From: Raja brachyura
Lineage: Eukaryota
NCBI GenBank assembly: GCA_963514005.1
Contig: OY740809.1
Location: 32,488,001 to 32,552,000, forward strand
Length of the DNA: 64,000 nt
Direction of reading: 5' to 3'
The notes beneath the pieces are model-generated. The model did not search any database. It was not told where the DNA came from and saw only the letters and a program-made list of their open reading frames with translations. Below, one piece after another: positions 1 through 64,000 of this stretch. The position numbers and the translations under genes were made by a program. Within the stretch, counting starts at the first letter, position 1, and every line of letters begins with the position of its first letter.

Positions 1-214
1 CTTGCCAAACCGGGCAAAATGGTACGGCTTTTAGGTTGCCCGGCGGGACTTTAGATGGCCACTGGCACCCAGGTAACCGTTAATTTAGAGCCCTGAGCTC
101 GCGTCCCTGGGACTAGCTACAGTGGCCAGGTCGCGGAAACAAATTGAAAAAAAAACACGCCTGCAGGCCGGTTGATTTCGGGTTACGGGCCGGATCTGCA
201 TCTTTGGAATCTGC

Positions 215-360
215 TAGAAAACCAGAGCACCTGGAGGAAACCCATGTGGTCACAGGGAGAACATGCAAACTCCACACAGACAGCATCTGAGGTCAGCATT
301 GAATCAGGGTCTCTGGTGCTGTGAGGCAGCAGCTCTACCAGATGTGCCACAGTGCAGCCC
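215..360 (-). mobile_element. tRNA-derived SINE 5' half (HE1/V-SINE-like)
   Basis: Reverse complement of the SINE head and central domain. Confidence 0.65.
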
Positions 361-3300
361 ATATTTGTTGTAGGAAGGAATACGAGGGCTAATTTAAGCT
401 TTTAAGAACCTTGGACTACATTAGGGAAATTTTAAAATCTCCCTAACCAACTGACTGGTAAAGGCAGCATCTCATAGTTCCATAGGACTGCATTTTAGTT
501 TCCGATCTGTTATGTTAAGATCACAAATATTATCTATAAACATGGGGGAGCCATTGCTTAAAGCCTGCACTGAAATGGTGGTTCTTTTGTCCAACCAGGT
601 TCATACAGTATGAGACATTTGTGAAGAGGGAAAGGAGTTAATTTTTCATTTAGCTGCTTTGGTTTATTGATATCAATTCTGAAATACAATGAGGAATTGG
701 TTTCGATAACATTTAAGTCAATTAGAAAAGTATCAAGTAAATATTTTCTTTATTAACAATTAGTTTTTCTCCTCCGCAGTACACCTTTCTGCGATCAATG
801 GGCTACATTGCAATGGTGAACTTCATTTGTAGCCTTAGTGGCCAGTACTAAGTTGTTGCTGAGTAAAGAGGCAGAAAGGAATCAAATCCCGATCTGATGG
901 TTGTGGATATGCTCTTTACAGTATTACTGAAGGATTGTAATTCGAATTGGTATTTTCAAAGCATACTTGTGATCAGCTGTGATCCGAACAAGCACAGACA
1001 TGAAACTAAAATGGAATCCTTTGTTCTATGGTTTGGTACTCTGCCGAACGTTGCCTTTACCAGCCAGTTGTTTAGGAAGTTTTTAATTTTCAGTTCTATG
1101 TCCTTGGACAAAAGAAATTGCAGCATGAGGAACTTCAGAGTGAAATCCATGAGTGAAGGATTCCAATAGTAGGTTTTGCCGTGAATTAACCACAATGTGT
1201 AATCGGTCGGGAAGTTCCTACATTTGCTTTGATTTGCAGTGGTAACGCAAGAGATACAACAGCCCGGAATTCAAGAGGTGGGGCTGGGCTTCACTGTCTC
1301 CTCTCTGACAACAGTCTAAATTTATGCATGCCCACTTGTCAGCTGGGTAAGGTATCATGAGGCTTCTATTCCTCTGGGGATTGTAATGAGCAGGTGTTGC
1401 TTCCAGAGGGAGGGAGGGGCAGAGTGCCCAAATACAAATGAAATTTGCAGATATGTTTTGCTTATGGTTGAATCTGTCCAGATTTTTATTTTTTGTATGA
1501 ACTTGGTTTAATTGCATTCAACTTTTTGGAAAGTTAGTGGCTATGGGTTTTGATTTAGAGGATTAATGTCACTAAGCCGTGCATTTATACACAAAGTATT
1601 GCAACATATTTCCAGATAATTGGGCCACTGCAAGTCGACCTTATTATAATGTGGTTGAAACCTATTATCCATGGCAAGCATTAAAAAAGAATATTGCAAA
1701 ATATTTTGGAAGATCAGCGCGTTAGAGATTGTATGTCGAAATAATGTGCATGATGTACCTTCAATTGCTGATGGAACAATTCTTATTTGAAAGCAGTCAT
1801 TTATAACTTCATTTTTAGGGCTGATGAATTTTTGTTGGCCTGTCCAAAAAATGCAATTCAGCACTGTAATATTTAATTCTGAGTGGGTACAGAGCAGTGT
1901 TATTATCTGTAGCTGTTAAACCAGAATGGAGAATGGTTCTTGGGTCTTGCTTCATCTTAACTATTATTGTATAGGTTTTATTCTTAAAGCAGCAGTGACC
2001 TGTGGCGATATCTCTTTGCCTCTATGAAAAGGCTGGAACATCCATTCATCAGTGTAATTCCTGTGCCAGTAGTAATTCATGTAACTTGTATATTGTAATA
2101 ATATTTAAGAATACTATTTAATCTCGGTGTGTGATAAAGTAATGGAAAGGGCTCGGGAGCAGGCAGAAAAATGTGACTGGGTGAGTGCTTTACACAACAT
2201 TCGAACTTGACTATTCCAGTTTCCCCTGGATGCCCTTCTGTCTATCGTACTTTGTAAGCTAGCAAAGAAACTCCACTTCCTTTGTCTGGTCCCTCATGCT
2301 CTCCATTGTACTTCAAGCCTTGCCAGTCTCTGTTGCCTTTGGCTCTTCTGTGCTTCTAACTTAAAATGATCACCCGATCCTTCTGTCTTCCTCTTGTATC
2401 CATCTCTGTAAACTCTTCCAACCTTGCAACCACATAGCAGTCTGATGAAGGGTCTCAACCCGAAACTTCACCCATTCCCATTCCTTCTTCCAGAGGTGCT
2501 GCCAGTCCCGCTGAGTTACTCCAGCTTTTTGTATCGATCTTTATCATTGTAATTGAGTCTGAAGAAGGGGTCTCGCCCAAAACATCACTTTTTTCTCAAT
2601 GTTGCCTGATCCGCTGAGTAACACCAGCATTTTGTGTCTTATCTTTGCTATAAACCAGCATCTGATTGCATCTCATGTGTTGCAGTTGATGTACTTGTGA
2701 TCTGAAGCTCAGACAAATGATCAAGAGACACCAGCTCACAGTTTCCCCTCCCATCTTTTCCCCCACTAACCGCACAAAATTCAGTTGAAGAATATTACTC
2801 AAAGTTGGAAAATAGGTAAAGATTTACGAAAGCCATGAAAGGGAATCGGGGAAACTACTCAATTGTTGGAAAAAGCATTACTGAACCTTTCTGGTTCAAT
2901 AATGTCTTTCAAGGGAAATGTGCCATCTTGTCTTTGTGGACTCGAGGGACTGCAGATGCTGGGTTACAAAAAAAAAGGCACAAAGTGCACAAGTAACTCA
3001 GCAGGTCAGGCAGCATCTTTGGAGAGCACAGGTAGGCAACGTTTTGAGTTGGGACCCTTCTTAACACAGATGGGTGATGTCCTGATCCAAAATCTCTCAT
3101 ATCTGTGTTCTATAACAAAGTTTGTTTCAATACTTTTGTCTTTTTTATCTTGTATTTGTACCTCAGTTTAGATGCAAATGGAGTTGGACAATATCAGTGA
3201 CATCTGCATTCTGCATATGAACAAAATACCTTCCCTTTGCTGTTTCATATCACTCCTTCTGTCATTGGCAGGCATGTCTTTGAAATGTCCCTATGGTATT

Positions 3301-4843
3301 CTGCAGTCCCATTAAGAACTTTCTTGAAATTTTCCTCATTCATTTTGGTGGTTCTGTGCCAAATTCTGTTCAATTAGCCAAAAATGAAGCTGCTTGGTTA
3401 GTTTATTATAGCAGTGCTTCTTATTAAAGCCAGTTTCTTACAGTACTGAAGCATCTAAGGCTGCTTCAATGCTTTACACTTGAATGGAATTCAAGACATT
3501 AAAATTAAAATAGTTTCCATGCTGAACTATACCAGTTAACTGCTCAAAACTGAATTGCTGGTTGTCACAAGTTTTATTGCTTGGTATTTTGAACTTGAAA
3601 TTATTTTCAAGAGTTTAAGCCATGCAGTTAATGGAATTGAAATAGTTGATCAGGTGCTGAAATCTACTGGTTCATTCACTTAAGAAACAGTAGTGGTCTA
3701 AATAGTCTCACAAATCTGCTGTTCTGTACTTTTCATTGATATCATGACTGATCTAATTTGGTGTCTTTGCCCCGTAATACTAGATTCCCTTAGTTTTTAA
3801 AGAAAACATAAATTTCCATCTTCCATCTATGTTGTGACCACTACCTGTAAGAATAAAGAACTCCAAAGATACCATCTTCTGGGTAAGGAGATCTCATCCG
3901 ACCTCTTATTTTGCCACTTATCTGTGGTTCGTGACTTTCCAGTCACTGGCACCATCTTGTCCAACTACATAAGCAACCTTACTAAATCCACCTCTGTCTG
4001 GTTCGGCCTTTTAGTCTTTAAATGTCTTTAATTGCTGGCGAGTTGTCAAATTGCTCTATTATCTTTGTTAACATTGCGGGAAGAACATCATCATGACTAG
4101 GTTAGCATTGATTTGGGAGTGCTTGTTGCCATCGCTTTGAGAAGAGCCATGGACAAAATCAGATTTATGAGAATAGATTTTATTTGGGTAAAATCCCTTG
4201 TGGAGAGATGTTTGAAATGCAGTCTTTTGACCAACATTAGGGACCAAAAATCAACACTTGTTGCCTGCTGTGTAAGCATTGGACCTTTGGACCTTGAGTT
4301 TTATTGTGAATTATGTGGTCTCGCATAGTTTAAAAACATAGTTGACCTGTTGTATCGGCCCCTTGCTGGTGGAATCCCACTACTTTGCCTATTCTTCACA
4401 TGCTTATTTTTTTCTTCTGCTTTTAATATTTGTGTGATCTTCCTGGGATGATATTATTTTTCCCTTATGCAACCTAATTTTATTTTTAGATGATCGAACG
4501 CAAGTCTTTCTGACATTGCAATGCTTTGTGTGTTTGAGTTCAATTTGTTGTCATGTGTACCCAGGTACAGTGAAGAGCTTTGTGATGTCCCATAAGCACT
4601 TTTGGAGGGCTACAGGTGGAATAATAAAATTAGTAAAGTTGACACAGTAGTTGTGGGAGGGTGATATTTAGTTTGGCTTATTTATCAATGTGGTGACCAA
4701 TTCATCTGCAAACTTTGCAAAACTTGTAAAAGAGGAGGAACTGGAATGAAAGAACCATTACCAAATTTGGTTTTGAGCTGCAAATTGGCTTATTTGGTTT
4801 GGTTCCATGCAAAGTAGACTCAATATGCATTTCACCTAAATAG

Positions 4844-4938
4844 TCTGAAGAAGGGTCTCGAACCGAAACGTCACCTATCTCCTTCGCTCCTTAGATGCTG
4901 CTGCACCCGCTGAGTTTCTCCAGCTTTTTGTGTAACCC
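4844..4938 (+). mobile_element. Penelope-derived short repeat with hammerhead-type core
   Basis: CTGAAGA-stem-GAAACGTC; flanked by a perfect 19-bp duplication ATGCATTTCACCTAAATAG. Confidence 0.8.
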
Positions 4939-6636
4939 ATGCATTTCACCTAAATAGGAGTACCTCTTGTGTGACAGTGATTCTGAATCAAGTTCCTGCT
5001 TTATGGCACTATAGGCAGTCGTTTTGTTTCTCATAATGCTTATTTCATTTGAGTTGTATCAAAACAGAAACAGTTGGAAACATTTCAGAAGGCCAGGCAG
5101 CATCTGTGGAAAGAATTAATGTTTTGGGCCTGAGACCCCTGAACAGTTCTCAGCTGGAAATGTCTTTGTCTTTCTCCACGTGCTGCCTGGTCTGATGAGG
5201 GGTTCTTGTGTTTCCTACATTTGTTCAGATGACCACCAGATGTTTACAAAAGCATTTGCTCAGCTCATGATTGGTAAAGTTTTGCTTTTAATCTTCTTGG
5301 AATCCTAAATTTAGGTTGCCTTGTCTCTGCATGGAAAATCTTTCTAATTTAGTCCTGGCCTTTACGTTGGCTGCTGAATTAATGCTCATTTTCCAGTTGG
5401 TTATCTGTTGGGTTTGTGCATGGAAATCTTTTTAGATCTCAGATTAAGCTACTTGTTGCCAATATCCCTGGGCCAAATAAATGCTGGGATTCTTGATGTT
5501 AATTGTTAACTTGTGATAATACTACAGAAAATACTTAATTAGATTTGCCCATGAAACCATATCTTGTCACTGATTCTCACTTCAGGTCATCCTTTGACTT
5601 TCTTTAGTCAGTAAACAAAAGCTCGCTCTGAGAACCCCGATTTTGTGTCTGATTTTTTTTTTTGTATCTAGATGGGTCAGCTGATTTGAAAGAATAGCCT
5701 TGTTTCATGATGTGTCATCTTAATGTTTTAAAGCTAATGAAATGCATTTGAAATGCTGCAGAAGTGGTAGACTACCAATTTGCACAACCAAGCTCTCTCA
5801 AGCAGGAGTGTGATGGCGGTCAGATAATTTGGTACTTGTGGACCAACGTTCTAGTTGCATACCAATTTAGATAAGTTATTGTGCGAGGCTATTTTTATGC
5901 ATTGTGTGTGTCACGTTATTGCTGACTTAAAGTCTATCTGCATAGATATTATTGGCTGTGTATTATTGGGAGGGGTTTGAACACTGGGGATCAGGGACAT
6001 GGGTCGAGCTACAGTGTTGGCGGATATTGGTCTTGATTGCTTGTACATTCAGCTCATTTTGGAGAGCTGAAATTTAAAAATTGTTATTTTTAATTGCTGT
6101 ATTTCATTGCATCCTTGGTGTCATTGCCACCCCTCAAGTGGTATTTTTTGTATTATTAGCAGGAAGTCCGTGCCTTTGCAAATAAGGAGGATGTCAGTCA
6201 CTTGTAATGTCAATAATGTCAATGGCCTTGCAGGAAAAGGAGTTCTCTTCCAATTGAGACATGCAATCCCTTTCCTCAACATGTTTCTATTCCGGAGAAC
6301 TGGAGCCATGATCTTTGGTCTTTCAGACTTGTGACATACAAGAATATCATTGAGTGCTTGGCTCACTTGCAGATCGTCTGATTTAAAATGGCATACAAAA
6401 GCATAAGGTTCAGTCCTTGATATGTTGAAGTACCAAATCTAAGCCAACACTTTATAAATCTTTGGTCAGCAGAATCTAGGTCCTGGAATAGGAAAACAAC
6501 TTGTTTCTGGACTTAATTGCTATAAATGCTATTTGGAATTGACTTTTATGAGCAGTTTGATGGGTTCAAGTATGAAGTCATAATACAGTTTCATTAAAAG
6601 TCTTATGGGCAGTACAGTGGGATATGGGCAGTACAG

Positions 6637-6862
6637 AGGCACAGCTAGTAGAGCCGCTTCCTCACAGTGCTGGAGACCTGGGTTCGAACCTGATCTTGGG
6701 TTCTGTCTGCGAGGTGTTTGCACGTTCTCCTGACTGGGTGAGTTTCTAACAGGTGCTCTGGTTTCCTCCCACATTGAAAAGACTTGTAGGTTAATTGGCT
6801 CTAGTGTGTAGGGGGTGGATGGGAAAGTGATCGACTAGTGAGAATGGGATGAACTAAACTAA
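6637..6862 (+). mobile_element. tRNA-derived SINE (HE1/V-SINE-like), degenerate
   Basis: B box GGTTCGAACC, TTTGCACGTTCTCC central domain, CTAAACTAAA tail. Confidence 0.7.
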
Positions 6863-8208
6863 AAACTACCAGTTCTAAATTTTTGAAAGATACGGCACAA
6901 TGTTTAATACAACATTGTAAATCGGTGCCTTCGGATAGAGCGTAGAAATTAGACATAAAATGGGTCAACATAGAGACCTTTAGTTAAGAAAGACTTGAAA
7001 CCACAGGATAGTTGGGGGAAAACGTTTATTTTGCAAAAATATCTTTTTTGTAATTGCAGTTTCTAGAGAGTTGTTTTTTTTAGCCTGTATATTCCACAGG
7101 CTTAGGAATTTGTGGAAGAGAGAACCTCTTTAAGCAGACAAGATGGAGAGTCTACCCAAACACCCAGTATGGACAGGTTAGTTTAATTGTTTCTTTCAAT
7201 GGAGAGGGCTGACTGTAATAATTCAGTGGAATGTATTTGTTTCTGTTTTTACTTGTTGTATTTTAAAAAGTCTAAAGTAATCTATAAATATTAAGGTTTT
7301 AGTTTTCTATATCTGTAAATCTCAGAAACACTTGCAGGCTTTGTCAATTGTTGGTTCAAATGCAGATGGATCTGGCACGGGATATAATGGGGTGAATACT
7401 ATCGGATCATCCATGTACACATTAGGATATAATGTTGAGGTGAAAATAGGATATAATTTTTGTCTGAAAAAGGGTCTTGACTCGAAACGTTACCCATTCC
7501 TTTTCTCCGGAGATGCTGCCTGACCCGCTGAGTTACTCCAGCATTTTGTCTATCTTCGGTGTAAACTAGCATCTGCAGTTTGTTCCTACACATTTAATTG
7601 TTTTTGACTGAGTAGCTGAGGTAGTGTGTTTAAACTTTAAGTTTCACATTCATTAGAGTAGCATCAATGTGCAGTGAGGGTAGAGCGCCAGAATCCAAGC
7701 TAGATAAAGCTGAACAAATGTTGACAGAAGAAGCTCTTCATGTATGTTTTGAAGGCGTTTCATATTTATTTGATGTTTTTAGCTATGCTGCTTTCCAGTG
7801 GGGCCGGTTAGGTGCATGCTGCTTACTGGGATTTATTTAGTAGTTAGGTAGAGCACAAATCTGAAGCTTCTTAATTGATGTTTTAAAGAGATCTGAGTGC
7901 ATAAAAGTAGTTGGTTTGGAGAGGGGAGTTAAAGATATGGGCTGGCATGGTTGAGGGGAGAGCTGAGAGTGTGATGTGTGAATTGCATGTAAGGAACCAG
8001 AGTTGTAAAGGCTTGGCAAATCTCTCTGCCTCTCCATATAAAAGAAAATGGGGCCTTGTGAAGACCACTTGTGTTGACGGCAGCTGAGGTCAGAGTAGGT
8101 CACAAGGCCCAGATTGAATTTGCGGAGTCAGTGTATCTTCACTGTTCTTTGTCAATTAGCCAAATGTTGTCGTCAGAGAAATCCTTACAAATTCTAATGC
8201 TTTACGTT

Positions 8209-8470
8209 AGAAACAGAAAACAGGAACAGGAGTAGGCCATTCAGCCCTTTTGAGCCAGCACCGCCATTAAATGGCGCCGGAAGAAGGGTCTGGACCCGAA
8301 ACGTCGCCTATCTCCTTCGCTCCTTAGATGCTGCTGCACCCGCTGAGTTTCTCCAGCTTTTTGTGTAACCTGCCATTAAATATGATCATGGCTGATCAGC
8401 CATAATCAGAACCTGTTCCTGCTTTCTCCCCATATGTCTAGATTCCGTTAGCCTCAAGAGCGAAGTTAAT
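8209..8470 (-). mobile_element. CR1 3' UTR fragment interrupted by a Penelope-derived short repeat (about 8273-8371)
   Basis: CR1 tail sequence on both sides; the insert is flanked by a GCCATTAAAT duplication (8263-72 / 8372-81). Confidence 0.8.
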
Positions 8471-11400
8471 CACTAACTTGGATTGGGTTTGTCATGAGCA
8501 TTCACTATTGTGCTTTTAAATCTTTATTTAATTTTTGCAAAAGAAAGTAATTTTGTTTGAGATTCTTAGTTCATTTGTTCATCAATCTATTGCTCTTTGT
8601 TCTCGGGGAGAATTTATCCAGGTATTGCTTTGGTAAAGTCTGCATGTTTTCTGGAGTAAGAAGCTTGGTGAAGTTGATTACATTACCAGGCTATTTTCTA
8701 TTTGCACCGCATCCGCTGGTCTTTAAAGAAAACAAGGCGAGTGACCTTGGACTGCTGGTGCTGTGAGTTACTGTGGGATAAGATGCCAGTAATGCCATTG
8801 AAACCAAGAAATTCAGTTGATTACATTATTGGTCAATTCTGGAGCATTTGGTTGAAGAATGCTTGTCATTTGAGTACATTTCCTATAAATCGAATGATGT
8901 GATTTACATTGAGGTTGGTCTTTCTATTTTTCTTCAGTGTTGACATTGAATCTGAGCGCTATAATACTGTTAGATATATTCTCACAGAAGCTGGGAGTAA
9001 AAAAATTGTCAATAGATTTTTACAACAAATTGAAAGAACAATCTGCTATTTACTGACAGAAACGGTAGCCTGATTTGTTTTGTTTCCCTTAAGGGAAATG
9101 CGCACCAAGAGTCTGATCTGTGCTGAATTTGCAGTGGTCACAATTGGGTTGAAAAGGGTAGGTGGAAAATGCCTGGCTGCAAACAGAATGTAGATTTTCC
9201 TCCACCAGAGGCCTGGGGATATGAATATGTTGACTCTCCCCAACCCCCTTATTACTCCTCCCTGCCCCGATAAAACGTTGTTTTAGGGCAATGTGGAAAG
9301 TAAGATTGACTAGAAAGAGAGAATGCAGTCAATACGACACCAAGGACAAGTGTCTATGTGGAAACGGTTTAGGTGCTTGTTACCCACTCGCACTGCTAAG
9401 AGTGAAGACACTGGTTTCAAACTAATACCCTATAGTGATAAATGATATCTGGGATATTGTGTGAAAGGAAGCCATGTGTGATCAATAATTTTTGCCAAAT
9501 AAAATTCCACAGCTGGCTAAATTTGCTGTTTTTGAATGATGATAACATTTTGCATTACTTTATTCAATCCCGCAGAGATTTATAGGTAGAATGTTCTTCC
9601 CCTCTTAATTGGAATCGGCTAATTTAACATTTAGAGCACGCCTGTTCAGAAATATTATCAGAGCAATCCATTTTATGAAAGTTGCTTTTGAATCAAGTAA
9701 TTGCCATGGTTGTAGAACATACTGATATAAGACCTGATATGAAAATTTAGCAAAGCACATGCTTTTTCTTTGCTCATGTAAGAGGAGGTTTTGGCTGGAT
9801 GCCGAGTGAGAATTTAATATTGCCACTGATATCTTGCCATAGATGTAGTTTGTAATTTTTGTCCAGCAAATTACAGGACTGATTTTCATGAGCTGGTCTA
9901 CTTGATTCAAATCTACTGTTCGGAGTTGTTCGATGTTGGTCACAGCAGTCAAAGTAATTCATTATTCTCTACTTTTTCATTGTTTTATGCTCACTGGCCA
10001 AATGGTGTTGCAGTTTGTTCGTAACTTAACATAGAACATGAAACAGCACAGTGTAGTTCAGAACGGCATACAAACGCGCCATTTGGCCCACTGTGTGCCA
10101 GTCATGATGCCAATCAAGATTAATTTTCTGTGCCTGCATGGAAATATCCCTCTATTCTCTGCCCTCTTCCTGTGTTTGCCTCAACTCTTAAACGCTGCTA
10201 TTGACATCTGCTTCCTCTACCACCCTGGCAGCGTGTTATAGCACCTACCACTCACTCTGAACTTGCCTTGCACATTTCCTCCTTTAAACTTTCCCCCTCT
10301 TACCTTAAAGCTATGCCCTCTAATATAGTTCAATAGTTCTTTTGTATTTGTTACATATACAACTGCACAGTGAAATTCATTGCACATGTGGACACAATAC
10401 TTGGCATTTCCACCCGAGTGCTAAAGACACTGCCTTATCTGTGCCCCTCATTACTTTACATTCTTCTATCGGGTTGCCCCTCAGCCTCTGATGCTCCAGT
10501 GAAAACAATTCCAGTTTGTATGACCTCTCGTAGCTAACCTTAGATTAGGCAACGTCCTGGTGAACCTCTTCTGCACTCTCTCCAAAGGCTCCACATCCTC
10601 TTTGCATTGTGGCAGCCAGAACTGTACACGCCACTTCAAATGAGGTTTACCTAAGGTTTATAGGCAAAAATACTGGAGAAACTCAGCGGGTGAGACAGCA
10701 TCTATGGAGTGAAAGAATTAGGTAACGTTTCGGGTCGAGACCCTTTACCTAAGGTTTATACAGCTGCAACATCAATAGCTGCTATCTAAAGTGTATGTGC
10801 CATTTGCCTATTTTACCACGTGCTCGCTTTCAGGGAGCTATGAACTTGCAGCTCAAGATCCCTCTGAACCTCAATCTCCCACGGGTCCTGCCATGGTATA
10901 TCTTTACATTTGATCTCCCAAAGTGCACCATCTTGCACTTGTTCAGATTAAATACCATGTCTGCCTAAATTTCAAACTGATCTATGTCTTGCTGACAACT
11001 TCCCCACTACCTCCCAACTCCACAGTTTTGTGCCATGTGCAAGCTTGCTAACCAAACCACCTATATTTTCAGGTGAATCATGAATATATTAAGCAGTGAT
11101 CTCAGGAGTGGTGATATTTAAAAATGCTGCCCATTGGTAACAATGAAAGCTACTGTTTATGGCACATGCATTTTTTGCATCCACTTTTAATAGTAATTCA
11201 TAATAATTCATAAGTCATTTAATGTCATTCCCCATTTGAGAGAATGCCGAGTAACGGTAGACAGTTCTTGGTGGCATTTCGTCTCTGCTCTAAGCCATTG
11301 TCCCTCTGGTTGAGCTGTAGTTTTCACAGAAGGAAATTGCCAATTTTTCCCAGTCTGATTTATGTGATTCCAGGCGCATGGATGCAGTTGACTCTAAATT

Positions 11401-14400
11401 GTCATCTGAAATGGTCCAGCAAGCTCCACTGAGAATGCGCCATTCAAAGATGGACCATAAATCCCAAGTTTTTTTTTAAAGCATCTCTTAAAACTTTGAG
11501 ATTGGAATCACTGGTTTGGTTTTTAGCTATCTCTCAGGATCCTGTTGCTTAGACTAATTGTAGTAATTTTCCCCAGACTGCTATGATTTGACTATGCTCT
11601 GTGAAACTCGAATTTTGCTCTTAAACTATCTTTTGAAGGACTTAAACAGCAGAAACAGAAATATTGCTCAAGGCTGTCTGCCTTACGGGTGTTTTAACTT
11701 TTCTCGTCTGTGTTGAGAAAAGTTAAGACTTTGTCGTAAACACTGCCCGACTGATGCCCAACTAACTGCTCTAAAGAAAATGGACGTCAGTCTGTTATAT
11801 AAAGTATCACATGCCCTGTGCTCCCAGTAACATTTGAACTTTAATAAAGTGTATCGGTCACAACACCAAGCCTTTGTCCAGTAGCAACTCTTTATTGCAG
11901 ATTTTGTTTCACAATTGCTTTGTTTTTGCAAAGATAACTGAGCACTAATTGCCAGTTATGGGGTGAAGCTTGTTTCATAGATGTGTTGGGAGTAATTCTT
12001 TGGAGGCATCTTGATTTATGTATGCCCATAATAAATCTGCATAGACGCGGTATTGGACAAGAATGAAGTGTGTGGGATATGTGGAGGGAAATTAAAAGAA
12101 ATGAAGTTTGCAGTGTACAAAATATAGAAAAATATCACAAGGTTCCACATTATAGATTCCATAAAGTTGCACACTGCATCATTTCATTATGACTTTACAA
12201 ACTGTTGCTCCTTTATTCAAGTTCATTCGTACATCAGTGAAAAGAGATCTTGTGATGTAATTATTTCCTGCTCGGTAACCGAGTCTTGAGAATATTCCAG
12301 ATAATTTTCCCTTTGCTGGTGACCTAATTGTTCGAATTACTCTTCAAGCATTGTGAACCAAGCTGTGGAAGGGAGGAAAATGGACCATAATGGTATAATC
12401 AATTCTCTTTTCTTTCAACTTCAGTGTTGTTTGCTCTTCATTTCTGGCATTTTGTATGCTGAGAGAGCATGCTGTTGGACCATAGTGACTATTACAGAGT
12501 GATGCCAATGTTCAGAAGAGTAAAAAGGAAAGGAATATAAATGAGATAATGACCTTTAATGACTTCCATTCTGGAGATTACAAGCAAAGATTTATACATT
12601 TAAAATTGAACAAACCCAAGGAAGTTTTTTCTTATGTAACTTGTGAGTATGCAACCAGAAAGGAATAAACGATGAAATGAAATTGCCACTTGAAATTGTG
12701 AGCATCATTAGCTTAGTCAGGATAAAATACCTGTTCTGTTCAGTGAAACCTGTGGCATGCCAGGTGCTGTTTCACACTCGGCTTTCCGTTCTGTCACAAC
12801 ATTCCCTGCCTCTCAACTTTCTGCTCTCTGCTCATCATCTTGTGGTGGACAGATGATGATTCTTGTGTCCTATACATATTCTTGTTTCCTATCTGCACAA
12901 CTCATCCCCAAATGCTGGCTCGTTCCTCGCTCGGCGCTGTGAAATAGCTGAAAATGTTGGAAAATGCACTTAACATGGATACCGGTGTCCTGAACTTCAT
13001 GTAGTTTTTCAAAATACATAATTTACACTTTGTCCATTCCATTGTAACACAGAACACTGCCTGCTTTAAAAGGAGCCTAACTGAAGGCAGTTCCTGGTCA
13101 CGTTGAACTCGGACCTGTTGATGCTGAAGGCAGAGAGTGCGCTGTAGCTGATTGATCCCTCACTTGCTCTTTTACTGAATGCGGACTAGGAGAGTGTAAA
13201 TGAGGGACGTAGAGGTGCTTTGTAGGGTGGATGAATAAACTACAGCATCTCCATAGTTGCGTAGTTGGCAATTTGCGTAGACTTGGACTTGTGCAAACAA
13301 TTCACAATAGGTGGACCCATTTCCTAAATGATGTATTATTGCAATGGGAGGTTGGTGAGGGCTTCCTGTCCATTTCATAGATATAAAAGACATGCGTGGG
13401 CTTGTTACTCTTCCAGTTTCGGCCACTGTTCTCTACGACACTGGGAAGACGAGTGAGAGTGAGGGAAGTTGTGGCGAGCAACTCCCAGCCAAGTAACGGA
13501 CATTATCAGCAACGCGCACCAGTGGGCCCAGTGGCTGTTGTTGCAGTTTGCATTGTAGCTGACAAGATGTCCTGGGGTGGAAGAGGAGGCAGTGGTGGAG
13601 GGGGGAGCACACACAACAAAGGCCGACAGGAAGAAGCGGCAGCTGGTGAGAGGTGTGGGAACCCCAGGGTAACCAAGAGCATCCTGTCGGTGACAGTGGC
13701 CTGACGGGCCACAACGCGAGCTGCAACGGCAGCCATGCCAAACGGACGGTGCGCAGCTGGTTAAGAAGGGCTCGCTAATGCGGACCAGTACCACCCGCGC
13801 CTATTTTTAAGGTGAACTGACCGATTCCGATGTATTTCTGGTTCAACAAAATCTTGCATCGATGTAAAGTTGTCAACCAAAATACTACGAGAGGACACAA
13901 AGTGCTGGAGTAACTCAGCAGATCAGGGATCATCACTGGAGAACATGGATAGGTGACGTTTCTGGTTGGGACACTTCAGACTGATTGCTTAGTTGCTCCA
14001 GCACTTTGTGTCCTTTTGTGTATTAACCAGCATTTGCAATTCTTCGTTTGCCAAGTTTTAAGGTGATTCCAACTGTACGCAATCTGACACATCAAAAAAA
14101 ATGAAGTACAGAATCGGGTAATATCTGAAAATTAAAATTTACATTGACTTGTAAAGCTTCTTTGATTTTCTTATTTGTCCCCAAATATGGTTTAGGTTGG
14201 TGCAGAATATGGTGGGAATTATGAGATGCTGAATTGTGCATTGGAACTAATTGTCTATTGGGGGGGGGGGCAGTAAAGCACAACTTTGGTTTCACAATAG
14301 CAATACCATGATGAAATGATTTGCCTTTTTGAGATTTGAGCTTTGGAACCTTGAACCAGTAACAGCCTGGTGTAAAATTGGGTGCAAACTTGAAGTAAAA

Positions 14401-14438
14401 CTATTTTTGTTTGCAAAGGTAGTTGAACATTGTTTGTG

Positions 14439-14628
14439 TAGGAAGGAACTGCTGATGCTGGGTTAAACCAAAGATAGACACAAAAAACTGGATGACCTCA
14501 GCCGGAGAGGTAGCATGTCTGGATAGAAGGAATGGGTGAGGATTCAGGTCGAGACCTGAAACGACACCCATTCCTTCGCTCCAGAGATGCTGCCAGTCCT
14601 GCTGAGTTACTCAAGTTTTTTGTGTCTA
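14439..14628. mobile_element. Fold-back Penelope-derived repeat (older)
   Basis: Inverted pair; 15-bp duplication TGAACAT(T/C)GTTTGTG. Confidence 0.75.
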
Positions 14629-16150
14629 TGAACATCGTTTGTGACTGGAAAAGTAGAAGGGTAAAAACTGCACATGCTGGAAATCAGATAAAATAAAATG
14701 CTAGCTGTACTCATTAGTCAGACAGTTTCCATGAAGTGACAAACGAGAGTTAATGTTTCATCCTTAAATTGCTGGCCTGAGAGACATCAATTCTGTCTTT
14801 CTCCCTGCTTGACCTGAGTATTTCCAGCATCTCCAGCCTTTTAAGGTGTCAACTGTTGGATAGGTGTTGCACAATATTGCTTCTCTTTAATTTTCTGATC
14901 AGTCAGCTCCATTTTCTTGATTTCACTTCAGAGGTTTTAAACTTCTGTTGCCTAAATGCTGACTGCAATGTTGCAGCTAGTATAAACAAAAGTAAAATGT
15001 CACAAAGATTGGCAATGAACCTTTGAGCGTTTCCAACAATTCTATAATGTAAATCAGAATGTGTTGGAACAAGTTTTTTTTTCCAAATATAGTTGCTACT
15101 ATGCCATTAGGTCTTGGAGAATTTGAATGGTGAAAGAGCTTCTCATGGTATTTTGGGGTGGGGGGGGGGGGGGTACAGGTTTTGGAATGTGTTTTTTTGA
15201 AACAATTGAACTACTTTTTTCCTCATTAAAACTCAAAAGATGTTTGAGTTTTTAAAAAGAACAATTGGAAGTACATTTGCTGTGATTAGTGGTGATTCTG
15301 GTGATGATTTGATGCTTGCCAAACCATGATAAAGCTGATTTATTAAAAGTTGCTGAAAATCCAGCAAATAAGCTTAAAATTACAATAATTTGGTATTGAA
15401 GTAAAGTTTAAAGCTTGGTTTGCGAATTAATCCAATGATTTAAATAAAAAATAAAAAAAATATTTGAAAATTCAGCACATTTTACTCACCAGCCTGCATT
15501 CATTTATTTGAACTTTAACCATGCGCATAGGAATCTGTGGTTTAATGAAAACCACAAATTCTCATGAAAACCAGACTCCTAGCTCTACATCTAAAAGCCT
15601 TCATTAACTCTCATATTTCTTCAGATGCCATTTTGTGGAACTTCTGCTCCTGGCCCAAGGGTGATGCCAGATGGTGTCTCTGTTCAGTGTTTTTGAGGTG
15701 GGAATACCATCAGTAAAAATAACACACGTTTAAAAAGGGTTTCTGCTAGTTGTACATGAATATAAAATGTCTATACATCCTTTTGTTTACGCTAAATGTG
15801 AATGAACTTTCTTGTGCAAATACATTTCTGTTGTCTTGCTGTAGTAAGCTTTTTGTTGTATTTATGTAAATCCTTTATTACTAGTTACTTTTGCAATGTT
15901 ATGCAAAACAATATTACAGGGCTTTTAGACGATAGCTTCGGCAGTTGTAGTTTTCAGTAAATCTACCCTATTATGTGACAAGGCAGTAGTTTTTTTAACT
16001 CTGTCCTTATTGAGTCTTGTTATCTGTGTACCCAAGCTCTCATGGAGGACAAGGTTTTAGTGGGAACTGTTGGGTAAGACTGCAACTGCCTCCAGAGCTG
16101 ACTCCTGTGATGTCTGGTTGAATCTTGTTTGCTATGAGATGTATTCCATT

Positions 16151-16466
16151 TGCAGGAAAAATGTTCCCAATGTTGGGCGAGTCCAGAACCAGGGGCCACA
16201 GTCTTAGAATAAAGGGGACGTCATTTAAGACTGAGGTGAGAAGAAACTTTTTCACCCAGAGAGTTGTGAATTTATGGAATTCCCTGCCACAGAGTGCATT
16301 GGAGGCCAAGTCACTGGATGGATTTGAGAGAGAGTTAGATAGACCTCTAGGGGCTAGTGGAGTTGAGGGATATGGGGAGAAGGCAGACACGGGTTATTGA
16401 TCGGGGACGATCAGCCATGATCATAATGAATGGCCTCCCCCTGCACCTATTTTCTATGTTTCTATG
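16151..16466 (+). mobile_element. CR1-type LINE 3' fragment
   Basis: SRTRGHSL...FFTQRVVNLWNSLP; tail (TTTCTATG)n. Confidence 0.9.
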
Positions 16467-18981
16467 TCTTCTGCTAGAAAATTGTAAAATACCAGTAGTC
16501 TGTACACAGTCATAGTTGGGGTTTGAACTATGGGGTGAATATGCAGCTGGAACGGGGGCTGGATTGTGGGACTGTGTGTGCAGGCCTGAGCTGTGGGAGA
16601 GGTTGAGTTGGCAAGCACATGGGCAACTTTGGAATATGGGTTTCTGCTCTATCTCTACTAAGGTTGGCTGCTATCTGGCCAACGGCCTTGGTGATATATT
16701 CGCTGTTCATTATTGCTCAGATATTTGTGTCCATCTATCAATAATAACTAGGATGCAGCTTGGCTCATCTTGGGTCCTGGTTTATCAAATGGTGTAAAAA
16801 GAACCTACTTGGCATCATAAAATGGACAAAAGTTTTTGTTTTGCTCATCCTGCAATGTGCCTACGAGCTTGTTCTGTGTTCAAATTCTTGGGAATGAAAA
16901 CCCACCAAGGTTTTAGTGGGAGAATATGTATGTGCTCAATGATAATTTTGGAAAACTATCCAGCATGTTGTTTTGAGTGATTTTGTTAGACTAATATCAC
17001 TCTCCGATTCGCAGTTTCCTTTCTCTGAGCCGTTCCGGGGCAGGACTTGAAGAGTGTATTGATTGTGTTTTTGAGGTTTCTTTCAGTTTGAGCTTTGTGT
17101 ATTAAAAATGCACCGTTATGTGAGAAATAGCCGAGATGTCGTCTTTGTTTTGATTGGTTGCATTGACATGGATGAGTGGTTTGTGGTTTCTGAGGCGGTA
17201 GTTGCCATGTGTCTTGACAATTAGTTTTCAACTTGTTGGCCTTTGTCTATGTTCATTGCTGGTTTCTCTGCAACAGTCTCATAAAACATGGCACTAGTTG
17301 AGAGTACTAAACGTGTGCATATTTTGAAATGCATGGAGATCGAGGAACATTTGGGCTTTAAGATTCATTAACTCCTAAGATGGTAATGAACAAAGTACTT
17401 GTACATTTTAAAGACACAGCAGGCCAGGCAGATTCTCAGACTCTGAAGAAATGTCCTGAGCTGAAATGTTGCCCGTGCATATTCTCCAGAGATGCTGCCT
17501 GGCCTGCCGAGTTACTCCAGCACTTTAAAACCAGCATCTACTGTTCCTTGTGTTTACCAGTACATCTTGCTCTTTAAATACCCAACTATCCTGTTTGTGC
17601 TGCTTCGGGCTTGTTTCCAAATTTGGGCAGAGTAGAGCTTGAACCCAGCAGAAATTCGTATGTCAAACTAGAGTGTCATTGTTCTGGAATATATTGGGAG
17701 CCTTTATAATTTGTCAACATGTTACTAGTGGTATAATCGGCCACCATCCAACCAATTCTGGCTCCTTGAGGTGCTGTAAGGTGATTGCTCTGATGTCACG
17801 AGGAAGCTGCAGTGACAGTTCAGTGAGCATTGTGATGTCACAAACAACTGGACTTTTCACTCCAGAATAAGAACAGTGTACGTTAGGAAATCCACGAGGA
17901 TGTTCTTGAGTTTCATAATCGCACCTGAAAACAAGGATAGGGCCAGGTTAAAACAAAATATCTGCATATATCCACCTTGGGCACTTGTTTAAGTGAGCTT
18001 GCTTAATATGCAAGCATTGCACAATATTGACGCTGAGTAAATTCAACAGTGCTAAAGTTAAAAGCGAACTAGGTAAGAAGGCAATTGGGTAACATACAGT
18101 CCAAAACTGAGTAACTGGAAATACTAAATTCCAAGTGTAAAGTTGCATAAACAAGAATTTGCGTCCTGTAATTATTTAAACTTGACTAACAGAGCAATGA
18201 AAGGTCCTTTTGCAGAGTGCTGTTTGTACTGGGTTAACCTGTATTCTGTGTCAGACTTGTCCCTAATTATATGCTTCCAATAGCTCTGGAAAATTTGGTT
18301 CAAAATTCTTGTCGGTTGAATGCTTCAAATGTCTAAGTCGCGTTTTGTGATACTTGCTGCCTTTTCCATACAACAATACATTATCGTGGCCTCTGCAACG
18401 TGGATGAAAACGGACTGTTTTTAAAAAAAAAAGTGTTATTGTGCTTTTATTGCTTGGAGAATTGTAGAGTAGCATTGGTACTTGGTAAGTATTCTGTTTA
18501 GTAAGGGAGGGATCAGGAGAAAATCCAAGTGATTGTCCATTAAGCATCTTTCCGAATTGCCAAATGGGGAAAAATTAGTGTACTGTCCTGAAACTCATCT
18601 AACAGTTGTTCTGGTAACACTTTTGTTGACATCCAATTAAAAAGATTAATGCTAAACATGATCAATGTACAACTAATGTTGATCAATTATTCTTCAGATA
18701 AATGTTACTTTCATCGTGTTCCAAGTTGATTTTCTTGCCGCAATTATGTGGGCTTATGTAGAATCCAAACTAGCATTTGTCTCTCAGCAGTTGGTAAAGG
18801 AACCACTTATGGGCTCAGCAGTTTGTGTTTGACATACTAGTTTCACAAGTATGATATCTTGACTAGTGCAATGTGGCAACTGATGGCTGACAATGGACTG
18901 TCGATCAGTGAAATATTGACAAGGCAATCCTGAAGCGTAAAGAATAGTGAATGCTTAAAATCTGAGATCAAAAGACAAAAA

Positions 18982-19493
18982 ATTTGAAGAGGGACATTAT
19001 TGCTATTGAGGGAGTGCAGCGTAGGTTCACCAGATTAATTCCTGGGATGGCGGGACTGACGCATGATGAAAGAATGGGTCGACTGTGCTTGTATTCACTG
19101 GAATTTAGAAGGATGCGAGGGGATCTTATAGAAACATATAAAATTCTTAAGGGATTGGACAGGGTAGATGCAGGAAAAATGTTTCCGATGTTGGTGGAGT
19201 CCACAACCAGGGGTCACAATTTAGGAATAAGGAGGAGGCCATTTAGGACTGAGATGAGGAAAAACTTTTTCACCCAGAGAGTTGTGAATCTGTGGAATTC
19301 TCTGCCACAAAAGGCAGTGGAGCCTGTTTTCAAGAGAGTTAGATTTAGCTCTTCGGGCTAAGGGAATCAAGCGATATGGGGGAAAAAGCCAGAATGGGGT
19401 ACTGATTTTGGATGATCAACCATGGTCGTATTGAATGGTGGTGCTGGCTTGAAGGGCCAAATGGCCTCCTGCACCTATTTTCCATGTTTCTAT
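18982..19493 (+). mobile_element. CR1-type LINE 3' fragment
   Basis: IEGVQRRFTRLIPGM...RGDLIETYKI...NLWNSLP plus 3' UTR. Confidence 0.9.
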
Positions 19494-22400
19494 AAATGCT
19501 AGAACCACTCAGCGAATCAAGTAGCATCTGTGGGGAGAGAAACCCGTTTCAAGTTGATGACCCTTTAATGAGAATTTAAAATTATTCTCCTGAAACATTC
19601 TGTTTCTAACTCTCCCACATACGCCTGATATACTCTATTTTCTGTTTAATGATAATTCACAGAACAAAATTAATGCCATTAGCAATGGCAAAGTACTGTG
19701 ATTCACTGCTGTTAATTTCTTGGCAGATATATATGCATAGATCTCTATAATTGTTGAGTGTGATCGCAGTGATGTAAGTGTGACTGTAATGCAGTTGGTG
19801 GTAAAGGCTAAAGTAATGGCTTTCCAATAACATTACAAAATTCTCATTTTTTGGATCTGTTGCATTTGTCACACAAGTAATATCTGGCAACTGAACCTAG
19901 AGCTGAAGCGGAGTCCCGACCAACTGTCCACATCATTTGAGACCTTTGAATTATCTTTAATCAGTCAGACTTTTATCTTACACTAAATAATGTACCCCAT
20001 ATTTTGTATCTCTATAGTGGACAGTTTGATTGTAAGCTTGTATAGTCTTCTCGTTGACTAGATAGTGTGCAGCTAAAAAGCTTTTCACTGTACCTCCGTA
20101 CACATGACAGTAATGAACTAAACTACAATGTACAATTTATTATTTAAAACCTTTTTAAAGAATATCAATGATTGGGGTGAATTATTAAGTAGTCTCTTTT
20201 ATTGGGTTTATGCAAAAGATGCATGCAGTGATGTCGGTTCGTGTTCCAGGTTGTAGATCCAGACCCAGAAGCAATGAAGGAACGGAGATGCATTCAGAAC
20301 GATGTGTGACTTAGAGGAACCTCTCAAGTTGTGGAGTTGTCATGCAACTGCTGTCCTTGATGATAGATGACATGGATTTCAGCTGCAGTTGGAGTAGTTG
20401 CAAGCATAGGCAATGGAATTGATTGTCTGATTATCAGTGGACATCCTCGCCCTGCTTTGATGATGAAGCACTGCAGATGGTTGGGCTGCAGTTACTAACC
20501 TAAAGCACTCGCGCAATTACGTTCTGGGGATAGGATAATTAATCTCCAACAGTCATCTTCCTTTGTGCGAGGTACGACTCCCAACCACTGAAGTGTTTTC
20601 CGTTTTGCTTGTTGACTTAGTTATTATGGTACCTTAAACAGTAGTCAAATGCCGTCTTGGTGACACTGACAGTCCGGCTCGCCTTGAGAATTAAGATGAA
20701 AGCTCGGCACCATTTCTATATAGTTATGTTTTGAACCAGTGTGTGCTTCAAGTAGAGAATATTTTGCAAATGTTATATAGTTTCTATTTCTTGTGGAATA
20801 GTGATATGGATTGTGAGCAGGTGAGTTGTAAGTATGACACCATATGATAAGAGTTCCTAAGTATATTTCTGAAAGATGAGGTTTTGTCCACTAGGTTGTG
20901 GAGAACTTAATTCATAGTGTTGAAGACCAATAGTGGAGTGGTCAGAAGGATGGAATTAAATAGTCAAGTGACTGTGTTTAGTTAGATTTACCATTCTACA
21001 CTTCCCAGAATAAGAAACAGCGACTACAGATGTTTAAGGTTTAGCCATTTTGTAATGGGGCTGATATTAGTATGAGTTTTATCTGAGACATCGAGCAGCT
21101 GCTTTTGCATTATGCACTTTATTTTGGAGAGAGAAGCACATTGCCAATTATTGACCTAGAACATTAAACATCCAGCATTTTCTATATTATTCCAAGGACA
21201 ATGTTAGCTCTTTATAACTCTTCATGAATGAAATGCATGTCCCTTGATTACAATATAAGAAGGAATTATGGTGGATGGAAAATTGCAGAGGGATTTAAAA
21301 AATATTCTGTTTTCAAAGGACACAGTGAATGGAAGAGAACCAAGAGTATTTTGACAGTGAGAAGTAATTAAGAAGGTATTATAGAAGTTAAGGAGACAAA
21401 AAACAGGCAATTTGGTGAATATGAAGCTTGCTTCCCAGGTGTTTGGTTACATATATTGGTGATCTTCCGATATTCTATGGTGCTGCCATAAAGGACTGGA
21501 AAGTAGCAAATACGATGTTCTAGGAAGAAAAAGAATAGGATATTACAGACAAAATCTGATCTCTGGTTGGCAAAATACTGGTATCCACCATTATGATTTG
21601 GCAGAGTAAACACGTTTTCATGAAGTTTACCATATTTGCGCTTTTTGGAAACGTAACTAGCAGGTTAGAAAGGCCATTTGAGAAGGTGCCACACACGTAA
21701 GTGCTCTTGGGGTGGAGGTAACATTTGAATGAAAATATTGGCCAAAGGGTTCAAAGGATTGTTTTCAGATTGAGCCTTTCACTTGTTCCGCAATGGTTTA
21801 GAATTTTCTTTGACTTTGATAAAGAAGATAGTGCACTTTATCCATGTTGATAAAACTGTTTGGAAAGGGATCTGTGAGGAAGATGCAACGAAAAATAAGA
21901 TGGGAAGGAAGGCTGTAAATTGGTAGGTGGTTAGGGTCTGAGTATTGTCTTTCTGCTGACTGGGTAGCAGGCAACAAGAAACTTTTCACTGTGCCTCAGT
22001 ACACGTGACAATAAACTGAACTGACTCACCGAATGTGTCCCAAGGATAGAGAGAGATCTCATTTGGAGTAGACACTGGCACGTTAGATTTCATCCTTGGG
22101 GTTCGGGGCTGTCTTTTGAGGAAAGATTACCCGTGGACTTTATAAGTACAAATTTCATTCTGATTCAGGACGTATGACAATAAAGCACTCTTTACCCACT
22201 GGAATTTCAAAGAATGAGAAATGATCTAATTGAGACAAATGAATCATTGCATTGGCAGTGTTTGTCTCCTATAGCGTGAGAAACATCCAATGGGAGCAGG
22301 TCACATAGCTCCTTATTTGGTATGCCATTGAGTAACATAGCTGATCTCATTCATCTTACTCTTGATTCTACTTCCCTTTCTTTAGAACCCTTAAAAAAAA

Positions 22401-22904
22401 CCCAACGGTATGAACATTTGAATTCACCACTTTTACATAACTAACCAACATCCAATCCCCCTTCTCTCTCCCCCCCCCCCCAACTCCGCCTCTTCCCCGC
22501 ACCCCATCTGGATTCAAACTAATTTCTCCTCCATCCCCACCCACCTGTATTCGCGCTTCACAATTTGCACCTCTTCTATGCTTAGCTTACGCTTTTTTGC
22601 CTCCATCTCTGGCCTGTTCAAACCATCTGCTAATCAACCCTCTTCCCCCCCCCCCCCCCCCTCGCCTGTATCCGCCTAGCACTCGCCATGCTTTGTCTTG
22701 CCCCCACTTCTCTTCTGGCTTTCTCACCACTCCTGTCCCCTCTACAACCACAATCAGTCAGAAAGTGTCCAGATCAGAACTGTCACCTATCCATGTTTAC
22801 AAAAGAGGCTGGCCCGCTCAGTTACTCCAGCACTTTTTTTTTTAAGCCAGCATCTACAGTTCCCTGTGTCTCCCTTCCCTTTCCACTTCAACCATCTGTA
22901 TATC

Positions 22905-23178
22905 AGAGTTGCTGCCATACAGCGCCAGGGACCTGGGTTCAATCCTGATCATGGGTGCTGTCTGTATAAAGTTTTACGTTCTCCCTGTGATCATGTGGGT
23001 TTTCTCTGTGTGTTCCGGTTTCTTCCCGCATCCCACACGTGTAGGCTTGCAAGTTAATTGTCTTCAGTAAATTGTCTCTAATGTGTAGGATAGAACTAGT
23101 GTACTGTTGATCCTGGTTGGCACGGACTCGTTGGGCCAAAATGCCTGTTTCCAGGCTGTATCTCTAAACTCAACTAAA
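22905..23178 (+). mobile_element. tRNA-derived SINE (HE1/V-SINE-like)
   Basis: Same B box, central domain and tail as 43955-44266. Confidence 0.75.
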
Positions 23179-24342
23179 CACTCCCAGACTGATGAAGACA
23201 AAATTATCAGAATTGCCATGTGCTGATTCGATGCTAATGGTGAATAAGTATACCCTATTGAATTACCTTGGGTACTGTGTTCGCTCTGTTTACCTCAGGA
23301 ACTGCCTTTGTTTTCCCGACAATATATACTGGCATACAATTCTTGCCCTAACCAGTATGAGACCTATTCATTTCCTGCTTTAGTAACGTGCCTATACTTC
23401 AGCGGTATTTCCTTAAATGCATTTTGTTCGGGAATGTCTGGCGATGGAAGAAAGATGGAACAAATGGAAGTTCCTATCAAGCCAGCTTCAATGTCCTCTT
23501 GCCACTGACTAACTGAACCAGTCAATAATTATTTCTTCTGCTTTGAAATTCACCACAAACGTTTGATCTGTATGTGGCACTTGGGGAGAGAGGATTTTAA
23601 TGGACATTTAGACGTAGACATAGAAAATAGGTGCAGGAGGAGGCCCTTCGAGCCAGCACCGCCATTCATTGTGATTGTGGCTGATCGTAATTAGGGCATT
23701 TGTGCAGAGTTTTGATTGTGACTGTTGACCATTCTATTTCCCCCATCCCAGATGTTGCTTGACCTGCTAAGTTCCTCCAGATTCATTGGTACTCCAGTTT
23801 CCAGCATTTGCAGTCTCTCGTGTGTGCCTCCATTGTTAAGGACACCAGAAATGAGCTGTTACAGCTCTGAAGGATTACCTGTTGCTTTATATGCTATCTA
23901 AGCTGCCAGCTCCAAAATTAGAATTACATTAACGTTGTATGTTGCTGGCTTTTGTGACAAAGCCTGATGCGGGGACGAAACATGCAGAGGCTAAATAATC
24001 TCATAGGGATTGTGCAAAATTGAAAAAATAAATTGATCAAAGCTTGAGTAGCAGATCAGCTACAAGGAGAGGAAAGTTGTATCTCCCCCGTCCAACTGTA
24101 AGTTTGAGGCCTTGTGTCATGTGGAATCTTCCCTGGCTGTTGATCAATACTGAAACAACCTTTTTCTCAGTTACTGTTACTTTTAGTGATACTGAAGTGT
24201 ATGCTGAAGGAATCTGATCTGTGTGCCAGACTGGCCAATTGTATTGTTATGCAGAATTGTTACTTTTAACGAAAGGTTCCATTTTTTTTTCTTTTTATGT
24301 TGGTACATTTATAGAGCTTCATGCATTAAGTCTATATTCTGA

Positions 24343-24465
<123 letters not shown>

Positions 24466-25741
24466 TAAAGGTGGAAAATAATGACAAATGTTGACGCATT
24501 AACTTTTGCTCTCCTCTGTGGAATGCATATTGGTCAGTTCTCAGTCTCGAAACAATATTATCCTACACAATTATCATTGAGAACAATTGTTATTACTCCT
24601 GAATTCCTTATATCAACTGAAATTGCAGTTGGATTGCTGTTAGTGACGTGGACTATCTTGTAATTTGTGACATGTAGGTTTGATTTTCTGCTGTGCCACT
24701 GACTGTTTTGTTATCTTTAGTATTTTTTGCTTGCGGAAACAAAAATAAACATTGTTATTGAAAGGACTTCTTTTGAAAGACCAGTGGGGGGGGAAGAATT
24801 GTTATTGCGATTCTGAAACTCCTAACCCCTTCCACTCATTTACGCAGTTATCATTATAATATGATTTATCATAACATGAGGTTTCTTAGTAACGCAGCAA
24901 TTGCTTTATTGCAGAACTACCTGTATTGGAGCATTCCTTTAATTCATTTCATTTGTATGCTGCCTGCTGTGATACAGAAGTGTATACAAGGGATCTAATC
25001 TGTGTGCCAGACTAGCCAATTGTATTGTAGAAACAAGGAACAACAGATGCTGGTTTACAAAAGGAAGCAGACGCAAATTGCTGGAGAACTTGGATAGATA
25101 ACGTTTGGGGTTAGCATCTGTTGTACGCACCACTTCTGACATCCAGGTTTAGATGAGCAGTAATTTGGTTCATTGGCATGTTGGACAGAACAAAATTGTT
25201 TTCTGTTATTGTTCCCATAAGTGTTTTATGGTCACTGATGCCATTTTTTCAACTACCTGGAACAGTTCCATGGCATTTGCAGTTATATGCACCATTCTAT
25301 TTGCTTTCAAGCTGAAATTCACGCACTATTTTCTACATAGCCGTCTACTTACTTCTCCACAAAATAACCTTTCATTGTTTTGATACATTTTGTTGTAATG
25401 GTCTCCTGACTGCCTTTTCAACTGGATCTGGTGCCATTTAAAGCCTTGGGACCTTTCTAATTGGACTAGGGTCCAGTTGGCTCAGTAGCTCTGTTCTTGT
25501 TCTTGTTTGCCCGACTTTTGATATGTACAATCCTCATATCTCCACACTTCTCTAATTCTGTCACAGCCCAGTGTCTGCTTTTGTCTTCTGACTTGTTTCC
25601 TGACTTTCCAAGTTATCCAGCGATCTTTCCTCTTGTTTGCCGGTCTTTAATAACTATCTCCCATTTCTGACTAAGTCTTCAATCCAAAACATTAAGCATT
25701 TCTCCCTTTCCATTGATGCTGATATTCCCAGTGACTTTATT

Positions 25742-27297
25742 TAGCAAAGTTACAAAATTTTGAGATTTAAAAAATCAAGTCTGCGATTTATCCCATCAGA
25801 TAGATGTCCCATTAAAAATAAGTTTAATTTGACACTAGCTCACTTTTATATCTTCAGTATTAAAAACGTTATGGCCATTTTCATACTCGGAAATTAGCAT
25901 CTTGCTCCCTATTGTTTTTCCATTGACTTAACACAAAAGCTGTGATCGCCGACAGTCAAAAGCCCATAACTTTCTTAAAAATCAAGAGAAAATTTCAGTT
26001 ATTATAGATTGAAGCATTCTGAAACACATATAAAACATCTTACTTGGTTGACCTGAAGGAGATGGGCGACGTTTCGGGTCGAGACCCTTCTTCAGACTGC
26101 AGGGAAACGAGAGATATAGACAGTGATGTGGAGAGATAAAGAACAATGAATGAAAGATATGCAAAAAAGTATTGATGATAAAGGAAACAGGCCATTGTAA
26201 GCTGTTTGTAGTGTGAAAATTAGAAGCTAGTGCGACTTGGGTTGGGTGTGGGGGTGGGGGGGAGATAGAGAAGGAATGCCAGGGCCTGAGGGAGAGGTGG
26301 GGAGGGGAGGAGGCAGCCAGGGTTAACAGAATTGAGAAAATTCAATGTTTAAGGCCAGAGGATGCAGACTCCCCAAGCAGAATATGAGGTGCTGTTCCTC
26401 CAACTTGCGGTGTTGCTCACTCTGGCCGTGGAGGAGGCCCAGGACCGAGAGGTCGGATACGGAATGGGAGGGGGAGTTGAAGTGCTGAGCCACCGGGAGG
26501 TCGGGTTGGTTATTGCGGACCAAGCGGAGGTGTTAAGAAAAGGATATTTTTTTTAAATAGCATAAGAATCCAAATAACGAACTAATTCCGTTCACACAAA
26601 ATTTCACAATATAACATGATTTTTAAATCTCACTGTCATGAATTTATATGCCAGATGGAAGGAATTTAATGTTTAATTCCCATATATTAATCTAGAAACA
26701 TCCACTCAATATAATCAAAATTATTATTGTTTGCACAATACATGTGACGTGTATATTCAAATATTGACTGGATAGACATTAACACAAAATATAGATGGTT
26801 TAGATGCTCTTATGACATGGTTGTCCAAAAAAAAGTATTTAAATCATCTTGCGAGTGGGTGTTTCTGGAACGCGATCGATTGGAACGTTGCGGTTGTGGT
26901 GAATTTGAACCCCATATCGGCAGGAAAGACACTGCTGGTTAGTATGGAGCCCAAATAACATTTTCACAACGTAAAATTAAATTAAAGCCATCCCAAGAAG
27001 CAAGATTCTATGTAAAATAAACGTGTTTTGTCCTGTCATTACGATCCGTCGCGTTGAGGGCGTTCAAAGTCTCTTTTTATTTGAATCCAATTATTAAATT
27101 GTCCAGCTATTTAAAAAAAAACGGGAACGGAAGTCCGATCGATTTTTCTTCATCAGCTAGCAGCCCGAGGAAATCCCTCTCTGGCAAGCAGTACAAAACT
27201 GCATTTTAATCCCCCACCCCTCAATGGCACCAAAGTCGCGCACACGGCCAGTGGCAGAACTGCAGCGCCGCTGAAGGTACGTTTTGTAACATCGCTA
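25742..27297. mobile_element. Putative non-autonomous DNA transposon hosting the Penelope fragment
   Basis: 16-bp imperfect TIR TAGCAAAGTTACAAAA / TTTTGTAACATCGCTA; target duplication only degenerate. Confidence 0.55.
26051..26535 (-). mobile_element. Penelope-like retroelement 3' fragment (GIY-YIG endonuclease C-terminus, 3' UTR, hammerhead-type motif)
   Basis: ORF 26323..26523 PVAQHFNSPSH...RKLEEQHLIFCLGSLHP.ALNIEF resembles Penelope endonuclease tails; it is followed on the same strand by CTGAAGA-AGGGTCTCGACCC-GAAACGTC. Confidence 0.8.
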
Positions 27298-27672
27298 CTC
27301 GATTATAGATTTCTAATATCTGGAATGTTTTTCATTTTCACTTTCCACATCTTTGGCTATTTACTGTTCAACTCTGTACTATTATGTCAGGTTATGTTTG
27401 ATAATGCTACTTCGGATATTTTATTTAAATGATCTTGTGTAAAACTTTGACCCCTCCCACCTGTTGAGTTGCAGTTATGGGGGAAAAATGTTTAAACTTG
27501 TCTATAAAGGATCCTCCTGTCACATGCCATATACATTCATTCTTCACACAAAGATCAAGAAAGGTTGTTTTGGGATGCACTTGTAATGTTCCACAGGCTT
27601 CTTCCTGTATAGAAGAAGCAAAGCCGACTAGACGTGCCGAATGGCCTAATTCTTTTCCTGTGACTTGTGGTC

Positions 27673-28078
27673 TAGAAACATAGAAAATAGGTGCAGGAGG
27701 AAACCATTCGACCCTTCGAGCCAGCACCGCCATTCATTGTGATCATGGCTGATCAATAACCCGTGCCTGCCTTCTCCCCATATCCCTTGACTCCACTAGC
27801 CCCTAGAGCTCTATCTAACTCTCTTTTAAATCCATCCAGTGATTTGGCCTCCACTGCCCTCTGTGGCAGGGAATTCCACAAATTCACAACTCTCTGGGTG
27901 AAAAAGTTTTTTTCTCACCTCAGTCTTAAATGACCTCCCCTTTATTCCAAGACTCTGGCCCCTGGTTCTGGACTCGCCCAACATTGGGAACATTTTTCCT
28001 GCATCTAGCTTGTCCAGTCCTTTTATAATTTTATATGTTTCTATAAGATAACTCTTCATCCTTCTAAACGCCAGTGAA
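27673..28078 (-). mobile_element. CR1-type LINE 3' fragment
   Basis: Reverse complement of the same ORF2 C-terminus and (CATAGAAA)n tail. Confidence 0.9.
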
Positions 28079-28958
28079 TCTAAAATTATTACTTTCACAG
28101 TAGAATGTCGATGATTGTGAAGGGGTAGGGATTTCCCAAACATGGAAAATGGCATGGACTCTGGTATTTAGGTTCCTTGCCATTTTTCAGATATTTGAAT
28201 TCATTCGCTGCGGTTTTGTCGATGTGGTAATAGATTTTGAGCAATTCATCTGGTTTCCCTTTATCTGTGCCCGGTTAGTTGAATGCAAATTTAATAACCA
28301 GTATTTTCAATAATGACAAACCTCCGGGAGCTATTCACCTGATGATACAATTTACCATGAGTAGCAATGCTCATAGTGCAAGCTAGCTAATGAGGGAACA
28401 CATTTTTCTTAACAATCTGTGCACTTGCCCCAGTCATTTGTCACAATCTAGTTCAGAAATCCAACTGTGCCCTAATGCAGTCCTGGTTTGAGTTAGTTTA
28501 ATTCTTTAATGAAGCTTCAGATGGGATCAGTTTAAGTGCTTAATAGAATATTTGAATAAAGGAAATGCTCTCCTTCATTATATTAACTTGCATCTGCTCC
28601 CTGCACTGTTTGGGCATTGCAAGTGCATGTAAGCTGATGAGCCCAAATGGCTAAAACTTTCAAATGTTTATTTTTAGTGAAACCAAAAGTGATTTGACTA
28701 ATGACAATGCACTAGAGGTGGTTTTGGGCATTTCTAATGTTGACATAGTTATGAATGTCCTGCTTGCTTTAGTTGTGATGAAAAGGTTTTTTTTGACTGG
28801 AACGCTAACATAAATTTTCTGTTTTTCGATGCTAATGTGCTGAGGTTTAATGCTTTACAGCCACCACATTCCATTTTCTGAGAAATATGTCTCGTATATC
28901 TGACACGACAGGAAGGGAGATGAATGGATATAAAATGTCACTTTTAAAATTTGTCTTC

Positions 28959-28959
<1 letters not shown>

Positions 28960-28992
<33 letters not shown>
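28960..28992. repeat. Poly-C homopolymer (about 33 nt)
   Basis: Directly visible. Confidence 0.9.
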
Positions 28993-28994
<2 letters not shown>

Positions 28995-30397
28995 GTGCAA
29001 CCTAGTTGTCTGATTTCGAAGACTATTAGATAATTTTACACCTCTAAATTGCTTTATGTGCAAATTTAGTTACATTATTTGATCAAAACAGTTGCGTCTT
29101 TGCAAAATGCCTTTATCGTTTCACTTAATTATTATTTCAAAGATGTATAATGCAATAGTTAGAATTCTGGGGACATTTTCAAATGGGAAAGTGTTTTAAA
29201 GGAATCCTGTCTTTGTTGAGTTCTGGAAAATGTATTTATCAATCATTTTTATGACCAATTTTATCCAAATCTGCACTGGCATACAGAAGATTGATAGAAC
29301 CTCAAATGCAGGTGGTGTTTGGTTAGTTCTTAGAATTCAGATTAATATGCTTACTGTCCCAGTGTGATTCCTGTCTCATACCAGACTTAAACATAGGCTT
29401 ATACTTTAGACAACGCAGCATTCCCTGATGTGCTGTTTTTCAAATGAACAGTTAAACTAGTACTTAATCTTGTTATTCTGGTGAAGATGCAAGAGGGTAG
29501 AGTTGTTGTAGGGGTTCATTTATTGTCCTGATCAACATTCATCCCTTGATGAATGCCTGCAATGATTCAACCAATCCCTGCAAAATTGCTTATTGAAAAT
29601 CACAATTTTTCTCATTAATTTTTGTGCCGCCATTCTATGGGGATTTGACAATATAATTATTTCCTTCTGAAATAAACTAATCAGCTGTGTAGTGGATTGG
29701 TGTATCCAAGGACATGGGTTCTTCAGGAGATGCAATAATATAAAAGCATCCCTAAATATTTCAAGGGTGTGGGAGTTAGTTTCCCATCCATAGACATTGA
29801 ATGAAGTTGATTGGAGATGTTTAAAAAAAGATCCTGGAAAATTTTATTTGATTGAAGCCCTGCTAAACTGTGGACCTCAGATACAGTGAGTCTTGTTAAA
29901 CTGTCTCCAATAAAGTGTCTCTTAAAATTGTAAGATTGTAAAAGCACTGCTTTGATTTGAATACTGTATTGAACAGATGCTCCATTTTACTTTATATTTT
30001 CCTCTACAGGCCAGTCGGTGGGATATTTTTATTTGCTGGTCTGTGGTGCTATTATAACTTGTGATAAACTGAGCCTGGCATACTTGAATATTATGACATC
30101 CAGTTAGATTAGCTTAGTTTATTATTATATACGCCAGGATGCAATGAAATTGTAACAAGGAGTCTGTGTAAAGCAGGGGTCGGCAACCTTGTTCTGCACA
30201 GGGGCAGGACGCCTGACTACTGAAGAAGGGTCTCGACCCGAAACGTCGCCTATCTCCTTTGCTCCTTAGATGCTGCTGCACCCGCTGAGTTTCTCCAGCT
30301 TTTTGTGTAATCCTGTATTTTCTCTTAGTCTACTATGTTGAGGATCTGATGCTTTAGTACAAAACTTGCTCCTTTTAAATTTGGACTGTTTTGCTGT

Positions 30398-30932
30398 AAA
30401 CATAGAAACATAGAAAATAGGTGCAGGAGTAGGCCCTTCGAGCCTGCCCAGCCATACAATATCATCATGGCTGATCATCCAACTCCGTATCCTGTACCTG
30501 CCTTCTTTCCATACCCCCTGATCCCTTTAGCCACAAGGGCCATATCTATCTCCTCCTTAAATATAGCCAATGAACTGGCCTCCACTACCTTCTGTGGCAG
30601 AGAATTCCAGAGACTCACCACTCGCTGTGTGAAAAATGTTTTCCTCATCTCGGTCCTAAAGGGATTCCCCCTTATCCTGAGACTGTGACCCCTTGTTCTG
30701 GACCTCCCCAACATCGGGAACAATCTTCCTGCATCTAGCCTATCCAACCCCTTAAGAATTTTGTAAGTTTCTATAAGATCCCCCCTCAGTCTTCTAAATT
30801 CTAGTGAGTACAAGCCAAGTCTATCCAGTCTTTCCTCATATGAAAGCCCTGACATCCCAGGAATCTGTCTGGTGAACCTTCTCCGTACACCCTCTATGGC
30901 AAGAATGTCTTCTCAGTTTTGGAGACCTAAAC
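30398..30932 (-). mobile_element. CR1-type LINE 3' fragment
   Basis: ORF 30475..30855 SYEERLDRLGLYSLEFRRLRGDLIETYK; CATAGAAA tail. Confidence 0.92.
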
Positions 30933-32226
30933 ATTGTAGTTTAATCTGTCCTGGTGCATGGTTTCTACGTTACCTATTCCTTTTAACCCATACATGTTGT
31001 TCAGAGTTCCTCCAGCAGTATTGAAAGCCTATTTGCAGTATTGACCTAAAACCATTAAAATACCACTGCTTTTGAAGGTTTTTGGAAAGATTTCATTAAG
31101 TTGTGTTTATTCTAGACTTGCGTGTTTTGGGGTTACATTAGGAAGTGCTGCTCCTTAAACATGCCTTGTACTTTTACTTCGTGGAAAATTGCACAAAATT
31201 GGCAAAAACATTGGGGATTTCCAATTTTCATTCATTATGGTTTCTCCTTGTGCTATGTTCAGTCAGTTTGTTTGTGCCTTATTTCCACTACCCAGCCAAG
31301 TTTCCTGCTGTTGCATTTGACAGGCACTCGGGGAACATTGCAGATCAAGGTCCAGATTCCTTTAAAGACTCTATAAGATGTTTGTTTCTCTCAGTCTTTA
31401 TGTCATAAATCCTTGTTCTGAGGGCTCTGCTCTGCCTTGTATGAACAAGGAAGGCTAAATTTGTTGTTTTTGTAACTTTCTCTCTTGTTCCTGTTTGATA
31501 GCTGTTGAATGGTTGTATTGGCATCTCCTCAAATTCCCATTTCCTACATGTGAGGCTGAAAAATGATAGATCATGTCCTCTTTGGACACATTTGATACCA
31601 AGCGGAATTGCAAATGTGGAATGAAATCGAAATTATAATGTTTTTCATGGTTTGCATCAAGCAACGCCAATTGAATCTGGAATCCCTTTGACTGTGTTTG
31701 CTGGTTACTGGTCTGGCTTGTAATTAGTAATGTGTTTGCTGCTCCTTCAAGATCATTGACGCTGGTCTTGGGGTAATTAGAGCTATTCATTTCAATGTGG
31801 ACGTGTGTACACCGGCCAGTTTATAAAATTGGAACTTGTCACCAGCTCGAGTTCAATTGAACTTGGTCCCAGCTGTGACACCAGCTCACTGTTGTGGTTT
31901 TATCAGATGGGGATGTAACTTTTGCACTGTATTGAGCGTTCTTGATATTGGAATAGCCGTCCTAGCTTGCAGTGTGCGACAATATGTGTCATCACAGGAC
32001 TAAATTGGAGATCTGTGTCAGTAGGCAAATCTGGAAGATTGAGGTGTTGTGGCTGAACGAAGGAAAAGTATCGTTTAACAATAAATGGCTGCCATGGCCT
32101 TCAATTAATGTATACGATTCGGGTGTGCAATCTTTTTGTGTTATGTGATCAGTGTTTTGATCGGCACTTGGTCCTGGCTGTATCAGAAATGCTTTGTTAT
32201 TTAACATACTGTTCCTCTTTTTTTAG

Positions 32227-32332
32227 CTCCTGCCTGGAAAGAAATTCTGGGAGTCTGACGATACAAACAAGGATGGGCCGAAAGGGATATTTCTTGGAGA
32301 TCAATGGCGAGACAGTGCATGGGGACCTTCAG
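32227..32332 (+). CDS. PUM1: PUM1 exon 4 ([35 protein letters not shown])
   Basis: ttttttAG|CTC...TCAG|GTAAGA; 106 nt, phase 0-1. Confidence 0.95.
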
Positions 32333-34878
32333 GTAAGAGTGCATTTAGTCAAGGGTAAACATTGGAAAATGAAACATTTTTAAAATTACCAATTACCAAC
32401 ATTCTCAAACCAGAGGGCAAATTAATACTTTTTAGCCGATTGTCTTTTTTTTAACTTTGATGGTGCATTGACATTGAATATAGAGCGATTTAATCTGCCA
32501 AAAGCAATTGGAAACTCCACACTATCTGGTCTGTCCAATTGTAGATAAACACAAATTACTGGAGTAACTCAGTCGGACAGGCTGTATTTCTGGAGAGAAG
32601 GAATGGGAGACATTTTGGGTCAAGACCATTCGTCAGACTTCTGCCGTGTCAATTGGATGTTGTTACTTACTAATTGGAGCAAAGGTGCTCTCTATCCCAT
32701 ATTGAGAATGCAGATTTGCAACAGATGATGGCGTATCTTCCTTGGCTGTCAGCTTCTTGACCGACTTTAAGTTTTATTACACTTGTGCCATATGAACCGA
32801 TATTGTGGAAATTATAAGGAGTTGAAGTTAATGCTGATCATTGGCAGAAATGGGTGTATTTTTCTCATTTGCTCCTCGTAGCAGCAGCAGATGGTAGCAG
32901 TGTTGTGGCCTGAAACTTTTCGCAATTTAATCAGTCATTTGGTCGAATGCAGCAAAAGGGTAGATGTTAAAATTTATGGAAAACACAAAGGAGGGAAAGT
33001 TGTGAGCGGTTGAGGTTACATGGGTACACGGATGAGTTGGCTGAGTGGGCAGTGATTTGGCAAACAGATCAGCGTGGGAAAAGGTCACACTGTCCACTTT
33101 TGGCAAGTAAAATAAGGTATTATCTAACTGGGGGGAAGTTGCAGAGGGACCTGGATATCCCAGCATATATGCAAAATGCTAGTAAGTAGGTACAGGTCCA
33201 CCACAGATTTTCCAGCAACTGGTGGTCCTGCACCTCCTTGAAGCTAAGATTAAATTTACAAGAACACACTTGTAATTTGCACTCCCACCCCCCCGGAAAA
33301 TGTGACGCCTAGACCGAGTGAGGCAGCTGATCTCTACCTCATGGGGACTTCCGTGGCCGTGCGACGAGTCGAATCTCCAGCCCGGCTGACTCTGCCCCAT
33401 ATCTTCTGATATTTAAACAACTCCTCACAGAGATCAGTTTGTCATATTGCATCAGAATTTGGTAACCCCCAAGAATGTGAGCATGACTTCATTAACACTG
33501 TTTCAATGAAATGAGTTTAATAGAATAATTTCTGATTGCGCATTATGACCAATGTACTATTTACTGCTGTTGAGGGTATAGAACAAAACAATTTATCCTT
33601 CATAGATTTCAATATGTTGTAATTATATGCAAGAAGGAACTGCAGATGCTGGTTTAAACCGAAGATGGACACAAAGCTGGGCGGGACAGGCAGCATCTCT
33701 GGAGAGAAGGAATGAGTGACGTTACGGGTTGAGAATTATTTCATCTGTACCTGCAAAGACATGGATCCAGATACCTCAACTATTTGTCTTGAGGGACAGT
33801 TTTCCAACTTTACAGGGAGACTTGGGTGTAGGCTGCCCTGCCCCATCTTGAGATTTTTAGGGGTGTACAAGACTTGACTGACCATTGACTTCTGTTGCAT
33901 GCAGGTATACAATATAAAGACTTGGCTTTAAGGTGTGTGGAGTAAAGTTTAAAAGAAACATGCAGGGCAGATTATTTACAAAGTGGTGAGTGCTCGGAAC
34001 ACACTGTCTGGGGGCAGAAGTTGAAACGGATATTAGGGACATTTAAAAGATATTTGGATAGGCCTATGGATATGCAGGAAATGTAGAGATGAGTTGTGTG
34101 CAGGTGGATTAGTTATGGTCCTGGCATCATGTTCGGCATGGACATTGGGTGGAAGGGCATTTACTTGTGCTGCACTGTTCTATGCTCTGTAAGTTAGGAC
34201 TAGATTTGGTCTCTGGTTTTGTATGGGGAAAAATTTCAGAACTATTTATAATGTCTCTTTTGGTTCCACTTTGGCCGTTCCATTTGAAGATAGTTGTTGT
34301 CTGAGGCTACCGTAATTTAGTATTGTAACTTACTATTTAAAGATAAGCACTTACATTTTGACAAGTGTGATTTATTAGAAGTCATCTGTGCTAGTAAACA
34401 TTAATACGAGCAAGAGAGCGAACTGGAGCAGGCTTGGACTCTATTCCTTGGAGAGCAGGGGGATGAAGGGTGATCTTATAGAGATATAAGATAATAAGAG
34501 GCATAGTTAAAAAACTGAATCTCTTGTTCAGAATAGGGGAATCCGAGGTTTAGGGTGAAAGGGGAAATTTAATAGGAATCCGAGGGGTAACCTTTTCATA
34601 CAAAGGGTCGTGGGTGTATGGAATAAGCTGCTGGAGGAGGTAGTTGAGGCAATATTATTGAAACATTTAGACAGGTACATGGATATGACTGGTTTGGAAG
34701 GATATTGGTCAAATGCAGGCAGGTGGTACTAATGTAGATGGGACATGTTGGCTGGTGTATGCAAGTTGGGGTAAAGGGCCTGTTTCCATGCTTTAGGATT
34801 TTATGACTCTAAATAAGTGAGGAATTATCTTGGTATAGCACTCGTTAGTAATGGGAACATTTTTAATCCCTTGCTCAG

Positions 34879-35066
34879 ATCACTCTGTGTCACAGCCAAT
34901 CATGGTGCAAAGACGTCCTGGTCAAGGTTTCCACGGCAGCAATGAAGTCAACTCTGTCCTATCTCCACGCTCTGAAAGTGGCGGTCTGGGTGTCAGCATG
35001 GTGGAGTATGTGCTCAGCTCTTCTCCTGGGGAAAAACTGGAATCCTGCCTCCGAAAAGGGCCGTTC
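34879..35066 (+). CDS. PUM1: PUM1 exon 5 ([15 protein letters not shown]...[24 protein letters not shown])
   Basis: ctcAG|AT...TTC|GTAAGT; 188 nt; contains the conserved [15 protein letters not shown] motif. Confidence 0.96.
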
Positions 35067-36066
35067 GTAAGTATTGGATACATTTGATTTTGCAACTATA
35101 CTGACTACACAAGATGATTAAATGTGTTGAAATTTGAACAAAATGGATTTGTTATCAATTCTGTGTCTCTGGTTTGTCTCAATGGCATCATCCCTGCCTC
35201 AACATATTGGGCAATGGTAGGTAGACAAAAATGCTGGAGAAACTCAGCGGGTGCGGCAGCATCTATGAAACCCTTCGGTTTCGGCCCGAAACGTTGCCCA
35301 TTTCCTTCGCTCCATAGATGCTGCCGCACCCGCTGAGTTTCTCCAGCATTTTTGACTACCTTCGATTTTCCAGCATCTGCAGTTCCATCTTGAACAATAT
35401 AAAATGGTATCCGTGGTACTAGCTTAAAGAGCCATAATTCATTAGCAAGCTGTTTACCACAGTATTTTTACAAATTAGATTTCTAGTAAGTGCGATAGGA
35501 ATGAAAGCCATCCTATCATTATTATAGATAATAAATTTACCTCCGCGCACCCCCCTGAGCCGAGGGTGGAATAAATACAAAGCCTCATCCACTACCCTGG
35601 CTGAACTTGATTGCCCAGGTTGGTGAGATATCTACAGGAAGGTCTGGCCTAGATCAACTTTTGATCTATTTAGGCTGATCTGTTGATCTTTCATTACACG
35701 TTTTAATCTAATGTGTAGGCCTCTTCACACAGTAGCTAAGGCTATTAAAACAATTGATCAAAGCTGTGTGGGAAAGAACTGCAGATGTTGGTTTAAATCG
35801 AAGGTAGACAAAATGCTGGAGCAACTCAGCGGGACAGGCAGCATCTCTGGAGAGAAGGAATGGGTGACGCTTCTGGTCGAGACCCTTCTTCGGTCAAAGC
35901 TGTGACTGGGCAACTCTACTATTGTTCAATTTTTGGTTGCACCAATGCATCTGCCTGCTTCTGCTGCTGATGTTAAAAGTTGATTGCAATTCTTTGTAAT
36001 GTTCTGGTACTTGTGCAATTTTACTTTCTGGGTTTCAGAGCAACAGCAGTAATCTATCTGATCAGT

Positions 36067-36268
36067 GTTAAAGAAGGAACTGCAGATGCTGGAGAATCGA
36101 GGGTTACACAAAAAGCTGGAGAAACTCAGCGGGTGCAGCAGCATCTAAGGAGTGAAGGAGATAGGCGACGTTTCGGGTCGAGACCCTTCTCGACCCGAAA
36201 CGTCGCCTATCTCCTTCACTCCTTAGATGCTGCTGCACCCGCTGAGTTTCTCCAGCTTTTTGTGTAAC
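36067..36268. mobile_element. Fold-back Penelope-derived repeat (81-bp perfect inverted arms)
   Basis: Arms 36103-36183 and 36188-36268; 16-bp duplication AATCTATCTGATCAGT on both sides. Confidence 0.85.
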
Positions 36269-36400
36269 AATCTATCTGATCAGTTTACCCTTCAGTGCTT
36301 AAAATCATAGCAGTGCAATGCAATGTGCTGACGTGGTAGAGTAGCCGGTCAAACATGCTTTTAGTGTTTTCCCCACACCCCTTTCTCTGCTTTTTTTTAG

Positions 36401-36561
36401 GGTTCTGGAGATGCCGAGGCTCACAACGATAAAGGAGACAAGAAAGGAAAATCATTTGATGGGGATAAGATGGGGGACCTGAAAGAGGTAGAAGACGATG
36501 GAATTGATAAAACAAACGGCTTGGTGGTGCAAAATGGCATAGATTCTGATAAAGACTTCAG
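36401..36561 (+). CDS. PUM1: PUM1 exon 6 ([15 protein letters not shown]...[11 protein letters not shown])
   Basis: ttttttttAG|GGT...TTCAG|GTAAAT; 161 nt, phase 0-2. Confidence 0.93.
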
Positions 36562-38185
36562 GTAAATAGTAAAAGCTACATTTATTCTTGTTTCCCGATT
36601 ACATCTTTGGCCATTCAGTCCACGGCTTATGATTTTGAGGCAGTATTCATACTGTTATCAATCGGTAGAGAAAACTAAATATTCAGAAAAATATTGGATC
36701 ATCTAAAGCTTGATTTAGATTACTTACATTTCCTAATGAAGCCATCTCTGCTTATGATCCCGCAGTCTAGATTAGCAAATAGCAAAATTTCCTCATTGAT
36801 ATTAAAATGTGAATGTAAGTTCTTCTTGCCGACCCGTGCAACACCACCTTACACACTGCTCCTGTCGACATGATAATCTGACAGAAATGGAAGATTAACT
36901 TTGTAGAATAGAATTTTTAAGAAGTTGTGTCATTTAAAAAAAAAATGTGACAATGCAGTAACGACATGAAGAGACTACTTAAAATAAACATTGTCAGTGA
37001 AAAGAATAGACATAATGTGTTGGATGGAGACTTGTTTGCAGTGCTAGCAATCGTGTGGTCTACTCTGTCCACTTTTGTCGTGCTGGATAGGTTTCTGTTT
37101 ATTGGTATCACATGCTCCGAGGTACAAGGAAAAGCTTTATTTTGCATACTATCAAATCGCATAATACTAGACATGAACACAATCAGGTCAAATTCAAGTG
37201 CAATAGGTAGAGAGAGCAAAGGGAATGACAGAGTAGAGAATAGATCACAGCATTGTAGTGCACAAGTTCCATAAAACACAGTTTAATGCCCACTATAGGG
37301 TGGAAGTGAATTAGACAACACCCTAGCGTATAGAAGGACAGTTCAGAAGCCTGATCACAGAGGGGAAGATGCCGTCTCAGACAGATGATCATTCCTTTTT
37401 GTTCTCTTCAAACATTGGATTCATCCAGAGCCCATTTTCTTTTGTGATTTTCCTGCTAAATTATTTAAGATCATATTAAATTTGGGGAATGTCCTGTAAT
37501 TCTATCTTGTCTTCTACCTCACGAGTTATGTTTTCAGTAATTTTGTTCCACATAGGCAATGTAGTTTTCTTGTTGATGACTGTTATGGATTATAAATTAA
37601 ATGTCAATTGAAGAAATCTAATTGCAGTCCAGGGGTGGCAGTCGTTTATAGGATCAAATGTACAAAGTGTACTGAGGTACAGCGAGAAGCTTTTCTGTTT
37701 TGCACTCTATCCAAACAGATACTAAATATAAATACAATAGAATTAAAATAGAGTACAAGGGTAGAGCTAAGGGGAAGATGCAGAGTGTACAGAATATGGT
37801 TCTCAGTATTGTGGGGCATCCATAGACAAAGTGCAATGTTCACAATGGTGTAGAGGTGAATTGGACAGTATCGTAGCTTGTGGAAGGGCCATTCAGACAC
37901 CTGATGACTGAGGAAAGTACTTTCAAGCCAACTGGTAGCAGGGGGAAGAATTTGGTCAAAATCGGCATTTACTACTTTTTTCAACTCTTGTAAAATCTTA
38001 GATCTTCAAATGAAATTTAAATCTCAAATCAACATTCGTATTGCATGTTCACCTTTAATTTTCTATAGCCAACATATGTTAGGTGGTTGCTGTTAAATAT
38101 GCCTGTCTTGAGCATGGACAACGTCAGTGCGAGATGTCACGTGTGTGCACAAATAAAATGGTCACAAGGAACTTTGTTTGTCTAG

Positions 38186-38459
38186 CCGTACCCCTGGCAG
38201 CTGTCAGACCTCCCCGAGTGAAGTGGTGGACCTGCTCGGACCTAATCAGAACAATTCGGAAAGCCTGGGTCAGCTGGCCAACAGCAACAATGTAAAGCCC
38301 ACGGAAGACTTCAATAACGTTGAGTCACAGAATGTGCCCTTGGATTCTATGGAACCTGTAGGACTGGATTCTCTTCAGTTTGATTATTCCAGCAGCCAGG
38401 TGCAAATGGATTCTGGAACAGCTGCTGTGAGCTTGTTTGATTACAGCTCACAACAACAG
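38186..38459 (+). CDS. PUM1: PUM1 exon 7 (RTPGSCQ...LFDYSSQQQ)
   Basis: tctAG|CCGT...CAG|GTCAGT; 274 nt, phase 2-0; lies within ORF 38178..38501. Confidence 0.95.
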
Positions 38460-40617
38460 GTCAGTTTGTCTTCCGCACAACTCGGTCTGTTAGAGAATTA
38501 AAGAAACTCGTCAAATCATTTCAATTCACTAATTGCAGTGGAAGAATTAAAAGGTTATCCTTTTAATACAAGCTGAAGCATCTGGCTTCCTTTTTACCCA
38601 ACACATCTTTTTGTATCCGTATGAAGTGGTGTCCTACTGGAATGCAGTTCCAAAGATCCAGGCACATGGAACGCTGTCAAAGAATTGAGTTTTTAATTAA
38701 AATATCATTGCTATTTATTTTTTTAAAAAAATCTGAAGTTACAGAACTTGGGATTATCTAATATTTTTTAAATATTTTTTTTAAATTGTGAAGGTGTTTT
38801 TTGTTTCGCTGGTAGGTAGAAACTGAGGTTTTCTGCTGTATTGGGTTTAGGCTGGTGTGTGGAGAAATATTTTAGTATTGAAATCGCAGCCAAGAAATAA
38901 AGTCATAAACTTATACAATATGGAAACAAGCCTGTCAGTCCAACACGTCCATATCGAACAAGTTACCGAACTGAGCTGGTCCCACTTAACCGAGCGGGTC
39001 CCACTTGATTGCACCTGATCCATACCCCTCCAAGCCTCTCCTGTCGAACTCGACCACTTCCTCTGGCAGCTCGCTCCGTGTTAGCCTTTGGAAAAAGCTG
39101 CTCCTCGAGTCCTCCTTAAATCTTTCTCCTCCAATCTTCAACCTCTTGCTTTTTAGTTTTAGACAACCCTACCCTGAGGAAAAGACTATAGTTATTCACC
39201 TTATCTAGGTCCCTCATGATTTTATAAATCTTAAGGCAGTATGTTTGGGATGCAGTGAGGAACTGGTGGAGAGGTTGTGTACCAGCCTGAAGATGTTGGG
39301 CCATCCATGGTACAATTGTATGTCGAATTCCTTGCACTGTGCCAACAGTCTGTTCGCACAAGCAGGCATGTGAGCTTGTTCTTCTGCTGTGGTTTGCCAA
39401 GCCTGATGGTCTTTTCCCAATGTTGGCATTCAGACACGTCAGGAGGATAGAAATAGTGAGTGCATACCAGCTGCTGTTAGCCACCACCTCATAATTAGTT
39501 ATCGGCTCTTGAGTGATGTCTGTGCTTTAGAGTCAGATGAACATAGTGCAGAGGCAGACCATTTGACCCACTAAGTCCGTCTTGGCCATCAACCACCCAT
39601 AAAAGATTAGCTACTCAATTCAAAACAAGAGTTTAATGTATTACCATCCAAACTAAGGCTTTGTATTCGGTTGGCTATTGGAGCATGGTAAAGAGTGATA
39701 TCCTACATTTTTTCTTTAGAAATTGTAACTTTTATTTTGTTCTAACCTGCTTTACAAAATGTTTAAGTCTGCAAACCAATGAACTTCATGAAGCCAGATT
39801 CATGCGTTAAAGGCAAGGCAGGTAGCTTCATGTCCCCACAGTTTAAAAACCTCCTGCAACACCTTAAATACAAACACTGAATTAACCAAATAGATGGATG
39901 TATTCTCAATTACTCAGAGACGTGCAGGTTTGTAGGTTAATTGGTTTCTGTAAACATTTCCCTTGTGTGCAGGTAATCGTTGGTTGGCATGGATTTGATG
40001 GGCCGAAGGGGCCTCTTTCCATGCTGTATCTGTAAACTTAAAAAATCAAATTTTCCATGCTGAATTTTCTGGAAAAGAAAGGAAGGATTAATGATTGCAG
40101 CGTTGGTAAAACTAAAATATTTGAGAATTATAGTATATTAATATTTTAAATGTGTTCTAATGATGCATGCATCTATATCCACCAAGGAGGTGGCTGTAGG
40201 GGATGGTGAGAGCAGGGAGCGGTGTGCTCTGGATAATCTCACTAAGGAGATGGCTTATTGGACGTATTGTAACATGCGGTGGATAAATCTTCGAAGCTAG
40301 ATTAGATCTATCCCAGGATTATTGTGGGAAGCCTATCTCTATTCGCTACAAGTGAGGTATCGGAAGGCTGGATAAGCTGGTTTAGACCTGTGAACTGAAT
40401 ATAATGATAGGGAAATTATTGGAGAAAATTAGTTTAGGAAAAACTGACTGATGGGGCATAGTTTGCTTTGTGTGGAGGAAATCCTGCCTCACTAATTTGA
40501 AACTAAGGAAAATAACTAAGAAAATTGACATGGGCATACTTTGCCCTCCATAATGTTAGGGACAAAGAGCCATCATTTATTTATTTGTCTCTGTACTCCA
40601 CGATTTGAGATTGTAAT

Positions 40618-41034
40618 TTAGAAGATTAGTGTAATTTTAGAATTTAGAAGATTGCGGGGGGATCTCATAGAGACGTACAAAATTCTTAAGGGGTTGGACA
40701 GGCTAGATGCAGGAAGATTGTTCCCAATGTTGGGGAAGTCCAGGACAAGGGTAAGGGGGAAGTCTTTTAGGACCGAGATGAGAAAATCATTTTTCACACA
40801 GAGTGTGGTGAATCTGTGGAATTCTCTGCCACAGAAGGTAGTTGAGGCCAGTTTGTTGGCTATATTTAAGAGGGAGTTGGATGTGGCCCTTGTGGCTAAT
40901 GGGATCAGGGGGTATGGAGAGAAGGCAGGTACAGGATACCGAGTTGGATGATCAGCCATGATCATATTGACTGGCTGCAGGCTCGAAGGACCGAATGGCC
41001 TATTCCTGCACCTATGTTCTATGTATTTTCTATC
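40618..41034 (+). mobile_element. CR1-type LINE 3' fragment inserted in the Tc1 left TIR
   Basis: RGDLIETYKILKG...FFTQ.VVNLWNSLP C-terminal ORF2 motif plus 3' UTR; flanked by TAAT on both sides. Confidence 0.9.
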
Positions 41035-41325
41035 TAATGGAAAAAAAAATCACATGTGGTCAAAGTGCACATTGTCAGATTTTATTAAAGGCCATTTTTA
41101 TACATTTTGGTTTCTCCATGTAGAATTTACAGCAGTGTTTATACATAGTCCGTCCCCCCCATTTCAGGGCACCATAATGTTTTGGACACATGGCTTCACA
41201 CGCATTTGTAGTTGCTCAGGTGTGTTTAATTGCCCCCTTAATGCAGATATAAGAGAGCTCTCAGAGCCTAGTCATTCCTCCTGTCTTTCCATCGCCCTTG
41301 GATACTTTTATTGCTGTTTATCAAT

Positions 41326-42320
41326 ATGAGGACCAAAGTTGTGCCAATGATACTCAAAGAAGCCATTATGAGACTGAGAAACAAGAATAAAACTGTTAGA
41401 GACATCAGCCAACCCTTAGGCTTACCAAAATCAACTGTTTGGAACATCATTAAGAAGAAAGAGAGCACTGGTGAGCTTACTAATCGCAATGGGACTGGCA
41501 GGCCAAGGAAGACCTCCACAGCTGATGACAGAAGAATGCTCTATAATAAAGAAAACCTGTCCGACAGATCAGAAACACTCTTCAGGAGTTGGGTGTGGAT
41601 TTGTCAATGACCACTGTCCGCAGAAGACCATGAAGAGAAATACAGAGGCTACACTGCAAGGTGCAAACCACTGGTTAGCTGCAAAAATAGGATGGCCAGG
41701 TTACAGTTTGCCAAGAAGTACTTAAAAGAGCAACCACAGTTCTGGAAGACGTTCTCATGGACAGATGAGATGAAGATTAACTTGTATCCGAGTGAAGGCA
41801 AGAGCAAAGTATGGAGGAGAGAAGGAACTGGCCAAGATCCAAAGCATAACACCTCATCTGTGAAACATGGTGGTGGGGGTGTATGGCCTGGGCATGTATG
41901 GCCGCTGAAGGTACTGGCTCACTTATCTTCATGGATGATAATGAATTCAGAAGTGTATAGACACATCCTATCTGCTCAAGTTCAAACAAATGCCTCAAAA
42001 CTCATTGGCCGGCAGCTTATTCTACAGCAAGACAATGATCCCAAACTGCTAACGCAACAAAGGAGTTTTTCAAAGCTAAAAAATGGTCGATTCTTGAGTG
42101 GCCAAGTCAATCACCTGATCTGAACCCAATTGAGCATGCCTTTTATATGCTGAAGAGAAAACTGAAGGGGACTAGCCCCCAAAGCAAGCACAAGCTAAAG
42201 ATGGCTGCAATACAGGCCTGGCAGAGCATCAACAGAGAAGACACCCAGCAACTGGTGATGTCCATGAATCGCAAACTTCAAGCAGTCATTGCATGCAAAG
42301 GATATGCAACAAAATACTAA
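41326..42320 (+). pseudogene. Frameshifted Tc1 transposase
   Basis: Motifs split over ORFs 41311..41610, 41692..42123 and a downstream frame; several frameshifts. Confidence 0.9.
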
Positions 42321-43954
42321 ACATGACTACTTTCATTTACATGACATTGCTGTGTCGTGAACATTATGGTGCCCTGAAATGGGGGGGAGTATATAAACCC
42401 TGCTGTAAGTTCTACATGGTGAAACCAAAATGTATAAAAATGGCCTTTATTAAAATCTGACAATGTGCACTTTAACCACATGTGATATTTTCTATTACAA
42501 ATCTCAAATTGTGGAGTACACAGGCACATAAATAAATGATGGGTCTTTGTCCCAAACATTATGGAGGGCACTGTAGTTGCCCACCTGTTAATTAGACTTG
42601 ACAAGATCCCACATGGATGGTTGGTCCAGAAAGCACATGTTGGCTAACCAGATCCAGAAATTAGCTTGGTGAAAGGAGGCAGAGGGTCGAGATGGACGTT
42701 TGCTTTTTATGATTGAAAAACTGCGACCAGTGGTGTACAAAAGGAATGAATGGGGTTAGAGAGGTTTTGAGTAGTAACTTTGTGGTTGCCACAAAAATTG
42801 TCGTCATGGATAGCGAGGAGTATTGTCTGATCCCACTGTGGGATATAGTTCGGATGGAAAGTTGCCTGGAGCATCGGCAGGTGGAATTTAACACTGAGAA
42901 CTGCATTTTGGACAGCCCCCTAATGAAGGGACACTGAGTAAATGTCGATGTACAGGAACGCTTTGGGTTTATGCATAGTTTTAATACAGTACATAATGGC
43001 AACATGTGTAGATACTGGCGAAGAAGATCTGCAACTCGCTTGAATATGTTAGTTGGAACAAAGAATATAAAAGTAGGGAATTAATTTTGTGACTTTGCCA
43101 AATGCTGGATAGGTGCGTGAGGAGTATTGTGTGCAGTTCTGGTCACCCCATGATCGGAAGGACTTTGCTTCAATTGGAGAACTTCAATTATGGGGAGAGA
43201 TTGGATAACGGGATTAGTGTAGATGAGCAAAACGGTTGGCATGGACTTGGTAGACCAAAGGGTCAGCTTCTGTATTAAATGGCTCTGGCTCAAAATCGTA
43301 GTTACTGTGAACCTTAAAACTGTGGATCTGAAAGTTATTAATGAGGCCAAGTGCATGTTAACCAAAGTTAAAGGGTTTCAAGTGAGTTTGAAGAATATAC
43401 TTTATATTGACTAAATTAATTTCCGGTAAACATTTGGAGGACCTATTGTTACTATGGTAGTTTAATAAATTTAAAAAACTCCTCAAACGGTAATATAAAG
43501 GGGGTTGATCAGTGAAAATCCTTGCTGCTTCTGTCCCTGGGGTTGGTGTGGATAGCATATGGCATTGAGAAACCGCCTGAGGATAATTTCAAGTTTACTC
43601 TCTCCATGGACTTGGGTGATCTTGTGTCATTGTGACTGGGGAACAAGGTTATTGCTCCGAAGGTAGACACAAATTGCTGGAGTAACTCGGCGGGATAGGC
43701 ACTATCTCTGGAGAGAAGGAATGGGTGATGTTTCGGGTCGAAACCCTTCTTCAGACTGATTTTTGTTCCCATGCATAACAAGACTTTCCAGATTCCCATT
43801 ACTCTTGTACCGCTGGTGAAAAGTTACTATTTCAACACTACATTTTGTGGCAAGCCTTTCAGAGGAGGGCATTTTCAAACTGACTACCCTGATTTTGGAA
43901 CCCAATTAGGTTTCCCCAGTTTCTTATCGAGGGTTAGTTTTTCATGTTTCTAGG

Positions 43955-44266
43955 ATGGCACGGTGCCGTAGTGGCAGAGCTAATGCCTTACAACGCCAGA
44001 GACCCGGGTTCAATCCTGACTACGGGAGCTTGACTGTACGGAGTTTGTACGTTCTCCCTGTGATCTGCGTGGGTTTTCTCTGAGATCTTCGGTTTCTCCC
44101 CACATTCCCATGACGTGCGGGTTTGTAGCTTAATTGGCTTGGTATAAATGTACAATAGTCCCAGGTGTGTGTAGGGTAATGCTAACAATGGGCGAGGATC
44201 GCTGGTCCGTGCGGACTTGGTGGGCCAAAGGGCCTCTGTTCGCGCTGTATCTCTAAACTAAACTAA
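43955..44266 (+). mobile_element. tRNA-derived SINE (HE1/V-SINE-like)
   Basis: A/B-box head (GGTTCAATCC), central GGAGTTTGTACGTTCTCCC domain, CR1-like tail ending (CTAAA)n. Confidence 0.8.
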
Positions 44267-44361
44267 ATAAGCAACATAGACAATTTGTGGACAAAGCATC
44301 AGCTAAACTGGTATTGGCATAAAAGTCTTGCATCGGAGTAAAATTCATTCATTCTGTTTAG

Positions 44362-44484
<123 letters not shown>

Positions 44485-45912
44485 TGAACCAGTCTCCGTA
44501 TGTATTGTGCACCTCTCCGATTTTTCTTCTCATAATTCTCATGACTGTGCTAAATGTGAAGCACTTGACCTGAAGAAACGATGGCAGACGGAATAAATTT
44601 CCAACTTTAAAGGAGTGCTTAACCTTGTTGGTAATTGTATGTAATTGGCAATTTAATGTACGGGCTTGAAAAGGGTTGACAGTAAATTGGAGGAAGTGTT
44701 TATTGGCTCAGATGACACAATGTTTCTTGGTAACCAAATATAATTGGGATCTAGGCTTCATTAATGTTACTTCATTGGTTTCTGGGTCCACTGGGTATCC
44801 ATAGAGATTTTGAGATATTTAATTTAAGCAATGGTGCTCAAGGCAGTGACGAATACAATGCATTTGGTTGGCTGGGTAAGTGAATTGTTGAAGAATTTAA
44901 AAATCTGCCTGTAACTTTTTGCTAGATACATGTTTCAACCGATACATTCACTATATTCCAACTATGATTACTGGTATGATAACTATGTTTAATTAGTCTG
45001 GCAAATGGTTTGAGAGGGAAACGGCTCCTGATACATAATTGTTGCCTCACTGTCAAGGCTGGCTTCTGAAACATAACTGTTGCCTCGCTCACTTACGGTT
45101 TGCAGCTTTTCCTTTTGAAGAATTTTCAGAATTAAATCATGTTGCCACCGTCAATTAGTTGTGTTGCAGTCCTTGAAATAGTAATTTAATCTCCCTGCGG
45201 TAGTACTGGGCAGTGGGAGGGAACTGGTGGTGCTGTGGTGCTTTATTCAATCGTTTTATACAACTTAATGGATTTCACACAAAAAAATCAGGGTCAGTGG
45301 GAGAAACCTTGAGTGTCTTGTCCAGTATTTTATGTGCACATGAAGCAATAGAATGCATTTTGTGAATTTTGAGAGTATGCTTCAAAAAAGACAAGTGTGA
45401 CACCACTTAACCTCTGCACCAAGATTATAAAGTCCTTTATGTTGTCAGTGAAGCATTGCACTCTACTATAAAGCATTCTGCGTTGAGGACATTTTGTGCA
45501 GTTATGTGATCTGGTTGGGTTGGGGTTGTTAAAGCTCACTGCAAAGAGTGGCTCTTCAGACTGACTTGCAGCACTTGATGCGTTTATCAACTGAAACAGC
45601 AGAAATTTAATTATCCTGTTACATTTTTTGTCATTATTGGTTGTAATACACTTTGTATCTAATAAGAATCGTGGAATAATAGCTGATTGCACATGCCATC
45701 ACAGTTGCTGTTTCACAAATCAAAAACAATGTAATTGCCATTGGAAGTAATACATTTAAGTAATAGTCAAACATGAATAACTAGTGTTGGGTGGGGATGT
45801 ATCATGCTGGCAATTTTAACCAGTTTTCTTTTTGCTACATTTTATGTATTTGCTAAAATTTGACCCTGAGTTTTTATGCAACAGTTTTTTATGTAACATT
45901 TTTTTTATGCTT

Positions 45913-47168
45913 CACCCATTCCTTCTCTCCAGAGATGCTGCCTGTCCCGCTGAGTTACCCCAGAATTTTGTGTATCTTCGAAAACAACCAGAGCATTTGG
46001 TTTTCCCCAAAAAAAGTGTAAGGGTGTTAGTCTGGCAATGATGACAAACTTGCCCTCACTGAGAACAGTGTTCAATAATGAAAACTCTGTACTCGAACCT
46101 GAGCCAGACTAAATATCTTGCTGATAAAATCTCAAATTCATTATTATTACCCTTGTTAACACTTCATTAGAAATTTCTCTTTGTTGGAGATGAGGTAGAA
46201 GTGGATGGTAGTTAACGGAGGGAGGGGAAGATAGAATCGATCGGCATTTCAAAAATTTGGGAAAGAAAAATGCTTTATATAGACACTGGAAACTTGCAAG
46301 TTTATCTAATTTAAATTTATGAAACTTGAGGGATTCAGGGATTTCCTTATTCAATTTCAGTCCTCTTTAAAAAGCCTGTAAATGCCTCGAATTCTGTAAT
46401 TTAACTGCAAAATACTCGGTGGTTAACACAGACACAAGAGACAACATGTACTAGAATCCTGGGCAAACAATGCTGGAGGAATCCAGCAGAGCCGGCAGCA
46501 TCTGGGGAGGAAATAGATGGGCGGCATTTTGGGCAGAGACCCTTCCAACTGATTTCAGACCAGTCTGAAGAAGGATCTCGATCTGTTGCCTGTCCATTCC
46601 CTCCCCTACATTCAATGGTTATTGTAGGTTAACAGCATGTAGCAGGGCTAGTCACGTTTGGTTTTGCACCCTGGGATGAAAAAGACGCAACATGATTGTC
46701 AAAGCAAGGTTGCTTTCTTCAATAAGTAATTAACAAGAAGGCTTTTTTCACATTACACATTTGAGATCAGATCACCTTAAAGAGAATTTAATTCATACTT
46801 GTGAATTGTGTCCATGATAACTTTGCCGGTGTAAATTATGATGCAGTATTGACTTTTAGAAACATGTCCTAACGTACAAAGTTCACTTGATGTAATCCTA
46901 TTTCTGGCTTCAGCAAGAGGCTCCAACTCAAACTAAACGCACTTGTGGTTTAGTAAAACTTTGGCACAGATGCTATGTTTTGAGGGGGGGAAAGAAAGGA
47001 TATACAGACATGAAAGCTAACTCTGAGCGTACAAGTTTTCTAGCAAGCCGATTGTATAAATACATTGGCTGAAATGTTTAAAGCGGGTTTGTGATATTTG
47101 TCACTCAATTTAATGCAAATGCCAATGACGTGGTCATTGAATGCCTGTTTATTGTATATGGTCCTACA
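45913..47168 (+). repeat. Intragenic duplication of intron 9 (about 48771-50001) inserted in intron 8
   Basis: Collinear near-identical sequence by eye, flanked by a 78-bp direct repeat (45835-45912 / 47164-47241). Confidence 0.92.
46031..46108 (+). ncRNA. SNORD103: C/D box snoRNA, SNORD103/SNORD85 family, copy in intron 8
   Basis: C box ATGATGA 46038-44; guide ACTTGCCCTC (complement of 18S rRNA GAGGGCAAGT); D' CTGA 46059-62; D CTGA 46099-102; 10-bp terminal stem TTAGTCTGGC/GCCAGACTAA. PUM1 is the known vertebrate host of this family. Confidence 0.9.
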
Positions 47169-47445
47169 TTTTATGTATTTGCTAAAATTTAACCTTTAGT
47201 TTTTATGCAACATTTTTTTATGTAACTTTTTTTTTATGCTTGTGAATATAAACCTTCAACAGAAGACCGTCATTTACTGAAGAAGTCTTTGTTGTATCGT
47301 TACTTAACACTGGTGGTGTCTAATTCTTTGCATTCTAAAGGCCATTGATTTGTGTATTAAAAGTCCATGTAATTTACTGAATAATCACAAATCAGAAATG
47401 AAGGTATTAATGAATAGCCGCAATTGATGTTTTAAACTAGATTGA

Positions 47446-47664
<219 letters not shown>

Positions 47665-48888
47665 TGAGTATTTGTTCCCCTACCATAGAAGGCATGGGCA
47701 AGGAATTAGTGCATGAGGAAGAAAGAAATACCATCTTAAAATCATTCTTCTGGGTGGAGAAAACAAGAGGGAGCTGTGTGAATGGCCTTATCTCGTTTGG
47801 GAATGCTATCTTGTTTACAGTTTTTCTTGACATTTGATTCGTATCCATTTAAAAGTCCAACCCACGCATTGTAGGGTGGGGGGGTAATTTTGTAATCACT
47901 CTGCAAACTGAATAGTTGGCGATTGAGCAGTGAATTCATAGCAAATGATGGGAGGGAGGAGAGAACATTCAAACGCATGTGGTTTTGACAACAAAGCAAG
48001 TCGTCTGAGACCTGCCATAAGAGCATTCTTGCCTGGAATAACAATTCTGACCCATATCGTGGATTTATTTTCCATGTTTAGGTTTATGTTTTCATTCGGG
48101 TTGCTCTTATGATTCCTCAATAGTTAAGGATCAAGATGATTGAAGGAGAATTAGTTCAACTTGCCTTTTCTCAGCAAGCAATTGCTTTCATCTGGTTTAT
48201 GACAGGTTATGAAAGGAAGGGTATATAATCCCAGTTCCCTAAAAGCGCATTTAGAGAATCCAGCATTAGATTAGTTGCATGATCTAGGAATTGTAACCCA
48301 GTAATTCTTAAACAAAGAGAGAAATGCTCAGCGATTTGTCAGCAGTGTTCTTGAGGTTTTTTTTTCATATCTATTCCTTATGTTAATATGTCGGCTGTAT
48401 TTAAAAATTGGCTTTCAGGCTCTTTTTGAATAGGGGCACCATAGAAATGTTGCATCCCAAAAATTCCCTTTGGCAGGAAGGATGCTTCCCAAAGGCGACT
48501 TAACACGAGGCCTTCAGGGATGATGTACAACCACTGTGTATTAACACAATGACAGGATGTGCCCCTATTCTGTCTTGATTTGTAGATGTTTGTTGTATTT
48601 GTGACAAACGTGGATGAACTGCTGATGTCCTTTTCAACAGGTTTTGTGGGATGAATTTCTAAGGCCTCATCCAGCCAAAACACCCAAGTTTCAAATGTAG
48701 CAAAACCAGATTCACAGGCACACAATTTGTTCCAAGTAAAACAACCAGAGAGGGTCTCGACCCGAAACGTCACCCATTCCTTCTCTCCAGAGATGCTGCC
48801 TGTCCCGCTGAGTTACCCCAGAATTTTGTGTATCTTCGAAAACAACCAGAGCATTTGGTTTTCCCCCCAAAAAGTGTAAGGGTGTTAG

Positions 48889-48966
48889 TCTGGCAATGAT
48901 GACAAACTTGCCCTCACTGAGAACAGTGTTCAATAATGAAAACTCTGTACTCGAACCTGAGCCAGA
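48889..48966 (+). ncRNA. SNORD103: C/D box snoRNA, SNORD103/SNORD85 family, copy in intron 9
   Basis: Same sequence as the intron-8 copy; C box 48896-902, D box 48957-60, 10-bp terminal stem. Confidence 0.9.
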
Positions 48967-49993
48967 CTAAATATCTTGCTGATAAAATCTCAAATTCATT
49001 ATTATTACCCTTGTTAACACTTCATTAGAAATTTCTCTTTGTTGGAGATGAGGTAGAAGTGGATGGTAGTTAACGGAGGGAGGGGGAGATAGAATCAATC
49101 GGCATTTCAAAAATTTGGGAAAGAAAAATGCTTTATATAGACACTGGAAACTTGTAAGTTTATCTAATTTAAATTTATGAAACTTGAGGGATTCAGGGAT
49201 TTCCTTATTCAATTTCACGTCTTTAAAAAGCCTGTAAATGCCTCGAATTCTGCAATTTAACTGCAAAATACTCAGTGGTTAACAAAGACACAAGAGACAA
49301 CATGTACTAGAATCCTTGGCAAACAATGCTGGAGGAATCCAGCAGAGCCGGCAGCATCTGGGGAGGAAATAGATGGGTGGCATTTTGGGCAGAGACCCTT
49401 CCAGCTGATTTCAGACCAGTCTGAAGAAGGATCTCGATCTGTTGCCTGACCATTCCCTCCCATACATTCAATGGTTACTGTAGGTTAACAACATGTAGCA
49501 GGGCTAGTAATGTTTGGTTTCGCACCCTGGGAAAGCAAGGTTGCTTTCTTCAATAAGTAATTAACAAGAAGGCTTTTTCTCATCACACAACGGAGATCAG
49601 ATTACCTTAACAATAATTTAATTCATACTTGTGAATTGTGTCTATGATAAGTTTGCCGGTGTAAATTATGATGCAGTATTGACTTTTAGAAACATGTCCT
49701 AATGTACAAAGTTCACCTGATGTAATCCTGTTTCTGGCTTCAGCAAGAGGCTCCAACTCAAACTAAACGTACTTGTGGTTTGAGTAAAACTTTGGCACAG
49801 ATGCTATGTTTTGAGGGGGGGGGGAGAAAGAATATACAGACATGAAAGCTAACTCTTTGAGTGTACAAGTTTTCTATCCAGCCTATTGTATAAATACATT
49901 GGCTGAAATGTTTTAAAGCAGGTTTGTGATATTTTTCACTCCATTTAATGTAAATGGTCAACGTGGTCATTGAATGCCTGTTTATTGTATTAG

Positions 49994-50139
49994 GCCCTAC
50001 AGTGGTTCCACCTCAGTACTACGGTGTTCCGTGGGGTGTTTACCCAGCGAATCTCTTCCAGCAACAAGCTGCAGCAGCTGCTGCGAACAACTCAGCAAAC
50101 CAACAGGCTGCATCACAGGCACAGCAGGGGCAGCAACAG
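49994..50139 (+). CDS. PUM1: PUM1 exon 10 ([25 protein letters not shown]...QQGQQQ)
   Basis: gtattAG|GC...CAG|GCAAGT (GC donor); 146 nt, phase 1-0. Confidence 0.93.
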
Positions 50140-52413
50140 GCAAGTCACTCATTTACTTCCTAGCTTGTTGTAAGAAAACATGAACAGCAAACTGGGGAAA
50201 TGGAGCAGATTTTGGAGCAGCTTTTGTCCAGCGTTAGAATCTCTCACAATACTGTCCCCTTCAAGTTGTGTTATTTTGCTTTCCAATGACGTTGATCAGA
50301 TGCAAGGTAAAAACAGTTAAGCAGTTACTGGCGAGCCATTGCTGAGACCTTTAAAACTAATGTACAACTTCTGTCTGATCAGCAAAGTATCTTAACACTG
50401 GAGCTGCAGTGCTAGTTTATAAACATCAGTTTGACAATGGTGCATGAGAAGCAAGTATTAATTTATAAGAATTTTGATTCTTTATTCAAAGACCTCACCC
50501 TGACTTTAATATATCAGTGCTGCACAGGAATCTACTGGGTGGTGACCCTGGGATTATTTTGGATGTCTATTTGTTTCCCCATGGCGTTCTTCCTTCATCC
50601 AGAATAGCTGCGGCTTCTGAACAAACGCACCAGTTTGGTCATTATCCTTAACTAAACGGCTGTGTTTCACCTTGTAAGCTCTAGTCAACGAAAGACAAAC
50701 TTGTCCTAGTTCCAGTACATCAGTTCGTGCCAGGCATGTGAGAATGCAAGAAATAGCAGTACGAGTAAGACATTTAATTTGTTGCACCTCCTTCACCTTT
50801 CACTAAGTTCATGGCTGACATTTTGCTTCATGGCCACTCCTGTGTTAATGCCTAAAATAGCCTAAATCCCTTGATACCTAATAAAACCAGTTTTCTTGGA
50901 ACATACTCAAATCTGAACCTCCACATACCTCTTGGGTAGTCATTCATCAACCCCTGTGTAAAGGCATTTCTTCTCACCTGAATGGCCAACTTCTTACTTT
51001 GAGACTCTGAATCCCAGGTTCTAGATATGCCAGGCAAGGTAAACTTTATTTCCACATCTATCCTCACAACCCTTTTCTAAGTAATACAAGTTTAAATGAG
51101 GGTGCCTTCCATTCTTGTAAACTTGAAGTTTTGCTTGATCTGCATATCCTTTCCCAAATGTGATTTAAACTTTCATGTGCAACCTTCAAGTTTTGGATCT
51201 AGAAATGAAGGACCTACAAGTCAGGGTGGACTATGAATTGGAGGGGGATGTAAAGGTTTAGTTGTTGCCTTATGCTCTTCCTCCCCGGTCGCAGATTTAG
51301 AGATGCTGTTGAAATAGGCTGGATGAATAATTGCATTGCACTTTGTAGATGGTACATAATGTGTGCAGGTGGTTGAGAGAATTAATGTTCAGTCTGAGAT
51401 GCAAATCATGCAGCTAATTTTCCTAAGTTGTTGGATTCAGGCAAGTTGGCAATATTCCATCACAATCCTGACATGTGCTTGTAGATGATATAAAGACCCT
51501 TGTGTGTCAGGCAGGTCGCCCATCGCAGGATATTCAGAAGCACCCCTGCTTCCATAGCCACAATATTTAAGTTTCTAACCAGTGGTGACCCCAAAATGTT
51601 ATTGGTGGAGAACTTGGCAATGTCAATGAATGTCCAGGGTTATGGTGAGCAATCCACAGTGTACAGATACATGATAAAGGCAATAACGTTTATTGCGAGG
51701 TGTAACGGCAAATTTCCAATTCTACCAGTGTCCACGTTCCTTTGCCATTACTACACAGGTACGTAGGAGTGATCTTACGCAGTCCAAAAAGAACAGATCT
51801 TCCAGTCGTCATTTCAAGTTTAAGTGGTTCTTTATTGAAGTAGTTGTACAAACAAAGAGATTAACGTGCCAGGTTCTCCTTTTTTTCCATCTGGTGAGAA
51901 CTGTATACTCTCCACCCCTGTGGCGGGTCTGATCACTCCCTGTCCACTAAGCCCATATGAATACGACCCTCTGCGCATCTAATGACCGCCCTCAAGTGTC
52001 CAAAACAATACTGCAAAATATATCTAGACAAAATAATATAATATGCCAACAGTAGCTTGCCTAAACATAAATGGCTCCTACACTAGGTGAAGTCCGATTT
52101 AAAGATAGTCCATATGTCTCCAGTGCAGTAGATGGGTCTCCAATGAGGAAGATAGTAGCTCAGGGCCGCTCTCTAGTCCTGAGAATGGTTCAGTTACCCG
52201 ATGCATACCGCCCATGCTTGAATATTTTTGCTGTCTGCAGACACTGTTTTGTTTAGTGAATTGTGAACGGATTGAATACTTCTGCAATCCTCGGAGATCA
52301 TCGCAAATTTCATTTTATGATGTTCTGCATCCTATTTTCAGATTTTTATTTAATATAAATTAAAATAACAATTGCCATTTGATGATCCAATGATTCCCAT
52401 CTGTTTTATCCAG

Positions 52414-52552
52414 GTTCTGCGCGCTGGAGCCAATCAGCGGCCCCTGACCCCAAATCAGAGTCAACAAGGCCAACAAGCAGATAGCCTGGCAGCAGCTGCA
52501 GCTGTCAACTCAGCTTTAGCTTTTAGCCAAGGACTGGCTACCGGAATGCCAG
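52414..52552 (+). CDS. PUM1: PUM1 exon 11 ([15 protein letters not shown]...GLATGMP)
   Basis: atccAG|GTT...CCAG|GTAAAT; 139 nt, phase 0-1. Confidence 0.95.
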
Positions 52553-53113
52553 GTAAATCTACAGTTCATTCTGTGCAGCAGAGGCGCGCTTTATTTGGGG
52601 GTGGTGGTCAAAATGTTTTACAAAAAGAGACACTGTGGAAAAAGTAAACTAATAGCAGTTTCAGTGTGCCAGGCATAGTTGAATTATCACGCAAATTATC
52701 TGCTATAAATTTCTGACGGATACAAAGCTAATTCTGCTACGTGATTAAGTTGCAACTAGTCGTTAGTAGATTAAAGCAATTTTAAGCGAAGGAAATCTGA
52801 ATGTCTATACTTTGAATCCTGCAATTTCTGCTCAACTTGCAGAGACCAGTTGGGATTGAGTTCCACGTGCAATGTGTCTGGTTACTGATGGATGTGTTAT
52901 CACAGCTGCAGTGGAGAATCGGATAGGAAGCGCGGTTCTAATTTATACTCTTCACTCTACTGCAATCCTCGATCATTACGCTGTAAGCTGGAGTCTAGCT
53001 CCAATTGCAAGGCTCAATGTTGTTCAATACATTTTAAAGACAAGCTTTTCTTTCTAATTGGAATGTCGAAATGCTTATTGGAAGTGCCATTTATTTTTTG
53101 TTTTTAAAACATG

Positions 53114-53193
53114 TCTGGCAATGATGACACACTTGCCCTCACTGAGAATATTATTCGGTGATGAGAGCTTTTCTTGTACTCTACCTGAGCCAG
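53114..53193 (+). ncRNA. SNORD103: C/D box snoRNA, SNORD103/SNORD85 family, divergent copy in intron 11
   Basis: C ATGATGA 53121-27, same ACTTGCCCTC guide, D' 53142-45, canonical C' GTGATGA 53158-64, D 53185-88, stem CTGGC/GCCAG; flanks are unrelated to the other copies. Confidence 0.9.
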
Positions 53194-53404
53194 CCATTGT
53201 TTACATTGTTACGGACCTAAGCTGTAATTTGCTTAAAACACAGCCAGTTTTTTAATGTTATAATAGTTGTCCGTGTTTTAGTCTGTATTCGTGCACTAAT
53301 AATGTGTTTAAGGAAGAGGTGATTTCCAGATGAGTTGAAAACACAAATTCATTTTGCAATTACTAAACGTAGCCAAATATAACAAAGTACTTTGTAGACT
53401 TAAT

Positions 53405-53630
53405 GTTGTAGGGAGGAACTGCAGATACTGGTTTAAACCAAAGATAGATGCAAAATGCTGGAGTAACTCTGCGGGACAGGCAGCATCTCTGGATAGATGG
53501 AATGGGTGATGTTTTGGTTCGAGACCCTCCTTCAGACTGAAAAGGGGTCTCGACCCGAAACGTCACCTATTCTTTCTATCCAAAGATGTTGCCCGTCGTG
53601 CTGAGTTACTCCAGCATTTTGTGCCTATCT
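53405..53630. mobile_element. Fold-back Penelope-derived repeat
   Basis: Inverted pair of the same repeat; 17-bp duplication TACTTTGTAGACTTAAT. Confidence 0.8.
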
Positions 53631-54084
53631 TACTTTGTAGACTTAATCAAAATAGGAGCAGCGTGTGAGAGATGTTAGAAGAGAGTGGCCAGTAATGTTA
53701 TATTTTACAGCAGTGTATATCCTGGGGTAGCAGTGGAGCTTCAAAGTAAGTTAAACGCCGAAAGAAATGAATGCCGGCCGGTCTGGAGGAAAGGATTGCA
53801 CTGCAGACTAGAATTAATGAATTGCAACACTGGGACTTGTGGATAAGGTGTGAGCGGTGGGAGGGGTAATGCGAAGAGAGAATTCGTACACTATTTAAAG
53901 ATGCCTGCGGCTCTATCCCCCTGATTGCACTTCGGTAAATACTTGGTTGTGTTTTTACTCCCTGCATACAAGCAAAAACTGAAGCGGTAGGATCTGCTCC
54001 TCCCCGCGTCCTTGGGACTAACTGGCAGACCCATTCACAGACATATTTAACCTCTTCATCACTCCATTCTGAAGTCGCTTCGAC

Positions 54085-54520
54085 CACTATCATCCCAATA
54101 TCAAAGAAAAGTAAGACTGCTTAGCTTAATGACTACCTTTCACACTGCGTCAGGACAGCAGCCGACTCGATCAAGGATTCTTCCCACCCTGGCCATTCCT
54201 GATCCCTGTCTGACAGATATACAGAAGCTTGAAAGCATGTACCTCCAGACTCGAACAGCTTCTCTATCAAACGCCCAAACTGTTCTCCTGTAAACTAGGA
54301 TACAGTGCTGATTCTCCAACCGGCCTCTTTGGACATTGAACCTTTTCTCTGGAACTGGTTTCCTGCAATGTTGAGACCTACATCCTGCACTCCAATACCT
54401 TTCTCTGTTCTACCTTGTACACCCATGTTTGGCTTGATTGTGTTTATGTAGTGTATTTTCTGATTTGATTGACTAGCACACAAACAGAAGCATGACACTA
54501 TACCTAGGTAATCATCTTAA
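54085..54520 (+). mobile_element. Internally deleted Rex1/Babar-like LINE remnant
   Basis: TIIPISKKSK...LNDY RT-start motif joined directly to an ATCAAGGAT...CCCACCCTGGCCAT 3' segment. Confidence 0.5.
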
Positions 54521-54939
54521 ATCTAAATGTCAGAACTGGGAGCACGTCTTATGAAGAAGCATTGTCAGAGAACTGGTTAACAAGCGAGTAGATTTGGTGG
54601 ACCTTGAACAAGGACTACAAAGTTTTGAAGGAATTAACATACACTGAGGTCGGAAGGTGGAAGAAGCTTTGACAGGACAATATTGGAATAAGTACAGATG
54701 ATAAATGTTTGCAATTTTAAAAACTGGCTAGCACCCAACAAAAGCTTTTCACTGTACCTCTGTACATGTGACATTAAACTAAACCTATTCCTAGATAAGT
54801 ACATGCATAGGGATGGAAGTTGAGCTTGGAGTTGAATAGAATAAAATAATCCTTCTGTCGCTCTTCAATCCCCACGCCTATAGTCTGTGTTCATTTGAGA
54901 TTATGGATTTACAGTATGTAGCGCTGCATTCTCTAATAA

Positions 54940-55125
<186 letters not shown>

Positions 55126-55414
55126 TGAAAACGTGGATATAAACCGTTTACAAACCTACAATTGTTTATAAACCTACAATTTTCACTGCCTCTTAAAGTT
55201 GAACTGTTAGATCATTTCAGATGATACAATGTTTTTGCTGTCTGAACCATGAATTTGAAGATCCTGCAATATACATAAAATAATTACCTTGTTGGGTATT
55301 TCTACGGAGGGTACTTGCAGTGCCCTCCGTGTTTAAAAAAAAAAGACTAATTCAATGACGTTTTTGGATTGTTCGATTTACTGCCTCTTTTATTGTGTGT
55401 GGCTTTTGGGTCTG

Positions 55415-56420
55415 AAAAATTCCCTTCGGCAGGAAGGATGCTTCCCAAAGGCGATTTAACCCAAGGCCTTCAGGGATGATGTACAACCACTGTGTATTAA
55501 CACAATGACAGGATGTGCCCCTATTCTGTCTTTATTTGTAGATGTTTGTTGTATTTGTGACAAACGTGGATGAACTGCTGGTGTCCTTTTCAACAGGTTT
55601 TGTGGGATGAATTTCTAAGGCCTCATCCAGCTAAAACACCCAAGTTTCAAATGTAGCAAAACCAGATTCACAGGCACAAAATTTGTTCCAAGTAAAATAA
55701 CCAGAGAAGGGTCTCGACCCGAAACGTCACCCATTCCTTCTCTCCAGAGATGCTGCCTGTCCCGCTGAGTTACGCCAGAATTTGTGTATCTTCGAAAACA
55801 ACCAGAGCATTTGGTTTCCCCCCCCAAAAAAGTGTAAGGGTGTTAGTCTGGCGATGATGACAAACTTGCCCTCACTGAGAACAGTGTTCAATAATGAAAA
55901 CTCTGTACTCGAACCTGAGCCAGACTAAATATCTTGCTGATAAAGTCTCGAATCCATTATTATTACCCTTGTTAACACTTCACTAGGAATGTTCTCTTTG
56001 TTGGGGATGAGTTGGAAGTGGATGGTAGTTAACGGCGGGAAGGAGAGATAGAATTGATCGGCATTTCAAAAATTTGGGAAAGCAAAATGTTTTATATAGA
56101 CACTGGAAACTTGTTAGTTTATTTAATTTAAATTTATGAAACTTGAGGGATTCAGGGATTTCCTTATTCAATATCAGTCCTCTTTAAAAAGCCTGTAAAT
56201 ACCTCGAATTCTGTCATTTAACTGCAAAATACTCAGTGGTTAACAAAGACACAAGAGATAACATGTACTAGAATCCTTGGCAAACAATGCTGGAGGAATC
56301 CAGCGAAGCCGGCAGCATCTGGGGAGGAAATAGACGAGTGTTTTTTTGGGCAGAGACCCTTCCCGCTGATTTCAGACCAGTCTGAAGAAGGATCTCGATC
56401 TGTTGCCTGTCCGTTCCCTC
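55415..56420 (+). repeat. Intragenic duplication sharing sequence with intron 9 (about 48459-49459), located in intron 12
   Basis: Collinear near-identical sequence from AAAAATTCCCTT to TTCCCTC; bracketed by a 20-bp direct repeat (55309-55328 / 56442-56461). Confidence 0.92.
55847..55924 (+). ncRNA. SNORD103: C/D box snoRNA, SNORD103/SNORD85 family, copy in intron 12
   Basis: One substitution versus the intron 8/9 copies; C box 55854-60, D box 55915-18, 10-bp terminal stem. Confidence 0.88.
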
Positions 56421-56450
56421 GGAAATAGACGGTGGCATTTTGGGTACTTG

Positions 56451-57890
56451 CAGTGCCCTCCATAATGTTTGGGACAAAGACCCACCATTTATTTATTTGC
56501 CTCTGTACTCCACAATTTTAGATTGTAATAGGAAAAAAAAATCACATCTGGTTAAAGTGCACATTGTCAGATTTTAATAAAGGCCATTTTTATACATTTT
56601 GGTTTCACCATGTAGAAATTACAGCTGCGTTTATACATAATCCCGCCCCCCCATATTAACGTTTGGGACACAGCAATGTAATGTAAATTAAAGTAGTCAT
56701 GTTTAGTATTTTGTTGCCTATCCTTTGCATGCAATGACTACTTGAAGTCTGCGATTCATGGACATCACCAGTTGCTGGGTGTTTTCTCTGGTGATGCTCT
56801 GCCAGGCCTGTATTTCAGCCATCTTCAGCTTATGCTTGTTTTGGGGGCTAGTCCCCTTCAATTTTCTCTTCGGCATATAAAAGGCATGCTCAATTGGGTT
56901 CAGATCGGATGATTGACTTGGCCACTCAAGAATTGATCATTTTTTTTAGCTTTGAAAAACTCCTTTGTTGCTTTAGCAGTATGTTTGGGATCATTGTCTT
57001 GCTGTAGAATGAACCGCCGGCCAATGAGTTTTGAGGCATTTGTTTGAACTTGAGCAAATGGGATGGGTCTATACACTTCAGAATTCATTATGCTACGACC
57101 ATCAGCAGTTGTATCATCAATGAAAAAAATGTGCCAGTACCTTCAGCAGCCATACATGCCCAGGCCATAACACCCCCACCAACATGTTTGACAGATGAGG
57201 TGGTATGCTTTAGATCTTGGGCAGTTCCTTCTCTCCTCCATACTTTCCTCTTTCCATCATTCTGACATAAGTTAATCTTCGTCTCATCGATCCACGAGAA
57301 CTTTTCCCAGAACTGTGGTTGATCTTTTAAGTACTTCTTGGCAAATTGTAACCCGGCCATCCTATTTTTGCAGCTAACCAGTGGTTTGCATCTTGCAGTG
57401 TAGCCTCGGTATTTTTGTTCATGAAGTCTTATGATGACAGTGGTCATTGACAAATCCACACCTGACTCCTGAAGAGTGTTTCTGATCTGTCGGACAGGTG
57501 TTTGGAGATTTTTCTTTATTATAGAGAGAATTCTTCTGTCATCAGCTGTGGAGGTCTTCCTTGACCTGCCAGTCCCTTTGAGATTAGTAAGCTCACCAGT
57601 GCTCTTTCTTCTTAATGATGTTCCAAACAGTTGATTTTGGTAAGCCTGTCTCTTCTCAGTTTTATTCTTGTTTCTCAGTCTCATAATAACTTCTATGACT
57701 TTCATTGGCACAACTTTGGTCCTCATGTTGATAAACAGCAATACAAGTTTCCAAAGGTGATGGAAAGACTGGAGGAAAGACTAGGTGCTGAGAGCTCTCT
57801 TATACCTGCATTAAGGAGGCAATTAAACACACCTGAGCAATTACAAACACCTGTGAAGCCATGTGTCCCAAACATTATGGTGCCCTGCAA
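56451..57890 (-). mobile_element. Second copy of the same Tc1 family, inverted; one TIR truncated at a poly-G tract
   Basis: Starts CAGTGCCCTCCATAATGTTTGGGACAAAG; transposase remnants in ORFs 57088..57741 and 56900..57088 on the minus strand; outer part of the second TIR is missing after 57890. Confidence 0.92.
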
Positions 57891-58627
57891 TTTGGGGGGT
57901 GGGGGGGGGGGGGGGGGGGGGCCGACGATGTATAATGAGTCGTTGGCCCAAACCTTATGTAGCTTGGTGCAGACTTTTTGCTCTGGTTTAATTCAGTGCA
58001 ATCATTTCACACAACTTCTGAAGCACTATTTAAACTCCTTTCCATTCCTCCCCTTCCACCCAAGTGCCCGTGCATATTCTAACACTTGAGATCTACACTT
58101 CATTTTGAATTAGCTTGGGATAATTTTCCAAATTGGAGTTTCTGGTATTTTTTTCACTATCTCAGTGCCTATGACAATAATATGCCAATCCATGGTTGAC
58201 TGCCATCTGAAACATTAGGAAGGAAACTGGTCACTGCACCATCTGGCCAATGTGCCATTTAAACCATGTTGTGTTCTAAGCTCGAAATGGCCTCCGTGTT
58301 GGCAGGCCTCTGTAGTGACAGGGGATCTAGTATGTGAAGGCTGTCCAGAATGTCATGCAACTAAAAAACGTATTCAATATTGTGGGAATTTAATCAAAGC
58401 TAGTTTGCAATACAAATTATGTTTTTTATAAATGCGACATAACGTAATTACTGCATTTGAGAGGTAATTTAAATTATAATATAATTGTTCATGTCCTTGT
58501 GTCTAAAATGTTCAGTTAGAAGTTGGTTTAGTTTAGAGTGCTCTGTAACGTAATTGCCAATATGCAACGCTAACATGCTGATAAAGATTAGCTTTATTTT
58601 ACAGAGCACATTTTTTTACAATTTGTA

Positions 58628-58942
58628 GGGCTGCACAGCAGCTCGCTGGGCTCGCCCCTCTGCGCTGATGACCCAGGTTCGATCCTGATCTCAGGCGCTG
58701 TCATGCCTGTGTGGACGTTGCACGTTCTCCCTGTGACTGGGTTTCCTCTGGGTGCTCTGTTTCCTGTCGCATCGTAAAGATGTGGGTTTGGAAGCTAATT
58801 GGCCTGTATAAAATTTCCCCTTGTGTATAGGGAGTGGATGAGAAAGTGAGGTCACTTGGAACTAGAATGAACGGGTGATCGATTGTTGGCGTGGACTTGG
58901 TGGGTTGAAAGACCCGTTTCCATGCCGTATCTTTAAACTAAG
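58628..58942 (+). mobile_element. tRNA-derived SINE (HE1/V-SINE-like)
   Basis: B box GGTTCGATCC, central domain, tail TATCTTTAAACTAA. Confidence 0.75.
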
Positions 58943-59191
58943 TTTCTCCTCAAACATGTGGGATTGGTCATAACATAGTCATGAGAACACATTGCTTCAA
59001 GAGAGGCTGCTGTTTTGTCTGTTATCCCTGCCCTGCGACCCACCCCCCCCCCCCCCCCCCCCCCCCCGGCCATCCATGTTCCTGGGAAAGATGTTAACAA
59101 TTGGACAAAAGTTGGTGATCTTTCTCTTTCGTTGCAATCTCACTGTGCATCTTGTCTTTGTCACGTGGGTAAACATTGTGTGTTCCAACAG

Positions 59192-59485
59192 TTGCCGCCG
59201 CAGCAGCCTCAGCAAATGGTACAGCGAGTGGTTTAGCGGGAACATCCAATGGCTCCTTTCGCCCAATGAGCAACCAGCAGCAACAACAGCAACCACAGCA
59301 GCAACCCACCAACAGTTTGGCCTCAAACTCATTCTACGGTAACAATTCCCTGTCTAGCACTTCACAGAGCAACTCACTGTTCTCTCAGGGGTCTGGCCAG
59401 CCTGGCGGCACTTCCCTGGGCTTTGGAAGCACTAGTTCACTTGGGGCGACACTCGGATCTGCACTTGGAGGATTTGGATCAGCAG
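59192..59485 (+). CDS. PUM1: PUM1 exon 13 ([10 protein letters not shown]...[11 protein letters not shown])
   Basis: caacAG|TT...GCAG|GTACAT; 294 nt, phase 1-1. Confidence 0.95.
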
Positions 59486-60389
59486 GTACATTTAAATTGC
59501 AACAATACAATGCTTAAGTGCACAACTTCAGTGTAAAGATTTGTGCAAGCTGAGTTATCATGTTTCCCTGTCAGGCATGTGTCTTGCCTTTGAGTATTTA
59601 AGAATAAATGGTGGTCCGCCTCATAACTATTTGGAAACCAGGGTTTTGCTTTTTTTTAATCTGTCCAAAAGGTTCCACATTATAATTTTGTTCTTCAATA
59701 GCATATTTGATCTGAGGTAATAGCACATGCCTAACAGGTAACAATATGTTACATCACTCTTGTGTTGAGGTATCTTTAGCTTAATATCAATGCACTTTCA
59801 CATCTAAGCTCCTCTACAATATTATGCTATTGCATTCCTCGTGAACTACACAATTGCAATAGCCAGAATTTCCCACTCCCTCAATGAATGTTCTGGGCGT
59901 AATGTGTTTGCTGTGATATTACCTGGTAATTGCACTGCTGGGTGTTTTTAACTGTTTTAAGTGGGAATTTGGCATGTCTACCTTTGTGAATTGCTGAAAT
60001 CATAGTCAAAGTATTGGCTTTGCAAAATGTTAGCAGAATTGCTGAGAATCTGACCGATTGTTTTCCAAAAAAGCCCACTGTACCGCTCCAGTGTCTGTTG
60101 GACCATAATCGGTATGTATTGAGAGGGAAACCATGACGTTGGACGTGACTTTTGGCTTCATCTGCTAAATTGCCCATTTAATTATTATGAGATTCGTACA
60201 TTACAAGTTGTGTTTTGTGAATCCAGGTAAAATACTGTTTTTTAAATTATTTTTTTAAAGCATTAAGGTACATCAAAATGTAATTGTAAATGTAATAGTC
60301 GTAAATGTAATTGGAAAAGTCTTGTGATTTTTACTGTGCACAGGTTGATAATGTGAACCACTAAAATGAGCCTCTTTATTTCTGTTCAG

Positions 60390-60626
60390 TTGGCAGTTCC
60401 AACAACAGCAGTGGTTCAAGAAGAGATTCACTAACTGGTAGCTCTGATCTGTACAAGCGAACAACCAGCAGTCTTGCTCCCATTGGCCACAATTTTTACA
60501 ATGGATTGGGTTTCTCGTCTTCCCCTGGACCAGTAGGCATGCCTCTTCCAAACCAAGGCCCCAGCCACTCGCTAACACCACCGCCGTCTCTATCATCCCA
60601 CGGATCATCATCGAGCCTTAACCTGG
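60390..60626 (+). CDS. PUM1: PUM1 exon 14 ([24 protein letters not shown]...HGSSSSLNL)
   Basis: gttcAG|TT...CTGG|GTAAGA; 237 nt, phase 1-1; absent from the + strand ORF track but translates cleanly. Confidence 0.95.
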
Positions 60627-60879
60627 GTAAGAGGGGTGGGTAACTCTCAGTTAATTTTTCTTTCTCGTTATTCATTTCTCATTCTGCTTTTTATTTTTGA
60701 GTGACCTCTTGCAGGACTATTTTGGCGTGTGCTTTTTTTCTCTCCAAGATTTGGTATTTGGATTTGAGCGAAAGGCACAAATTTTGCCAAGAAATCCTGT
60801 GGGAATAATTGGAGTTACATCAACAATGGTTGGAGGAAAAAAAGTTTAGCTATTAAAGTTTAAGAATATGGGGTAGGCC

Positions 60880-61146
60880 ATTTAAATTTAGGGCTGAGAT
60901 GAGGAAAAACGTTTTCCCCGCAGAGAGTTGTGAATCTGGAATTATCTGCCATAGAAGGCAGTGGAGCCCATTTTACTGGATGTTTTCAAGAGAGAGTTAG
61001 ATATAGCTCTTGGGACTAACAGAATCAAGGGGTATGGGGAGAAAGCAGGAACTGGGTACTGATTTTGGATGATCAGCCATGATCTTATTGAATGGCGGTG
61101 CTGGCTCAAAGGGTCGAATGGCCGACTCCTGCACCTATTTTCTATG
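60880..61146 (+). mobile_element. CR1-type LINE 3' fragment
   Basis: Same 3' UTR as the other CR1 copies (GATCAGCCATGATC...CCTGCACCTATTTTCTATG). Confidence 0.85.
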
Positions 61147-61364
61147 TTGCTATTAATGTCTTCTATCCGCTGGCTATAATGTACTTCCTCTAGCACTTTG
61201 CGATTGTTTAATGTCCTCATTGTGGGCTGGGTCGTTTAAGGATAGTATTTCAATTAGCATATAAATTAATGTGTAGTAATTGTTTAAATATTGCTTGTCG
61301 TACAAGGTTACAGAGGTTCAGCTAAAATGCATTTGCAAAGCCTGCATAATTATGTGAGGCTTGA

Positions 61365-61553
61365 AGGGCCTGTCCCACTCACGCGACATGTCGCAGGCGT
61401 GAGGCCTACATGGTCGTGAGTAATCGCCCAAAGAGTCGTACCTTATTCTGGTCGCCGCTGGATTTTCAACATGGTGATAATTTTGGGCGACCTGCTTCAA
61501 CCACGGCGGGTATCGGCAGTCGCCAAAAGAATTGCGTGAGTGGGACAGGCCTT
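61365..61553. mobile_element. PIF/Harbinger-type MITE
   Basis: 20-bp TIR AGGGCCTGTCCCACTCACGC (19/20 match) with a 3-bp TGA duplication; CpG-rich, so probably young. Confidence 0.8.
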
Positions 61554-61942
61554 TGACATTCCCTAGGTCACCTCAGGGAAGACAAAAGGTGGAGCTTCAC
61601 ATTGAAAGCTTCCTTCATAATAATCAAGCGATTGCAATCTCTGAAGATTTTTATGTTTTTCTCTAACAAAACTAATGCATGGTACAGGTACCTTGAGTTT
61701 CTGCGTTTGATTTACATGTTTTTGAAATAGTGTGTTTTGTTCCTTTAATGCCAAAGCTTGATTTGCGTGCTACTATTTTTGGAATAATGTGCTCGGATTT
61801 ACTGCTGACAGCATAGTCCCGTATATGTTTAGTTTGCGCACTTTTTAAATTATTCGCTTTTTCAAGCACGTAACCCACGCTCAAACGCGTGAGGTGCCTA
61901 AACTAGTTGCCTCATTACGTGCTGGATAAATTCTAATCTTGA

Positions 61943-62263
<321 letters not shown>

Positions 62264-63309
62264 TGAAATTTAAACTGGTAATTTAGATAAGGGGGCGTGG
62301 GGACATTTGTACTTCCACGTGTATCAATTACGTATTTGTGTTACTATCCTAGTTACCTAATTGGTTAGCATAGTGTTCTAGCTATTTTAATTTGACCAAC
62401 GCCTAGATAACTAAGCCCACCTACATAACAATATTGAATCCCTGGAAAAGATGGCCACTGGCAGATTTAATGGTGTGTTATGTACAGTGCATTGTGGAAT
62501 AAATATTAGTTGCTTTGAAGCAGTTCGTCAAGCGTGGTAATATTGCTGTGCAAATGAAAGTGGGCAAAACGGGAATACAGTTCCAAAGGCTTGGATGTGC
62601 AATTGCTTTTTATCAAAGGAGTGTTGACGGCAACTCTTACATGGTTGAAGTTGTACACAGCCTTGTGGAAAAGTAGACGCTGTAACAGTTAGGCTGCCAT
62701 ATCGCAGCTGGTGTTGAAGAAAAGCAAATGAGAGGTGTATCATGATAGACAATAAGTGTATATTGTTACAAAATACTCGGGCAGAGTAAAATGGGTTTTG
62801 ATGTTGGGGGCCAGGGAAGGCAATGTTAATAGGAATGGTGCAATCAGAAATAGATAACGAAGACCATGTTTGGACAGAAGATTTTCCTCCGCAAAATATC
62901 TGTCTTACTATTTAGTCAACCTTTCCATGACCCATATTCAGTCTGGAATGGGTGCGTTGAAAAGTTGCTGCTTTATAAACTTTTTTGCATTTGTGGATCG
63001 TTTATTCAATAAACCACAATGGGTGCATCTCGAGAGAATAGACGTGGCTGTAAGTGCCTCCATGTTCCCCGCTGCTGCTTTGAGTTGATAAACCATACCA
63101 TCCTGGGACGCCCTTTCATGGAAAATCACTGATTTCTGATTTGGTCCTCTTGGGATTGGTAGGGCAATTGCTGGAAAATAGTAGGGATGATTTGCAGTTG
63201 GCCGCTATTGTGGGTGAGGGGCTTTCTCCCTTTCAAGAAGGCTGATTAGTTCACCAGTTTCAGAAACGGTCACCAGTTTCAGAAACAGTCAGCAATGCAC
63301 TCGGTGTAA

Positions 63310-63561
<252 letters not shown>

Positions 63562-64000
63562 TAATGGCTTTAATTTCAATTTGCTTTGCAGATTGAGTTT
63601 TTTTGTGATTATTCAATTTAATGAACAGACTTGATTTCAACTGTCCATCTCCAATCTTCAAAATGAGAAATATGCAGTTTTAACTTAATTCCTGTTGGCA
63701 TACCCCACTCACTGCATAACGTTGTAGGGTACCACTTGTTTCTTGTGGTCCTTGGAACATCCACGTATGAATTATTTTTCCAGTGGCAAAGATGCCAAGT
63801 ACTCAAATTATTTTTTCCTTTCTCAAGTTGGGGTGGGGAGGTTAAAATTGTGGTATGGCTGGTAAGACTGAGAGTCACTAGAATTTAGTACTTTCCTGAT
63901 TTAATAATCAATTTATAATTGTGCAGATCTTTCTTTAGTGCTGCTCAATATAAAACTAATCTGGATTGATTTCATTTTCTGAGCATATTTTTTAAAAATT

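What the first reader, a model, noticed from the sequence alone, without database searches (positions are those of the whole stretch)
45835..47241. Templated insertion with a 78-bp flanking duplication and CTACA microhomology (template-switch signature)
Seen: 45835-45912 recurs at 47164-47241 (5 mismatches in 78), bracketing a copy of about 48771-50001. The copy runs past the intron 9/exon 10 boundary and rejoins at CTACA, which is both bases 4-8 of exon 10 and the first 5 bases of the 78-bp repeat. The 5' junction shares a single T. There is no poly-A tail. Inference: a DNA-level FoSTeS/MMBIR-type switch forward about 2.9 kb and back again, which also fixes the direction (intron 9 was the donor).
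Basis: partly seen in the sequence, partly recalled or inferred. Interest (0 to 1): 0.7.

Follow-up and report, generated by a model that had tools for sequence, protein, structure and literature searches.

The report
snoRNA gene copied into neighbouring intron
A 1.25-kb piece of one intron of the PUM1 gene, carrying an intact small nucleolar RNA gene (SNORD103), was copied into the intron before it, and a second copy sits three introns downstream; the junctions suggest the copying was likely a DNA-synthesis template jump, which would be a rare base-level record of how such RNA genes spread between the introns of their host gene.

Summary
45835-45912 recurs at 47164-47241 (73/78) around a copy of 48770-50001, with CTACA and T shared at the junctions. 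A second copy from the same donor (55415-56420, 20-bp flanking duplication) put another SNORD103 into intron 12. All four SNORD103 hits in the genome lie in four separate PUM1 introns. Intron 9 is the donor: copy A starts inside a complete short repeat and ends in exon 10. Four related organisms share the 3' junction and none shows an empty site, so the event is old and not an assembly error. The copies have since been partly homogenised, likely by gene conversion. The best mechanism is a one-step DNA template-switch 'cycle' (0.55); tandem duplication then exon deletion (0.22) and RNA-templated insertion (0.18) are not excluded. FoSTeS, MMBIR and SDSA cannot be told apart. The forward jump was about 1.5 kb, not 2.9 kb. 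The scan has noted local templated copies elsewhere in this genome, but not a snoRNA case. Expression is untested.

The parts
45835..45912 (+).
45912..47168 (+). Copy A: inserted copy of 48770-50001; begins in mid-repeat, ends 8 nt into a copy of exon 10
   Evidence: 3' junction present in 4 of 4 related organisms
46031..46108 (+). SNORD103/SNORD85 snoRNA gene in copy A; 78/78 identical to the donor's; boxes C, D', D, 10-nt guide and 10-bp terminal stem intact
   Evidence: (74.2 bits, cut-off 45)
47158..47160 (+). Copied 3' splice site of exon 10 with the AG lost (TAG reads ATG)
   Evidence: state in relatives not displayed
47164..47168 (+). CTACA microhomology, shared by exon 10 bases 4-8 and the start of X
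47164..47241 (+). X2, right copy of the 78-bp flanking duplication
47492..47611 (+). PUM1 exon 9 (120 nt, in-frame), between copy A and donor B
   Evidence: gene named (a later exon is 43/43 identical to human PUM1)
48459..50001 (+). Donor B in intron 9: 48770-50001 gave copy A, 48459-49459 gave copy C
48751..48838 (+). Short high-copy repeat with a 13-bp target duplication (48738-48750, 48839-48851); whole in B and C, 5'-cut in A
48889..48966 (+). SNORD103 gene in donor B
49994..50139 (+). PUM1 exon 10 (followed by a GC donor)
53114..53194 (+). Older SNORD103 paralogue in intron 11, about 80% identical, no shared flanks
   Evidence: 76.4 bits
55309..55328 (+). Left copy of the 20-bp flanking duplication of copy C (20/20 with 56442-56461)
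55329..55414 (+). 86-nt filler at the 5' junction of C; no source found
55415..56420 (+). Copy C of 48459-49459, in intron 12
   Evidence: 45 substitutions in 1000
55847..55924 (+). SNORD103 gene in copy C (77/78 to the donor; the change lies outside the boxes and guide)
   Evidence: (71.7 bits)
56421..56444 (+). Second templated piece of C, a re-copy of donor 49365-49389, ending in a GGG shared with the flanking duplication
56442..56461 (+). Right copy of the 20-bp duplication; spans the left end of a Tc1-like transposon (about 56451-57935)

Best explanation
This is an old, fixed copy-and-paste insertion that placed the SNORD103-bearing 3' half of PUM1 intron 9 into intron 8, likely in one DNA-synthesis step in which a stalled or broken strand switched to a template about 1.5 kb downstream, copied 1.23 kb and rejoined its own site 78 bp early by pairing at CTACA. 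Shown: the X-Y'-X anatomy, the direction, an intact snoRNA in the cargo, a second such event (C) from the same donor into intron 12, presence in four related organisms, and alleles shared by both copies within a species but differing between species. Inferred: a single-step DNA route (FoSTeS, MMBIR or SDSA with microhomology-mediated return; the sequence cannot separate these); gene conversion as the cause of the homogenisation; that the extra snoRNA copies are expressed and were kept because each sits alone in an intron with no extra exon (about 0.6); and that loss of the copied AG removed a cryptic splice site.
For: Both donors are local (3 and 7 kb), unspliced and tailless. The 78-bp duplication lies outside the range seen around repeats nearby: 43 of 260 sampled isolated repeats had a flanking duplication, 42 of them 9-22 bp, one 24 bp, none above 40; control 2 of 260. 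C has a multi-piece junction. In 1.864 Mb around the window, 21 of 93 non-overlapping low-copy pairs lie within 10 kb against 1.0 expected, 14 direct and 7 inverted (three are the PUM1 pairs and some may be transposon arms). A third X-Y'-X there has a 608-bp X, an inverted donor 24 kb away, one junction inside repeat homology and a 3-bp microhomology at the other; tandem duplication plus deletion cannot make that. Under the two-step model the deletions would have had to fall within 78 of 328 bp and 20 of 229 bp of the breakpoints, jointly about 0.02 if uniform. snoRNA; the 10-nt guide is antisense to this genome's own 18S rRNA. Conversion: A/B differ at 12 of 679 columns before 46593 and 41 of 548 after (0 of 500 permutations as extreme). 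At 48988, 49032, 49663 and 49700, window A and B share one state while contigs of some relatives show the other at full or near-full depth. In run X14, one contig at about double depth covers 48807-49178 while A's matching stretch is almost uncovered.
Against: No empty site or intermediate was found, so the number of steps is not observed. In both A and C the longer microhomology lies at the 3' (sense) end, overlapping the start of the duplication, and both copies are in transcript orientation, as reverse transcription would give (n=2). C's 20-bp duplication is within the retro-like range. Long, tailless target duplications occur with L1 (PMC5223499, passages; an unchecked scan note reports a 1370-bp case in this genome). 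Such cycles are rare here: the strict scan found 2 hits in 76 copies (A and a microsatellite artefact) and missed C and the third case. Purifying selection on the snoRNA copies is not shown: B vs A 0/78 inside against 51/1149 outside, p=0.07; B vs C 1/78 against 44/922, p=0.25, and conversion confounds both.
Confidence: 0.55

Rival explanations
1. Two steps: a 2.84-kb tandem duplication of 47164-50001 joined at CTACA, then deletion of 1.53 kb (the extra exon 9) from the first copy. C would arise likewise by duplicating exons 10-12 and deleting them from the second copy.
For: It gives exactly the same final sequence. The duplicated exon sets are in frame (120 nt; 146+139+144=429 nt), so the intermediates could be tolerated and would already hold one snoRNA per intron. 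A tandem snoRNA-plus-exon duplication is described for cow U17C (PMC1687206, section 8). Both PUM1 copies are in direct orientation.
Against: No sampled relative shows the intermediate: contigs in 3 of 4 runs run from X1 25-27 nt into the insert (below the tool's 31-letter bridging rule). It needs two short leftovers by chance (about 0.02 jointly). It does not explain the inverted third case and needs extra events for C's two fillers.
Confidence: 0.22
2. RNA-templated insertion: unspliced PUM1 pre-mRNA or intron RNA containing the snoRNA was reverse-transcribed at a nick in its own gene by a LINE or Penelope enzyme, primed internally at CTACA (A) or GGG (C); X is then a target-site duplication.
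For: The polarity and orientation of both events fit target-primed synthesis. A ends within 8 nt of the 3' splice site and so holds the whole intron downstream of the snoRNA, as Type-3 snoRNA retroposons do (PMC1687206, section 8). C has a 20-bp duplication, a foreign 5' piece and a re-start at its 3' end. Two of the three cycles found carry a snoRNA. Repeats with 9-24 bp duplications are common here.
Against: No A-rich tail. The 5' ends lie 118 and 430 nt upstream of the snoRNA, not at its mature end. 78 bp is outside the local duplication range (0 of 260 above 40 bp). Both landings are within 7 kb of the donor, and the genome search found no distant SNORD103 retrocopies (4 hits, all in PUM1, a lower bound). 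A ribozyme-cut 5' end for A was tested and not supported.
Confidence: 0.18
3. Assembly artefact or chance arrangement of repeats.
For: The block contains high-copy short repeats.
Against: Whole contigs bridge the 3' junction in runs X3, X11 and X14, and 4 of 4 further runs leave the donor at 50001 and continue into X. A/B and X1/X2 differ by 2-7%.
Confidence: 0.01

Closest known systems
'Cycles' of templated insertions and local 2-jumps in cancer genomes (Li et al. 2020, PMC7025897; passages and section 9 read)
   Same: A copied segment is inserted and the path returns to the host, re-replicating a host segment (X-Y'-X); a template-switch origin is proposed.
   Different: Here it is germline, fixed across five organisms, 1-1.3 kb with a 20-78 bp host duplication, the donor is in the same gene, and both junctions of A are direct. 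The cancer cycles typically draw on other chromosomes, and the local 2-jumps listed there involve inversions.
snoRNA cis-duplication / intragenic duplication (Shao et al. 2009, PMC2653536; Hoeppner et al. 2009, PMC2817437; passages read)
   Same: Paralogous snoRNAs in separate introns of one host gene. The chicken table lists three HBII-251/U103 guides in PUM1 (introns 9, 12, 21 by its own numbering, not mapped to this gene here).
   Different: Those papers describe the pattern as tandem duplication and call the mechanism of intron embedding 'still enigmatic'. Here the breakpoints survive and show a non-tandem, exon-free product.
snoRNA retroposons, snoRT Types 1-3, and the cow U17C duplication (Weber 2006, PMC1687206; passages and section 8 read)
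   Same: New snoRNA copies; A holds the whole downstream intron, like Type 3.
   Different: No A-rich tail, a 78-bp rather than 7-19-bp duplication, no ttAAAA site, 5' end not at the snoRNA, local landing. U17C was a tandem duplication that kept the extra exon.
Templated sequence insertion polymorphisms, classes 1 and 2 (Onozawa and Aplan 2016, PMC5110952; parts 1-2 of 4 read)
   Same: An insertion templated from an intact donor.
   Different: Class 1 has a duplication plus poly(A) and an L1 site; class 2 has no duplication; both have distant donors. A has a duplication with microhomology, no tail and a local donor, so it fits neither.
Duplication-dependent strand annealing (Fiston-Lavier et al. 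2007; seen only as one passage of the review PMC3420103)
   Same: Non-tandem duplication by break repair; the third cycle has one junction inside repeat homology.
   Different: A's junctions use 1- and 5-bp microhomology, not shared repeats; the original paper was not read.

Membership tests
Cycle of templated insertion | Inserted segment is an extra copy of an intact donor | tested here: met
Cycle of templated insertion | Path returns to the host and re-replicates a host segment | tested here: met
   78-bp X (A) and 20-bp X (C)
Cycle of templated insertion | Both junctions formed in one event | tested here: inconclusive
   No empty site or intermediate in 4 related organisms; the two-step route is not excluded
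FoSTeS/MMBIR | Microhomology at the switch points | tested here: met
   5 and 1 bp in A; 3 bp at C's 3' end, none at two other C joints
FoSTeS/MMBIR | Made by a replicative polymerase at a stalled or collapsed fork | not testable with these tools
   Sequence alone cannot separate this from SDSA or end-joining routes
snoRNA retroposon (snoRT) | A-rich tail | tested here: not met
snoRNA retroposon (snoRT) | 7-19-bp target duplication at a ttAAAA site | tested here: not met
   78 bp after TTTTTG (A); 20 bp after ACGGA (C)
snoRNA retroposon (snoRT) | Starts at the mature snoRNA 5' end | tested here: not met
   118 nt (A) and 430 nt (C) upstream
SNORD103/SNORD85 (RF00188) | Covariance-model score above the gathering cut-off | tested here: met
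   71.7-76.4 bits against 45, full length
SNORD103/SNORD85 (RF00188) | Boxes C and D, terminal stem, guide antisense to 18S rRNA | tested here: met
   (10-bp stem in A, B, C; weaker in the older copy)
SNORD103/SNORD85 (RF00188) | Sense strand of a PUM1 intron, one per intron | tested here: met
   introns 8, 9, 11, 12
SNORD103/SNORD85 (RF00188) | Expressed and guides 18S methylation | not tested
   No RNA run was laid
Hammerhead-cleaved RNA template for A's 5' end | Intact catalytic core in the donor repeat and a pile-up of truncations at the cut site | tested here: not met
   The donor copy lacks the CUGA box; truncation counts near the site (3, 3, 4, 6, 7 of 260) are at background; no Rfam hammerhead hit

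The most novel reading that the evidence does not exclude
Exon-sparing template-switch cycles are the main route by which vertebrate snoRNA genes colonise other introns of their own host gene. This locus preserves two such jumps at base resolution, both yielding working SNORD103 genes kept in step by gene conversion. A bolder form, also not excluded, is that the snoRNA-bearing intron RNA itself templated the insertion back into its own gene.
Probability: 0.3. Interest if true: 0.7.

Novelty: new variant of a known kind. Interest (0 to 1): 0.45.

Why it matters
Multiple snoRNA paralogues in separate introns of one host gene are common, but old copies have lost their flanks, so the mechanism is usually assumed (tandem duplication or retroposition). 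Here two young-enough copies keep both junctions and show a product with no extra exon, no tail and a short host duplication. That makes the question testable: scan young intragenic snoRNA paralogues in slowly evolving genomes for the same junctions. It is also an inherited, long-fixed example of a rearrangement class defined in tumours. As a rearrangement alone it is ordinary.

Tried and rejected
Empty-site search: 8 of 21 listed runs (four related organisms, two runs each) were laid; all carry the insertion, and no more distant holder was listed. An apparent loss of the distal donor in organisms D and E (zero depth) was rejected: both copies appear when only B is offered. Hammerhead cleavage as the cause of A's 5' end: not supported. 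A hairpin guiding C's back-jump: both jump points sit at the base of a predicted stem, but as DNA it folds no better than shuffles (z -1.0 and -1.8). Source of C's 86-nt filler: none in the window, the 1.864 Mb or the genome search. Selection against the copied AG: suggestive only. One of three junction mismatches (49995) is T in both copies of D and E, and runs X5 and X8 list no T>A change and X18 no A>T, so the window's exact change is not shared; the relatives' state at the AG was not displayed. Two other X-interior-X candidates had no donor for their unique interior. A polarity test against gene strand was not possible with only three cycles and no annotation for the third. Not-in-print check: searches of the held library, and scan look-ups, showed no breakpoint-level mechanism for snoRNA cis-duplication; most subscription papers (including Zemann 2006 and Schmitz 2008) were not seen and no supplement was read.

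Full report
Observation. X1 45835-45912 and X2 47164-47241 match at 73 of 78. They enclose copy A, 45912-47168, which matches B, 48770-50001 (53 substitutions in 1227 columns). The 3' junction shares CTACA with bases 4-8 of the exon at 49994, the 5' junction shares one T, and there is no tail. Five shared bases have a chance of about 0.001-0.006. The host gene is PUM1: a later exon is 43/43 identical to human PUM1. The organism is probably a skate; that rests on earlier scan notes and my recall of its repeats, and was not tested. One correction: on the pre-insertion allele the forward jump is about 1.5 kb and the return about 2.8 kb.

What was copied. Rfam finds SNORD103/SNORD85 (RF00188, cut-off 45) at 46031-46108 in A (74.2 bits), 48889-48966 in B (74.2), 55847-55924 (71.7) and 53114-53194 (76.4). 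A genome search returned these four and no others (57 candidates scored, so a lower bound). Each lies on the sense strand, alone in its intron (8, 9, 12, 11). Boxes C, D' and D are intact, and the 10-nt guide is antisense to this genome's 18S rRNA. A, B and C keep a 10-bp terminal stem; from recall, such stems let C/D snoRNAs be processed far from the 3' splice site, and these lie 1.0-3.3 kb from it. Chicken PUM1 also hosts three guides of this family (PMC2653536, table passage). Expression was not tested.

A second event. Copy C (55415-56420) matches 48459-49459 (45 substitutions in 1000). It has its own perfect 20-bp flanking duplication (55309-55328 / 56442-56461), an 86-nt 5' filler with no source found, and a 24-nt re-copy of donor 49365-49389 ending in a shared GGG. 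It landed 11 nt inside the end of a Tc1-like element. Whether A and C arose together or separately is not resolved.

Direction. A ends inside exon 10, and it begins in the middle of a short repeat that is whole in B with its 13-bp target duplication. C has the flanking duplication and fillers while B has continuous unique flanks. B is therefore the donor of both.

Age and reality. Of 21 listed runs, 8 from four other organisms were laid. Whole contigs bridge A's 3' junction in X3, X11 and X14. In X5, X8, X13 and X18 a contig leaves B at 50001 and continues into X (4 of 4). Contigs in X3, X11 and X14 run from X1 25-27 nt into the insert and stop in the repeat, below the 31-letter bridging rule. 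Contig breaks at 48459/48488 and C-type alleles suggest that C is shared too. The most distant holders differ from the window by about 4% in unique stretches (46 other letters over 47041-48168; 63 over 47019-48774). No empty site was seen.

Later history. A and B differ at 12 of 679 columns before 46593 and 41 of 548 after (0 of 500 permutations as extreme). At 48988, 49032, 49663 and 49700 the window's A and B agree with each other while contigs of some relatives carry the other state at full or near-full depth, and run X14 collapses 48807-49178 into one double-depth contig. With one shared origin this needs gene conversion or parallel mutation; conversion is inferred. Tables were cut to 40 rows, so these are examples and not a count. 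Conversion also means that A/B divergence cannot date the event. The copied acceptor AG is lost in the window's A; its state in relatives was not displayed.

Context in the genome. I joined 1.864 Mb around the window (200 N). Of 3903 masked self-hits, 383 passed the length and identity filters and 96 were low-copy. Of the 93 non-overlapping pairs, 21 lie within 10 kb against 1.0 expected, 14 direct and 7 inverted. A strict flank scan of 76 copies found A and one microsatellite artefact (controls 5 of 300 at score 12 or more) and missed C. A direct-repeat scan (91 low-copy of 186) and inspection of 12 stretches gave one more clean case at C31:31991388-31993314: a 608-bp X around an inverted copy of C31:31967292-31968141, one junction inside repeat homology and 3 bp shared at the other. 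Three cycles is a lower bound. Flanking duplications around 260 of 346 isolated repeats were 9-24 bp in 43 cases (a few are simple repeats) and never above 40.

Mechanism. One-step DNA template switching (0.55) is favoured by local unspliced donors, the 78-bp duplication, C's multi-piece junction, the inverted third case and the short leftovers. Tandem duplication plus deletion (0.22) gives the same sequence, and its intermediates would be in frame. RNA-templated insertion (0.18) fits the polarity of both events, C's 20-bp duplication and A's end beside the splice site, and tailless long-duplication L1 inserts are documented (PMC5223499, passages); it fails the snoRT features. FoSTeS, MMBIR and SDSA-type repair cannot be separated by sequence.

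Comparison with the literature. The structure works like, and by anatomy meets, the 'cycle' of templated insertion (PMC7025897; passages and section 9), with single-event origin unproven. It is a case of snoRNA cis-duplication (PMC2653536, PMC2817437; passages), whose mechanism the chicken paper calls enigmatic. It is not a snoRT (PMC1687206; passages and section 8) and fits neither TSIP class (PMC5110952; parts 1-2 of 4). PMC3349704 (passages) confirms that SNORD85 is an isoform of SNORD103. Searches showed no breakpoint-level account of snoRNA cis-duplication, but the library lacks most subscription papers and no supplements were read.

Verdict. The feature is real and old. It is an ordinary class of rearrangement with an unusual, well-preserved consequence: a snoRNA gene copied twice into empty introns of its own host. 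Interest 0.45.

Noticed in passing
L076:3388-5314 (G000 C31:31991388-31993314); donor C31:31967292-31968141: A third X-Y'-X: 608-bp duplication around an inverted 0.7-kb copy from 24 kb upstream; one junction inside shared repeat sequence, 3-bp microhomology at the other; X/X and Y/donor both about 3.5% diverged.
   Followed up: yes
window 40542-42573 and 56451-57935: Two decayed Tc1-like transposons (87% identical, opposite orientation) with long inverted repeats; the first has a SINE inside its left end. A third copy lies about 5 kb upstream of the window.
   Followed up: partly
window 48751-48838 and many other places: An abundant short repeat carries a hammerhead-like core (204 matches in 1.864 Mb against 3 in a shuffle) and has target duplications mostly of 9-22 bp; no Rfam hit.
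   Followed up: partly
window 24186-24247 and 24969-25028: A 62-bp local duplicate (89%) brackets PUM1 exon 3; the interior is native, so this is a small local copy or a remnant.
   Followed up: partly
window 50140-50141: Intron 10 begins with a GC donor.
   Followed up: no
L026:6784-6920: A SNORA50-family H/ACA snoRNA (93.9 bits) about 7 kb beyond the window's end, probably in a later PUM1 intron.
   Followed up: no
G000 C31:31817721-31818352 and 31895262-31895893: A 630-bp low-copy block duplicated 77 kb apart with about 155 bp inverted and moved, like a 5'-inversion; no flanking duplication seen.
   Followed up: partly
G000 C31:32619227-32624534: A very recent tandem duplication (99.9% over 2.8 kb).
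   Followed up: no
window 49590-49995: In organisms D and E both copies mostly carry the window's A-type alleles, so either A converted B there or B changed fast in the other lineage.
   Followed up: partly
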